From Octopus vulgaris (taxonomy: Eukaryota), in assembly GCA_951406725.2 (NCBI GenBank), contig OX597829.1:38688001-38752000 (forward strand): a DNA stretch of 64,000 bases, written 5' to 3'. This document shows positions 1-64,000 of the stretch, piece after piece. Both the position numbers and the translations under genes were made by a program. The notes beneath the pieces are model-generated. The model was not told where the DNA came from and made no database searches. It worked only from the letters and a program-made list of their open reading frames with translations. Each line of letters opens with the position of its first letter. The stretch's first letter is position 1.

Positions 1-12619: not shown

Positions 12620-13146
12620 AGATATATGTATGTGTGTATTTATATATGTGCATAGATGTGTATACATATATGCATGTATATATAAGTGTGCATGTATATA
12701 TATATGTATGTATATGTGTATATATATATGTGTATACATTCGTGTATATATATGAGTATGCATATGTGTGTGTGTATATATATATATATGTGTGTGTATG
12801 TATGTGTATGCATATGTGTATGTATGTGTATGTATATGTGTATATATGTATGTGTATGCATATGTGTATATATGTATGTGTATGCATATGTTTATATATG
12901 TATGTATGTGTATGCATATGTGTATATATGTATGTGTATGCATATGTTGATATATATATATATATATATATATATGTGTATACATGTGTGAATATATGTA
13001 TGCATACGTGTGTGTGTGTATATGTGTATGCATACATGTGTGTGTGTGTATATGTGTATGCATACGTGTGTGTGTGTGTATATGTGTATGCATACGTGTG
13101 TGTGTGTGTATATGTGTATGCATACGTGTGTGTGTGTGTGTGTGTG
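12620..13146. repeat. Compound (TA)/(TG) microsatellite ending in 30-bp periodic units
   Basis: tatgtgtatgcatacgtgtgtgtgtgtgta repeated about 5 times at 12995-13146. Confidence 0.95.
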
Positions 13147-13624
13147 AAACTTTTGGTGGTGATCCAATGATCCAAGACTTTATAGCACTTGGCAAGCCCC
13201 TTTTTATTGATAAATATTAACAGACATAACACTTCTTCTGTGCAGCAGGGAAAAAGAACATGGAATTGGCAGAAACGTAATACTGTCTAGTTTAAACCAG
13301 TGATGCATAATAACAATATTTCTGGTTAGTTGAGTATGACAACATAAAATATGTACACAAACGAACTGAAAAAAGAGTCATACGAGCTAACTTGGAATAA
13401 GCGTTACTAAGGAAGAGTAGAATCAGTAACAACATTTGAGGAAAAATAAAAACAAGCCATTTCTTGATGGAGTAATCATCATCATTGCCATCATCTTGGT
13501 TACTTGTTCCTGCCATTGTCAGTATCTTCTAACTCCCTCACTTGGTTTTCACTTCTACTATTATTTGCCATTTATATCATTCTTCATTGTTGTGATCATC
13601 ACAATCTCTATTATCACCACTGTA

Positions 13625-13855
13625 CAACTACAGCCATTACCACCACTGCAGCCATTACCACCACTACAGCCATTGCCACTGCAACAGCCGTTACCACCAC
13701 TACAGCCATTGCCACCGCTACAGTCGTTACCACCGCTACAGTCGTTACCACCGCTACAGTCGTTACCACCACTACAGCTGTTACCACCGCTACAGCCGTT
13801 ACCACCGCTACAGCCGTTGCCACCGCTACAGCCGATGGCACCACTACAGCTGTTC
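13625..13855. repeat. 18-bp minisatellite (about 13 copies)
   Basis: Consensus gccgttaccaccgctaca repeated in tandem. Confidence 0.95.
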
Positions 13856-13879
13856 CTTACTGATTCTGTCATCTAATGG

Positions 13880-14150
13880 CCAGACACTGTTTACTGATAA
13901 AACTGATATCCTCTCTTGATGCAAAGAACATTTCAAGTCTGTTTTGAACTCTGATGCTGACTTACATCACAATACCATCAATTCAATTCTTCAACATCCC
14001 AAAATATTAGAACCCTCTCTTGAACCTATCATATCAGAAGGCCAGATTATACTTCAGCCCCTAACAGTTGCTAGCACATACAAGGCTCAGTAAGGCCCAC
14101 AATGGAGTACTGCTTCCACATCTGGGACAGTGCTGCATCATCACTTATAC
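13880..14150 (+). mobile_element. Highly degenerate CR1/L2/Jockey-group LINE fragment
   Basis: tacaaggctcagtaaggcccacaatggagtactgcttccacatctggg reads (with one frameshift) YKAQ(V)RPTMEYCFHIWD. Confidence 0.55.
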
Positions 14151-15042
14151 CACTTGTTAATTACATTTTAATTTTTTTTTTACCTAGAGTTGCTGATTCC
14201 TCTTTTATTAATTCAAATTGTATTTAAACAGAATTTATTGATTTATGCTGAAAATTCAAATTTGGTCATGAGAGAATGACTATGTAGTTGTTTGACCTAT
14301 TAATAGTAATAATTAAAATTCCTTCAGCTCAAACTATCTTAGAAAAGAAGGATGTGCAATGAAGAATAATGTAGTTCTAAAGAAAGTGTGCCCAGGGAAA
14401 AGGAATTGGGCAATGATCTCAACTGGAATGGTTTTGCTCAAAGATCTGCTTAACTGGAGCCATTCTGGGTCCCAAACAACAATTAAAATTTGATAAATTT
14501 ATTAACGTTTGTCTGTGACCATTTTATTCATGGACAAATATAGATTCTGTCAAGTTATTCAAATTTCAAAACAGCTAATTTTAATGTGAATAAATATTGA
14601 GAAATAACAAATAATAAAATTTGTTTGATCTACAAAAGCAGTCATTAACTTTAATAAGCCAGTTTATTTTAAATAAACTCTAACAAAATAACATTGTTTA
14701 TTTTCATTGAGCAAAGGCCACCTCATATTTTTAGATAGCGACACATTAGAATTGTTAAATAAGACTAAGTGTTATTTGTGTTTTGTTTACTAAAAATATA
14801 ACATTCATATGAATGGCTTTTTGAATCTAAATTTTATTTTGCATTTAAATTTTCCCCAAATCTATGCTACAGTACAATTTTGCCTGATTTTTGTTTTTGA
14901 TTTCTTTAAAGCAGAAAATATGAGAAAATGCACAAAGCGGGTCATCTTACTGATTATAAATATGGAAGGTGTCTCACTGATCTTTGTGTAAGTGTGTGTG
15001 TGTGTGTGCCCTTGCCTTGATATGTTGTAAATGAGCACAACC

Positions 15043-15273
15043 TATTTCTTTACTACCCACAAGGGGCTAAACATAGAGGGGACAAACAAGGACGACATAG
15101 GAATTAAGTCGATTACATCGACCCCAGTGCGTAACTGGTACTTAATTTATCGACCCCGGAATGATGAAAGGCAAAGTCAACCTCGGCGAAATTTGAACTC
15201 ACAATGTAACAACAGACGAAATACTGCTAAGCATCTCACCAGACGTGCTAACGTTTCTACCAGCTCACCGCCT
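15043..15273 (-). mobile_element. SINE family A
   Basis: Full-length; 13-bp flanking duplication aatgagcacaacc (15030-15042/15278-15290). Confidence 0.92.
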
Positions 15274-16449
15274 TTACAATGAGCACAACCATCACTAAGC
15301 GATGTTCATTTCCAATCTTACAGGAAATTACAATTAGAAAAAGCACCTGGCCATAGGGATGTAGTACCTTGCTTAGAAATAAATGAGGGTTGGCAACATA
15401 GAGCATCCAGCCTCAGAAAATCTGCCTCAACAAATTTCATCCGACCCATGCAAGCTTGGAAAAGCAGACATTACATGATAATAATGATGATTTTGAAGGA
15501 AGATGAAAGTTTTTGATTATTAGTAACAGCACCTCAACGAATTAGAAACTTTAATATTTTAGCTCGGCATTGTTATTGTTATGGTGAGCTTGTGACATAT
15601 TTACACACATACACACACTTGTGTGTGTACGAAACCAATAATTTCCTGATGTGCTATTGTACAACTCTACCATATCTGATGACTGTTAATTTACCTTTCC
15701 ACACTTGAGAGGTTCTTTAACATGAAACTGTCCAGTTTTATGATTCAGCTGTTAGGAGACTAAATTTATAATACTATGTAAATAATGTACCCACTCAATT
15801 ACCTAACATATGAATGCTTGTGTGTTTTCTAACTTACGAAAATTTATTGGACAACTAATATTTGTAATATGTTTATAAACAAAACAAAATATATGGGAAG
15901 TTGGTTGTGCTGCACCACTGATAACATCATGTTTTTTCAAACTAAAGCCATTGAGTTATGCAACTTGAACAAGACACTGCTATACATGCTTCTGTTGTAT
16001 GACTAACAAAACTGGTTCTGTTCTTAGTTTACAATTAAGTGGTTAGCATACCATTATGAAGGACATTTGGCTTTAAACCAAAGCACAAAATAATAATAAT
16101 AATAATAATAATCCTTCGTACTATAGGCACAGAGGCTGAAATAGTTACATTGATATCTTCCCCTTCCTTAGTGCTCAACTGGTATTTATTTTATCAATCC
16201 TGAAAGGCAGAGTCAACCATAGTAGCATTTGAACTCAAAATATAAATAATAGTAAGACAACATCACTTATTATTATTAGGGAACTTGGAATGATATCAAA
16301 AGGGGAAAACAAATGTGTAGATTAAATTCCTAGCTCCTCAAAATAAGTGAATTTGAAAAATATCATAGTTATGATTACCTCGAGTATATTACTCTCCATG
16401 TAAATACAGTGATAAAGGTGTATGTAATACATACATATATATATATATA

Positions 16450-16650
16450 TCATCATCATCATTTGACATCTGCTTTCCATGCTGACATGGGTTGGACAGT
16501 TTGACTGAGGACTGGTGAGCCTGATGGCTGCACCAGGCTCCAAACTGATCTGGCAAAGTTCCTACAGCTGGCTGCCCTTCCTAATGCCAACCACTCTGAG
16601 TGTGTAGTAGGTGCTTTTTTATGTGCCACTGGCACAGGAGCCAGTCAGAT
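16450..16650 (-). mobile_element. 3'-UTR copy of the RTE LINE (family C)
   Basis: (cat)n tail next to (TA)n; gcccttcctaatgccaaccactc and ggtgctttttatgtgccac motifs shared with 59233-59540. Confidence 0.85.
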
Positions 16651-16999
16651 CTGTTAGACTGCAGTCGTTCTTGGGTACTACCTTGAAGAATTTTATTCAA
16701 ATTAATCAACCTTGGTACTTATTTTATCACTTTTTTGCTGAACCGCTAAGTTACAGAGACCTAAACACACCAACACTAGTTGCCAAGTGGTGGTTGGGTG
16801 ACAAACACAGACACACATACACACATAATATATATGACACACAGGTATCAGTCTTTTCAATATCATGGCATCTCACCTATTTGCCTCCTTAGATGCAAAA
16901 CCTCTTGTCTACTGATGTCTCAAGTTGACATTTGGGTGCAGTTTGTATAAATTATGGCAGATGCAAAACAATAGTAATAAATTATAATAATAATCATCA

Positions 17000-17420
17000 T
17001 CATTTAATGTCTGCTTTCTGTGCTGGCATGGGTTAGATGGTTTGACTGGAAGGTGGCGAGCTGGCAGAAACGTTAGCACGCCGGGCGAAGTGTGTAGCTG
17101 TATTTCGTCTGCCGTTACATTCTGAGTTCAAATTCCGCTGAGGTCGACTTAGACTTTCATCCTTTCAGGGTCAATAAATTAAGTACCAGTTACACACTGG
17201 GGTCGATGTAAGCCAGAGAACTGCACAAGATTCCAATCTGATCTTGGTTTGGTTTCTATGGCTTGATGCTCTTCCTAATGCCACACACTCCGCAGAGTGT
17301 ACTGGATACCTTTTGCATATCACTGGGTACCTTTTACATGTCACTGGCACAGGTGCCTTTTAAGTGTCACCAGCATAGGTTTCTTTTACTTGTCACTGGC
17401 ACTGACCACAAATTCAGTTT
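17000..17420 (-). mobile_element. Old family C copy containing a partial family A SINE (17050-17210, +)
   Basis: Family C motifs on both sides of aaggtggcgagctggcagaaacgttagc...ggggtcgatgtaa. Confidence 0.75.
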
Positions 17421-17480
17421 AACTTAGCTTGATGTAGCTTCTGCACAGCAAATTGCCAGAAATCTTGGCAATTTGGAAAT

Positions 17481-18188
17481 CATCATCATCATCATCATGA
17501 TCGTTTAGCATCCGCTTTCCATGCTAGCATGGGTTGGACGGTTCAACTGGGGTCTGGGAAGCCAGAAGGCTGGATACCCTTCCTAACACCAACCACTCCA
17601 TGAGTGTAGTGGGTGCTTTTTACGTGCCACCGGCACAGGTGCCAGATGTGGCTGGCAAATGGCAATGATCAGATGGTGCTTTTTACGTGCCACCGGCGCT
17701 GGCAACGGCCACTTTCGGATGGTTCTCTTATGTACCACCGGCACTGGTATCGCAGCTACAATTTCCATTGATGTTGATCGATTTTGATTTTGATTTTCAC
17801 TTGCTTCAACAAGTCTTCACAAGTAGAGTTTTGTGTCCCAAGAAGGAAAGGTATGCATAAGTGGACTGGCTACATCCCAGGTAGAGGCCACGGGTTATGG
17901 TCTCACTTGTCCTGCCGGGTCTTCTCACGCACAGCATACTTCCAAAGGTCTCGGTCTCTAGTCATTTCCTTGGTGAGACCTAAAGTTCGAAGGTCGTGCT
18001 TCACCACCTCGTCCCAGGTTTTCCTGGGTCTACCTCTTCCACAGGTTCCCTCAACTGCTAGGGTGTGGCACTTTTTCACACAACTATCTTCATCCATTCT
18101 CGCCACATGACCATACCAGTGCAAAAGTTTCTCTTGCACACCACAACTTATGCTTCTTAGGTCCAACTTTTCTCTCAAGGTACTTACA
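17481..18188 (-). mobile_element. 5'-truncated RTE LINE (same family as 59233-61975)
   Basis: ORF 17903..18178 LREKLDLRSISCGVQE...WYGHVARMDE...[18 protein letters not shown] matches the C-terminus of the 712-aa ORF; followed by the same 3' UTR and (gat)n tail. Confidence 0.93.
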
Positions 18189-19554
18189 AGGTACCTTAAG
18201 AAATATTTTCAAATTTTAGTGCAAGGCCAGCAAGAGAGTGATGGTCATTTACAGTCACTCCACTGCTCAAATGACACTTATTTTATCAGCCCCAAAAGAT
18301 GAGAGGCTAAGTCAACCTCAGTAGAATTTCAATTCAGAATGTAATGAACTGGAAGAAATACTGCTTGGCATTTTGTCCAGCACTCTAACAAATCTATGAG
18401 CTTGCCACCTTAATTTTCTTTTCTGATAGAGATACAAGATCTAAATTTTGGAGAAGTAGGACCACAAAACATTTTGTCCGGCTTGCTAATGATTCTTCTA
18501 GCTCACTGCTTTAGTAACATTATAAATAGTAATAATAATAATAATAATTTATCCAATAAAGAGTATAGTATATTCACTTAGTAACTTAGCAACTTGGACT
18601 AGAATCTTGAATGTGAAAGAAAAAGATGGTTATTTATGTATTTAAATTTTCTGTTTTTAAAAAAACATTCTTATGAAAATTACCTTGAAAAATATTTTTT
18701 CTCAATTACTCACAAAACTTTATAAATATTCAATTGTTGTAACAAATGCTTTATTAGTTAATTAGTTGAATTTTTTTTTTTTTTTTAAATCCTATGTCTT
18801 TTCAAAGCCACAAACTCCTTCATCTCATTTCATAGACATAATACATATTTTCCCAGAGTTAGAAACTGGTTGTCTGAAGCAGGATGTGAGTTTAATAGTT
18901 TGATACTTGAAATGTTGAAACAGTAATCCAATTTTGTTTTTCTTTTAAATCAATAAGCTTCTTTCTTTTTTTATAATTTTTTTCTATGAAGAAAATTGCT
19001 AGATATAATGGATTATTGACCAGGAAGAGAAAAAAATATATATATGTTAGTAAATGCCTTGTAAATCTAAAATGTCAACTTATCTAGAAAGCCAAGTTGA
19101 ATTATTTTAGCTGCATTATACAGACACTGGGCTTCACATGCTGGTACTGGTGTTGTCAGTTCAATTACTGCAAAGCTCCATGTATAGTATGCACTTTTTC
19201 CCCACTAAAATCAAGATTAATTTTACCGGTTCATATAACACATTGTATGAGGTTAAAAAAACATTTTTTTCTAACCCACTTTTATTAACAAAGAACAATT
19301 ATTTAATAAAAATTATTTTTCAAGATTTTTAAAAATTATATTTCATTATATTTTATATGAAAATGAAACCTTTAAAACTAATATTTGGGATTTTAGGGTT
19401 ATCTGCTCTTGTTACATTTGTGAAACATTGCATGTTATACTGAATATTTCCAATGCTATATATGATGATACATGTACAATATCATGTACAATACTGTGTT
19501 ATACATGCTATCATAAATTTTAAGATAACTTAAATCCAAAAATGTAGTTGTTCA

Positions 19555-19898
19555 TCTCTATATATATAAACAGCAAAATGTCTGCGTGTGTGTCCTTTAT
19601 ACAAATCCACAATTTTTCAGTTAGAGGGCTTGCAGTTTCTAAGGTCATTTAAAACCGTCCGAGGGTGGTCGTGCACATCTTTACATTTCCCCAGTCACCC
19701 TGCAAAGCCATTAAAAAAATCAATAGAAGTGATTTTTGGTGAATTTTCTATCCAAAACCCAATCAAAATGCCTGAAACTTGATACGCCAATCGAATGCCA
19801 GCTAGCTGTATGTGATTGGTTGGAGATTTGGACAGTACACGCAGCTGTATATGCATGCACTAGCACTATGACCCAGCGTTGTCGGGTCATAGTGCTAG
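19555..19898 (+). mobile_element. Non-autonomous Helitron
   Basis: Starts A|TCtctatatatataa, ends with a GC-rich hairpin and CTAG|T; no TSD. Confidence 0.8.
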
Positions 19899-21123
19899 TT
19901 ATTTATAAAAGTATTTTATGCATGACTTTTATGGCTATTAAAATTTCTTGCCTTATCAGTTATATTTGCACCTATGTTTCATGCAACAAGTGTTCCTTGA
20001 TATTTCATCTTGGCCATTTTTTTGAGTTATAGCACCACTTTTGTGGCCGTTCTTTTGAGTTATAGCAACATGTTTATTCATAAAAATTCTATATTCTTCT
20101 CTATAGATTATACTTCTTTGAGAAGGTCTAATAAGATCAAAACATGTCCAGAACTGTCATTGCACTGCCAAAGATCAGGCTTACTCCCTCATTTTTGATA
20201 CCAACCACCTGGTACTATATTAACTTCCTGTTTTAAAATTATCTAAACTAAAGTGTTTCCATTAAAATTTCATGCTGATATATTTTCCAAACACCAGCAT
20301 AGTAATGAGTTATTTTATGAAACTAAGTGAAACAAAGGTAGTGTATTTTTAGCAGATATATGGTAACAAAAAGGCTAATAGATTCAAATTCTATGATTGT
20401 TTCTCCTGCCTTTTTTTCTTCTTTTGACCAGAATCATACATAAAAATTTTTTCTCTTATCATTGTGGGAATAATTTTACTTATAACTTCTTGGTTTACAA
20501 CTTTAATGTGTTAACATCCACATGACTATACATGAACACATGGATCTTACCAAATTGTCATCATGGTTATCTTTTATTTGTTTTCAGTCATAAGACTGTG
20601 GCCATGCTGGGGCACCACCTTGAAGAATTTCAGTTGAATGAATCAACTTCAATACTTCTTTTTCTTTTTGAAGCTAGTTACTTTTTCTACCGTACTCTTT
20701 TGCCAAACCACTAAGTTATGGGGATGTAAATACATCGACCAAGGTTATCAAGTAGCATTGAGGGACAGACACACACACACACACACACATACAATCATCA
20801 TCATCTTCATTTAACATACTTTTCCTCATGCTCTCTCATGTGATATACCTATATGAGGGATTCTCTTGTCATGAACAACAAATAAAGGTTTAGTAATGGT
20901 AATCATATTCTATGGAAACGCATGTGTCTCCTGAGGCCTGTTGCTGCCTTGCAAACCTTTTGGAAAATGAAACAAGTTGAGGACTCACTTTGCTTAAATG
21001 ATTGTGGATCATTCACTATGTGTTTTCTTGAGTGGATGGCAAGGCCTGCCTTGTCTCACACCACAAAACCACAATGACAGGCAAGGTCTTCATTTAGGGG
21101 AATGGTATTTTGCCAGCATTATT

Positions 21124-21360
21124 AAGGCGGCAAGCTGGCAGAAATGTTAGCACGCTGGGCGGAAATGCTTTGTGGTATTTTGTCCGCCGCTGCATTCTGA
21201 GTTCAAATTCTGCCGAGGTTGACTTTGCCTTTCATCCTTTCGGGGTCGATTAAATAAGTACCAGTTACGCACTGGGGTCAATGTAATCGACTTAATCCGT
21301 TTGTCTCTCCTTGTTTGTCCCCTCTGTGTTTAGCCCCTTGTGGGTAGTAAAGAAATAGGT
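21124..21360 (+). mobile_element. SINE family A
   Basis: Full-length aaggcggcaagctggcagaaatgttagc...gggtagtaaagaaatagg; ggtattttgcca repeated on both sides. Confidence 0.92.
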
Positions 21361-22583
21361 ATTTTGCCACCATACCTTCATGCTCTCACAAAATTGGTCT
21401 TGATGTTGGAGTCATCATCATTTAATGTTGGTTTCTGTGCTGGCAGTTTGACAGGAGTCTGGTATGGCCAAGAGTCATACCAGACTCCATTGTCAGTTAA
21501 GGCATGGTTTCTACAGCTAGATGCCCTTTCTAATGCCAACCGCTCGACAGTGTACTGGATGCTATTCATGTGGCAGCAGCACCAAAAGGGTCACCAGGTA
21601 ACTTGCAAGGGAAAAACTCCCTCAGCTGAAAGAAGGGAGTAATAGTGAGTGGGGGGGTGCTTTGTACCAGTTGATGAGAGATTAGAGACAGAAAGGGACA
21701 GGCATAGATGTTTTGTGTTGTGTATGTGTATATATAAAAAAATCACAAGAATGGAGAAAAATCACATCTTTAATTGGTGATTCCACCATACAATACCAAC
21801 AATCGTTTCTATTGTGTCAACTTATTTAGAGACAGAAAATATCAGTCAAAATAATATATCTGAAAATATATGTTATCAAGGCAGTCCAAAAGTGGTGGAA
21901 GTCGTTGTGATAGTGAAAGTAGATGTCATATAACATTAGATGATACTTTCCCAAGAGAGCTCACCCATAGTCATATTGTACAAATGTTCTCTTTTGTATA
22001 TGGATGTTAACATCTCTTCTATTCTTGTCTAAACATTATCAACCACCAATAAATTTGGTGTCTTTCTTTCTATCCATTGAATTGATCAATTGCTTCAGTG
22101 TCCAGTCTTGATATATATGTTCCAACAATAAAAAATACTATCTATTCATTTAACTGAACTACCGATATTAGATTCATAGTGTAAATGAATGAGCTTTCTT
22201 AATTGTCCTCTTTGCTCTCTTGGACACTTTCTGTGGTCTTGTAGACCACGTCTTCATTTGACGATACCTTTCTTCAATCCCAACTCTTGGCTTGTTACTC
22301 ACTGCGCAATGATTAATACCAACAAAAAGAAATTTGCTTTCATGAGGAAACATTCAACATTGGAAGCAACCAGTGATGTGCTTGTGTGAATATTGTTTGA
22401 TATTTCCCCCCCAATGTTTTTCATTGTTGTATTTAATTCAATAGAAAAGAAAGTATACCTAATTAGATAAAAAAAAAAAAAATGAAAAATCAACAGGAGG
22501 TTAAAAATTGTTCATAGGCCACTGTATGTGTATGTATGGACATGTTTGGGTATGTGAGTGTATGTGTGTGTGTGTATGTATAT

Positions 22584-22960
22584 AAGGGCGGAGGAACTCT
22601 TGAGAGTCAACTGCCATCTTAAGGCTGTATCATGCTCGGGGACATAGAAATAATCGGACTGAATACCCAATCACACGGTTAAACCATTGGGAGTGAAGGA
22701 CTCCTAGCCTTTGTTAGGGCATCCTTCTAGGAGAAGGTACCTCAGGTAACTGGGATAACTCCGACATAAAACCTGCGGCTCAGTGGTTACCGACGATGTT
22801 GACTTGTTCTTCTTTTTGGATTATGGCTGCTGTTGCTTAGTGAGTGGGATTGACTCAGTGCACAGCCTTTCCTCCTTCTTGCACAGGCATTGCACGATAA
22901 CAACATTGATTAAGCTTCGTGCAATGGCCATACTCAATAACGAGGGGGCAGCCACCATAT
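22584..22960 (+). mobile_element. Probable RTE-type LINE 5'-UTR-derived insertion
   Basis: GC-richer island inside a TG/TA microsatellite; agggcatccttctaggagaagg...aactc...aaacc resembles motifs I recall from RTE 5' UTRs (not verified). Confidence 0.4.
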
Positions 22961-23939
22961 ATATATAAATATATATATGCTTACATATGTGTGTGTTTTT
23001 ATGTATATATATATATATTACACTCACACTCAACATTTATTCATTTTGAAGCTAAAACTTTTTATGTCTACTTATTTCATATTCTCAATCCCCGGGTAAG
23101 AGATAAATTGAACAACACTGCCGCTTTATATAATAATAAAACTGACTAAAAATATTATAAAAGATTCAAATATTTCTTAAGCATCCCATTGGACAGAAAA
23201 AAAAACTGAACAGCTTTTTGAAAAAGTAGGAGAGAAGAAATATAAATTCACGAGCATGACTGGATCAAATGAATTATATGATGAAAAATATATATAAATC
23301 TAGATAGATATATGAGAAATACTGTGAATGTTATGACAACATAAATCACAGATAGAAAGTATGAAACTAGTATTCAATAAAGCTAGATAAAAAATATTTT
23401 GGTAGAAAATTCCACATTTTACTTTATTATCATCATCATCATTATCTTCTCTTGAAGTAATTTAAGTTTATGAAAGGTAGATGAATGCAAAACAGATTAT
23501 AGAGTAGCATTTATTTATTAAAATTATTAAGTGTTATAAATATGTAAAAGTTTTAACTATGTAGAATCAAATCTTATTAAAATTGGTGCAAACATGCAAA
23601 AATACATAGAATGGTATATTTCTAATTTATGGAAATGTTGCTCATAATTCGTTTGTATTTCTGAACCATACTGGGAAGTGTAATCACTACTTTTCATATG
23701 TATCTTTTATTTGTTATTCAAATTATGATCATATAAACATCTCTGATGACTGTTAGATACACTGGCATATTTTATCCAGTGTTGGACTGCTTCATCAATG
23801 TCTACTTTCTATGATAAGTGATGAACCTGATAGTAGTAGTAGTGGTGGTGGTGGTGGTGGTAGTATTAGTAGTGTATATCCCACCATTTGTCCATGTACC
23901 AGTATGACAAGTTCCTACTTTATGGGTGCTTGTCCATGC

Positions 23940-24480
23940 ATGACTTTTGTTTAATGTTCTCTGCCAGTGAAAATGTTAATTGCCCATAATTCCTCATAAT
24001 TCAAGGTTCATTAATTAAAGGATCATCTGCATACTGATTCAATTAAGAGTGACTTGAGGAAACATGTTGGGCAAATGTTAACATGTCTTGCTGTTTGTGC
24101 CGACAGTAACAAGGTCCAAAGTCTGGAGGAATTTGTGGAAGTGAGTCAGTTACCAAGACTCTTTACCATTGAGCCAAAATATCTGACAGGCATCTCCAAG
24201 ATTTCTTCTGTTTCCAAGTTCCCTTGCAATCACCTTATGGCAAGGGATTAAAAGTTTTGGCACCTCAGAGCTTCTAATGATGGAATGACACAGTAATTGG
24301 AGGAAAAAAACCTTGTAGTTTGTATCTTAGAAGATTTGTACTCTTGACAAGTAAAAATGCCTTTGGTTAACCCTGGGTAGTACTCATTTCTAAGAAAAGA
24401 GTGAGCATCATTTTTGACATTGCAGCCTTTAGGAAAATAAGGACTAGCCGATGAATAACAGCTGAGAGAACATTGTCTTG
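23940..24480 (-). mobile_element. Possible very degenerate Helitron helicase fragment
   Basis: Minus-strand traces LQTLDLV...CFLKSLL...FSLAENIK in the order of Pif1 motifs DFRQTLPV / CLKxSxLW / LxxNMR; many frameshifts. Confidence 0.3.
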
Positions 24481-25874
24481 GATATACCTTTAGAAAGCCA
24501 TCAGAATATTGGTGCTTACACAGAGTAGACTTGTAAGCCTGCAGTAACCGAGTAAACAGAATACATGAACTACCTACTTGCATTAATGAAAGATGGATTT
24601 TGTGTGTGTGTGTGTGCATGCGTGTGATTGTGCGCATGTGTGTGCACGCATGTGTGTGCACGCATGTGTGTATGTGTGTGTGTGTGCACACACCAATGTT
24701 GAGTGTTGCTAATTTTGGCTGAAGATTGGTAGTGACATGAAATTCAAATCAGGAGACAAACTCTTAGTTCCAGTTATAACAAAAACTATATGTATAAATA
24801 CATGTATATTTTTATATACATTTATGTGCACATATACGTTTGTATAAGATTGATAAATATATATTTCTTCATGGCTGAGTTACCAAATTTTTTTTTCTAC
24901 ATTTTTATAGCTTTTTTATTTGTGATAGATTGCCCTGAATACTCAATCTCGTGAAGTGACATTCAGCCTGTCTTGACATGCTCAAGCCATTCCAAAACGT
25001 ATGTTCAAACTAAAATGGTTTTATCAAAAGCTTGACAAAGCATTTCATGGATTTGAGGTGTAGTTTGGCTAAACTTCATGAAAACGTTTGTGTAGTTGTC
25101 TGTGACAAGAATTACAAAGCTGTCCTGATACAGTAATACAAAACATTGAATCACAATCGTATGTGTTGATAATGTGAAGCAATTTTATAAACCAACTCAG
25201 TAGGGTGGCTACCATTGACTGTTAGCTACACATTTCCAATAACACTTCTACACACACACACACACACACACACAAGTTAGTGTAGTAGGTTTCTTATTCT
25301 GCCATTAATGCACAGTTTCACTAGTTTTTTTTTTAAATGTCATTTGCTTGTGTACATCATCTTCAAAAACGGTGAACTAATCAATAAGGGAGATGACTTC
25401 TGGTTTGTTTTGTTTGTTATTTTTTTTATTATAAAGTGATAGATTGCACAGGTTACCTTCCCTGTGATTTCTGCTTACATGGTGAAAGATTCCACCGAAA
25501 CTGATGTAATGAAAACACAACTAATCTATTACAACGTTTTTAACTCAGAAAAATCCACCATGTTAAACAATTGGGTCCTCTCAGTCCTTTTTCTCCCTCC
25601 GTTATCACACACACACACACACACACACACCAATATCCATTAGTGTGTTGTTTATACAAGTAAACATACATATATTTAAACAATAAAGCTACTATTAGGG
25701 AGTGAAGTTAGCTCATTAACTAAATATTTACAAAAAAAAATGAAAAAAAAGAATAATTAAAAGTTTATCTCCAAACAGCTTAATTAGAAAAACGTTTACC
25801 ACAGCTTGTTAGATGTTGCTGCCTCAGATAAATTGTTCAGATTTCTTCATTATTTTTGGTACTTTTCCTTTTAG

Positions 25875-25922
25875 AATAAAAACTTAAAAGAGGAACCTGA
25901 CAAAAGCAATTCTGCTACAGCG
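25875..25922 (+). CDS. Probable 48-bp symmetric micro-exon of the same host gene
   Basis: Acceptor ttttccttttag|, donor GCG|gtaaga, phase 0-0, NKNLKEEPDKSNSATA; in frame with exon 5211-5350 and similar in composition. Confidence 0.6.
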
Positions 25923-26509
25923 GTAAGATTTATATGTTATTCTTGCTGTCAGCATTCCTTTTTTATTTATTTATATTTTTTTTGGCTTGACTATGTTTTG
26001 TTTTTTTTTTCTTTTTTTGTCTTTTAATTAGGTCTGGTTCTTATTGTTATTGATTTCCATATTGTTTTTTTCTTTTATGCTTCATCATTAAGTTGTTTTT
26101 GTACCTTTCTTTCTGGCCATTAATTTTGCGCATATATATATATATATAAATTTATTTGCGTGTGTATTATCTTGTGTGTGTGTATGTGTGTGTGTGTGTC
26201 CATGTGTCTGACAGAACCAAGTGGTTAAGAAACTTGATTCACCATCATGAGTTCCTGGATTTTATATTATATGCAAGTAAGTCTTCTTTACATTAGCTTT
26301 CAATTGGCTGAAACCTTTTTCAGTAAAATTGCATTGAGTAAAACTTCATCGATGGGTCTTCCCAAAGACTACATGACTGGCACAAGTTTATGTGGGATAC
26401 TCAGTCACTGAATAAGTATAATAATTGACTAATGTACAGAGTTGATGTGATGAGTTAAATGCTCCAAATGTTGCCCCAACATGAGATTTGTTCAATGAAT
26501 GAAACAAGT

Positions 26510-27168
26510 ATGGGTGTATGTACATGTGGTTATGCATGTGTAGATCTGTATATATATGCGTATATATATATGTGTGTATATGTATGTATGTGTATATATG
26601 TGTGTATATGTATGTATGTGTATATATGTGTGTGCATATATGTATGTATGTATATGTATGCATGTGTATGTATGTGAGTGTATATATATGTTTACATGTG
26701 CATATATGTATGTGTGCGTATATGTCTGTGTATGTATATATATGTCTGTGTATGTATATATATGTCTGTGTATATGTATATATGTGTGTATATATGTATA
26801 TATGTGCGTATATATATATGTATGTGTGTATATATGTGCGTATGTATGCATGTGTGTATGTATGCATGTGTATATATATGGGTGTGTATATATTTGTATG
26901 TGTGTGTATATGTATGTGTATATATGTATGTATATATATGTATGTGTATATATATGTATGTGTATATATATATGTATTTGTGTATGTGTATATATATGTA
27001 TGTGTGTATATAGGTATATGTATATGTGTGTCTATGTGTGTGTATATGCGTGTATATATGTATGTATATATATTTATGTTTATATGTATGTCTATATATG
27101 TATATATATCTGTATGTCTATATATATATATGTATGTTTATATATATATGTATGTTTATATGTATGTG

Positions 27169-27199
<31 letters not shown>

Positions 27200-27200
27200 A
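26510..27200. repeat. Compound (TA)/(TG) microsatellite
   Basis: About 700 bp of alternating purine-pyrimidine repeats. Confidence 0.95.
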
Positions 27201-27597
27201 TTGTTGACAAATGAATTCATAAACTTCTGAGAGAACATGAAATAATATATTTTTGGAGCAGTGTATCTCAAACCACATAAAACTACAGATAACAGCTTGA
27301 AAATATTGGGCAGCTGTTGAAGCATTCGATTCAAACTGTTTTTTGAACCCAGTATTTACTTGCTATTATTTATAGCATTAAGTACTTTCAGATCCACTGT
27401 TTGCTTCATATATATATCATATATATATATATATATATATATGGTTCTATGTCTAAATATTGCAAAGCTTCTTTCAAATTGTTATATTAAATAAATACAT
27501 ATCTTTTTGTTACATATATTCTTGATAAAGATTTTCCATATTTCACTTTTTTTCTCAGTACAGTTAGTTTAGAATAATCTTCTTAAATTTGTTAATC

Positions 27598-28008
27598 TCT
27601 CTTTTACTCTTTTACTTGTTTCAGTCATTTGACTGTGGCCATGCTGGAGCACCGCTTTTAGTCGAGCAAATCAACCCCAGGACTTATTCTTTGTAAAGCC
27701 TAGTACTTATTCTATCGGTCTCTTTTGCCGAACCGCTAAGTAACGGGGACGTAAACACACCAGCATCGGTTGTCAAGCAATGTTGGGGGACAAACACAGA
27801 CATACAAACACACCCACACACACATATATATATGCACATATATATGACGGGCTTCTTTCAGTTTCCGTCTACCAAATCCACTCACAAGGCTTTGGTCTGC
27901 CCAAGGCTATAGTAGAAGACAGTTGCCCAAGGTGCCACGCAGTGGGAGTGAACCCAGAACCATGTGGTTGGTAAGCAAGCTACTTACCACACAGCCATTC
28001 CTACGCCT
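27598..28008 (-). mobile_element. SINE family B, full length
   Basis: Reverse complement of 1716-2094 type sequence, with ctcttttactcttttac tail. Confidence 0.93.
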
Positions 28009-28869
28009 GTTACACTTCATGTAAAATATAAATTCAAGCTGCTCATAGGGATGCATTGTACATAAAATATAACGCAAAAATCTGATCGGAGATAAGAATA
28101 ATCCTGTGATTCTTTACAACATAACAGCAAATTGTATGAACAATACACTGTATCATTATTTTAGAAAAAGGGATAAGATGCAAAGGTTTTGAAATGTTAA
28201 AAGACTCGTGGATTTAGTCTTACTAACAAGGCATAAAAGAATAATAACAAAATATGAAAAATCCTTTAGGATCAAACTTGAGCAGAATCATCTTTAACAG
28301 ACATATGTATGTATGAATATGTGTACATATATCATCTGTCTGTGGGTGGGTGTGTATGTTGTATGTATTGTATTAATTGTGCAGAAGCAGTATCGCAAAT
28401 AAACAACCATTTATATCAGTTCAAACCTATTTGGAACATATTTGACCTATACAAATTCACATACATATTCACTGTGTTTTGCCATTGAGAAAAATTCTCA
28501 CTTTAGGGTGTGGATGTTGAAAGACATCTACAATGACTTAACCAGTTTATGATGGTGATTCATTCAGTTGCCTGCATGCAGCAACAGTAATCACAATTTA
28601 AAGCATGTACATTGCATGCGTAAATTTACATTTTTAACCCTTTTGAAAGGGTTAAAAATGCCCTTTGGCAGAAGCAGTAAATGCATTTCTAGATTCTTGA
28701 CTATTATCAGCACTGTGTACTACAAGAGAGACAACCCTGAAATGGCTCTGGAAACATTTACTTCCTTGTAGCAAATCAGCATCAAAACATGAACAAAATA
28801 TTGCTATATTTATATGTATATATGTAAATATATGTGAATACACACACACATACACACACATATATATAT

Positions 28870-29090
28870 AATCAAAATAAGCAACAAGGATATCCAAGGT
28901 AGTGTAGTACAATCGTTTCATGTTACTTCGTTTTATTAAGCACTGTAAATATTACATCAGTTTTAAAATGTTGAGCAATCTTCAGTCACATATAGAATTT
29001 TTTAATTAAATGGACAATGCACATTTTTATACTTATTTCATTTGCCAACATTACAAAGCAGGTAGATATATAGACAGAGAGGTTAATTTC
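28870..29090 (-). mobile_element. Penelope-like terminal-repeat fragment with decayed hammerhead 3' half
   Basis: atcaaaataagcaacaag.atatc shared with 52852-52951; minus strand GAAAcgattgTA; flanked by (TA)n. Confidence 0.5.
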
Positions 29091-29347
29091 AATATATATA
29101 TATATACATACATACATACATACATACATACATACATACAACTATGTATATACATGTACACATATATACACTTATGTGTATGTTTACACGTGTATATATG
29201 TGTATAGATGTCTGTTCACATCCTCACATACTTCGCCAGCGGTATATAAATTTTTTTCACTTCACCCCACTCTTCATCAATGAAAAGCTAAAACAGTTTT
29301 CACACGCATAATTCTGCTTTTCTGTCATAATGTCAATCTGGCTTTAA

Positions 29348-29568
29348 CCCTTTCATTACCAACCCGGCTGAAACCGGCTCTGGCTCTGAGTACAAATGTC
29401 TTGTTTTCATAAGTTTTGAATTAAAATCTTCCACCAAACCTTAGACACAATTTATGTTCCTAACATTAGCTGAATGATAACTAAGTTATTTTACTAACTT
29501 CTTTGTTATATTTAAAACTAATTGAAAGAAACACAGAGCATCTCAGCAGAAATATGGTAACAAAAGGG
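29348..29568. mobile_element. piggyBac-type MITE (221 bp)
   Basis: TTAA on both sides (29344-29347, 29569-29572); TIR ccctttcattacca / tggtaacaaaaggg. Decayed relatives at ~8950-9020 and ~20190-20378. Confidence 0.88.
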
Positions 29569-31308
29569 TTAAAGGTTTTAAATCATCGCTAAAAGCCAAT
29601 GCTGAAACTATTTAAGTCTTCAAATCTAAATAGTTTTTTTAATGTGAAATTATAAATATAGTGATTTATTATTCATCTCAGTAGATGTGTCTTCAGAGAT
29701 GCTTGTAGACTTACTCCTGGCTAAAAACATTCCCTACCACCTGATATGTTTCTTAGTCTTCAATTACAACTTCATTCACATCCAAAATACATTATTGCAG
29801 CTTTCTTATAAGAAATGAGAATGACCCTGGCATTGTAGATATTGAAAACAGGCAGACAAATCACCATGTTTCAACAAAAAAAATTAACATTTAAATAGTG
29901 GTGCCCCAGCATGGCCATAGCTCATGAGCTGAAATTAGATCAAATTTGAAACATTTAAAACTTTCTTGTTGAACACCATGCTGATGAAGAGATTTTCGGT
30001 GTGCTCAAGATGTTTTTCAAGAATGTGAATGTGATGACAACCTTTTGACTCTAATGACTAGAACCATTTAATTCATCAGCTGCTGCTTTATTGGTGTCTT
30101 TTCGCCTTTCTCTAGAAATCTTAATTGTCATTTTGATATAATTTACCTCTTGTCAATTTATAAATTTACTCTTTTTTTATAGTTTAAACTTCTTGAAAAC
30201 AATTCAATTTTTGTACTGTTTATAGCTTCATCTCAGTGACAGATATGTTTAAGGCTGTAAAATGTATTGCCTGTAAAAGAGGGGACTAGCAGGAAAATTC
30301 AACCATGGGAATGATAATATTCTTAATTTAACTTGGAAGTTGCAGCTGAAATTGAAACTGAAATATTTTATTTTCATTCTTTAGATTTTAATTTCTATGA
30401 AGAAAACTTTGTCGAGCTTCTTATATTTACTCCCTATAAAATAAAAACAAGGTTGATAGGGTTGTGTCTTTCAAAATTTAAAAATGTACTCCTAACTTCT
30501 CATGTTTTAGCAACTGTAATTGAGCTGATATTTAGGCATACAGAAATAGTTCATGGAGTGAGATGACAGAATGACAACAGGAGGAATTACAACCATGTTT
30601 CGTGGTCTGCTACCACAACAGCTCCTTTATTGGATCCAGTTAGCTCAAGACATCATCGGGAGGATCCACATCTGGTTTCGGCCCCTACTCCTCTACCGTT
30701 TTGACATGGTGGAGGCCCCCCACTTTCGGAGGTGTCTTCAGCCCTGGTGTTGGGTGCATGTCTTTCTTCTTCTTTCTTCTGTTTAACATGAGTAGTAACA
30801 GTCAAATAGGTAATAGTATCCTGTCAATTCAGAAATAAGAAGGAATTAAAATGGTGAGGTCTACCTTTCCCTGCTAAACAATATATTTGAAATCTGTAAC
30901 CATAAAGCTTTGGGGAAAAATCCAACACTCTTCACCCAGAAAATCCCATAAAGGAACAACACTCATGTCTTCTTTAAAGTCTCTCCAGCAAACCACTCTT
31001 CACCAAAATGCACAAAATTTATCTTTCTCAGTATAATCCATTGGGTAAGATCTCAATTAGATGTGCACATGAAAGGGTGCATTAAGGGAAAGAAAAGAGC
31101 CCTTCAAACTTAATGACATTACTAGCATGCCACCTAAGAGAAAGTCTTCTCTTTAATCTTTTCTTTACTTTATTTCCGTCAGATGTCACCCAGAAGTCAA
31201 ATTCCAACTTCAGCTGCAGTGTGCTTAACCTTATACCTTGTTTTGTACTTTTCTAGATTCAGTTTAGAGTATTATCACTCCTGCACCTGCACTTTTCCTG
31301 CTAGTATC

Positions 31309-31361
<53 letters not shown>

Positions 31362-32699
31362 CATACACAATATATTTTTGGAATGTTGTCATTGTTAAAA
31401 TTCCACATTTAAAAGTCATAGCTTAGAAAAATTAGTACACAATTTCAAATACCATGGGATATAGAAAATATTTTGTTTCATTTTAAAATTTGATATTTTA
31501 AGGACATTCTGAAATTTATTCTATAAACATACTGGTTCTAGCATGGCTGTGTGGTAAAGAAGCTCAATTTGCGACCATCTGGTTTCAGATTCAGTGCCAC
31601 TGTGTGACACCTTGGGCAAGTGTCTTCTACTATAACCCAAAGCCAACAAATGCTCTGAGTGAATTTTGTAAATAGAAACTATCTGGAATCCCTTTGAATA
31701 TATGTATGCGTTTGCCCCCCCCCCCCCCTCCCCAGTTTTAGAACTGGTGTTAGTTTGTTTTTGTACATACCCTTAACTTAACAGTTTGCTAAAAAGGGAT
31801 CATTAAAATAAACACCAGAGTTACAAAAAAAATAATAATTACTGGTGTTGATTTGTTCAACTAAAAACCCCAGCATGGCCACAGTACAGGGATTGAAACA
31901 AATAGGAAATAAAGAAATTGGACTGTTACTCTAAATACATTTTAAATTTTAGAAAAATTAAGTCTGACTTATAGAGCATGATATCTGAATATTTTAAATT
32001 TATAAGCAAATTTAAACATAGAATGAAGAAAGAGTAGATCAATTTTTTTCTCTTTAATGGTATTTGAAAGTATGTATTTTTGGCAATATAATTATTTAAA
32101 TGGGGAATTTTATTAGCACCACCATTTCACTACACTTACTGTGTTCGCTATACATTTTAGTGTGAAATATATTTGTCTCCTTGTGTTTTTGCCAAAACAC
32201 TTTCAGTGAACATAACTTGATAACAATATATACAAAATTTAAATGTGAAACAATGAAAGAATGAATTATTTTCTATGCTATTTGAAACTCCATTCTAACT
32301 TTTTATAAGATATAATTTGGAAATAGAGAGAATTTTAATAGCCTATTTAAATCTCTGACAGTTCCTGCACAATATTCATGGTCTGTCCTCATTCCAAGAA
32401 CTCAAACCATTTGCTTGATATGTCTGTGCTGTAGCTTGCCAGAGATGATGACTCTTGGAAGTTGATGGAACAATACTTATACAGTTTCGTGTTTTTCATG
32501 CGGAAATGAGAAATGTCTTTGGTATAATTTTCTGTGTCTGTTCACCATTCTGTATCAAGCACACCTAGATTTAAAAGCTTCACACCTAAAGTTTAACTCC
32601 TGTCTTGTGCAGTCAAACACTAGACCTCGTTGACAATACTGTACAGTTTGTGGCCAGCAAGCATTTTGAACAGTGAACTGCTAGCTCCAGTATGAACTC

Positions 32700-33032
32700 A
32701 GCTGCAACTTTCATTCAAGAGATTCTTTAGACAAATAGTTATGACATGCAACAACTGCAATGGTATATCAATCAAAATTAATTATATTTGGTCAGAAGGA
32801 AAGAATACGTTTCCTTAATATTCCTCTCTCTTTTACTTGTTTCAGTCAGTTGACTGCAGCCATGCTGGAGCACCACCTTTAGTCAAGCAAATCAACCCCG
32901 GGATTTATTCTTTGTAAGCCCAGTACTTATTCTATCGGTCTCTTTTGCCAAACCGCTAAGTGACAGGGACATAAACACACCAGCATTGGTTGTCAAGCAA
33001 TGCTAGGGGGACAAACACGGACACACAAACAT

Positions 33033-33081
<49 letters not shown>

Positions 33082-33720
33082 TACAACAGGCTTCTTTCAG
33101 TTTCCGTCTACCAAATCCACTCACACAGCTTTGGTCGGCCCGAGGCTATAATAGAAGACACTTGCCCAAGATCCCACGCAGTGGGACTGAACCCGGAACC
33201 ATGTGGTTGGTAAGCAAGCTACTTACCACATAGCCACTCCTCAAAATTTATTATACTTGGTCAGAAGGAAAGAATACATTTCCTTAATACTCCTGTTGGA
33301 ATATGCAATAAAATTTTTTGATCAACTTAGTTTTGGTAAGCTGTCCGATCACTCAAGCAAATTGTTGTTTCTGGAATTGCTTCAGCTATACTCACATGTG
33401 GCATGACTGCTCATTCTGCTGTTAGGCTGTCACTCAACTTTACACACAATGGCAGTCCTTTGTGCAATATTGGCAAAAGATCTGAACAGGCAGAGATTTT
33501 GAAGGAATCCAAGCTGAAAGTATGAGAGGGGTGCACAAGGTTTCAAAGAATAGTGTTAAAGACTCTTGTTTGTAACTTACAAAATCTCAGAGGCAACACT
33601 AAGATTATGATCAGAATCACAGTCTTGTTCTTAGGCAAATCCAGCCAATTATTCCAAAGCGTTCACCTACTTACAAGTTGAGAAAAATGTCTCAAAGGAA
33701 TCTATATTTGGAAATGAGAA
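32700..33720 (+). mobile_element. Helitron Rep/helicase (Pif1-like) pseudogene fragment, interrupted by a SINE
   Basis: FLNTPVG...FLINLVL, VSGIASAILTCGMTAHSAVRLSLN...CNIGKRSEQAEILKESKL..EGCT, NLRGNTKIM...TVLFLG follow the Helitron helicase motif order (GGTGKT, SGIAATLL..GRTAHS, IVWDE, GDFRQ); stops and frameshifts present. Confidence 0.8.
32826..33240 (-). mobile_element. SINE family B, full length, with 54-bp flanking duplication
   Basis: Direct repeat 32772-32825 / 33241-33294 (4 mismatches). Confidence 0.93.
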
Positions 33721-34247
33721 GAAAAACTTTATTTTTCTACTAACACAAGAGTTGCACTTAACAGGGGCGTTTCAGCAACTCAGCCTGCAACAGTTTTGCT
33801 TTAAATTGAAGCAACAGTCAGCTACTTGTTGACACTAAGAGTGAATATGTCATAATAGAAAATAAAATTTTGGAACATCAGCTGATCTCAAGAACACTAT
33901 TCAAAATTTATCTTAGCTTGTCATAGAATTAGAGAAACCATTAGTAAATTCCTGAACATCCTAACTCCCAAAAATAGCACCCTCATTCAACAGGTAACTT
34001 GACCAGTCCAAATAGTATTAGCCATTTTAGACTGGAATTAGTATAACAGATGTTGCTAACTGTTTTGGGGTTTACAACCATTTTTTATCTATGCCCCACT
34101 TTGATTACTATTTTATTTTTAAAATTAACTAGTTTTATAGATACTTCTTTCAAAATTGCTATTTTGTTTTTCTCACATTAACTTGTGTAGACTGACCTAT
34201 GTAAAATGTTAATGAAAGAAATCCAACTATTTCTTGCAATACATACC

Positions 34248-34625
34248 TACAATGGGCTAAACACAGAGAGGACAAACAAGGACAGACAAACGGATTAAGT
34301 CAATTACATCAATCGCAGTGCGTAACTGGCACTTATTTACCCGACCCCGAAAGAATGAAAGGCAATCAGCGGGATTTGAACTCACAATGCAGTGACGAGC
34401 GAAATACCTATTTCTTTACTACCCACAAGAGGCTAAATACAGAGAGGACAAACAAGGACATACAAACGGATTAAGTCGATTACATCAATCCCAGTGCGTA
34501 ACTGGTACTTATTTACCCGACCCCGAAAGAATGAAAGGCAGGATTTGAACTCAGAACGTAACAGCAGACGAAATACCGCTAAGCATTTTGCCCGGCGCAC
34601 TAATGTTTCTGCCAGCTCACCGCCT
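34248..34625 (-). mobile_element. SINE family A dimer
   Basis: Two head-to-tail units within one 14-bp TSD ttgcaatacatacc (34234-34247/34626-34639). Confidence 0.92.
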
Positions 34626-35537
34626 TTGCAATACATACCATTACATACATCTAAAGCAAACTATTTTCAGGGGCCCTTAAAATCCTATTGTGTATCCCCA
34701 ATTTACTATTGTTATATGGACCCTGATTGAGAACCACTAGTCTAACAGATTATTACTCCTCTTCAGTTCATCGCTGTTCTTCAAAAATATTCAGCTGAAA
34801 ATGTGAAAGCAGTGTTGTTACAGAATTTGGATACAACTAAATTATAACACTTCAGAACTAATTTTCGAAACTCTTATGCCACATACACCCAAAACAACTA
34901 TTACAACTTGTTGTGCTAAAAGTGAGAGAAACTCTTTTTTTTATCGCATTGCATTCTCTCCATCCCTTTGATATACTATTTTAGTTCTAGTGCCTTCAGC
35001 TTCTAATGACTTGGTCTTTCTCTGACTATCAACAAGACCATTCATATTCCTGCATGATTGCTGGGGTGGAACTGACAAAGCCAAGTTTCTTTCATTGTCA
35101 GTCACATAACTCTGTGATCAAGTATATATATCTTACCATCAGAGCACCAAATCACAGAACAAAAAGATGTTGTCTTCCTCCAGGGTATTTGGTGCATTAA
35201 AAAACGTTTCACTTAGAATTGCTTCTGTTTTATGCATTGCAGAATCAATTTAGAATAATTACTTGAAAGTATATATATAATGAAATGCAAACACATTCTC
35301 AAAAAGTGTCACACATATAAACTGGGAAAAATTCAACTTTAGTTATACATCTTCATTACAGTAATAAAATATATGCAAACAGAATTAACACACAGAATGC
35401 ACTACATAAAAACTTGTTTTAAGTCACTTAACAAAAAAAATTTTACTACATACCCCATACCCAGTCCCCTGTCAATGTTGGACACTTTTGCTACTCTCCA
35501 TATGTGTTTACATGGGTTCATATTTGTTCAAATGTCA

Positions 35538-35576
<39 letters not shown>

Positions 35577-35579
35577 GAG

Positions 35580-35992
35580 TGAGATTACCATACAAGTAAG
35601 ATCATTGCCAGAGCAACAAGCTTGCCTTCGTGCTGATGGCATGTTAAGGACACTATTTGAGCATTATCATTACTGCGTTGCCTTATTAGCACTTGTGCTG
35701 GTGGCTTGTGAAACATTCAAACGAGGTCATTGCCAGTGCCGCTGGACTGGCTCCTGTGCAGGTGGCATGTAAAAAGCACCATTTGGGCATGGCCGTTGCC
35801 AGTACCACCAAACTGGCCCTTGTACCAGTGACACGTAAAAGCACCCACTACACATCTCAGAGTGGTTGGCGTTAGGAAGGGCATCCAGCTGTAGAAACTC
35901 TGCCAGATCAGATTGGAGTCTGGTTCGCCAGACCTCAGTCAAATTGTCCAACCCATGCTAGCATGGAAAGCGGACGTTAAATGATGATGATG

Positions 35993-35993
<1 letters not shown>
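35580..35993 (+). mobile_element. 3'-UTR copy of the RTE LINE (family C)
   Basis: Repeated gtg..ggtggcatgtaaaaagcacc units, gttggcgttaggaagggcatccagc, ends ggacgttaaatgatgatgat; flanked by (TA)n on both sides. Confidence 0.88.
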
Positions 35994-36067
<74 letters not shown>

Positions 36068-36128
36068 TACATAGATATATACCTACACACACATCTATAT
36101 GTATTTGTATATGTCTATACATGCATAT

Positions 36129-36438
36129 ACTTTTTTACTTGTTTCAGTCATTTGACTGTGGCCATGCTGGAGCACCACCTTTAGTCAAGGAAATCGCCCC
36201 CAGGACTTATTCTTTGTAATCCTAATACTTATTCTATTGGTCTCTTTTGCCAAACTGCTAAGTTACACGGACATAAACACACCAGCATCAGTTGTCAAGT
36301 GATGTTGGGGAGACAAACACAGACACACAAGCATATACACACGCACACACATATATAGACGTATATACGATGGGCTTCTTTCAGTTTCCGTCTACCAAAT
36401 CCACTCACAAGGTTTTGGTCGGCCCGAGGCTATAGTAG
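36129..36438 (-). mobile_element. SINE family B, 5'-truncated
   Basis: Matches 27598-28008 from the tail up to ggctatagtag. Confidence 0.9.
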
Positions 36439-36654
36439 TGTCCTCTCTCCTGTCTCTCTCACTCTCCTCTGTTTTTCCTTTCTTCTGTCTTCACACATTG
36501 TAGACTAAAACATATTTCTTTCTAATGAAAGTTATGATATACACTTTACAGAGAGAGACAATGTTTTTGCCTCTCCACTTTACTTTGTCTTCCTCAATAC
36601 ATCTTTTACTCTACTCTTTTCTATCTCTTTCGTCTCTCTTCCCTTCTCATTTGT

Positions 36655-37790
36655 GACATCTCTCTCTCTCTCTCTCTCACTCTCTTTGTCCTCTCTCTCT
36701 CACTCTCTTTGTCCTCTCTCTCTCTCACTCCCCTTGTCCTCTCTCTCACTCCCCTTGTCCTCTCTCTCACTCCCTTGTCCTCTCTCTCACTCCCTTGTCC
36801 TCTCTCTCACTCCCTTGTCCTCTCTCTCACACCCCTTGTTCTCTCTCTCTTTCACTCTCTTTGTCCTCTCTCTCTCACTCTTTTTGTCCTCTCTCTCTCA
36901 CTCCCCTTGTCCTCTCTCTCTCTCACTCCCCTTGTCTCTCTCTCTCACTCTTTTTGTCCTCTCTCTCTCACTCCCCTTGTCCTCTCTCTCTCTCTCCCCT
37001 TGTCCTCTCTCTCTCTCTCCCCTTGTCCTCTCTCTCTCACTCTCTTTGTCCTCTCTCTCTCACTCCTCTTGTTCTCTCTCTCTCACTACTCTCGTCCTCT
37101 CTCGCTCCCTCCTTATCCTCTCTCTCTCACTCCTCTTGTCCTCTCTCTCTCTCACTCCCCTTGTCCTCTCTCTCTCCCCTTGTCCTCTCTCTCCCCTTGT
37201 CCTCTCTCTCTCCCCTTGTCCTCTCTCTCTCCCCTTGTCCTCTCTCTCTCCCCTTGTCCTCTCTCTCTCCCCTTGTCTCTCTCTCTCTCCTTGTCCTCTC
37301 TCTCTCTCACTCTCTTTGTCCTCTCTCTCTCACTCCTCTTGTCCTCTCTCTCTCACTCCTCTTGTCCTCTCTCTCTCACTCCCCTTTCCTTTCTCTCACT
37401 CCCCTTTCCTCTCTCTCACTCCCCTTTCCTCTCTCTCACTCCCCTTTCCTCTCTCTCACTCCCCTTGTCCTCTCTCTCACTTCCCTTGTCCTCTCTCTCA
37501 CTCCCTTGTCCTCTCTCTCACACCCCGTGTTCTCTCTCTCTCACTCTCTATGTCCTCTCTCTCTCACTCTCTTTGTCCTCTCTCTCTCACTCCCCTTGTC
37601 CTCTCTCTCTCTCACTCTCTTTTTCCTCTCTCTCTCACTCCTCTTGTCCTCTCTCTCTCACCCCCTTGTCCTCTCTCTCTCTCCCTCCTTGTCCTCTCTC
37701 TCTCTCAGTCCCCTTATCCTCTCTCTCACTCCCCTTGTCCTCTCTCTCACTCCCCTTGTACTCTCTCTCTCTCTCTCTCCCATCTCCTCC
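36655..37790. repeat. 1.1-kb pyrimidine-rich minisatellite, unit ttgtc(ct)n cactcccc (~20-26 bp)
   Basis: About 50 variable units; strand almost purine-free. Confidence 0.95.
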
Positions 37791-38057
37791 TGCATTCCTC
37801 TACTCCTCCAGTTTTATTTTTCTTTTAACATGGTTGTCATATAATGCCTAACCACTTAGTTTTAATTTCAACAGATGTCTGTGTGTGTGTGTTTGTGTGT
37901 TCACATGTATATTTATGCCAACAGCATTTGTCTCTGTTTACATGCACTTTTGTGCAAATGAGTTGTGTATGCTGGTTGAAAAAACTGTTTAAAGGCAAAA
38001 CTTAGTCCCAGTTAATCTGCTGTAATCAGAATATACTACTTTGCTAAATGTATAGTC

Positions 38058-38645
38058 ATACCTATTTCTTTACTACCCACAAGAAGCTAAACACAGAGGG
38101 GACAAACAAGGACAGACAGATGGATTAAGTTGATTATATCAACCCCAGTGCGTACCAGGTACTTAATTTATCGACCCCAAAAGGATGAAAGGCAAAGTCA
38201 ACCTCGGCGGAATTTGAACTCAGAACGTAACGGCAGACGAAATACCTATTTCTTTACTACCCACAAGGGGCTAATCACAGAGTGGACAAACAAGGACAGA
38301 CACACAGATTAAGTCGATTACATCGACCCCAGTGCGTAACTGGTACTTTTTAAATCAACCCCCAAGAGAATGAAAGGCAAAGTCGACCTCGGCAGAATTT
38401 GAACTCAGAACATAACGGCAGACGAAATACCTATTTCTTTACCACCCACAAAGGGCTAAACACAGAGAGGACAGACACAAGGATTAAGCCGATTACATCG
38501 ACCCCAGTGCGTAACTGGTACTTATTTAATCGACCCCGAAAGGATGAAAGGCAAAGTCGACCTCGGCGGAATTTGAACCCAGAACCCAGACGAAATACGG
38601 CTACGCATTTCGCCCGGCGTGCTAACGGTCCTGCCAGCTCGCCGC
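38058..38645 (-). mobile_element. SINE family A trimer
   Basis: Three head-to-tail units; only the 5'-most (38430-38645) keeps the A-box head. Confidence 0.92.
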
Positions 38646-38864
38646 TAAATGTTTTGTTTCCAATAAGTTTATCAACCATACCAAATAACAAATAAGATTA
38701 GTATTGTATACAGTGGATCCACTTATTGTGATCGCTGGAGGATGAAGCCTTTGTCGATAACAATAACTGGCAAACAGTATCACGCAAATAAGATGTTTGG
38801 GATCTTATTTTCGTAACAAAAATAAGATTGAAAACATTATCTATAATCATAATTAGCGACTTAC

Positions 38865-39582
38865 ACTGCATGCATGCATGTGTGTATTTATGTATGTATG
38901 CTTGTAGCTATGTATGTATGTATACATGTATGTCTGTATGTTTGTACGTATATGTGTATGTATGTAGGTGTATGTACATATACATGTGTATGTATGTATA
39001 TATACATCTGTGTATGCGTGTACATTTACGTGTATGTATGCATGTACATATTCGTGTGTGTATACATATACATGGTGTGCGTATACATATACATTGTGTG
39101 TGTATGTATATACATGTGTGTGTATATGTATGTGTGTATGTATATACATGTGTGTGTATATGTACATGTGTGTATGTATGTACGTGTGTGTGTATGTACA
39201 CATACGTGTGTGTGTGTATGTACATATACGTGTGTGTGTGTGTGTATGTAACGTGTGTGTGTGTATGTACATATACGTGTGTGTATGTACATATACGTGT
39301 GCGTGTGTATGTACATATACGTGTGCGTGTGTATGTACATTTACGTGTGCGTGTGTATGTACATATACATGTGTGCGTGTGTATGTACATATACATGTGT
39401 GCGTGTGTATGTACATATACATGTGTGCGTGTGTATGTACATATACATGTGTGCGTGTGTATGTACTTATACATGTGTGCGTGTGTATGTACATATACAT
39501 GTGTGCGTGTGTATGTACATATACATGTGCGTGTGTATGTACATATACATGTGTGCATGTACATATACATGTGTGTGTGTAT
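38865..39582. repeat. TA/TG microsatellite homogenising into a 26-bp minisatellite
   Basis: acatatacatgtgtgcgtgtgtatgt repeated about 10 times at 39280-39550. Confidence 0.95.
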
Positions 39583-40360
39583 GATGGTGTATTGAAGGGA
39601 CTGGCCATGCTATGCATCTAGCTTCAAGACTTTTACTGAGTCAAATACATCCTAATGCTTATTTGTGGTTAATACCTCTGTTATGGTACACTATTTACGA
39701 AACTCTTCTTTTACAGAACATATAGCACAAAATGAAAAATTGGGACTAAGCAGGGGACCTCTACATTGCCCACCGCAATTTCTAGAAATAGCAGCCAAAA
39801 CACCCTTACTTCATGCTATTTCTTCCAGTTCTTGTGTTCTGAGTTCAAACCCCACAGTATGAGTTGAGGATTTAATCCATCACCTTAATACTTGACAACT
39901 TAGGTGCCTTTAGCATACTATACCCTGTTGCAAGCATTGGGGTTACCAATTTGAGGATATTTTCATCTCTCTTTTCCACTAATTTCAAAGGCCATGAACT
40001 CTCTTGAGTAAAACATGAAAAAATATATATATTGAGTCCTTTATTTCACCAGTGTTTCAATTTTTGAGTTTATATACATTTAATTATTCAAGACAGAATT
40101 GAAAGTGCATTGTGATCAGTGGTATATAACTGCATCTGATGGTCTTGTCAATACTGTGACATTTAATTTTAGCTCTCTCTCTCTCTCTTTCTCTCTCTCT
40201 TATATAATATATTGATTTGATTTTTGAAGTCCATATAAACTTATAAATAATAGCTTTATATGTACTTTGAGATTCAATTCCAAAAAGAATTATTTCATGT
40301 TCACTCAAAAGTTTATAAATCCTTCTGGCATCAACAAAGTATATATATGTATGTGTGTGA

Positions 40361-40398
<38 letters not shown>

Positions 40399-40424
40399 AT
40401 ATAATTTATACAAAATATAGGTGT

Positions 40425-41120
40425 GGCATGGCTGTCTAGTTAAGAGCTTGACCTGAACTGTGTGTAGTATCTTGGTGTCATTTACTATTGCCCCAGACCA
40501 ACCAAAGGCCTTGTGAGTGAATTTGGTGAAGGAAAACTGTGTGGAAGTCTATCATATATGTGCACGTGTGTGTGTGTGTGTCTTTCTCCCTGCCCTAGTT
40601 TGACAGCCAGTGTTGGTTTGTTTACATCCTTCTTGGTGGTTTGGCAAAAAAGAGACTGATAGAATTAGTGCCAGACTTAAAAAGAAAAGAAAAATAAGTA
40701 CCATCATCGATTTGTTTGACTAAAGTTCTTCCAGTATAGCATCCAGTATGACTAAAGCAAATAAAAGATTAAAGAGTAAATTCTTTTAATCTTTTATTCT
40801 TTTATTTAATTTAGTCATTTGACTGTGGCCATGCTGGAGCACCACCTTTTATCAAAGAAATCCCAGGACTTATTCTTTGTACTTATTCTATTGATCTCTT
40901 TTGGCAAACAACTAAGTTATGGGAACAAAAACAGACACACTCACACAAATATATATAGATATATATATGGTGGACTTCTTTCAGTTTCTATCTACCAAAT
41001 CCACTCACAAGGCTTTAGTTGGCCCAAGGATAGAGTAGAAGACACTTACCCAAGGTGCCACATAGTAAGACTGAACCCAGAATCATGGTTGGGAAGCAAG
41101 CTTCTTACCACACAGCCTGT
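40425..41120. mobile_element. Tail-to-tail inverted pair of diverged family B SINEs
   Basis: 40425-40775 (+) and 40790-41120 (-). Confidence 0.75.
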
Positions 41121-41853
41121 ATAAGATCTTTTTTCTTTCCCCTCCAATCTGTTCTTTTTTTTTTCATGTCTGTTCTTCCATGCCAGCTTTGGGTTAAATG
41201 TACATACTTTTGAAGCTTGTGCTAATATGCAAGTGCTTTTAAGCTTTCTTAATGCATTAGTTGTTGTTCAGTCGCAGCTTAACTAGCCCTGATCCAACAG
41301 ACCTATGATCAAAGTTATTGCAGCCATGACCTTTCCATCTGTTATTTATTTTATGTCTTGTTTTTCAGCTGTGCTGCGACTAGGACAACATTCTTCTCTG
41401 TGTCTTCCAATATTTTTAACAATTATTGTAAGGGAGTTTTAAACTGCTATCACTAGCAGTTTGGAAAACCATGTAGAGGCTCTCTTATTCACTCTTTGTC
41501 ACATTTGTGCATTTGAGTTGAGTGTGTGTGTATGAATGAATGAAATGCATGCATGTGTGTGTGTATGTGTGAAACGCATGCATGTTTATGTATGTGTGTG
41601 TATGAATGCATGAAATGCATATATGTATGTGTAAATGCATGAAATGCATGCATGTGTGTGTTTGAATGTGTATGTGTGTATGAAAGTATGCATGTCTGTG
41701 CATGTGTGTGTGAGTGCATGTGTATGAAATCCGTATATGTGTGTGTGTGTCTGCAGGAATCTGAAATGAGCATACATGTTTGTGTATGCATATGGCAGTA
41801 TGAATCTGTAAATGTATGTGTATATATGCATAAGTATATGAATCTAAGATATT

Positions 41854-41892
<39 letters not shown>

Positions 41893-42199
41893 ATGCAAAA
41901 GTGTTTGTGTGTTTATATGTAGATGAATCTCTCAATCTGAATTTGCCTGTTTATTTGTGTATGTATGAATCTGAGTTTACATGAATGTGAATGTGTGCAT
42001 GCAAGTGTGTGTGTGTGTGAACATGTGCATGCATACATGAGTGTGACTTTTCAATGCATGAGTGCATATTACTCAAATGCATAATGACACAGCAATTGCT
42101 CTATTTGTCACTATACTCTATACTCAATTTGGTCAACAACACAAATATATTACAAGATATGTTGCTGCAGAACCTCGATACATTGAAGTGCATGTGTGT

Positions 42200-42214
42200 T
42201 TGTTTATGCATGAT

Positions 42215-42259
<45 letters not shown>

Positions 42260-42492
42260 GCAAGGAGAAAGAGGCGTGTGTGTGTTTGTGCATGATGCAC
42301 ACACACACACACGTGTATAGCAAGGAGAAAGAGGCGTGCGTGTGTGTGTTTGTGCATGATGCACACACACACACACACATATATAGCAAGGAGAAAGAGG
42401 CGCGTATGTGTGTGTTTGTGCATGATGCACACACACACACACACGTGTATAGCAAGGAGAAAGAGGCGTGCGTGTGTGTGTTTGTGCATGAT

Positions 42493-42531
<39 letters not shown>

Positions 42532-42640
42532 GCAAGGAGAAAGAGGTGTGTGTGTGTGTGTGTTTGTGCATGATGCACACACACACACACACGTGTATAG
42601 CAAGGAGAAAGAGGCGTGCGTGTGTGTGTTTGTGCATGAT

Positions 42641-42673
<33 letters not shown>

Positions 42674-42715
42674 TATAGCAAGGAGAAAGAGGTGTGTGTG
42701 TGTGTGTGTGTTTTG
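42200..42715. repeat. Composite array: (CA)n - agcaaggagaaagagg - (TG)n - gcatgatgc, 7 units
   Basis: Invariant purine core seen 7 times, separated by variable-length CA and TG runs. Confidence 0.95.
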
Positions 42716-42895
42716 CATCCATGGATGTGTGTTGCTGTAACTTCTAAGAAAAGAGAAGAGAAGAAAAAAAAAGAAGGAAAGTGAATTTTGTTATATCTGG
42801 GGCAGTTGGTTGCATTGCTGCAAGGAAATAATTCCTTAATTAAATATCGCTGAAGGAGATTACAATATTCTTTTTTTTTTGTCTTGTGTTAATAG

Positions 42896-42922
42896 AACAC
42901 GTTGCTTCCAACACCAATCTAA
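42896..42922 (+). CDS. Weak candidate terminal coding exon (NTLLPTPI*)
   Basis: Strong T-rich acceptor tttttttttttgtcttgtgttaatag|; phase 0 would fit exon 25875-25922; followed by U-rich non-repetitive sequence. Confidence 0.25.
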   Translation, partial: NTLLPTPI

Positions 42923-43969
42923 GAATGAAATCACTATTTCATTGTTAGTACTACTTACTCACTTATGAAGCAAAACTGACACAGTCTTCTCAAGTGGATG
43001 ATAAACCAAGTGTCCATATGTTTCTTTGTTTTTTTTTTCCTTTTTTTTTTGTTTTGTTTTTCTTTTAGTTTTTCTGTAAATATGTCTACTCACCATTATT
43101 CTTTGATAACTGTTCATAAACTCTTATATGGTGCTTATTCCTGTGAATTGCCATAGAATTCTACGTGACATGTTATGTGACGAAAGCACATATACTTCAC
43201 ACTACTTATGCAGATGTTTGCATGCGAAGAATCTTTCTCTGAACACTGAGAGGGAATTCATTTTTTCTTTCTTTCATCCTGTAATTGACATAAGTATTGA
43301 TTTCATAATCCATAAGTAGATTTTCTTACATTTGGCACAGTTTTATGAAGCAACATATTTGGATGGATTGTTGTTGTTGTTGTTACTTAGCCCCAGGTTG
43401 AAAATCCTGACTAGGTAACCCTATGATCAAAGACATTCCAGCTTTATTTATTTTTATTTTTCCTTCTTAGAAGTATCTAGGACATCATATGTAATGTGCC
43501 CCTACCTTTTATTAAGATACTAAGACATGATTTGAGGGAGATTTCCCTACCATATCTAGCAAATCAAATGACTGCATAAACAATGATTCAATTAGCTCAA
43601 GGCTCCCTACATCATAAAATTTACCTCTGCAGAGTTTGAACTCAGAACACAGATAAAATATGGAAAAGCATGTCTATATCTGTCAACCTCTGGTTGCTTT
43701 AAATTCATGGTTGATATTTTCTGACCTGAGCACAAAACCATGAAATTGTTGGGACAGCCATATAGGCTACTTGATATCAGCATATTACTACTAATTTTAA
43801 TATTAACACTGAAAACTTCATTGGAGATTATAATTCTGACCATAGAGGGGAGATGATTGAATACTGCAATGTATCTGCTATTACTGATATGTAGTAATAC
43901 ATGTGTGACAGATCTGATAGCTGAACATGTATGTTACATGCACTAATAGATATATAACTCTATTCCATA

Positions 43970-44191
43970 GTTCGTTTTTGGATTTCGTTTGCAAGATCCT
44001 TTGAGTTCATATGTTGAAGCATATTCTGTTGTCTGGGGAAAGTCATTTTCTTTTTGTGCCTTATAATTTAACACACTCACCGGTAAAATTTCCACTTTTT
44101 TCTTAAAAATAAGAAAAAAGTGGAAATTTTACCAGTGAGTGTGTTACATAATAAGGCACAAAAAGAAAATGACTCTCCCCAGACACAAAAG
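43970..44191. mobile_element. Fold-back insertion (76-bp arms, 4-nt loop) with 11-bp TSD
   Basis: 44030-44105 is the reverse complement of 44110-44185 (about 4 mismatches); tctattccata at 43959-43969 and 44192-44202. Confidence 0.85.
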
Positions 44192-44494
44192 TCTATTCCA
44201 TAAGTTTGCAATAATTAAAAGATGTTGTTAGAAAATGATTTAATCACCTTCTACCCATCACAGACAGTCAACTGTCAGCTCTTCTAGACCTGTAGAGCTT
44301 ATTCTGAACTTAGCAATGCATCCTAATAGCACAGTAAGACAAGAAATTTCTAGAGATTGTCTATTACCTGGGTCAGAAATCATGCTAGTCTTACTTAAGC
44401 ACCCAGGTTCTTCTGAGAATGTTATTCCTCATGCTTGTTACAACTAATTCCCAATAAAAATCTAATGTGGACCTTCCACCAACAGCAACATCTA

Positions 44495-44905
44495 GTGGCC
44501 AATGCCAGCGCTGCCTTGACTGGCTTCTGTATCGGTGGCATGTAAAAACCACCAACCGATCGTGGCCGTTGCCTGCCTCCCCTGGCACCTGTACCAGTGG
44601 CACATAAAAAGCACCATCCGTACATGGACAATGCCAGCGCCACCTTGACTGGCTTCCGTGCCTGTGGAACTTAAAAAGCACCAACCAATCGTAGCTGTTG
44701 CCAGCCTCCCCTGGCACCTGTGCCAGTGGCACGTAAAAAGCACCCACTACACTCATGGAGTGGTTGGCGTTAGGAAGGGCATCCAGCTATAGAAACACTG
44801 CCAGATCAGACTGGAGCCTGGTGCAGCCTCTTGGCTTCCCAGACCCTGGTCGAACCATCCAACCCATGCTAGCATGGAAAACAGACATTAAACCATGATG
44901 ATGAT
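44495..44905 (+). mobile_element. 3'-UTR copy of the RTE LINE (family C), four internal units
   Basis: gtggca(c/t)gtaaaaagcacc-type motif four times, then the gttggcgttaggaagggcatcc block and (gat)n tail. Confidence 0.9.
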
Positions 44906-45473
44906 GTGAGTTCCTGAAAATATTCTAGATCCCAAATATCTAGAACTGTATCTTTGTCACAGAGACTGGTAGGAATCTCTGCAGATACTGAAGTTTTCAA
45001 TGCATGCCTGCACGTTATCAACCACAGCATATTGATCCTTCCAGGCAGATGGACTTTCTGGCTTTGGCAAAAGGAAGCCAACAAATTGTCATATTTAATA
45101 ATTTTTCTAACTATTTAAGTTTTTCAACACTATGGTGAAGAAAGAATTACATGGATGCAAAGTGTTTTGATTTCTTATTGGGAAAAAAAAAATAAGTGGG
45201 CAGGCAAAATAATTCACTAATATTTTTAAGATAGGGAGTTAACATTTGCTAGTTTCAGAACCCTCTGCTTTATGCAGTTTCGTTCTGCATAGCTGACATG
45301 AGAATGAAAACCTGACTGTCTTTACTTGCCAAGCTCTTTAACCAGATTGCCAGTCCAATAACAAACTGACACTGCTATCAGCTGACGCAGACTACCTCTC
45401 CAGTTGCCAAAATATAAACTCACCAACTCGTGCAGTTTAATGAGTGCTCTTGTTACTTTGCATATTTCTTCAG

Positions 45474-45619
45474 TATCATGCCAACACAATAATGATAAAG
45501 ATATCAATGTTAACAATGAGAACAAGAGCAGCTGTGAAAAGACAATTGATATTGATTACTGCCTTTCGTCAGTTTTAAAGCCTTTAATGTTGTGGAATGG
45601 ATTGGAAGGGTTAGGGTAA
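45474..45619 (+). CDS. Weak candidate exon (SCQHNNDKDINVNNENKSSCEKTIDIDYCLSS...LG*)
   Basis: Acceptor tttgcatatttcttcag|, purine-rich open frame, followed by T-rich sequence; phase 1, so it does not join exon 25875-25922 directly. Confidence 0.25.
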
Positions 45620-45797
45620 TCTTTTTTTTTTTTTTAAATATCTATCTTGTAAAAAGATTTTTTTTTCTTTAATTTTTCTCAGTTTTTAGTGGTTGCTTTT
45701 TTTTTATTAATGTTTTTCTTTTCCTTTTTTTGATGTTTAGGGTTTTCTTATTTTAACTTAATTAAATCCTTTGTATATTTTCTTTTCTCATCTATCA

Positions 45798-45828
<31 letters not shown>

Positions 45829-46392
45829 CATATCATCATCATCATCATCTTCCATGCTGGCATGGGTTGGATGGTTTGACTGAAGTCTGGCAAGCCAGTG
45901 GGCTGCACTAGGCTCCAATCTGACCTGGCAATGTTTCTACTACTGGATGCCCTTCCTTAATGCCAACCACTCAGAGAGTGTCATGGGTGCTTTTTACATG
46001 CCACTGGCATGGGAGCCAGTCAGGACATACACACACACACACACTGTGTGTATGTGACTCAGACATGACCAAGTAGTTAGGCAGTTTGCATGACAATTAT
46101 GAGGTTCTGAATTCAATCCCACTTGGATATATGTTTTTACCATGGCATCTGATTGACTGAAAACTTGCAAATAAGGTTGGACTGAAGCTGTTTGGAATTC
46201 AAAGGCAGGATCATCATCATCATCATCATCATCATCATCGTTTAACGTCCATTTTCCGCACTAGCACGGGTTGGACGGTTCGGCCAAAAGCTGTAGTAGA
46301 AGATACTTGCCCAAGGTATCCCACAAAGTGTGTTTCTTAACACACAACTCTTACATATGGCTAATAGGTATTTTTCAAGACATAGCTTTAGC

Positions 46393-46700
46393 CATCATCA
46401 TCATCATCATCATCGTTTAACGTCCACTTTCCATGCTAGCATGGGTTGGATAGTTCGACTGGGGTCTGGGAAGCCAGGAGGCTGCACCAGGCCCAGTCTG
46501 ATCTGGCAGTGTTTCTACAGTTGGATGCCCTTCCTAACGCCAACCACTCCATAAGTGTAGTGGGTGCTTTTTACGTGCCACCGGCACAGGTGCCAGGCGA
46601 GGCTGGCAATGGCCACGATTGGTTGGTGCTTTTTACGTGCCACCGGCACGGAGGCCAGTCGAGGCGGTGCTGACAACGGCCACTTTAGGATGGTTCTTTT
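46393..46700 (-). mobile_element. 3'-UTR copy of the RTE LINE (family C)
   Basis: Close match to 59233-59540; other copies at 45835-46025 and 46210-46285. Confidence 0.9.
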
Positions 46701-47027
46701 AACAAAAGTTACATTATGCTATAGCAATGTAAGTATACTCTATTTCAGAAATGTTGCGTTATTGACATTTTTGTCGTAGTATGGAATTCTGTTAGGTGAA
46801 GCTTTTTACCCCACTCAATGTCATGTCATGTAACATGGATGTCAATAGAAAAGTAAGCTTTTTAAACAGAGCACAGAGAGAATGTTTATATACATATTGG
46901 AATACTGAGATCATCATCATATAATGTCTAGTTTTCCAGGCTTACAAGGGTCAAATAGAATTTGTTGAAGCAGATTTTCTGTAGCTTGATGTTCCCCCTG
47001 TCACCAACCTTCATCTGTTTCCAAGTA

Positions 47028-47221
47028 ACTCTTTTACTTGTTTCAGTCATGTGGCTGTGGCCATGCTGAGGCACCACCTTTAGTTGAGCAAATCGACCCC
47101 AGGACTTATTCTTTGTAAGCCTAGTACTTATTCTATCGGTTTCTTTTGCTGAACCGCTAAGTTAAAGGGACGTAAACACACCAGCATCGGTTGTCAAGCG
47201 ATGCTGGAGAGACAAACATAT

Positions 47222-47256
<35 letters not shown>

Positions 47257-47376
47257 CGATGGGCTTCTTTCAGTTTCCGTCTACCAATTCCACTCACAAG
47301 GCTTTTGTCGGCCCGAGGTTATTGTAGAAGACACTTGTCCAAGGTGCCAAACAGTGGGACTGAACCCGGAACCATG
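47028..47376 (-). mobile_element. SINE family B
   Basis: Matches 27598-28008, lacking the first ~40 nt of the head. Confidence 0.9.
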
Positions 47377-47639
47377 GCCAGATATGTTTTTCATAGAAGA
47401 CTGGAAACAAAGGACAACACTTGGGTGACAATGACATTGATTTACAACTATCAAATTTTGTCAAGATCAGGGTACACACAAAAACACACAAGATGAGTTT
47501 AACAGTTGTCAACCCTGCTTGGATTGTACTCTGTGAATTGTCATGTGTTATTTGAATTGTATTATTGTCGTGTAGTGTTATTACTATATTTTAACATTGA
47601 CAAAAAGCTTCAAAATTGTAGAGTATAGTTTGAGTTCAT

Positions 47640-47915
47640 TATCATTATCATCATTTAACGTTCGTTTTCCATGCTAGCATGGGTTGGACAGTTCGACCGG
47701 GGTTTGGGAAGCCAGGCGGCTGCACCAGGCTCCAGTCTGATCTGGCAGTGTTTCTACAGCTGGATGCCCTTCCTAATGCCAACCACTCCGTGAGTGTAGT
47801 GGGTGCTTTTTATGTGTCACCAGCACAGATGCCAGGCGAGGCTGGCAACAGCCATGATCGGTTGGTGCTTTTTACGTGCCACTAGCACTGGTATCACGAC
47901 TACAATTTCCATTGT
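47640..47915 (-). mobile_element. 3'-UTR copy of the RTE LINE (family C)
   Basis: Shares ctggtatc.c..ctacaatttccattg with the 17481-18188 subfamily. Confidence 0.9.
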
Positions 47916-50859
47916 TTTTTTTTTTTGATCAATTTCAATTTCGCTTGCCTTGAATTATTGTTAGTATATAAATCTCATACAGAATATTATAAAGCTATCA
48001 CGTATGTGAAACACCACACATATTTACTAAATAGTGTAAAATATTTAATCATTTCATGTACCATTATATTATCACTGTTTCTCATATTTCTAGAAAGAAA
48101 GTGTTATTGACTGTACCATCTCCAATGTATTGCCGATATATGTATTAATCATATCCATAGGAATATGTAAAGCTTTCTGTTGCAGCAATTTTTGAACCAA
48201 GAAAGCTGAAACTGAAAACTGTAGACTTTTAAAATCTTCACAATAGTCATAGATATGCCTGTGTGGTAAGAAGTTTGCTTCTCAACCACATGATTCCAGG
48301 TTCAGTTCCACTGTGTTGCACCTTGAGCAAGTGTCTTCTATGATAGACTTGGGCTGACCAAAGCCTTGTGAGTAGAACTGGTAGATAGAAACTATGCAGA
48401 AGACCATCAGAAGGAGTAGCCTTGCTCATGAGTGATAAGCTTAATCTATTTCCTGGTTTAACACCAATGCCTGGCCTGCTGATGTTTCTAGCAAAATTCA
48501 AATTTTGGCAACCCCAACAAGGGCCAATCCTTGTTGCAGTTTAATAGCTTTTGTTCTTTAATGGCTGAGAGCTATGCTAGCAGAATGTACACTCCTGGTA
48601 GAACTTCCCATACTGGACGGGTCAAAGGACAGTAGTGATACACTTGCCAGAGATAAAAATGGGTGGATTGTATTCTTGAGCGAAAACACTTCATTTTACA
48701 TTGGCCCTTTCAGTTCAGATGTAAATGAGCAATCCTACAATGGACTGGCATCTTGTTCATGAGAAATGTGATCTTGTTCTAGGAAACTGCCAAGAGCCAA
48801 AGCAAAGTTGCTGAAGCATCAATGACAATTCAAAACCAACAAGACTTGAGAAAGGAAGGTCTTTCCTCCAAGAAATATATGAGCCCACTAGGGAAACAGA
48901 AGAAAGGGTACTCTAAAGCTGAGGTAGAGCTGAGAGAAAAAGCAGGGATCCAATTGGAAAGAAATAGACATCCCAAATTCAGGAACAGTCGAGAAAAGTT
49001 GCCATTGGTCTGTGTATCACAGGGACCAGGTCTCCAGTTTATGGTGAAAAAACCACATAGCCTAGTGGTTAGGGTGTTGCACTAATGATTGTAAGATCAT
49101 GGTTTCAATTCTTAGACAGGGTGTTGCATTGTGTTCTTGAGAAAAACACTTCATTTTATATTGCTCCTGTTGACTCAGATGCAAATGAGTAATTCTACAA
49201 TTGACTGTCATCTTGTTCATCACTTACACATCATGGAAACTGGACAACCAGTCCTATGAACCTAAGGATTCAAGACACTAATGCCCTTATGTCCAGTCTG
49301 TAGATGATCGCCTCACTGACAAGAAAGATCGATCATCAATTATAAAAAAATTCTTTTTCTTTTCTAATATTTCTGAAATTCTTGGTTTTGTATTTTTAGC
49401 TTCAAATCCACAAACATGGCTATGTGTGGGACATTTGTGATTTTTTTTCTCCTAATACTCTTGGGAACAGAATCAATATAATAAAGTTCTCCATTGTTCT
49501 CCTTTATAAATATGTTGTCTTCTTTCATTAACAAAATCAATATAGTCTGTATTGAAGAAATATAAGGATTGTCTTGCCTTACTTAATATCTGTTCATAAA
49601 TACACACATACACACACACACACATTTTTTTTTCTTCTAAATATAGGTTTTTCTATTGAAAATGATCACTTATGCTTTTCAACAATCTATTTATCCCTTG
49701 CTGCATTATATTTTTTTTAGCGTTATTGTTTTATTATTTGATCATTTTTGTTTTTTCCATTTTTGTTTCATTTTTTCTTCACCTTTTTATTGTATTTAGA
49801 TATTTATTTCTTTGTTATATCCCCATGCACACATACATTTTGACACACACACATACAAGTATTGGGAAAGAGCATTGTTGATTGTATCAACTTCAGTCTA
49901 TTACTGATACTTATTTTTAATCATCTTCTGGGGAATCAATGTACACAAGTATACATAAAGCCATATGTATACAAACAGATATGCATATATGCAAAATTAC
50001 TCACATCTGTATGCATGTACATACATCTGAAAAACAACTTATAGAATGCTTCATGGAAATATAAGCAGTATGGCTGGTTTGATTATCAGAATGGATTAGA
50101 TATTGACATAAAGAAAATAACACATGATTCAATGAATAAACCAAAGCAGCTCTTCATTCATTGTCTTTATACATGTCCACCTCGTCTTTATTATTGTGAG
50201 GCATGCTCTCCTATAGTTTAGGGACTTTAGACATATGTCCACTTCCCATTTAAAAGAAAACCTTAGACCAAGACATCTGTCTGTGGCTTCAGTATTAACT
50301 AGATCAACTAAGCTGTATAAAAGTTATTTTGCTTATTGCTGTGTTTGTATGCATGCATATTAGGTTAAACATACATCTGAAAAGTCTGTTAGCCAATGTA
50401 ATGTTAAGCCATTTATATTCTCTTGCGGCAATCTTTCGTTAGTGTAGGAAGGGGAATGTTATGTATTTGTTTATGCAAAGAGGAAGAAAGATTAGATTAA
50501 GAAGGCTTTCAGTTATGCATGCAGCTAGCCTTCAGGTTCACAAAGTGAACATTTGCAAGGCATCAATAACCCTTTGAAAGCATCTAACCTGACATATACA
50601 CGAGGTGGAAGGGTTCATACATTTACAAGATGATAACAACACTTTATCAAAATAAATATAAAATTAATCATTAAAATTAGGCATACCCCGCATACATACA
50701 GATATGCGTATTACACATGTATAGCAAAATACTGTCCAACCGCTTTGTCATTACCTGCCTAAATACCATGCGCACACTATTACCGAGTGCAAAATCTTCT
50801 CCAAAGGAACTTCCCTGTGGATCCTCAACCAGATATTTCTCTCTCTCTATATGTGTCTG

Positions 50860-50891
50860 TACATATATATATATATATATATATGCATGTT

Positions 50892-50926
<35 letters not shown>

Positions 50927-51469
50927 TTGTTTATGTATATATATATATATGCGTGTTTATGTATATATATATATATATATGCATGTTTATGTATATATAT
51001 ATATATATATATGCATGTTTATGTATATATATATATGTATATATATGCATGTTTATGTATGTATATATATATATATATATGCATGTTTATGTATGTATAT
51101 ATATATATATATATATGCATGTTTATGTATATGTATATATATATATATATATGCATGTTTATGTATGTATATATATATATATATATATGCATGTTTATGT
51201 ATATGTATATATATATATATATATGCATGTTTATGTATATATATGTGTATATATATATATGCATGTTTATGTATGTATATATATATATATATATGCATGT
51301 TTATGTATATATATGTATATATATATATATATATGCATGTTTATGTATATATATGTGTATATATATATATATGCATGTTTATGTATATATATGTGTATAT
51401 ATATATATATATATATGCATGTTTATGTATATATATGTGTATATATATATATATGCATGTTTATGTATA

Positions 51470-51500
<31 letters not shown>

Positions 51501-51621
51501 GCATGTTTATGTATATATATGTGTATATATATATATATGCATGTGTATGTATATATATGTGTATATATATATATATGCATGTGTATGTATATATATGTGT
51601 ATATATATATATATGCATGTG

Positions 51622-51652
<31 letters not shown>

Positions 51653-51730
51653 GCATGTGTATGTGTGTATGTGTATATATATATATATGTATATATATGT
51701 GTGTGTATATATGTGTGTATGTATATATAT
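50860..51730. repeat. (TA)n array punctuated by gcatgtttatg
   Basis: More than 20 gcatgt(t/g)tatg interruptions in (TA)n. Confidence 0.95.
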
Positions 51731-52545
51731 TCCTCCTTTCTATCTCCTTATCGTATTGGATAAGGATGTTGCATGCCCTTTATTTTTGTTTCTGGATGAT
51801 GCCAGGTATTGTGTGTGCCTTTCCTTGAAAAAGTTGCCTGTCATTCTGATATATGTCTTTGTTACTCTCTTGGGATCTGTAATTTTGGCCTTGTGTATAA
51901 GTTCTTTTTCGTGACAGTTGTTATTTAGAGGAGAGTGATTTGGAAATCTACAGTTACATTGTCTTTCAGGAGTATTTCTTGTGTGTTTATTGTGGTTGAG
52001 TATTATTGAATCTATACTGGGGAGGCAACTATAGCTAACATTGTTTCTGTTGAAGATTTTGTGGTATTTGTATGAATGCTGGAATTTTAAGAATTTCCTA
52101 GCTATGTTAGTGGCTACATTCATGCTATAAAGTGGGTTTAACCATCAGATTTTCCTCTTTGGTTCAGTGTAGTTTATGCTATTCTTGAAGTTGGCCCTTA
52201 CTAATACAGCATTATAGTATGGGGAATTTTTTTTCAAAAGTGTCTTTTTCAGTGGATAGATTGGAGATGTGCCTGCTAATATTGTTTAATGATTGCTGGT
52301 GGGTGGTTAGCCTATGTCTATGTATGTGGCTCCCTCATTTGGTCTGAGGTAGGGTTTAAATTTGCCTGTGTTAAGATTCATTTTAATATCTAGGAAGTTG
52401 ACTTCTTTGAGGTTGGTACTAATTGTGGTTCTTAGGCCGAATTGGCTAAATTTTTTGCATAAGTTTTTCCTTATCCTATCCATATAATGTCATTTTTATT
52501 GCGTGCCACTCCCAGACTATTGTCCCTATATAAACCTATGTTCAT
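51731..52545 (-). mobile_element. Penelope-like (Neptune-type) RT C-terminus plus GIY-YIG pseudogene
   Basis: NIGLYRDNSLG (YRDD), NLKEVNFLD...FKPY, RKI*WFNPLYSMNVATNIARKFL, KIFNRNNVSYSC, CNCR...[20 protein letters not shown]. Confidence 0.9.
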
Positions 52546-52851
52546 TTACATATAAAATATTTATATATGATTTATATATGAGGAGTGGCTGTGTGGTAAG
52601 TAGCTTGCTTACAAACTCAGTCCCACTGTGTGGTACCTTGGGCAAGTGTCTTCTACTATAGCCTCAGGCCAACCAAAGCCTTATGAGTGGATTTGGTAGA
52701 CGGAAACTGAAAGAATCCCATCATAAATATATATATATATATAAAGTTCAGCAAAATTTAGATTCAAATGAATATGGTACTTAAGTCAGATGCACCAGAA
52801 TTTTGTGCATATATATATATGTTATCCATATAAATCCATGGGGTGATTATA

Positions 52852-52951
52852 ATCAAAATAAGCAACAAGAATATCTTTGGTAATTTGGTACGATCATAGT
52901 GTGAAACGATCGTACCAAATTACGGAAGATATTTTTGTTACTTATTTTGAT
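52852..52951. repeat. Inverted repeat (44-bp arms) carrying a hammerhead 3' half
   Basis: 52852-52895 vs 52908-52951; centre gtGAAAcgatcgTA; same family as 28870. Confidence 0.85.
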
Positions 52952-53059
52952 ATATATAGTTAATCCAAACATGAAAACACAAAGAGAAAACACAACAACG
53001 CAAGGACGTGGAACAAATATAGTATTATTGGACGCTCAGGAAGGAAGGGAAGAAGAAGG

Positions 53060-53094
53060 GTTTAACATTTCGAGCAGAGCTCTTCGCCAGAAAC
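53060..53094 (-). ncRNA. Minimal type I hammerhead ribozyme motif (core-mutated)
   Basis: gttt CTGGCGA a gagc-tct-gctc GAAA tg TT aaac; one core change (CTGA to CTGG); lies in a ~200-bp terminal-repeat-like fragment 52960-53160. Confidence 0.6.
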
Positions 53095-53282
53095 ATAGGA
53101 AAAGGAAAGATCCAGAGAAGGGAAGATGGAGGAAAAAATTTGCCAACGGTACGCACGCAGTATATATATATATATATATATATATTGATAAATACAGTAA
53201 GATAACAAAAGAAAGAAAGAGATCTCGATATTATGTAAATAGAGGAATTTATCTGTAAAAGTAATATATGACAATTATTCGG

Positions 53283-53356
53283 TAGCCAAGATAAAACTCC
53301 GAGCTTCGGATGCGGAGGTGGAAATCCACACCACCGTCTCTTCAGTTATCCGACCA
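53283..53356 (-). ncRNA. Type I hammerhead motif, inverted copy (GAAA to GAAG)
   Basis: Reverse complement of 54644-54717 with a core substitution at 53304. Confidence 0.65.
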
Positions 53357-54643
53357 TTGGAAAAACGCTAAGATGTTTTGTAAATTTGTGCCCGCTAAAA
53401 GGAGCTTGCATGTCAGAGACCATCATCTATGAAGTTACCGTGGACTCTATACCCACTAAAGACATGGTTTCGATGAAGAAATCCGTGGGCCTTACAGAAG
53501 TTAATTTCAAGGCCAGGTTCAATAATCACACCTTGAGCTTCAGGCACTGGGAGAAAAAGAAAACGACCAAATTATCCAGTCATATATGGTCATTAAAAGA
53601 TAAAGGTGTCAGTTACAACATCCATTGGAAGATCTTTGCCAAGTGTTAGCCTTACACCATCAGCAGTGGAAAGTGCGGTCTATGTGATATGGAAAGATGG
53701 CTCATCTGGAAAAGCAGCTTAGACCCCACTACATGAACTGAACTTTTCGGATCATGTCCATATGAGGCCAAATTTTTGTTACATTTTTGTTACATTTTTG
53801 GTCCCCCCCGAGACTACAGATAGAACTTGCTTTTTATATTGTATCCACACACAAGTTTCTTATCTCATTATACCTTTTACTTTTATTTTATTTATATATT
53901 TTTTATACATATATTTATAGAGAATTTGGTTTATAGATATTTTTTACACATAATTTTTTCTGTACTCTACCTTCCACCCTGCATTTTTCCCTGTGCGTAT
54001 ATAGATGTGTATATGGAATCCTTTGTGCGCATGTGTGGATGTGTGCGTGTGTGCCAGTATGTGTGTATATAGATGTGTGCGTGCATGTGAGTACACGCGT
54101 ATATAGACGTATTTTACTCAGTGTTTTTACACATTTTCCTGTATTTTTTTTAGACGTATGTATAATCTTTTTTGTGCATGTGTGTGTGCGGGTATGTACG
54201 TATATGGGCGTGTGTGTGTGTGCATAAGGGTATGTGCGTATATAAACGTGGTTTACTCTTTGTATACTCCCTTATGCCTTTTTTCTGTATTGTTACCCTT
54301 GACCATGTTTTTTCTTGTGCTTGTGCATATGTAGATGTATGTATGAACTTTTACGGTGTGCGCGCGTGTGTAAGTTTGTATGTATATGCATATACATTTG
54401 GCGATGGATGCGAGGGAAGATGTGTGATGTTTTCTAGTGAGGGTGGATGAATGTATGCATACGCATATGGGTGTGTGGGCGCACATGTGTAGGCATGAAC
54501 AGGCGCGCTTATGCAAATACTATGAACTTTTTACCCCCTTTCCTTAATTAGCGGTCATTCAAATAGCTCTTTTGTCTTATTAGCGATCAATAACAAAGTA
54601 ATTTCCCTTTGTATAGCGGTCATTTTTCATAGCGTTTTTCCGA

Positions 54644-54717
54644 TAGCCGGATAACTGAAGAGATGGTGGTGTGGATTTCCACCTCGGCATCCGAAACTCG
54701 GAGTTTTATCTTGGCTA
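54644..54717 (+). ncRNA. Type I hammerhead ribozyme motif
   Basis: Stem I tagccggataa/ttatcttggcta; CTGAAGA 54655-54661; stem II gatg...gtgga-tt-tccac...catc; GAAA 54693-54696; palindromic stem III actcggagt; predicted cleavage GUU after 54705. Confidence 0.78.
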
Positions 54718-54747
54718 CCCAATAATTATTACATATTACTTTTACAG

Positions 54748-54786
<39 letters not shown>

Positions 54787-56391
54787 GTTTGTGTGTCTGT
54801 TTGTTCCCCCAACATTGCTTGACAACTAATGATGGTGTGTTTACATCCCCATAACTTAGTTTGGCAAAAGAGATCATTAGAATAAGTACTAGGCTTACAA
54901 AGAATAAGTCCTGGGGTTGATGTGCTCGACTAAAGGCAGTGCTCCAGCATGGCCACAGTCAAATGACTGAAACAAGTAAAAGAGTAAAGATACACACACA
55001 CACACACACTGGCTTCTGATGTTGAGATAACACAGAGAAAAAGCTAGCTGTAAGGTCTGAATCAAAATGAATAAATGTAATAGCTTTAAGATACGGTAGT
55101 CTACTTAAAATGATCACATATTTTCTTCAGTTCCATTTTTGCTTGAGTCTGAAAAGATTTTCCAGTAAATCGACTACAAAAACTTTGTGATTAAATTTGA
55201 ATAAATTCTATAAACCGATTTCCTTTAAGTTCATCATAAATCAAAACAAATATATCAGAATAACTTTTTTTTTTTTTTCTTATTCTTAAGGGATTTATTC
55301 AATAATGGAAGCTTTTGCTAAATTAATAAAATCATTGTTTTGGTTTGGTTCTATATCTAAGCTTTACAAGTATAAATTACCAAAAGAATCTGTAACAATA
55401 ACTGTCACCAATGGTATAATTATTCTATAATGACTGAAAAATATATATTTGAAACTACAATCCAAGCTATAACAGCTGAAGAGACCTCCCCTCCATTACA
55501 GACATAGCATTTGTCTGTCATACTTCCTTGTTATTCATGAGTATTCCATAATTCTTAATGGCCTCACTCAATATTGTTTCTAAGGAGAATTAAACCAGCC
55601 ACATCTGTCCTAAATATTCTACGTATTTTATGTTCAAACTGGCCAAGTCAAGCCTCTCACACCTACCCTACACTGTCATCCTAAAAATAAACACTTCATT
55701 GAAATCTCAAAGCTACAAGATAATGCACGATTAATTCAAAACAATGTGAGTAAATAAACATTACATTTTATTACATAGAGTAATCTGAATGCTAAAAGAT
55801 TAAAACTCAGGACTCTCGTGACCATGTGATTAGTAAGTCTGTATTGCAATTACTTAGTTCCTGCTTTGGTCCCACGCTGTGTGAGACCTTAGACAGGTGT
55901 CTTCTGTAGCCTCAGGCTGTAACTGGAGTTTACTTGATGGAAACCATACAGAAATGCATGTGTGAGTTTGAGTCTGTGTTTATGTTTGTTGGAATTGAAT
56001 TAGTTGCTCCCTTGATGTAACCTAAACTGCATCTGGTAATAACCCTCTGGTTTGGGAGTTCTAGGATTTTGAGGAATGTGGAAGCACATTTTAGCCTTTG
56101 TTGTTCCTTGGTCTACTCTGACTCAGAATAGCAGCAGCTGTCAGGGTCCCTGTCATGGGTTAATTAGTATTTTAGAGCTTTCCTACCTATGCATGTGAAG
56201 ACTGGATCTCATAGATTCTATGAAAGAAGCATTCATCCCTCAACAGAGAGAAAGGTGGTTACAGTAAAGCATTGTGGTCAGCAGAAAACGAGATGAGGCA
56301 AATAAGACACCTTGGTCGTCTACTACATCTGTTTCCCCCCTCAGTTTTCTTACCATGGTCTTGCCGCGGAATTGATGATGGTTACAGCTGA

Positions 56392-56626
56392 GAGGTGGCG
56401 AGCTGGCAGAATCGTTAGCACGCCGGGCGAAATGCGTAGCCGTATTTCATCTGCCGTTACATTCTGAGTTCAAATTCCGCCGAGGTCAACTTTGCCTTCC
56501 ATCCTTTCGGGGTCGATAAATTAAGTACCAGTTACACACTGGGGTCGATGTAATCGACTTAATCTGTCCGTCTGTCCTTGTTTGTCCCCTCTGTGTTTAG
56601 TCCCTTGTGGGTAGTAAAGAAACAGG
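56392..56626 (+). mobile_element. SINE family A
   Basis: Full-length; ggttacag(c/a)tgaga duplicated on both sides. Confidence 0.93.
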
Positions 56627-57111
56627 TTACAGATGAGAGAGTGAGGCTGATGTACAACTCTTCTTCACTTTAAGCAAAGTCACTGCACAAGCCCTTAGTC
56701 TTCCTTAAAAAAAAGACTAGGTGGTCCTCATCAATGCAGTGGATGAACATTTACAGCATTAAATAACGACTTGGGTTGATATAGCTAAAAGCCACCAATG
56801 CAGTATGCCAGTACAACTGCTATTCAATGACTGAAACCAGTAAAAAAGTAAAGAGGTATGCTGAAGTATGTTCTTCATGGTATTGTATATATTCCATGCT
56901 TTTGTAAATTATCTTTCCATTTATTTGTCTTTACAATGCATATGATACATTTGCTATGTATTATGTTTCTTCAGTTTTATTTTATGCACTCTTTTACGCA
57001 TTTCTTTTCATGGTAGCAAGGGTAGGATGGTAATTGTTGAAGCAACTGTTTGTTGTTATGGTTACTCTTCCTAAAAGCATTTTACTGATCTTATAAACCA
57101 GAGAGAGCTTC

Positions 57112-57370
57112 AAAACAGTTGCTGGACATGCTAGAAATAGCAATCACATCTCTCTTGAATCACTCTTCTCTTCAAAGAAAAACAGGATGGATAAATTAGC
57201 TAACGCAATCTAGACTATACCACTAAATTTCAAGACAAAACAGTTGTTGGACATGCTAGAAATAGCAGTTATATCTTCCTTCTATCACTCTTCTCTTCAA
57301 AGAAAAACATGGAATGGACAGATTGGCTAATGCAGTCTGGATCATATCACTAAGTTTCAAAAGAAAACAG
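57112..57370. repeat. Tandem duplication of ~126 bp
   Basis: aaaacagttg.tggacatgctagaaatagca...tcactcttctcttcaaagaaaaaca occurs twice. Confidence 0.85.
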
Positions 57371-57642
57371 ATTGTCATGGTTGGAAATCCTTTGATCATA
57401 GGCCTTCTTGATCGGGTTCAGCTTGTGTATTTTGTTGTCCAAAAGTATGACATACTGCTTGTGGTGTTAGTTGTACTGGTAAGGTTTGAATACAAAACCA
57501 TGTTGTCAATAGCCATTGTATCATCATAATTTTATATACAGGTGTGGCTTTGCAACCACAGCACACCTTGAGCAAGTGTCTTCAATGATAGCCCTGTGAT
57601 AACAAAGACGTTGTAAGTGAATTTGGTTGATAGAAACTGTAG

Positions 57643-58060
57643 AAGGCGGCGAGCTGGCAGAATCGTTAGCACGCCAGGCAAACTGTTTATCGGTATTTCA
57701 TCTGCCATTACATTTTGAGTTCAAATTCCGCCAAGGTCGACTTTGCCTTTCATCCTTTCAGGGTCGATAAATTAAGTACCTGTTGCACACTGGAGTTGAT
57801 GTAATCGACTTAATCCGTTTGTCTGTCCTTGTTTGTCCCCTCTGTGTTTAGCCCCTTGTGGGTAGTAAAGAAATAGGTATTTCGTCTGCCATTTTGTTTT
57901 GAGTTCAAATTCCGCCAAGGTCGACTTTGCCTTTCATCCTTTTGGGGTCAATAAATAGAGTACCAGTTACACACTGGGGTCGATGTAATCGACTTAATCC
58001 CTTTGTCTGTCCTTGTTTTTCCCCTCTATGTTTAGCTCCTTGTGGGCAATAAAGAAATAA
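57643..58060 (+). mobile_element. SINE family A dimer inserted in an old family B SINE
   Basis: Two units joined at aaagaaata|ggtatttcgtc; agaaactgt on both sides; family B pieces at 57540-57640 and 58060-58280. Confidence 0.92.
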
Positions 58061-58759
58061 GAAACTGTGTGGAAGCCCTATTGTGCATCTTTGTGTTCCC
58101 TACCACTGTTTGACAACTGATGTGGGTTTGTTTATGTTCTTGTTGTTCTGTAAAAAAAAATACCAATAGAATAAGTACCAGACTTAAAAAGTAAGTACTG
58201 AGGTTGGTTTATTCAATTAAACCTTACAAGGCAATGCCTCAGAATGGCTGCAGTCCAATGACTGTAACCAGTAAAAAGAAATGTAAGTGTGTGTGTGTGT
58301 TCTTTTACATTAGCTGTGGCCATGCCAAAAGTTTAATCAATTTCATCGATCCACAATATTTTGTCAGGCATTCATCTACTGGACAAATTAATTAACTTTA
58401 ATGTTGCCCATTGTACATGTATAATAATGGTAAATATTTGCAAGTAATTCAATACTAATGTTAAAGATGGGTTGCTTTTTACTAGCAAACTTGATTATTC
58501 ACTCCACTCTAAGACAATCTAGATATTTTTTCTTTTCTTCTTTTTTTACCTTTTATTTGAAATAATCATGTTCTTAACGACTGCATTTAATGTAGTTTAT
58601 CCAAAGCAAATATGACAAGCTTAGATTTACTGAAGAAGTTCAGATTACTGTAAATATATTATATATTAGTGTGTGTGTGTATATATATATATATATGTAC
58701 ATACATGCATACACTTATAGATTTATTGTAGAAGTTCAGATTACTGTAAATATATTATA

Positions 58760-58971
58760 TTAGTGTGTGTGTATATATATGTGTGTGTGTGTGTGTGTAT
58801 ATGGATGTGTATATATATGTGTGTGTGTGTATATGGATGTGTATATATATGTGTGTGTGTGTATATGGATGTGTATATGGATGTGTATATATATGTATAT
58901 ATATATATGTATATATATATATGTATATATATATATACGTATATATGTATATATATATATACGTATATATG

Positions 58972-59002
<31 letters not shown>

Positions 59003-59232
59003 GTATATGTATATATATATATATGTATGTGTATATATATATGTGTATATATATATGTATATATATATGTGTATATATATATGTATATATATATATGTGT
59101 ATATATATATGTATATATATATATGTATATATGTATATGTATATATATGTGTATATATATATATGTATATATGTATGTGTATATATATATATGTATATAT
59201 GTATATGTATATATATATGTGTATATATATAT
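58760..59232. repeat. (TA)/(TG) microsatellite
   Basis: Abuts the LINE (gat)n tail. Confidence 0.95.
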
Positions 59233-61975
59233 ATCATCATCATCATCATCGTTTAACGTCCGCTTTCCGCGCTAGCACGGGTTGGACGGTTTCGACCAGG
59301 GTCTGGGGAGCCAGGGGCTGCCCCAGGCTCCAGTCTGGTCTGGCAGTGTTTCTACAGCTGGATGCCCTTCCTAACGCCAACCACTCCGCGAGTGTAGTGG
59401 GTGCTTTTTACGTGCCACCTGCACAGGTGCCAGAGGGGTCTGGCATCAGCCACGGTCGGTTGGTGCTTTTTATGTGCCACCTGCACAGAAGCCAGTCGGG
59501 GCGGTGCTGGCATCGGCCACGTTCGGATGGTGCTTTTTATGGGGGGGGGTGCAGAAATATAGGGGAGCACCAGTGGGGAAGGGTGTTCAGAGTGTTCATG
59601 TACTTGACTCAACAGGTCTCCTCAAGCACAGCGGGACGATCTGGGATCCGGGGTACTTTGAATGGGCAGGGGCTATGCGGAACTGATGCAGGAAGCAGCC
59701 CGGGTCTTTGCAGTCACAGCATATCTCCAGAGATCTCGGTCCTTTGCCATTGCCTCGGTGAGGCCCAACGCTCTGAGGTCAAGCTTGACTGCCTCATCCC
59801 ATGTCTTCCTGGGTCTACCTCTCCCCCTGATACCTTCAACTGTTTGGGAGTGGCACTTCTTCACACATCTCTCCTCATCCATCCGCAGCACATGACCATA
59901 CCATCGCAAGCGTCGCTCTTGCACACCACATCTGATGCTTCTTATATCCAGCATTTCTCTTAGGATGCTTACACTCTGTCGTGCGTGCACACTGACATTA
60001 CACATCCAGCGGATCATGCTAGCTTCATTTCTTTCAAGTCTACGCATGTCCTCTGCAGTCATAGCCCATGTTTCATTACCGTGAAGCATGGCAGTTCGCA
60101 CACATGCATCATACAGTCTACCTTTCGCTCTGAGGGAGAGACCCTTTTTCGCCAGTAGGGGTAGGAGCTTTCTGAACTTTGCCCAGGCTATTCGTATTCT
60201 AGTGGTGATACTCTCTGTGCATCCACCTCCGCTACTAACTTGGTCACCCAGGTAGCGGAAACTATCAACTACTTCTAGTTTCTCTCCCTGGAGTGTGATG
60301 GAATCTGCTTTCTGAGTGTCTGTGGTGTCTATTGTCCCTGTGCATCTGCCGCACATGAAAGCTATCTTATCTGTTAATTTCCCTTTAATGTTGCTGCACC
60401 TCTTGTGTGTCCATAGCTTACATTGGGTGCATCTTATGGAGTTTCTACCTGCACCTTTCCCACAGATTGAGCAGGGCCACCTACCCGAGGGGGTGTGTGC
60501 TGAGTACGCCTTGCTGCTTACTATTACTTTGGTCTTTGCTACATTTACTCTAAGGCCCTTTGATTCTAACCCTTGCTTCCACACCCGAAATTTCTTTTCT
60601 AGTTCCGGTAGTGATTCTGCTATGAGAGCCAGGTCATCAGCATAGAGGAGCTCCCAGGGGCATCCTGTTTTGAATTCCTCTGTTATTGCCTGGAGGACTA
60701 TGATGAATAGAAGGGGACTGAGGGCTGAGCCCTGGTGTACACCTACTTCTACCCGGAATTCTTCACTATATTCGTTGCCAATCCTAACCTTGCTGGCAGC
60801 CTCTCTGTATAGAGCCTGTACAGCCCTTATTAGCCATTCGTCAATCTCCAGCTTCCGCATCGACCACCAGATAAGGGAACGGGGAACCCTGTCAAAGGCT
60901 TTCTCCAAGTCCACAAAGGCTATGTAGAGGGGTTTATCTTTAGCTAGGTACTTCTCCTGCAGTTGTCGGACCAGGAATATAGCATCAGTGGTGCTTCTAC
61001 CTGGCACAAAACCGAACTGCATTTCATCTAAGCAAATTCTCTCCCTAATGAGATGGGTTATGACCCTCTCTGTGACCTTCATCACCTGGTCCAACAGTTT
61101 GATACCCCTGTAATTATTTCTATCTAGAGCATCACCCTTACCCTTGTAGCAGTTGACTATGGTGCTGCTATGCCAGTCATTGGGTATGACTCCATTGTGA
61201 ACTACCCGGTTTACAATGCGGGTGACTATGCCATAGCCCACATAGCCAGCTGTTTTAAGCATCTCAGCAGTGATTCCTGATGGGCCGGGGGCTTTGCCTG
61301 GTTTCATATCCTTAATTGCCTTATCTACAAGGGAGCTGTCTATTCGGGTAGCTGGTCCCTCTACTGGGTCAACATTTGGCAGGCTCTCCTCCTCCCATTC
61401 ATTCTCCTCGTTCAGCAGTCTTTCGTAATGGCTTCTCCAAGCCTCTTTCTTTTCACTAACAGTAAAAGCAAGTGCCCCATCATCCATGCGGACACATTTC
61501 TCTCCTGTAACATCACTATTTTCTCTGACACACTGTCTGGCAATCCGAAATACCTCAGCTCTTTGGTCCTCACGTCGCTGGACATTGGCAAACTTCTTCT
61601 TTTCTGCTACATCTTTAGCTATGTATACCTGCCGCCCAGCCTCCCTTTTGGCTGCCTGGTACAGTTCCCTGCTGCCCCCATCCCTCCAGGCTTTCCAGGC
61701 CCGTCTCTTTGCACTAATGGCTTTATCTACTGCACTGTTCCACCACCACGTAACTCTAGGTCTGGAAGGGACTCTGCACCATCCACAGACTCGGTCTGTG
61801 GCACTCAGCAAGCTGTCCCGTAGGAATTCCCAGCTACCTTCTATGTCTGACGTCTGGAGCTCCTCCTCCCTCTCATCAAATTTCTTGATGAGTATATCCC
61901 TAAATTTCTGACCAAGTGAAGGGTTCTTTAGCCTCCAAATCCTTCTTTTCTGGATTGGTTTGTTTCTTGGAGTCC
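59233..61975 (-). mobile_element. Young 5'-truncated RTE-clade LINE
   Basis: Open frame from ~61976 to 59673, ~440-bp 3' UTR, (gat)n tail; the APE endonuclease domain is missing because of the truncation. Confidence 0.96.
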
Positions 61976-61976
61976 A
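59673..61976 (-). CDS. Non-LTR reverse transcriptase (RTE clade) with internal PHD-type finger; N-terminally truncated
   Basis: [73 protein letters not shown]; the frame stays open ~55 codons upstream of the listed TTG start ([17 protein letters not shown]...WEFLRDSL). Confidence 0.95.
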
Positions 61977-62030
61977 GCAAAAACTGTCTGATGAACGGCA
62001 ACGAGAAACTCAGAGTAACAGATTTTGTTG
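61975..62030 (+). ncRNA. Type I hammerhead ribozyme motif
   Basis: Stem I cagcaaaaactgt/acagattttgttg; CTGATGA 61988-61994; cg-gcaa-cg stem II (A.A at the closing pair); GAAA 62005-62008; palindromic stem III actcagagt; GUA site after 62017. Confidence 0.75.
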
Positions 62031-62169
62031 AATTTTCTGCTGCTTAAAATAAAGTATATATGTATATATATATATGTATATATATATATGTGTGTATATA
62101 TATGTGTGTATATATATGTGTGTATATATGTGTATATATATATATGTATGTATATATATGTATATATAT

Positions 62170-62820
62170 AACTTAGAAAGGTTTTGGCCAGTATTGGCCC
62201 AGGCCATGTCTAACTTAATAGCACCACCTGGCGAAGTCTTTCAATTCAGGATTTGGGCACCAAGGCCCATTCGAGCAGAGAGTTATTGTTTGCGGAGACA
62301 TATCCGGGTGTGGGTGGTTTGTCTGGGACTGTTTGAAGGAATTTGTCCAAAGACTTCTTGAATTTTGTGTGGTCAGTTTCTGTTTTGACGTGTCCTGGTG
62401 TAATGTTGAAGAGAGCGGGTCCAATAGAGGTGAAATAATTGTGCCGTATTGTCGTTATGTGATGCGATTTAGATTTTTGTTGTGGACGGATGGCACGTAG
62501 TCCAAGCCTTGGATGTATTTTGAAGGTGATGCCAACATCATTCGGACAGTGCTGATGGAATATTTTCCACTTCATACAGATAATGTAGCATTCACGGCGT
62601 CGTTGGAGTGAATACAGTTTCAGCTTCTCTAGTCTACCCCAGTAGTCAAGGTCTGACATGCCATCTATCTTTTTTGTGATTGACCTTTGGGGAGCTTCAA
62701 TTCTCATAATATTTTGTTTTGTGTAGGGAGACCACAGTGGACAGCAGTATTCAAGGTGGGGTCGGGCAAAAGTGGAGAAGAGAAGGATAATAGTGTGGGA
62801 ATCTCTCGACTGGAAGGTTC
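62170..62820 (-). mobile_element. CR1/L2-group LINE 3' fragment
   Basis: [16 protein letters not shown]...QRSITKKI...[18 protein letters not shown]...GPALFN...FKKSLDKFL; both ends lie in (TA)n. Confidence 0.9.
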
Positions 62821-63648
62821 TTATGTATATGTATTTATATGTATGTGTATTTATATGTATGTGTATATATATGTATATATATATATATATGTATATATAT
62901 GTATGTGTATATATATATGTATATATATATATGTATGTGTATATATGTATGTGTATATATATGTGTATATATATATGTATATATATATATGTATGTGTAT
63001 ATATGTATGTGTATATATATATGTATATATATGTATGTGTATATATATGTATGTGTATATATATGTATGTGTATATATATGTATGTGTATATATATATAT
63101 ATATATGTATGTGTATATATATATATATATATATGTATGTGTATATATATATATATATGTATGTGTATATGTATATATATATATGTATGTGTATATATAT
63201 ATATATATATATGTATGTGTATATATATATATATATATGTATGTGTATATGTATATATATATGTATGTGTATATGTATATATATATATGTATGTGTATAT
63301 ATATATATATGTATATATATGTATATATATATATGTATGTGTATATGTATGTGTATATGTATATATATATATGTATGTGTATATGTATATATATATGTAT
63401 ATGTGTATATGTATATGTGTATATATATATATGTATGTGTATATATATATATATATGTATGTGTATATGTATATATATATGTATGTGTATATGTATATGT
63501 ATATGTGTATATGTATATGTATATGTGTATATGTATATGTGTATATGTATATGTGTATATGTATATATATGTATGTATATGTATATGTATGTATATGTAT
63601 ATATGTATGTATATATATGTATATATATATATGTATATATATATGTAT
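62821..63648. repeat. (TA)/(TG) microsatellite
   Basis: About 830 bp of tatgtgta(ta)n units. Confidence 0.95.
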
Positions 63649-63780
63649 AGATTCAACAACAATTGAGGAATGTCCTTAATAGGCCATTTGACCCACTAGA
63701 AAGAGCAGCCAGGACTCAAACCGCCAAGTAGTAGTAATTCAGAAATTAAAGGAAAATTTAAAAACATTTACCCTAAATCA

Positions 63781-63879
63781 TCTTTAGACAATGCATTGTT
63801 TCGGTGTTTTTAATGGCAAACCAGCTTAATTAAATTAAATTAAGTCAATCCACCAAAGGCTACACCTCGTCGGTAAAGA
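63781..63879 (-). ncRNA. Type I hammerhead ribozyme motif with long stem II insert
   Basis: Minus strand tcttta CCGACGA ggtgt...acacc GAAA caatgcattg TC taaaga; perfect palindromic stem III; U4-to-C core variant. Confidence 0.72.
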
Positions 63880-64000
63880 GGCCAGGAGAGACGGATATAC
63901 ACAAGGCATCTGTATCTATGCCCTATGGAATATCTGCCCTAAAATTTTCAAAACCATCGTACTCGCGCCAACTTATCAGCAGTAAATATAAACTGCTGAT

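What the first reader, a model, noticed from the sequence alone, without database searches (positions are those of the whole stretch)
60342..60473. PHD-type zinc finger inserted inside the reverse transcriptase of an RTE LINE
Seen: between the post-YADD motif [11 protein letters not shown] and the [11 protein letters not shown] motif, normally only ~15-25 aa apart, the ORF carries [44 protein letters not shown] = C-x2-C-x10-C-x2-C-x4-H-x2-C-x14-C-x2-C. All eight ligands are intact and in frame, with a Trp two residues before the His. The other RTE in this window (8150-8275) has only a short linker at this position. Established: C4HC3 is the PHD fold, often a histone H3 tail reader, and PHD fingers are known in ORF1 of some CR1/L2 elements. 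Inference: a chromatin-reader module built into the RT could steer integration. I cannot tell whether this architecture has already been described.
Basis: partly seen in the sequence, partly recalled or inferred. Interest (0 to 1): 0.82.

Follow-up and report, generated by a model that had tools for sequence, protein, structure and literature searches.

The report
Retrotransposon polymerase with built-in PHD finger
A widespread lineage of animal LINE retrotransposons carries a conserved PHD-type zinc-finger domain inside its reverse transcriptase, at the site where R2 elements contact target DNA, and likely uses it to hold on to chromatin while inserting, which is untested.

Summary
Confirmed. 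An intact C4HC3 PHD finger (aa 513-556, nt 60473-60342) lies between RT motifs 6 and 7 of a 5'-truncated RTE-type LINE. It is a lineage trait, not a quirk of this copy: 117 of 121 aligned proteins carry it at fixed spacing, with named relatives from octopus, catfish and Hydractinia. PHD-less sister RTs have a 27-33 aa spacer against 89-98 aa here. Between subfamilies of a related element the finger is under purifying selection (dN/dS 0.08; RT core 0.03; linkers 0.27-0.49). Two new leads emerged. First, the site maps to the R2 '6a' loop, which binds upstream target DNA. Second, the closest solved PHD is Pygopus: its four hydrophobic methyl-lysine pocket positions are kept in 173 of 187 fingers, but its acidic residues are lost and the finger is basic (+6 to +7). 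Best reading: a chromatin tether combining a methyl-lysine pocket with DNA contact (0.45). No binding is shown and no structure could be predicted. Ten searches of open-licence papers found no description; Repbase and Dfam were not searchable. New variant of a known kind.

The parts
59233..61970 (-). 5'-truncated RTE-type LINE copy (no endonuclease); 5' edge approximate
   Evidence: tblastn of 27 full-length homologues starts at nt 61844-61991, mostly 61955-61973; 3' tail
59676..62009 (-). Open frame, 778 aa stop to stop (P0001); about the first 13 codons lie outside the element's similarity
60519..61121 (-). RT core, Pfam RVT_1 aa 297-497 (profile 6-193 of 205; the match stops at the insert)
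   Evidence: PHD-less sisters match to profile position 205
60633..60644 (-). Catalytic YADD, aa 456-459
   Evidence: invariant in 121 rows
60525..60557 (-). RT motif 6 ([11 protein letters not shown]), aa 485-495; aa 496 aligns to R2Bm residue 666
60276..60518 (-). Extended motif 6-7 spacer: variable N-linker, PHD, variable C-linker; about 63 aa longer than in sisters; position of the R2 6a loop
60342..60473 (-). PHD finger C4HC3, aa 513-556
60411..60479 (-). Pygopus-like pocket positions W511, A520 (V in most relatives), S524, W533
60246..60260 (-). RT motif 7 (FRYLG), aa 584-588
59251..59672 (-). 3' UTR ending in a GGACGTTAAAC motif shared with distant relative L003
59233..59250 (-). (GAT)6 tandem-repeat tail abutting a (TA)n microsatellite
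8031..8830 (+). Second, degenerate RTE-like LINE with a short (about 28 codon) motif 6-7 spacer; internal comparison

Best explanation
This is a 5'-truncated copy of an RTE-type LINE lineage whose reverse transcriptase carries a conserved PHD finger between motifs 6 and 7, under purifying selection in a related family, and the finger likely tethers the enzyme to chromatin upstream of the insertion site by holding a methylated histone lysine (likely H3K4) in a Pygopus-like pocket while its basic face contacts DNA. Shown: the domain, its fixed position, its conservation, purifying selection in a related family, the match of its site to the R2 6a loop by sequence alignment, and the kept and lost pocket residues. 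Inferred: the fold, zinc binding, the orientation towards upstream target DNA (by analogy with R2 structures), ligand identity, and any effect on insertion sites. The predicted effect is a bias towards, or better efficiency on, marked nucleosomal DNA, not strict site specificity.
For: Motif in 117 of 121 aligned proteins at 56-58 aa after YADD; 68 of 71 in a second subclade. Spacer 89-98 aa in 17 and 27-33 aa in 77 of 96 measurable representatives. dN/dS 0.08 in the PHD against 0.27-0.49 in the linkers. Query aa 496 aligns to R2Bm 666, and a PHD-less sister aligns across R2Bm 426-711. R2Bm 6a (672-677) lies between motifs 6 and 7, reads upstream DNA and is needed for nicking (PMC10499050 passages); vertebrate R2 6a also wedges into upstream DNA (PMC12180492 passages). 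The best solved PHD match of the family profile is Pygopus, E 5e-6. The positions matching Pygo1 Y341, V350, A356 and W366 are all kept in 108 of 119 and 65 of 68 fingers. The Trp before the His, which a review calls invariable in H3K4me3 readers, is present in 185 of 187. One relative has two fingers in tandem at the site.
Against: Pygo1 D352 and E360 are not conserved, and there is no acidic cluster before Cys1. Net charge is +6 to +7 (range +2 to +12, none at or below 0, n=187) against about +0.7 per 50 aa in the RT core, whereas histone-binding PHD surfaces are typically negative and the basic VIN3 PHD does not bind H3 (PMC9640981 passages). The pocket positions could be conserved for folding. 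This copy has Ala instead of Val at 520. Nine 3' ends of the family lie in this 64-kb microsatellite-rich window, which is not promoter-like targeting. Close sister lineages transpose without the finger. The 6a mapping rests on sequence alignment only.
Confidence: 0.45

Rival explanations
1. The finger is a nucleic-acid-binding module with no histone reading: a basic zinc finger that grips upstream target DNA (a functional analogue of the R2 6a loop) to stabilise nicking and priming.
For: Net charge +6 to +7, with conserved K536, K/R537 and R555. Acidic H3 contacts are lost. The site equals R2 6a, which contacts DNA. Precedent: the basic VIN3 PHD binds DNA and RNA weakly and not H3.
Against: Does not explain why four hydrophobic pocket positions, including the divider Trp, are kept in 173 of 187 fingers.
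Confidence: 0.27
2. The finger binds the element's own RNA (3' UTR or template) and helps assemble the ribonucleoprotein, standing in for the ORF1 chaperone that RTE elements lack.
For: Basic surface. Single-ORF architecture of full-length relative L001. PHDs are common in ORF1 of CR1/L2 elements (PMC4120745 passages).
Against: PHD-less single-ORF sisters exist. In R2 structures this site faces DNA. The 3' end shows no unusual fold (z -0.53).
Confidence: 0.1
3. The pocket binds a host non-histone protein (a methylated or partner protein, as Pygopus binds BCL9), for nuclear entry, repair-factor recruitment or evading silencing.
For: Pocket kept but acidic histone contacts lost. PHD fingers also bind non-histone proteins (abstract of PMC3241642; Pygo-BCL9 in PMC2726290).
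Against: No partner identified. Conservation from cnidarian to fish hosts would need a very conserved partner, which fits histones best.
Confidence: 0.12
4. The finger is a tolerated passenger, kept folded only so that it does not disturb the polymerase.
For: Sisters lack it. A PHD-less group of four rows nests among PHD rows in the free tree, which may be a loss.
Against: Non-ligand residues (G519, N523, W533, G543) are 90-99% conserved, while the linkers vary. dN/dS 0.08. It is retained across deep branches, and a clean deletion would be easy.
Confidence: 0.06

Closest known systems
RTE-clade non-LTR retrotransposons (e.g. AdLINE3, PMC5850137; octopus RTE-2_OV, PMC9115989)
   Same: Single ORF with apurinic endonuclease and RT (relative L001, 1091 aa) and a short tandem-repeat 3' tail.
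   Different: A roughly 63-aa PHD insert inside the RT. The passages seen for those papers describe no such domain; RTE-2_OV is described with a terminal C2H2 finger.
PHD fingers of CR1/L2 LINEs (PMC4120745; Kapitonov and Jurka 2003, seen only as a citation)
   Same: A PHD in a LINE, with the same proposed role in chromatin targeting; untested there too.
   Different: Those lie in ORF1 or at the start of ORF2. Here the finger interrupts the RT between motifs 6 and 7, in a different clade.
R2 RT insertion 6a (Bombyx R2Bm, PMC10499050; vertebrate R2, PMC12180492)
   Same: An insertion between RT motifs 6 and 7; in R2 it contacts upstream target DNA.
   Different: R2 6a is a short loop (core 672-677) reading bases in a site-specific element, and was described as unique to R2. 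Here a whole zinc finger occupies the site in a dispersed, endonuclease-APE element, with no sequence similarity seen to 6a.
Pygopus PHD finger (PMC2726290; PDB 2vpe, 4up0)
   Same: Best solved PHD match; aromatic-Pro-Cys start, and Val, small residue and Trp pocket positions.
   Different: Loop two residues shorter, D352 and E360 equivalents lost, basic rather than acidic overall, no BCL9-type partner known.
VIN3/VEL PHD superdomain (PMC9640981)
   Same: A basic PHD proposed to bind nucleic acid.
   Different: A plant superdomain with an altered pocket; the RTE finger keeps the pocket residues.

Membership tests
RTE-clade LINE | Single ORF with APE endonuclease followed by RT | tested here: met
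   Met in full-length relatives L001, P0005, P0015; this copy has lost the APE by 5' truncation
RTE-clade LINE | 3' end of short tandem repeats rather than poly(A) | tested here: met
   (GAT)6 tail; the same tail type at 8 other 3' ends in the window and in L003
RTE-clade LINE | No C-terminal CCHC knuckle (recalled feature) | tested here: met
   No such Pfam match in aa 590-778
RTE-clade LINE | RT groups with named RTE reference elements | tested here: inconclusive
   The tree used unnamed sisters only; their likeness to fish Rex3 and plant RTE is recalled, not tested
PHD finger | C4HC3 ligand pattern with PHD spacing | tested here: met
   six of eight ligands invariant and two at 99% in 121 rows
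PHD finger | Profile score above the Pfam PF00628 cut-off | tested here: met
   28.4 bits on the excised piece against 24; 23.2 on the whole ORF; all small-domain hits of the family profile in the PDB table are PHD proteins
PHD finger | Cross-braced two-zinc fold | not testable with these tools
H3K4me2/3-reading PHD (Pygopus type) | Divider Trp and hydrophobic or aromatic pocket | tested here: met
   All four positions in 173 of 187 fingers; three of four in this copy (Ala520)
H3K4me2/3-reading PHD (Pygopus type) | Acidic contacts (D352, E360) and a negative binding face | tested here: not met
   Both positions variable and mostly non-acidic; net charge +6 to +7; surface potential not computed
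H3K4me2/3-reading PHD (Pygopus type) | Measured binding to methylated H3 tail | not testable with these tools
   Needs experiment
H3K4me0-reading PHD (BHC80/AIRE type) | Acidic cluster before the first Cys, no aromatic cage | tested here: not met
   0-1 acidic residues in the 6 aa before Cys1 in 173 of 187; definition from PMC3241642 passage
R2 6a insertion | Located between RT motifs 6 and 7 | tested here: met
R2 6a insertion | Homology to the 6a loop sequence | tested here: not met
   Alignments to R2Bm stop at residue 666-670, before the loop

The most novel reading that the evidence does not exclude
A multi-phylum LINE lineage has built a histone-methylation reader into its polymerase, at the same target-facing site that R2 uses for base reading, so the RT itself selects marked nucleosomes during target-primed reverse transcription. 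This would be chromatin-guided LINE integration, comparable to chromodomain-guided LTR elements, and would show motif 6a to be a reusable targeting slot in non-LTR RTs.
Probability: 0.3. Interest if true: 0.85.

Novelty: new variant of a known kind. Interest (0 to 1): 0.62.

Why it matters
Target choice of APE-type LINEs is usually credited to the endonuclease, and no LINE PHD had been functionally tested according to PMC4120745 (2014). This lineage offers a clean natural comparison: sister RTs with and without the finger, single and tandem versions, all in one-ORF elements. It makes the long-standing question of whether LINEs read chromatin marks directly testable. It also shows that the motif 6-7 site, described as carrying an R2-specific insertion, accepts a whole folded domain, which bears on RT evolution and on retargeting retrotransposon-based gene-insertion tools.

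Tried and rejected
No structure model was obtained, so the fold and orientation of the finger are open. No whole genome is held for this window, so copy number, insertion-site context and in-genome dN/dS were not measured; selection was measured on a related family from metagenome contigs instead. Cluster-member names could not be retrieved, so host range rests on four named hits; the second homologue search gave no organism names, and the Atlas clusters with RT+PHD have no recorded taxa. Expression: no RNA holder listed; run X12 is only guessed to be RNA, so it is not used as evidence. Raw-read runs X22 and X23 laid only 5 and 3 reads and were uninformative. A search with the finger alone among 33-107 aa proteins gave 1 hit. 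The Atlas search without RT clusters returned unnamed PHD and PHD_Pygo clusters (0.92-0.93) and no identifiable donor. C1-domain, C2H2 and RING readings were rejected on lower scores. A copy-specific accident or misassembly was rejected. The 3' end has no unusual RNA fold. No target-site duplication was evident by eye at the two ends. NCBIfam added nothing. Earlier scan findings: none by words or sequence. Literature: ten full-text searches; eight targeted the architecture and none of the passages read described it. Kapitonov and Jurka 2003 and the Kojima review of eukaryotic element diversity are not held, and Repbase, Dfam, subscription journals and supplements were not seen; any of these could already note the domain.

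Full report
Observation. The minus strand carries a 778-codon open frame at 62009-59676. Residues 513-556 (nt 60473-60342) read C-x2-C-x10-C-x2-C-x4-H-x2-C-x14-C-x2-C with Trp533, between motif 6 (aa 485-495) and FRYLG (aa 584-588). Pfam PHD scores 28.4 bits on the excised piece (cut-off 24) and 23.2 on the whole ORF; RVT_1 covers aa 297-497 and stops at profile position 193 of 205. In two PHD-less sisters RVT_1 runs to position 205, so the finger interrupts the RT domain. A loose C4HC3 pattern arose in 0 of 20000 shuffles. The second element at 8031-8830 has a spacer of about 28 codons.

The element. Similarity to 27 full-length homologues begins at nt 61844-61991, after their endonuclease, so this copy is 5'-truncated and not autonomous. 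It ends in a 3' UTR and a (GAT)6 tail at 59233-59250. Eight other 3' ends of this or closely related families lie in the window, one with coding sequence 71% identical. The closest named protein is from Octopus bimaculoides (75% identity over aa 440-620); an octopus-like host is my inference. Relative L001 is a complete single ORF of 1091 aa with endonuclease, RT and PHD. RTE membership rests on architecture and tail; no named RTE reference was in the tree.

A lineage trait. A search with aa 440-620 found 386 proteins at E up to 0.001 among 974 candidates; the best 120 were retrieved. With the query, 117 of 121 carry the strict motif 56-58 aa after YADD. These hits were selected with a query that contains the finger. 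Named hits are octopus, the catfish Neoarius graeffei, the cnidarian Hydractinia (two) and a symbiont genome bin that I take to be host contamination. An unbiased search with the RT core alone listed the best 150 of 650 representatives at E up to 1e-30. In 96 of these 150 the spacer was measurable: 17 long (89-98 aa; 13 with the strict motif, 4 with a wider His-Cys gap), 77 short (27-33 aa; 61 at 28 aa, mostly near-copies of one family) and 2 odd (19, 38 aa) that look like deletions. Of 79 metagenome loci, 40 could not be anchored, 26 had a long spacer (15 with an intact motif), 13 lacked motif 7 and none was short. A second subclade has the motif in 68 of 71 proteins. One protein, P0271, has two fingers in tandem. 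In an RT-core tree of 64 rows (5 dropped for short coverage; finger columns excluded), the 46 PHD rows fall in one group of 51 (support 97/75) with five PHD-less rows nested. Strict monophyly is not rejected (p-AU 0.34), nor shown. One gain with few losses is the simplest reading.

Selection. In 121 rows, six ligands are invariant and two are at 99%. Non-ligand positions P512, G519, N523 and W533 are at 98-100%. Mean top-residue frequency is 0.69 in the finger, 0.77 in the RT core and 0.46-0.51 in the linkers. In a related family from metagenome contigs, 52 copies formed three subfamilies (one copy left out). Between subfamilies, pooled over three non-independent pairs, dN/dS was 0.08 in the finger (25 synonymous, 12 non-synonymous), 0.03 in the RT core, 0.07 in the thumb and 0.27-0.49 in the linkers. 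The within-subfamily decay control gave pN/pS 0.43 in the finger against 0.11 between subfamilies. In this window's own family, Logan contigs of run X2 cover all 30 bins. Of the 40 variants shown (78 not shown), 8 lie in the finger: 6 synonymous, and 2 that change this copy towards the family's commonest residue (Val520, Arg517); none of the 8 changes a ligand residue.

Position. Query aa 496 aligns to R2Bm residue 666, and a PHD-less sister aligns continuously to R2Bm 426-711. PMC10499050 (passages) places an R2-specific insertion 6a between motifs 6 and 7. Its residues 672-677 read the upstream target motif, its deletion blocks nicking, and it was predicted to be unique to R2. PMC12180492 (passages) shows 6a wedging into upstream DNA in vertebrate R2. 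The finger therefore sits where a target-DNA-facing loop sits in R2. That it faces the same way is inference from sequence alignment; no model was available.

Ligand. The family profile's best solved PHD is Pygopus (E 5e-6), ahead of PHF23 and PHF13. Using the alignment to fly Pygopus and the residue roles in PMC2726290 (passages), pocket residues Y341, V350, A356 and W366 map to positions 511, 520, 524 and 533; the numbering transfer to human Pygo1 is my inference. All four are kept in 108 of 119 and 65 of 68 fingers, counting Tyr/Phe/Trp/His, Val/Ile/Thr, Ser/Ala and Trp. Against histone reading: D352 and E360 equivalents are not acidic in most, and there is no acidic cluster before Cys1. 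Net charge is +7 and +6 in the two sets (none at or below zero) against +0.7 per 50 aa of RT core. PMC9640981 (passages) shows a basic PHD that binds nucleic acid weakly and not H3. PMC3241642 (passages) gives the Trp cage and acidic Arg2 pocket as typical of H3K4me3 readers, while noting that Pygo1 leaves Arg2 exposed and RAG2 lacks the acid.

Mechanism. I commit to a chromatin tether: a methyl-lysine pocket, likely for H3K4, plus a basic DNA-contacting face, holding the RT upstream of the nick (0.45). Rivals are DNA binding only (0.27), a host non-histone partner (0.12), own-RNA binding (0.10) and passenger (0.06). The dense, dispersed copies in this window argue for a bias or efficiency effect rather than strict targeting.

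Prior knowledge. PHDs are known in ORF1 and at the start of ORF2 of CR1/L2 elements, and were untested as of 2014 (PMC4120745 passages). Ten searches of open-licence full text gave no description of an RT-internal PHD in the passages I read. I read term-search passages only of PMC9115989, PMC3849965, PMC3905857, PMC8392823, PMC5850137, PMC2887409 and PMC9004415; PMC7846101 had no hits; other listed papers were seen as listings. Automatic Pfam labels already mark RT+PHD on many database proteins, so the architecture is visible in public annotation. Repbase, Dfam, subscription papers and supplements were not seen and may mention it. No earlier scan finding matched.

Verdict. Real, conserved, selected and widespread; a new variant of a known kind, with an untested but directly testable mechanism. 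Interest 0.62.

Noticed in passing
P0271 (aa about 720-820): A full-length relative carries two PHD fingers in tandem at the motif 6-7 site (Pfam PHD, 2 stretches), so the slot accepts about 110 extra residues.
   Followed up: partly
P0125, P0137, P0156, P0172: Variant fingers with a wider gap between the His and the sixth ligand (3-4 residues) at the same site.
   Followed up: no
P0153, P0148, P0154, P0230: A well-supported PHD-less group nested among PHD rows in the RT tree: a candidate clean loss and a natural control.
   Followed up: partly
window 16418, 17485-18196, 36009, 44906, 45830, 46222, 46397, 47636: Eight further 3' ends of this or related families with GAT-type tails; four of the nine tails, counting the main copy, run into TA or CA-type microsatellite.
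   Followed up: partly
window 62246-62806 (-): An open frame ending a LINE-like fragment; it resembles a CR1-clade thumb region (recalled), but Pfam gave no RT match.
   Followed up: partly
window 57640-58060 (+): Partly duplicated repeat that looks like a tRNA-derived cephalopod SINE (recalled, not tested).
   Followed up: no
P0007: The catfish record labelled slc22a21 isoform X2 joins a short transporter-like start to a nearly whole PHD-RTE ORF; probably a gene-model artefact or exonised element.
   Followed up: no
L003 3' end and window 59251-59290: A 3'-terminal DNA motif before the GAT tail is shared between elements only about 50% identical in protein; a candidate RT recognition signal.
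   Followed up: partly
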